Assembly (NCBI GenBank): GCA_016840165.1 | Contig: JAEOSU010000104.1 | Location: 1-11,057, forward strand | DNA: 11,057 bases | Direction: 5' to 3' | Origin: Promethearchaeota archaeon | GTDB taxonomy: Archaea > Asgardarchaeota > Lokiarchaeia > Sigyniarchaeales > SOKP01 | Made by a program: the position numbers and the translations under genes | Part shown: in pieces, positions 1 through 11,057 of the stretch | How the letters are laid out: every line of letters starts with the position of its first letter | Numbering within the stretch: the first letter of the stretch is position 1 | Notes under the pieces: generated by a model | Seen by the model: the letters and a program-made list of their open reading frames with translations, nothing else | Told to the model about the DNA's origin: nothing | Databases searched by the model: none

Positions 1-92
1 AAAGATAGTAGTATTTCTCAATATTTTTTATAAAGATTATGCAAAAGATATAATTAGTATTGTATTAATTAATTAAGAATATCAGATAAGAA

Positions 93-1544
93 ATGTTTAA
101 AATGGAGTTAAACAAGCTTTTCAAACCGAAATCAATGGCTGTTGTAGGCATTTCAAAAAAAAATCCATTAAGCCCTGGTAGAATAGTGATGCTAAAAAAT
201 GAATTTGAAATGCAAGTAAAAGTCTATGGGATTTATCCTACTGGAGGTGAGATTGAGGGAATTCAATTATATGAACGATTGGATAAATTACCTGAAATTC
301 CAGATCTTTTAGTTATTGCAGTTGGTCCTGATGATACCTTAGATTATATTCAACAATGTGCAGACCTAAATATCCCCTCAGCAGTTATCATAGGAGGGGG
401 TTTTGCGGAGATTGGGATAAAAGGGAAAAAAAGGCAAGATAAGCTGGAAAAGATTGCTTTTGAAAACAATATTGCTGTTCTTGGTCCTAATTGCCTTGGA
501 GTTTATGCCCCTCCCTTAGTAGATACAATCTTTTTACCTACTGAGAGAATTACCAAACCACCAAAGGGTTCAGTCGCACTTATTAGTCAAAGTGGCGGGG
601 TTCTCGTTGATCAATTTTTTGTAAAGTTCAAAGAACGAAACATTGGAGTATCCACAGCAGTTTCAATTGGTAACCGGGCAGTTGTTGATGAGGTTATGCT
701 CCTTGAATATTTTAGTAAAGTAGACCCAGAGACTTCAAATATTGCATTTTATTTGGAAGGTTTCAAGGAAGGTCGCGCACGAGAATTTTTAAAATTCGCC
801 CGAGAATCCGAGGACACCGTAATAATGTTTTTTGGCGGAAAGACTCGTGAAGGAAAAGTTGCCACCCTCTCCCATACAGCGAGTTTAGCAGGTAATTACA
901 AAATACAATATTCCGCATTACGACAAAACCTTGTAATTCAACCCCATTCGGAACGGGAGTTGTTAACTAGTTTAAAAGTATTTGATGTTTTATCTCATCG
1001 TAAAAATCCATTTGGAGATAATGTAGTCACCTACGGAGATGTGGTCATTCTTTCTGTTTCGGGGGGTCATGGTGTCATTGCTGCCGATATGCTTAAAAGT
1101 TATGGTTTAAATCGCGTGGATTTTACTAAAGAAGAAAAAGCGAAAATGAAAAAATTGATGAATCCTGTAGCGAGAGAGATTGCGTCTTTCAATAATCCTA
1201 TTGATTTAACTGGCTCCGTATTGGACACTGATATCGAAGATATGATACGTTATTTATCTGATATTGATCGAATAGAATGCATCATCTTGCTCTTGCTTCC
1301 ATATCCTCCCAATATTTCCTTTCAGATTGGAAGGAGAATTGCTAATGTGGTTGCCTCAAAAAAGAAGCCAGTAGTCTGTTTTGTGCCTTATGTCTCAAAA
1401 TATGAGATGATCATTGAATCATTAGAGTTAGCATATATCCCTGTATTTCATTCCATAAAAGAGACGGTTCAAGCGGTCTCAGCACTTAAACATCGTACAA
1501 GGGTAGATAATGTTAAAAAAGGGAATATATTTTGGGAGAAATGA
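93..1544 (+). CDS. acdA: Acyl-CoA synthetase (NDP-forming, ACD) alpha subunit / CoA-binding protein
   Basis: 483-aa ORF. N-terminal LFKPKSMAVVG CoA-binding Rossmann start, IPDLLVIAV, GGGFAE, LGPNCLG, VALISQSGG, VSIGN, FYLEG, the phospho-His motif SHTASLAG (H261, 873-875), second ligase domain SGGHGVIAAD and NNPIDLTG. No ATP-grasp (beta) domain. Start could be ATG 93 or ATG 102. Confidence 0.9.
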   Translation: MFKMELNKLFKPKSMAVVGISKKNPLSPGRIVMLKNEFEMQVKVYGIYPTGGEIEGIQLYERLDKLPEIPDLLVIAVGPDDTLDYIQQCADLNIPSAVIIGGGFAEIGIKGKKRQDKLEKIAFENNIAVLGPNCLGVYAPPLVDTIFLPTERITKPPKGSVALISQSGGVLVDQFFVKFKERNIGVSTAVSIGNRAVVDEVMLLEYFSKVDPETSNIAFYLEGFKEGRAREFLKFARESEDTVIMFFGGKTREGKVATLSHTASLAGNYKIQYSALRQNLVIQPHSERELLTSLKVFDVLSHRKNPFGDNVVTYGDVVILSVSGGHGVIAADMLKSYGLNRVDFTKEEKAKMKKLMNPVAREIASFNNPIDLTGSVLDTDIEDMIRYLSDIDRIECIILLLLPYPPNISFQIGRRIANVVASKKKPVVCFVPYVSKYEMIIESLELAYIPVFHSIKETVQAVSALKHRTRVDNVKKGNIFWEK

Positions 1545-1548
1545 TCTT

Positions 1549-1572
1549 TTAGTCTAGCAAAGACTAATTTTT
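1549..1572 (+). terminator. Putative stem-loop plus T-tract terminator (or operator) after acdA
   Basis: TTAGTCT (1549-1555), loop AGCAA, AGACTAA (1561-1567) form a perfect 7-bp inverted repeat followed by TTTTT (1568-1572). It starts 4 nt after the acdA stop codon. Confidence 0.45.
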
Positions 1573-1591
1573 AAAAATTAACAAATCACCT

Positions 1592-1624
1592 TTTATAAAA
1601 ATTATTATTACTATAACCAAGGAG
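1592..1624 (+). promoter_or_regulatory. TATA-like box and Shine-Dalgarno site upstream of the beta-hydroxyacid dehydrogenase
   Basis: TTTATAAA at 1592-1599 and AAGGAG at 1619-1624 just upstream of ATG 1630/1633. The same TTTATAAA octamer occurs at 27-34 upstream of acdA. Confidence 0.45.
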
Positions 1625-1629
1625 TTTAT

Positions 1630-2511
1630 ATGATGGAAGAAAAAATTGGATGGATTGGGACTGGTGTTATGGGAAAATCAATGTGTGCTCATTTATTAAA
1701 TGCAGGATATAAAATTTTCGTTTATAACCGAACGAAAGCAAAAGCTGAAGACTTAATCAATAATGGAGCTGTGTGGTGTTCAAATCCAAAGGAAGTAGCA
1801 GAAAAGAGCGATATTATATTTACTATTGTAGGATTTCCTAAAGATGTGGAAGAAGTATATCTTGGAGATAATGGAGTCCTAAAAGAAGCTCAACAAGGAT
1901 CTATTATCGTAGATATGACGACGTCCGAACCATCATTGGCGCAACATATATTTGAGCAAGCAAAACTCTTGGGAATCTCATCAATAGATGCCCCCGTATC
2001 AGGTGGGGATGTTGGTGCAAAGCAAGGAACTTTAGCTATTATGGCAGGTGGCGATAAAGAAACTTATGAAAAAGTTTTACCGCTCTTTCAGCTAATGGGA
2101 AAAAATATTGCTTACATGGGTAAAGCAGGTGCTGGACAACATACTAAGATGAGTAACCAGATTTTAATTGCATCAACAATGATAGGTGTAGTAGAGTCAC
2201 TACTATATGCTTATAAAGCGGGGAATGATTTACAAGAAGTAATTAATGTTATTGGAAAGGGAGCTGCTGGATGCTGGTCAATTAATAACTTAGGACCGAG
2301 AATCGTGAACAAAAATTTCGATCCGGGTTTCTTTATTAAACATTTTATCAAGGATATGGGAATCGCACTCAAAGAAGCAAAAGCAATGAGTCTCTCTTTA
2401 CCGGGATTAGCTCTGGCATACCAATTCTATATTGCGGCAGAAGCTTTAGGTTTAGAGAATCTTGGAACTCATGGGTTATATAAAGTTTTCGCAAAAATGA
2501 ATGCTGTTTAA
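1630..2511 (+). CDS. NAD(P)-dependent beta-hydroxyacid dehydrogenase (3-hydroxyisobutyrate dehydrogenase / tartronate semialdehyde reductase family)
   Basis: GWIGTGVMG dinucleotide-binding motif, VYNRTKAKA, VDMTTSEP, DAPVSGGDVGA substrate motif, catalytic-Lys motif GAGQHTKMSNQ, and C-terminal FDPGFFIKHFIKDMGIAL. AAGGAG ribosome-binding site upstream. Confidence 0.93.
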   Translation: MMEEKIGWIGTGVMGKSMCAHLLNAGYKIFVYNRTKAKAEDLINNGAVWCSNPKEVAEKSDIIFTIVGFPKDVEEVYLGDNGVLKEAQQGSIIVDMTTSEPSLAQHIFEQAKLLGISSIDAPVSGGDVGAKQGTLAIMAGGDKETYEKVLPLFQLMGKNIAYMGKAGAGQHTKMSNQILIASTMIGVVESLLYAYKAGNDLQEVINVIGKGAAGCWSINNLGPRIVNKNFDPGFFIKHFIKDMGIALKEAKAMSLSLPGLALAYQFYIAAEALGLENLGTHGLYKVFAKMNAV

Positions 2512-2534
2512 ACTACTTCTTTTCCTAAAAATAA

Positions 2535-3350
2535 TTAGGTTATATCGATTATACTATCAATTTTTTGTATAGATTTTTTAATAAATTCTCTATCTTCAAT
2601 TTTTATCTTGATTGCGTGTTGAGGACAAATATCAACACAGCGCCCACAAGCTCTGCATTCTTCACTAATATGAGCCATATTGTTGACAAGTGTTATTGCA
2701 TCAACAAAACATATTCCCTGCATACAGGTTCCACATCCTATACAATCCTCAGTTACATATACGTTTACTCCTTGCATCTTGTGAACTTTTTTACCTATCT
2801 TTGGATTTAATAGTGGTGAGATTCGCCAGAGGCAACAGCAAGGATCGCAATTACATATACTAAGTAGCTTATTTCCGGGATTTACTCCTAACCACTGTTT
2901 ATCTAGTCGATTCCTCCCAATCATATGAACTAACCCCGCTTCACTGCACTTTCTAATATGTTCTAAAGCTTCTTCTTTCGAAACAAGTCGACCTAATTCT
3001 GGATTAATGTAAAGAACCGCTTCCCCGAGAAAAAGACATCCTAAATCTATTGGATAATTCTGACATTTCATAGAAGCTCTACAAATGCAGAAATTCATAA
3101 TAAAATGATAGTTTGCCTTTTCTATGAAATATTCTAGTACCTGAGAGGGAAGAACCAGATCTTCTGGTCCGGGAACCTCTTGATTTATCTGAATTACACT
3201 ATCCTTAGTTAAGTAGATAATCTCGTCCCCCTCAAAGAGTAATAAATCAAAAAATTTTCCTAAAATGGGAATTCTAGTCAATTTCGCGATATTTTTAACA
3301 CCGGGAAATGCCTTTTTTAATAATTTCACAAACCAAAGGGGGCGAGCCAT
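2535..3350 (-). CDS. Cys-rich iron-sulfur protein with a C-terminal 2[4Fe-4S] ferredoxin domain
   Basis: C-terminal CIGCGTCMQGIC and CRACGRCVDICP ferredoxin motifs. The central domain carries CICR-x4-C-x8-C, GLVH and ICNCDPCCC. 18 Cys in 271 aa. Confidence 0.85.
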   Translation of the reverse strand: MARPLWFVKLLKKAFPGVKNIAKLTRIPILGKFFDLLLFEGDEIIYLTKDSVIQINQEVPGPEDLVLPSQVLEYFIEKANYHFIMNFCICRASMKCQNYPIDLGCLFLGEAVLYINPELGRLVSKEEALEHIRKCSEAGLVHMIGRNRLDKQWLGVNPGNKLLSICNCDPCCCLWRISPLLNPKIGKKVHKMQGVNVYVTEDCIGCGTCMQGICFVDAITLVNNMAHISEECRACGRCVDICPQHAIKIKIEDREFIKKSIQKIDSIIDIT

Positions 3351-3406
3351 GATAATTTTAAAACCTTCTATTGATTAAATAATTTTACTTTCAAACATGA
3401 TTCTTT

Positions 3407-4273
3407 TTATTCTTTCATGAGTTTATATACTCTGTTTATCTCGGGGATTATGATCTGAAATGATTTGTTCATATTCTTTAAATTTACCAAATCATCTGTT
3501 GATAGTGTATCATGAGAAAACATGCCAAAATGATGTACGATTAAATTCTTTATATTTGCTTCTTTGCATAAATCTAATGCTTCTTCTACTGTAAAGTTTC
3601 TAGCGAATTTTTTTTCTTTCCCCCGAATACTTTGTCCATTAATGGGTAATAATGCAATGTCTACTCCGATTTTTCTAAGTTTTTCAATTAAACCCTTATA
3701 GGGGACACATCCTCCGGAATGATAAATATTAACCCCATCAATATGTAATATATAACCTAAATAGGAATGTTCCCACCTTTCATTGATTTTGAATGATTCA
3801 TGAGCGGATGGAATAGCAGTAACATCAACTCTAGTATCAAGATTGATTGATTGATCAGCATTTATCGGTAACAATTGGCTCTTATTTATCCCATTTACAA
3901 TTGCTTGTTCAATTTCCGCAGCTGGAATAATGAATCTACATTCTGGAAAATTTTGGGAAAATACGGATAAAGTAAGAGGGTCCATATGATCCGAATGGGA
4001 ATGAGTAGAAAAAACAAAATCAACATTATTGAACTCCTTTGGTAAGATCGGAATCTCCATTAGTCTTTTATACGAAAATTCAATTCCATTATATTCTTTC
4101 GCGAGAGAATCAGATAAATAGGGATCAATTACATAGATTTTTCTATCAAATTTGATAATAAATCCTGCCTGTCCAATCCAAGCGATATCGATTCCTTCAG
4201 AGGAAATTTCCTCAGAATTTACAAATTTCTTTAAGGAACTAATAGTTAGAGTATCAATTCTAATACTATTCAC
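3407..4273 (-). CDS. Metallo-beta-lactamase-fold hydrolase, UlaG (L-ascorbate-6-phosphate lactonase)-like
   Basis: GTG start. WIGQAGF, VIDPYLS, THSHSDH (HxHxDH, H91-H96), PSAH, IYHSGG (canonically YHSGD), LLPING, VHHFGMF. Confidence 0.85.
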   Translation of the reverse strand: MNSIRIDTLTISSLKKFVNSEEISSEGIDIAWIGQAGFIIKFDRKIYVIDPYLSDSLAKEYNGIEFSYKRLMEIPILPKEFNNVDFVFSTHSHSDHMDPLTLSVFSQNFPECRFIIPAAEIEQAIVNGINKSQLLPINADQSINLDTRVDVTAIPSAHESFKINERWEHSYLGYILHIDGVNIYHSGGCVPYKGLIEKLRKIGVDIALLPINGQSIRGKEKKFARNFTVEEALDLCKEANIKNLIVHHFGMFSHDTLSTDDLVNLKNMNKSFQIIIPEINRVYKLMKE

Positions 4274-4374
4274 TTTATTTTCTATTGAGGTTAATTTGAA
4301 TTATAAAAGAATACCAATTTAATAGCTTTATAGTATTTAATTTAAATTAATATAGAATTTTAAATAATAATAAT

Positions 4375-5601
4375 GTGATAAGATTGGATGATCATGTTAA
4401 TTTTGAGGATTTAAATGTCGAATTAGGTTTCTCATGCATGCCCGACAGGTTGCACTATTTTAGTAAGGAAGAAAATGAATTTCGCATGGAATTACGCCAA
4501 TGGTGTAAAAATAATATAGGCCCTGTTGCTGAAAAGATAGATCGTGAGCGAAATAAGGAGTTAGCAGTCGAAACCTTAAAAAAAATGCCCTATCTCAATA
4601 TTATCATTCCAGAGGAGGTGGGTGGATTAGGAAAGGGTTTATTATATCGTACCATTCTTGGGGAAGAATTAACGGCATATAATTATGCTTTAGCAGGCAT
4701 CTTTGGAGCCTCATCTTGCTTGTTTGCTGGTCCGGTCATAGAATTTGGAACTTTAGAGCAAAAAAAGAAATTTCTTTCTGGGATTGCAGATGGAACAAAA
4801 ATCGGGGCTATTGGTATTACCGAGCCCACAGGGGGAAGTGATGCTATTGGAGGGATGCGCCTACGAGCAAAGAAAGATGGTGATTACTATGTACTGAATG
4901 GCCAAAAATGCTATATCACTAATGGTAGTGTAGCAGATTATATTTGTCTTTATGCAATCACAAATGATCAGGTAAGACCCCATCAAGGTATGACCGCATT
5001 CATTTTTGAAACTGATACTCCTGGATTTGAAGTCATAAAGGATTATAAACATATGGGCCGTCGGGGTATGCCGAATTCAAGATTGAAATTTAATGATTGT
5101 AAAGTTCCAGCAGAAAATGTATTACATCAAGAAAACCAAGGTTTAGATGTACTTCTATTCGGTCTTGATGGGGAAAGGACCTTTACCGCCTCTCAATATT
5201 TAGGTTTAGGAAGAAGTGCGTTTGAAGTCGCATATCGTTACTCTCATAAGCGTGAACAATTTAGAAAAACCTTATTTTCCTTTGAAGGAATTTCATTTAA
5301 ATTAAGCGAAATGTTTATGTCTCTTGAGCTAAATAGAATGGCAGTAACTCAGATTGCAAGGATGTTAGATGAAGGTCATAATGTTCGGGCTTCCGTAGCA
5401 GCCATTAAAGCGAGATTATCTGATGAAACTGTAAAAATAACACAAGATGCCATCCAAGTCGTGGGAGGTCTAGGCTACTCTGAAGAATATCCTTTAGAAC
5501 GCTATTATAGGGATGCGAAAATCGGGCAAATATCAGCAGGAACTTCAGAAATAATGAGGTATTTAATGGCGCGAGAAATGACACGAATGTGGGGGAAGTA
5601 A
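4375..5601 (+). CDS. Acyl-CoA dehydrogenase, isovaleryl-CoA dehydrogenase-type active-site arrangement
   Basis: GTG start (alternative ATG 4438). ITEPTGGSD, LNGQKCYITNG, REQF, AIQVVGGLGYSEEYPLERYYRDAKIGQISAGTSEIMR. Glu in GLDGER (E267) and Ala at the MCAD Glu376-equivalent site (ISAGT, A388). Confidence 0.93.
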   Translation: MIRLDDHVNFEDLNVELGFSCMPDRLHYFSKEENEFRMELRQWCKNNIGPVAEKIDRERNKELAVETLKKMPYLNIIIPEEVGGLGKGLLYRTILGEELTAYNYALAGIFGASSCLFAGPVIEFGTLEQKKKFLSGIADGTKIGAIGITEPTGGSDAIGGMRLRAKKDGDYYVLNGQKCYITNGSVADYICLYAITNDQVRPHQGMTAFIFETDTPGFEVIKDYKHMGRRGMPNSRLKFNDCKVPAENVLHQENQGLDVLLFGLDGERTFTASQYLGLGRSAFEVAYRYSHKREQFRKTLFSFEGISFKLSEMFMSLELNRMAVTQIARMLDEGHNVRASVAAIKARLSDETVKITQDAIQVVGGLGYSEEYPLERYYRDAKIGQISAGTSEIMRYLMAREMTRMWGK

Positions 5602-5609
5602 AGGGGGTG
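5602..5609 (+). promoter_or_regulatory. Shine-Dalgarno-like site between the acyl-CoA dehydrogenase and the crotonase
   Basis: AGGGGGTG within the 13-nt spacer between stop 5601 and ATG 5615, which suggests co-transcription. Confidence 0.5.
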
Positions 5610-5614
5610 TAATT

Positions 5615-6406
5615 ATGGCACATAAATTAGAGGTAACGATTGATAATAAGATTGCAATCATCACATTAACAGATCCTGAGAATTATAATCCTTTAAACCA
5701 AGAAACTGCAGTTGAATTGTTGAATGCGTTAGTCCATCTAAAAGATCAAGAGGAAATTCGGTGTGTATTAATAACTGGTTCCGGGAAAGCTTTTTCTGCA
5801 GGAGGAGATGTGAAAAAGTTTAAAAAAAGCATAGAGGATGGTACTCCTGGAAAATTAATGGACGATTTAACTAAAGATCTTTATCAAATAGCACATGAAC
5901 TACGATTGTATCCTAAACCAGTAATTGCAGCCGTAAATGGATGGGCTGTAGGAGCTGGAATGAATCTTGCATTATCATGTGATTTTATTATAGCTTCAGA
6001 GCAAGCAAAGTTTCGACAGTCATTCAGCAATCTTGCTCTTATTCCAGGATTTGCCGGGTCAATTTTATTGAGTCGACAGCTTACATGGCAACAAGCAACG
6101 GAGATGGCGTTTTTTGGTGAGACCTATACCGCTCAACAGATGAAAAATCTTGGTTTTGTGAATGAAATAGTTGAGTCTAGTAACTTAAAGGAGAGTGCTC
6201 TTGAATGGGCTCAACGTTTAGCTAATGGTCCAACTCTGACTTATGCTCGTACTAAAAAGCTCTTTTATGATGCTCTTAGTACTTCATTAGATAAACATCT
6301 CGAAGATGAGAGGCAGATGCAAATCAAGTCCGCAGAAACAGAAGATTATAAAATTGGGGTAAATGCAATTCTTTCAAAAAGTAAACCCGAGTTTATTGGG
6401 AAATGA
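5615..6406 (+). CDS. Enoyl-CoA hydratase/isomerase (crotonase) superfamily protein, PaaG-like
   Basis: ITLTDPENYNPL, LITGSGKAFSAGGD (oxyanion hole 1), PKPVIAAVNGWAVGAGMNLALSCD (oxyanion hole 2), AKFRQSFSNLALIP, LANGPT, and C-terminal TEDYKIGV...KPEFIGK. Confidence 0.92.
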   Translation: MAHKLEVTIDNKIAIITLTDPENYNPLNQETAVELLNALVHLKDQEEIRCVLITGSGKAFSAGGDVKKFKKSIEDGTPGKLMDDLTKDLYQIAHELRLYPKPVIAAVNGWAVGAGMNLALSCDFIIASEQAKFRQSFSNLALIPGFAGSILLSRQLTWQQATEMAFFGETYTAQQMKNLGFVNEIVESSNLKESALEWAQRLANGPTLTYARTKKLFYDALSTSLDKHLEDERQMQIKSAETEDYKIGVNAILSKSKPEFIGK

Positions 6407-6417
6407 ATTAATTATTT

Positions 6418-8298
6418 TTATTCATATTTTAATTCTTGTAAACGATTTCTGAGTTCCTCTGGAGCGATTTTAGGCGTTCTATCAAACGTTAAAAGACCAT
6501 TTATTTCTTGAAACTGATCATAAAGCTGTGTATAACAAAATCCTTGAATCCAATCTCTTCTTTCAATGAAATTATGGATCAAATCGTCAAGATATTCTAA
6601 AAATTCCTTACTAGAATTTACTAAACCCACTCCACGATACCTCTTCATAATATGATAATAATCAAAGGCAACTCCACCTATTTCACTATAAATGATGGGC
6701 TCATTTTCATATTTAAAATTCCTTAGGTATGTACTTGGAAAATTTGGAGCTACATATTCTCGTTCTATTTCCTCTTTAAAAGTCTTAGGAAGATGTTTGC
6801 AATCTGCATAAAAATGCTTGGTACAAATATGAGTTTGAGTATGCCACCATCCATCATTATCAATAATTAATCGCGAAGAATCAATTGATCCTACCAAATA
6901 AAAAAGAGATAGTATGAAATCTACTTTGTCTGGAAACTTATCTGCTAAGAAAACACCCCAACCCTCGTTTAATATTGTCCATACAATTATTGAAGGATGG
7001 TTAAAATCTCGCTCCATCATCTCCATATATTGATCAATGAATCTTTTTTGCGAGATATTAGAAAAATCGAAACTACTCCCTAATTCACTCCATACTAAAA
7101 GTCCCTCTTTATCACACCAATAGAGAAATCTCGGATCAAAAGCCTTTTGGTGAGCTCGTAATCCATTAAATCCAAATTGTTTGATATATCGTATATCCAA
7201 TTTAAATGCTTCATCAGAAGGTGCTGTATATAAACCACCTGGCCAATATCCCTGCACAAGTATAAGTTTTTGATATATTGGTTCATTATTCAACAAAATC
7301 CTTCCATTACTATCAATTGCAATTTTTCTCATGCCGAAATATGACTCCACTTCATCATAGATCTTTTTATTAACTTTATCGACAATTTTTAAGCGAAGAT
7401 CATATAAATTGGGTGTGCTGGGGCTCCATAATACTAATTTATTTTTAGGAATTTTTAAAATAAACTTAAATCTATTTGGATTATCATAAAAATCTAACTC
7501 AATACCCGCATTTTGTATTCTCTCTTTATTTAATTCCTTTACTTTTAATTTCTTTTTAGGATATCCAAGAAAAATCAAAGGAATATTAACTTCTGAAACC
7601 AATTCGGAATTTAAATGAACAATCGCGTTTAAAGTCAAATTTTCCGTACCAAATCCCGGTATCTGGCATTTAATCAAGATTTCAGATGAATCAAGGTCAG
7701 GATAGATCATTAATTTTTTGAGGTAGAATTCAGCATTAACCGCCTCAATCCAAACTGTTTGCCATATTCCAGTAATATTTGGGTAAAATATACTTTTCCA
7801 TTTTTTCTTCCAGAATTGTTTTCCTCGTGGAATTTCTAAATCATCATAGGGATCTTCAACGAAAATGATTAAGGTATTTTTCTTTTGAATAAATGAGGTA
7901 ATATCAAAAGAAAATCCTATATATCCTCCCTCATGCGAACCTATATACGAATTATTCAGATAAACTCTACAGGCATAATCAACTGCTCCAAAATGGATGA
8001 TATTATGTTTATCTTTAAAAGAATCTGGAATATTGAATTGTTTTTTATACCAAACATATCTGTGTGGAGAGTAATCAGAAATTCCACTTAATTCGGATTG
8101 AAAACAAAAAGGCACAATTATTTTTTTATCAATAATTTTGGAATTGCTCTCTTTATACCATTCTTCCTTGAGCCCCTCATTGTTGTCATCGAAAGCGAAG
8201 TTCCATTCTCCATTCAAATTAATCCAATTATTTTTTCTCACAAATTGAGGTCTTGGATACTCATGTCTAGGTAATTTATTCTCTTGCTCACTTTTCAT
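6418..8298 (-). CDS. Glycoside hydrolase family 2 (beta-galactosidase/beta-glucuronidase-like), probably cytosolic
   Basis: EYPRPQFVR, WINLNGEWNFAFD, HFGAVDY, HEGGY, GIWQTVWIE, WSPSTPNLYDL, YFGMRKI, DFNHPSIIVWTILNEGWG (acid/base E445), PIIYSEIGG (putative nucleophile E539), GFCYTQLYDQFQEINGLLTFDR. No hydrophobic signal peptide. Confidence 0.93.
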   Translation of the reverse strand: MKSEQENKLPRHEYPRPQFVRKNNWINLNGEWNFAFDDNNEGLKEEWYKESNSKIIDKKIIVPFCFQSELSGISDYSPHRYVWYKKQFNIPDSFKDKHNIIHFGAVDYACRVYLNNSYIGSHEGGYIGFSFDITSFIQKKNTLIIFVEDPYDDLEIPRGKQFWKKKWKSIFYPNITGIWQTVWIEAVNAEFYLKKLMIYPDLDSSEILIKCQIPGFGTENLTLNAIVHLNSELVSEVNIPLIFLGYPKKKLKVKELNKERIQNAGIELDFYDNPNRFKFILKIPKNKLVLWSPSTPNLYDLRLKIVDKVNKKIYDEVESYFGMRKIAIDSNGRILLNNEPIYQKLILVQGYWPGGLYTAPSDEAFKLDIRYIKQFGFNGLRAHQKAFDPRFLYWCDKEGLLVWSELGSSFDFSNISQKRFIDQYMEMMERDFNHPSIIVWTILNEGWGVFLADKFPDKVDFILSLFYLVGSIDSSRLIIDNDGWWHTQTHICTKHFYADCKHLPKTFKEEIEREYVAPNFPSTYLRNFKYENEPIIYSEIGGVAFDYYHIMKRYRGVGLVNSSKEFLEYLDDLIHNFIERRDWIQGFCYTQLYDQFQEINGLLTFDRTPKIAPEELRNRLQELKYE

Positions 8299-8334
8299 GA
8301 GAAAATAAAAAAGAGGAGTAATAAAAAGGTAACT

Positions 8335-8370
8335 AAATTAACCGTTGTATGTTTTGAATGTGGTTAATTT
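8335..8370. promoter_or_regulatory. Inverted repeat in the divergent GH2 / DUF6206-like intergenic region (candidate operator)
   Basis: AAATTAACC (8335-8343), an 18-nt spacer, then GGTTAATTT (8362-8370), a perfect 9-bp inverted repeat. It is followed by a BRE/TATA-like AAAAGCTTAAAAA (8372-8384). Confidence 0.35.
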
Positions 8371-8429
8371 TAAAAGCTTAAAAATTAAATCTATTTTATC
8401 AGAATTTAGTGTATCTTTTGTGATGTTTG

Positions 8430-9392
8430 ATGAAGATTAATCTAGAATTATTAAAAGAATTAGAACGATCAATAAATACTTTTCATCCCGAGAAAGGAAG
8501 AATTCCTATCAAAATCTTAGGATTTGGAGAGATAAGTTTAGTATTTGAAATACTTAAAGACCCTGAGCATTTAGCATATAAACGTATCCCAATTTTTGAT
8601 AATGAAGATCAAGTGAAAAGACATATCTGGGCTTATAATGCATATTGTAAAATTTTAAATCAAGAAGTAGGATTATCACTTCCGGCGTATGATGTCACAT
8701 GGTTCAAGGATGATAATGGTACAATCCAATTTTATTGTGTTCAAGAAAAAATTGAGGCCAAATCTGTAGGAAATAAAGTAATTCATGAAATCTCTGATGA
8801 TGAGATCTATATTTTTGTTACTCTCATTCTTCGAGAAATGAAAAAGGTTTGGTCTTATAGCCATAATAACCCAAAAATTGATTTAGGACTTGATGGTCAA
8901 ATATCAAATTTCGCGATTATTAATTTCGATGTACAAAATCCAAAAGTCGATTTCAATACGAAACTCTATTATTTTGATACCAGCACTCCTATGGTGAGAA
9001 TAAATGGTGCTGAAGCTATGGAGGCAGTATTATTTTTAAAAAGTGCCCCCTCTTTTTTAAGATGGCTTCTCAAGGCGCTCTTTCTTGAAGAGACAGTAGG
9101 AAGATATTATGAGTGGAGGAAAGTAGCGATTGATTTGATCGCGAACTTTTATAAGGAACAAAAACCAGAGTTAATACCTAATTTAATTAAATTAGTAAAT
9201 AATTTTTTTGCTGAGGAGGCATCTGAATTTAATATTGTTCCAATAACTATTGATGAAGTAAAGAAATATTATAAAAGTGATAAGAATATGTGGGTAATTT
9301 TTCAAAGTTTCAGACGATTTGATCGATACCTAAAAACGAAAATTTTTAAGAAAAAATATGAATTTTACTTACCCGATAAAATAAAGCGCTAA
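8430..9392 (+). CDS. Uncharacterised DUF6206-like protein with protein-kinase-like motifs
   Basis: Open frame from TTG 8427 / ATG 8430. Motifs LGFGEISLVF, AYKRIP, YCVQE, GLDGQISNF, YFDTSTP. The DUF6206 assignment is from recalled family motifs, not from a database search. Confidence 0.7.
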   Translation: MKINLELLKELERSINTFHPEKGRIPIKILGFGEISLVFEILKDPEHLAYKRIPIFDNEDQVKRHIWAYNAYCKILNQEVGLSLPAYDVTWFKDDNGTIQFYCVQEKIEAKSVGNKVIHEISDDEIYIFVTLILREMKKVWSYSHNNPKIDLGLDGQISNFAIINFDVQNPKVDFNTKLYYFDTSTPMVRINGAEAMEAVLFLKSAPSFLRWLLKALFLEETVGRYYEWRKVAIDLIANFYKEQKPELIPNLIKLVNNFFAEEASEFNIVPITIDEVKKYYKSDKNMWVIFQSFRRFDRYLKTKIFKKKYEFYLPDKIKR

Positions 9393-9420
9393 ATTAGATT
9401 GAGTTAATGTTGATGTCTAT

Positions 9421-10554
9421 ATGACAAAAAAACCCAAAGTATTTTTTACTTCAAATGTATTTACGTTGGATGAAATTGGTAGCAATAAAAGAATAAGTGA
9501 AGATCTAAGAAATACTATAAAAAACTTATGGCATCAATTAAAGCAAATTGTTGATATTGAAATTTATAATGGAAGATTTCCAGAAACATCTGAGATCCAA
9601 GCATATATTAAAGAAACAGATCCTATTATCTTAGGATGCCACCTTAGCCACCCAATTCCAGCAAAAATAATACAGTCTTCGAACCTCATTGCGGTTTGTA
9701 CTGCAACTGTGGGATATAACCATATTCAAATACCAAATGAAAATAATGTGCTTATTACTCACACGCCTGGAGTATTACATGAAGCCGTTGCCGATTATAC
9801 AATCGCACTGATAATGAGCAATCTAAGAAACTTAATAGATCTCCATAATTATGTATGGGCTGGTAATTGGAATCCTTCAGAAAAATGGGATATGGATCAA
9901 AACTTATCAAACTCTCTTAGAAATCAAGTTTTAGGAATTATTGGTTTAGGGGAAATTGGATCAGAAATAGCAAAAAGATTGCGTAAATACAAAATAAAGA
10001 TTATATACTACGATATTCAACGAAGAATAAATCTAGAAAATCAACTTCCTAATTTAGAATATTTTGACAATTTAGAAGCTCTCTTTAGAGAAGCAGATAT
10101 TATTAGTCTTCATGTACCCCTAAATGAAAAAACTGAAAATTTTATTGATAGAAATCTACTAAAATTAATGAAGCATAACTCTTTATTGATAAACACTGCT
10201 AGAGGTAAAGTTTTAAATCTCCAAGATTTTTTAAATCTATTAGAGAAAGGAGAAATTTTTGTTAATTTTGCTCTTGATGTCTATCCTGAAGAACCAATTG
10301 ATAAAAATACCCTGAAACGAATTAAAGCTATAAAAAAATTGCAGCCTGGAATTAGAATTAATTTAATGCCCCATAACGCTTCTGCAGATGCTGATACAAG
10401 AGCAAAGATGGTAATATTATTCTTACAGGATATTATTAAATTAATTAAATCAAAAAATCTTGAAGATCTTAAGAGAGTCCATTTAATTCCAGAACAAAAA
10501 AACAAACTTCAAGAAGTAAATTGGCGTATAAAAAAATATTGGCTCCAACATTAA
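9421..10554 (+). CDS. D-isomer-specific 2-hydroxyacid dehydrogenase (glyoxylate/hydroxypyruvate reductase-like)
   Basis: TVGYNHI, THTPGVLHEAVADY, GIIGLGEIG Rossmann motif, YYD, DIISLHVPL, and the catalytic triad INTARG (Arg), ALDVYPEEP (Glu), MPHNASA (His). Confidence 0.92.
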   Translation: MTKKPKVFFTSNVFTLDEIGSNKRISEDLRNTIKNLWHQLKQIVDIEIYNGRFPETSEIQAYIKETDPIILGCHLSHPIPAKIIQSSNLIAVCTATVGYNHIQIPNENNVLITHTPGVLHEAVADYTIALIMSNLRNLIDLHNYVWAGNWNPSEKWDMDQNLSNSLRNQVLGIIGLGEIGSEIAKRLRKYKIKIIYYDIQRRINLENQLPNLEYFDNLEALFREADIISLHVPLNEKTENFIDRNLLKLMKHNSLLINTARGKVLNLQDFLNLLEKGEIFVNFALDVYPEEPIDKNTLKRIKAIKKLQPGIRINLMPHNASADADTRAKMVILFLQDIIKLIKSKNLEDLKRVHLIPEQKNKLQEVNWRIKKYWLQH

Positions 10555-10567
10555 AAGAGGTATTATT

Positions 10568-11057
10568 GTGATAAGAACTTTTATAGCTATAGAATTGAAA
10601 AATCAAGCGACTATCGAAAAAATAGTTAAATTTTCTCAGAGATTAAAGCAAAATCAAGAAAAGTTGAAGTTAGTTGAGCCCCAAAATTTACATTTTACAG
10701 TTAAATTCTTAGGAAATATTAGAGAAGATCTGGCTCCCCAAATCTATACACTCATAGAGGAAGATATTAACACCCTTTTGTTTAAAGGAGAAACTTTCAA
10801 TTATGTTTTAAAAGGTGTGGGGCAGTTTAATAGGTTTTCAGTAATTTGGATCAATCTTCTCGGGGATATAGCCTTTATACAAAATATTAAGAATGAACTG
10901 GAAGAAAAATTCAACCAAAATCTAGCTATTCCTAAAGATAAAAGACTAGAATTCAGACCCCATTTAACTATTGCTCGATTAAATAAAAAACGTATTAATT
11001 ATAAAACTTTTGATGTTTTTAAGAAATTAATAAATGAAAATAAAAATACAGAATTCG
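10568..11057 (+). CDS. thpR: RNA 2',3'-cyclic phosphodiesterase (2H phosphoesterase, LigT/ThpR), 3'-truncated by the window end
   Basis: Absent from the ORF track because there is no stop in the window. Manual translation from GTG 10568 (RBS GAGGT 10557-10561): MIRTFIAIELKNQ...KLVEPQNLHFTVKFLG...GVGQFNRFSVIW...DKRLEFRPHLTIARL... Both HxT motifs are present and the frame is open to 11057. Confidence 0.92.
   Translation, partial: MIRTFIAIELKNQATIEKIVKFSQRLKQNQEKLKLVEPQNLHFTVKFLGNIREDLAPQIYTLIEEDINTLLFKGETFNYVLKGVGQFNRFSVIWINLLGDIAFIQNIKNELEEKFNQNLAIPKDKRLEFRPHLTIARLNKKRINYKTFDVFKKLINENKNTEF

Follow-up and report, generated by a model that had tools for sequence, protein, structure and literature searches.

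Known kinase and phospho-lyase pairs

Known pairs of an APH-type kinase and a class-III phospho-lyase act on hydroxylysine, ethanolamine, and 1-amino-2-propanol. Hydroxylysine kinase works with PHYKPL, and ethanolamine kinase works with ETNPPL. Veiga-da-Cunha 2012, cited in PMC8154272 as ref 31, is reported to be the source for such kinase/phospho-lyase pairs. The structure 6ef6 in PDB is, by its entry title, an (S)-1-amino-2-propanol kinase.

The DUF6206 family resembles these systems in both halves. Its members have a kinase-like fold, with the catalytic loop of D-x4-N spacing and the metal-binding Asp seen in APH-type kinases, and their gene partner is a class-III PLP enzyme without the transaminase gateway residues, as in the known pairs. 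The best overall explanation of the data below, to which we assign a probability of roughly 0.55, is that DUF6206 is an atypical small-molecule phosphotransferase of the protein-kinase-like (PKL) fold with a dedicated, lyase-like class-III PLP partner. The literature searched contained no paper with the term DUF6206, and nothing on DUF6206 was found in the literature on kinase/phospho-lyase pairs and new PKL families.

The DUF6206 gene and its catalytic motifs

The window, that is, the whole analyzed stretch of 11,057 nucleotides from a Promethearchaeota archaeon, contains a DUF6206 gene at positions 8430–9392 on the forward strand. Its product of 320 aa is predicted to be an atypical PKL-fold kinase, based on Pfam, an AlphaFold2 (AF2) model, and fold matches. 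The reading frame extends over 8427–9392 (forward strand) if the TTG at 8427, one in-frame codon 5' of the ATG at 8430, is counted as the first codon. Because close homologues are 320 aa long in every case and start with MK, the ATG at 8430 is almost certainly the true start, as judged from these homologues. The residue numbers of the preliminary description, which counted from the TTG, are therefore the true numbers plus one; true numbers are used below unless stated. Its assignment of the protein to DUF6206 holds: the profile PF19709 is matched at positions 2–271 of 271 with 74 bits (gathering cut-off, 30.4; E = 1.5e-20). The genome contains a single DUF6206 copy.

Conservation was calculated from 84 full-length homologues of 24–63% identity. 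All motifs lie on the forward strand. The Gly-rich loop, G31-F-G33-E34-I-S36 (8520–8537), is located between β1 and β2, the model strands 27–32 and 37–41; G33 is conserved in 100%, E34 in 92%, and G31 and S36 in 88% each. K51-R52 (8580–8585), at the end of β3 (model strand 48–52), contains the predicted ATP-phosphate-binding lysine; K51 is conserved in 100% and R52 in 97%. The end of β5 and the hinge, Y102-C-V-Q105 (8733–8744; model strand 99–106), contain Q105 (100%) and Y102 (91%). The catalytic loop is D155-G-Q157-I-S159-N160-F161 (8892–8912), with conservation of 98% for D155 and N160, 96% for S159, 95% for an aromatic residue at 161, and 94% for Q157; the family consensus is [GA][LI]D[GA]Q[ILV]SNW. 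The metal-binding segment, D183-T-S-T-P187 (8976–8990), is equivalent to DFG and sits between model strands 179–181 and 189–191; D183 is conserved in 100%, P187 in 98%, and T186 in 86%. Judged from this alignment, the motif set is far beyond chance.

These motifs agree with what had been read from the sequence before. In the TTG numbering, G32, G34, and K52, the segments GLSLP (82–86) and FYCVQEKI (102–109), the loop DGQISN (156–161), and LYYFD (180–184) are all found at the positions assigned to them, and the expected conservation is observed, with K52 and D184 invariant and D156 and N161 at 98%. Two reservations made at that time, that neither the His of HxD nor an αC Glu is visible, apply to the whole family. 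Gly stands two residues before the catalytic Asp (G-L-D) throughout, so the Brenner motif H-x-D-x4-N of the APH/choline kinase family is missing. Helix 59–80 contains no conserved acidic residue. The best αC candidate is position 61; 54% of the homologues have Glu there and 21% have Gln, as does the window's protein. In both respects DUF6206 is unlike APH-type kinases.

The absence of the αC Glu and the HxD His means that impaired or different nucleotide-dependent chemistry is possible. DUF6206 could be a pseudokinase, or a PKL enzyme catalyzing AMPylation, as SelO does, or ATP-dependent ligation, and the unusual near-invariant residues E34, R52, and Q157 would fit such chemistry. However, the base Asp, the Asn, and the metal-binding Asp are conserved at 98–100% across phyla with the canonical spacing typical of phosphotransfer, which makes this very improbable. 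DUF6206 is very probably an active phosphotransferase.

Predicted fold and comparison with known kinases

The AF2 model has a pLDDT of 96.1 and a pTM of 0.92. The order of elements is β1, Gly-rich loop, β2, β3 (with K51), αC, β4, β5, hinge, αD, αE, catalytic loop, β7, β8, D183, and β9, followed by a helical C-lobe. Residues of the C-lobe that are conserved, mostly acidic or aromatic, are Y226, D235, N239, E243, Y280, Y281, D284, and W288. A PKL fold, proposed earlier from motif order and spacing, is thus seen in the bilobed model, and structural searches matched PKL enzymes exclusively; on the model, the fold can be regarded as close to certain. The grouping of K51, D155, N160, and D183 in three dimensions is deduced from the topology and the fold matches.

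Foldseek against PDB gave at least 500 matches, every one a protein kinase, with E of about 1e-5. The VIA wide structure search gave top Z scores of 10–12. The top match was Bud32 (8k20_B; Z 12.0, rmsd 3.9, 192 residues aligned), followed by amicoumacin kinase (11.8), the aminopropanol kinase 6ef6 (11.3, 216 residues aligned), and WaaP (11.2); APH, Mph, NahK, LicA, and RIO scored between 10 and 11, and choline kinase was also matched. The fold search of ESM Atlas found the DUF6206 family itself at TM 0.94. Its best non-self matches were the Kdo/WaaP kinases (PF06293; PDB 6dfl), with TM 0.55–0.56 by the query and 0.66–0.67 by the target, followed by APH at 0.54.

The sequence searches gave a different picture from the structural ones. 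Phmmer and profile searches against PDB sequences found nothing significant (best E values, 0.15 and 0.053; the N-lobe of MAPK3, 0.9), and the protein had no match in NCBIfam or PADLOC. Pfam gave no APH (PF01636) at E ≤ 0.01, and no Pkinase (PF00069), RIO, or Kdo match. The HRD/DFG motifs, activation segment, and APE of eukaryotic-type kinases are absent, and the corresponding motifs read LDGQISN and YFDTSTP. As far as the model goes, the likeness of DUF6206 to known kinases is structural alone.

Among the structurally similar groups, the APH/choline-kinase-type enzymes have the same two-lobed PKL fold, including the helical C-lobe, and they are the ones matched over the whole model (residues about 4–320). 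They differ from DUF6206 in sequence, as described above. The Kdo/WaaP kinases are likewise compact PKL domains of similar size. Unlike them, DUF6206 has no LPS genes nearby and occurs in archaea.

Like DUF6206, the Bud32 and RIO kinases consist of a minimal PKL core that lacks an activation loop. A family-profile hhalign, although not significant, pairs DGQISN of DUF6206 with DITTSN of Bud32, and YFD with FID. The high rank of Bud32, the RIO scores of 10.2–10.4, and the Foldseek result could mean that DUF6206 is a protein kinase, or a regulatory partner, with the PLP enzyme described below or some other protein as the target that it phosphorylates or controls. However, the VIA alignments to protein kinases, RIO, and Bud32 end at about 265–290, and the C-terminus of DUF6206 adds a further 120 or so helical residues, which are alignable only with small-molecule kinases. 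The hhalign probabilities with the genome's own Bud32 and Rio1 are 0.3% and 4.7%; a Bud32 gene and two RIO genes are present at other sites in this genome. DUF6206 also shows no link to Kae1/KEOPS or ribosome genes. Together with the missing activation segment, APE, and Pkinase or RIO match, these data make a Bud32- or RIO-like role improbable.

Long forms of DUF6206 carry an N-terminal extension of about 200 aa, a common helical domain without a Pfam match.

Linkage with a class-III PLP enzyme

A pattern search with the catalytic loop, based on an alignment of a 9-sequence subset, detected 594 or more relatives among species genomes. The family comprises 494 clusters at 50% identity, mostly from uncultured anaerobes. 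Carriers include Asgard archaea, with Thorarchaeota, as well as Archaeoglobi, Desulfobacterota, and Chloroflexota, with cultivable ones among Desulfobacterales, Archaeoglobus, and Leptospiraceae.

Of 80 diverse DUF6206 loci from bacteria and archaea, 78 carry the partner by tblastn. It forms one cluster of proteins of about 426 aa. In 60 loci its gene directly precedes DUF6206 in the same orientation, and in 5 it directly follows, so that the two genes are immediately adjacent and co-directional in 65 of the 80. The usual order is the PLP enzyme gene followed by the kinase gene. Most gaps measure −7 to +30 nt, and stop and start codons often overlap. The partner matches Pfam Aminotran_3 (E from 1e-78 to 1e-89) and represents a single subfamily of the class-III aminotransferase fold; no equivalog cut-off of NCBIfam was reached. 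A natural fusion (P0273, 751 aa) joins DUF6206 and then Aminotran_3 in a single open frame. A PAP2 lipid phosphatase gene flanks the fusion locus.

Among 201 Asgard genomes, 36 contain both genes, 2 contain only DUF6206, 9 contain only the partner, and 154 contain neither. The partner is therefore found in 36 of the 38 DUF6206-positive genomes. The cassette usually stands alone, with other operon mates each seen in at most 3 of 62 cases. A cytoplasmic Cys-Ntn hydrolase, similar to Peptidase_C69 and starting with MCDT, is found in 22 of the 80 loci, for example at 6958–8223 of locus L025.

The tight translational coupling and the fusion would also fit an obligate complex, as might be formed by a protein kinase and its target, yet in the genus of the window the genes are 6–13 kb apart and both are kept. 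A complex prediction for the genome's own partner and kinase, run without controls, scored 0.00 and is neutral as to binding.

Active site of the PLP partner

The partner keeps the PLP Lys and the DEVQTG motif. In 66 partners and in the copy of the window's genome, the gateway Glu is replaced by Thr, and the gateway Arg by Gln, or by Ile in the latter. The equivalent of GabT R141 is His (GYHGHT) in all of these. In contrast, the ornithine-aminotransferase-like paralogue of the same genome retains all three keto-acid residues. The reading of these changes follows the supplement of PMC8154272, according to which the phospho-lyase ETNPPL also carries His at the position of GabT R141. Based on the three substituted residues, the partner is, in sequence terms, lyase-like rather than transaminase-like.

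By sequence, the closest solved relatives of the partner are the putrescine aminotransferase 4uox (E = 1.7e-61) and acetylornithine and ornithine aminotransferases. These are true transaminases and not the known phospho-lyases, which counts against a lyase role. The partner differs from the known phospho-lyases in belonging to another class-III lineage, the one closest to the aminotransferases of putrescine and acetylornithine.

This relationship raises the possibility of a reverse order of reactions. The PLP enzyme, as an unusual transaminase or aminomutase without need of a keto-acid carboxylate, would make or rearrange an amine, and DUF6206 would then phosphorylate the product, for example to a phospho-amine head group, a cofactor piece, or an osmolyte. 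That the closest solved relatives are terminal-amine transaminases fits this order, as do the usual gene order and the PAP2 phosphatase beside the fusion locus. Class-III enzymes of the glutamate-1-semialdehyde aminomutase type require no external keto acid, which also counts for it. On the other hand, the partner has lost the three carboxylate-handling residues, as have known class-III lyases in the terms of the supplement mentioned above. Besides, the cassette usually stands without other biosynthetic genes, and the recurring amidohydrolase neighbour suggests catabolism. The reverse order is therefore considered unlikely, although it is the least unlikely of the alternatives to breakdown of the phosphorylated product.

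Gene neighbourhood in the window

In the genus of the window, the kinase gene is parted from its partner by a seven-gene block, identified by Pfam/NCBIfam and synteny at positions 93–8298. It encodes an ADP-forming acyl-CoA synthetase alpha, a beta-hydroxyacid dehydrogenase, an Fe-S protein, an MBL hydrolase, an acyl-CoA dehydrogenase, a crotonase, and GH2, the last transcribed divergently from DUF6206. The order in genome G104 is partner-ACD-HIBADH-FeS-MBL-ACAD-ECH-GH2-DUF6206, and that in G144 is partner-ACD-FeS-DUF6206. In G147, of the sister genus g4, the partner abuts DUF6206, with a convergent gene downstream. In genus-mates the partner is located 6–13 kb upstream. In the window's own genome the partner is on a separate contig (C20, positions 108–1415) and was recognized by 395 bits to a Thorarchaeota partner versus 169 for the next paralogue. 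Because the ends of C20 and the start of the window share no sequence, synteny with G104 is the sole basis for placing them next to each other.

Downstream of DUF6206, a gene of the D-2-hydroxyacid dehydrogenase family (9421–10554, forward strand; 2-Hacid_dh_C, E = 1e-42) follows at a distance of 28 nt in the same direction. It is present in G104 and missing between DUF6206 and the next gene, 2H, in three loci of the same Asgard family (L001, L002, and L117). By this gene order it is a genus-specific insertion. The 2H gene (10568–11056, forward strand), cut by the end of the window, encodes an RNA 2',3'-cyclic phosphodiesterase of the 2H/LigT family (TIGR02258; 83 bits, cut-off 65.7).

The preliminary description favoured a small-molecule kinase because of the metabolic genes nearby. 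The small-molecule kinase remains the better-supported reading, but not for that reason, since GH2, the dehydrogenase, and 2H are lineage-specific. A kinase of sugars, sugar acids, or glycerate tied to GH2 and the 2-hydroxyacid dehydrogenase would fit the position of these genes, and PKL sugar kinases are among the VIA matches (NahK 4ocj, Z 11.0; glucosamine kinase 6hwj, Z 9.6). However, these neighbours are limited to this genus or family and do not recur elsewhere: across 80 other loci, any one additional mate is seen in at most 3 of 62 cases. Such a link is improbable, slightly more so than a protein kinase.

By analogy with tRNA ligases, which contain kinase and CPDase modules, DUF6206 could be speculated to be an RNA or nucleotide end-healing kinase that works with the 2H and HAD phosphatase genes downstream. 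DUF6206 is followed by 2H and then a HAD hydrolase in L001–L003, and 2H is also a neighbour in L116, L117, and the window. All of these belong to one Asgard family, and for this reason the idea is ranked low. The 2H gene was not found as a recurrent neighbour among the 80 other loci, being absent in G147, Thorarchaeota, Archaeoglobi, and all bacterial loci, whereas the PLP partnership is far broader. An end-healing role is very doubtful, on a par with a pseudokinase.

Proposed function

The most likely role of DUF6206 is to phosphorylate a small metabolite that bears an amine, with the partner then degrading the product. An amine-bearing substrate is proposed because DUF6206 nearly always adjoins one vitamin-B6 enzyme. 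This near-universal partnership is also the reason to favour amino alcohols, which the preliminary description had listed among substrates to assay, over sugars, sugar acids, and glycerate. For catalysis, the small-molecule substrate and its identity, and the order of the two steps, the following scheme is proposed. In the kinase, K51 would hold the ATP phosphates, D155 would act as the catalytic base, and N160 and D183 would hold Mg2+. In the first step, a vicinal amino alcohol, similar to ethanolamine or 1-amino-2-propanol, would be phosphorylated on its hydroxyl group. The amino alcohol might be freed from an amide by the Cys-Ntn hydrolase that roughly one operon in four encodes. In the second step, the PLP partner would eliminate phosphate and ammonia to leave an aldehyde or a ketone.

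That DUF6206 is a small-molecule kinase working together with the PLP enzyme is more likely than not. An amino-alcohol kinase/phospho-lyase pair specifically is a prediction with somewhat less than even odds. The nine Asgard genomes with the partner and without DUF6206, and the non-adjacency of the pair in the window, count against the main reading. A search of the window's genome, which is 99.7% complete, did not detect EutB, the B12-dependent ethanolamine ammonia-lyase; its absence fits an alternative amino-alcohol route, as weak evidence.

It can tentatively be suggested, with the odds against it, that DUF6206 and its partner constitute an unrecognized, B12-independent two-enzyme breakdown of an amino alcohol, be it ethanolamine, aminopropanol, or a similar compound, widespread in bacteria and archaea of anoxic sediments. 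Both the kinase family and the phospho-lyase lineage would be independent of the known APH/AGXT2L pairs, and the acyl-CoA-processing genes that lie between the two genes in this Asgard genus would have been acquired there to make use of the product.

Implications

DUF6206, so far without an assigned function although at least 594 species genomes encode it, is now given a testable biochemical role. DUF6206 is best annotated jointly with its partner, which fragmented assemblies can place on another contig. The kinase-fold protein of this Asgard archaeon is part of a metabolic cassette also present in bacteria, not a eukaryote-like signalling kinase. If the proposed function is true, kinase and phospho-lyase pairs would have been assembled convergently from different lineages, and there would be an unrecognized route for the turnover of nitrogen and carbon from amino alcohols, the head groups of phospholipids, in anoxic sediments.

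DUF6206 Gene and Its Conserved Residues

The mechanically called ORF, read from TTG, occupies positions 8427–9392 (+) of the window. The G+C content of 33% and the taxa of the sequence matches (Promethearchaeota, Lokiarchaeota, and Thorarchaeota) mark the source as an Asgard archaeon. Because the close homologues are all 320 aa long and begin with MK, the likely start is ATG 8430. This is one codon downstream of the TTG, and the residue numbers of the preliminary description are therefore one higher than the true ones used here. Each motif residue it named is present at the position it gave, and the proposed family membership agrees with Pfam (PF19709, 74 bits against a cut-off of 30.4 bits, with the entire profile covered). 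NCBIfam has no model for the window protein, and no mention of DUF6206 was found in the literature search.

HMMER, run exhaustively against 1.84 billion representatives, yielded 494 clusters with E ≤ 1e-3, of which 119 have E ≤ 1e-30. In an alignment of the window protein with 83 full-length representatives (24–63% identity), G33, K51, Q105, D183, and P207 are invariant. E34, R52, D155, Q157, S159, N160, and W161 are at least 90% conserved, as is a C-terminal set of Tyr, Asp, Asn, Glu, and Trp. The four residues expected to be catalytic (K51, D155, N160, and D183) are all included here. The consensus of the catalytic loop is [GA][LI]D[GA]Q[ILV]SNW, and that of the metal site is Y-x-D-[TV]-[ST]-T-P. 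The earlier suspicion that the HxD His and the αC Glu are missing is also correct: in this alignment there is no His at −2 from the catalytic Asp, and αC is without any conserved acidic residue. These two absences would suit a non-kinase chemistry; the conservation of the catalytic Asp, the Asn, and the metal-binding Asp speaks against it.

Fold and Phylogeny

The AlphaFold2 model built from the DUF6206 alignment has a pLDDT of 96.1 and a pTM of 0.92. Its elements are, in order, β1, the Gly loop, β2, β3 (with K51), αC, β4, β5, the hinge, αD, αE, the catalytic loop, β7, β8, D183, β9, and six helices. Foldseek against PDB returned at least 500 matches (E about 1e-5, TM 0.3–0.44), all of them protein kinases. 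The top VIA-align matches among 48,161 chain representatives are exclusively protein-kinase-like (PKL) enzymes: Bud32 (Z = 12.0), amicoumacin kinase (11.8), an APH-like protein (11.4), aminopropanol kinase (11.3), Rv3168 (11.3), WaaP (11.2), and APH(2''), NahK, MphE, LicA, and RIO1/2 (10–11). In the ESM Atlas, the family itself (TM 0.94) is followed by Kdo/WaaP (0.55/0.67) and APH (0.54). The language-model neighbours, a lead-level result, all belong to PKL families (scores 0.87–0.88). Sequence methods detect no relationship of DUF6206 to known kinases. The PKL fold first read from motifs is supported by these matches of the model, and within the PKL superfamily DUF6206 forms a new, atypical branch.

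The Foldseek matches would suit a protein kinase or a regulator. In VIA-align, however, APH/choline-kinase-type small-molecule kinases match DUF6206 over residues ~4–320, whereas the alignment to protein kinases, RIO, and Bud32 ends at ~265–290.

A quick maximum-likelihood tree, built from 83 proteins, groups the window protein with strong support (99) into a clade of 12 Asgard rows. The Thorarchaeota are placed apart, in a clade close to Archaeoglobi, and the archaeal rows are nested among bacterial rows with weak support (80). No tie of the family to eukaryotic kinases was found.

Partnership with a PLP Enzyme

When one genome per species was scanned with a sequence pattern, DUF6206 relatives turned up in at least 594 genomes. 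The bacterial carriers include Desulfobacterota, Chloroflexota, Calditrichota, KSB1, Nitrospirota, Leptospiraceae, Marinimicrobia, and Actinomycetota, and the archaeal carriers include Archaeoglobi and Thorarchaeota. ORFs were called and neighbours clustered for the best 80 of these loci. A cluster of ~426-aa proteins is encoded directly upstream on the same strand in 60 of the 80 and directly downstream in 5, with gaps mostly of −7 to +30 nt; by tblastn, this partner adjoins DUF6206 in 78. Its fold is that of class-III aminotransferases (Aminotran_3, E 1e-78 to 1e-89), and its scores stay below every equivalog cut-off in NCBIfam. A single fusion was found among longer proteins: P0273 (751 aa) joins DUF6206 (67–313) to Aminotran_3 (373–742) in one open frame on its contig (L118:1407–3662). 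The DUF6206 family is probably tied in function to this lyase-like class-III PLP enzyme.

At these 80 loci the cassette is usually without further mates. The sole other recurrent one is a cytoplasmic Cys-Ntn hydrolase with a weak Peptidase_C69 match and the N-terminus MCDT...GKNSDRE, co-operonic with the pair in 22 loci (L025:6958–8223, L026:6954–8252, and 20 others). Peptidase_M28 is seen in three other loci and penicillin amidase in one. The fusion gene is flanked by Peptidase_M28 and by a PAP2 lipid-phosphate phosphatase gene overlapping its start. A subgroup of 468–527 aa (P0133, P0150, P0165, P0169, P0176, P0177, P0184, P0192, and P0204) shares an N-terminal helical domain of ~200 aa without a Pfam match; in at least one such case (P0133, locus L021) the PLP partner is still upstream.

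The nearest solved relatives of the partner are putrescine aminotransferase (E 1.7e-61), PigE, and the acetylornithine and ornithine aminotransferases. Sixty-six partners were aligned with that of the window's genome and its ornithine-aminotransferase-like paralogue. Both the DEVQTG motif and the PLP lysine (GKGLSGG) are preserved in the partners. Thr (ETIPATxG) takes the place of the gateway Glu (QGEAG), Gln (Ile in the window's genome) that of the gateway Arg (RxxPPL), and His (GYHGHT) that of the Arg corresponding to GabT R141 or OAT R180 (FHGRT). These three residues are typical of α-ketoglutarate transaminases; ETNPPL, a phospho-lyase, has His at the R141 position, and none of the three is present in the lyase PbfA (PMC8154272, supplement). 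The only documented class-III lyases are ETNPPL, its close relative, and PbfA (PMC8154272, main text). The partner is like ETNPPL in its His and like PbfA in lacking the three residues. With these residues replaced, a conventional transaminase is improbable, and the partner resembles the class-III lyases.

The Pair in Asgard Archaea

Of 201 Asgard genomes, both genes occur in 36, DUF6206 alone in 2, the partner alone in 9, and neither in 154; the genomes are kin, so these counts are descriptive and not a statistical test. One of the two DUF6206-only copies runs off a contig end. Three Asgard partner matches contain one in-frame TAA (G132:C43:27424–28716, G125:C561:13601–14893, and G174:C16:18421–19710), for which possible causes are an error in sequencing, decay of the gene, or a wrongly called boundary.

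Genus g4 and families f2, f7, and f22 have the partner directly next to DUF6206. It lies 5–13 kb upstream on the same strand in g2 and in the window's genus. The gene order is partner-DUF6206 in genome G147, partner-ACD-FeS-DUF6206 in G144, and partner-ACD-HIBADH-FeS-MBL-ACAD-ECH-GH2-DUF6206-2HADH-2H in G104, whose kinase is 85% identical and which is colinear with the window. This synteny shows that the insertion was stepwise, and window genes 93–8298 therefore correspond to the inserted block. The 130 nt between the kinase and the divergently transcribed GH2 gene are highly AT-rich and contain TATA-like runs, which fits a promoter of the kinase's own after separation from the partner.

In the window's genome, the partner orthologue is at 108–1415 of a 2,020-bp contig (C20, locus L103). 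It matches a Thorarchaeota partner with 395 bits and 44% identity; the next paralogue scores 169 bits. By the synteny, C20 probably adjoins the window start. The two contig ends do not overlap; a poly-A tract closes C20 and the first letters of the window are AAAG, consistent with a break of the assembly at AT-rich DNA. After the partner, C20 encodes a 180-aa PEMT/ICMT-like membrane methyltransferase (1422–1964).

Part of the inserted block (93–6406) encodes an ADP-forming acyl-CoA synthetase alpha subunit, with a 3-hydroxypropionate-CoA ligase model among its matches, a 3-hydroxyisobutyrate/tartronate-semialdehyde-type dehydrogenase, a crotonase, and an acyl-CoA dehydrogenase best matching acryloyl-CoA reductase. 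It resembles a propionyl- or isobutyryl-CoA oxidation branch, and it can be speculated that it processes an aldehyde-derived acyl unit.

In Asgard relatives at 68–70% identity, a 2H phosphoesterase and a HAD hydrolase come after DUF6206. The window's 2H-family RNA 2',3'-cyclic phosphodiesterase gene (10568–11056) is separated from the kinase by an inserted 2-hydroxyacid dehydrogenase. In loci L001 (7008–8279), L002 (7062–8327), and L003, the 2H gene begins a conserved string with HAD hydrolase, DUF211, DUF2299, and a HIT protein. An RNA-healing role of DUF6206 with the 2H gene might be considered from this proximity. The string is downstream of DUF6206 in this Asgard family only, and the 2-hydroxyacid dehydrogenase, 2H, and HAD neighbours do not recur outside it in the loci compared. 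The kinase context inside the window is lineage-specific.

Possible Function

For hydroxylysine, ethanolamine, and 1-amino-2-propanol, an APH-type kinase works together with a class-III phospho-lyase. The 1-amino-2-propanol kinase (PDB 6ef6) ranks near the top of the fold matches of the DUF6206 model. The analogous proposal for DUF6206 is a kinase acting on the hydroxyl of a vicinal amino alcohol, whose phosphorylated product would lose phosphate and ammonia through the partner and become an aldehyde or ketone. Where the Ntn hydrolase is present, it could free the amine from an amide. The His at the distal-carboxylate position of the partner argues for a substrate without a carboxylate, and in the kinase C-lobe the acidic and aromatic residues that are conserved could accommodate an ammonium group. 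The window's genome yielded no EutB, which is weakly compatible with the kinase/phospho-lyase route. The same pair might instead act in a biosynthetic order of steps.

The preliminary description proposed a small-molecule kinase from the window neighbours, with sugars, hydroxy acids, and amino alcohols among the candidate substrates. Those neighbours are lineage-specific, and it is other evidence that supports DUF6206 as a putative small-molecule kinase, pointing to amino alcohols rather than to sugars or hydroxy acids.
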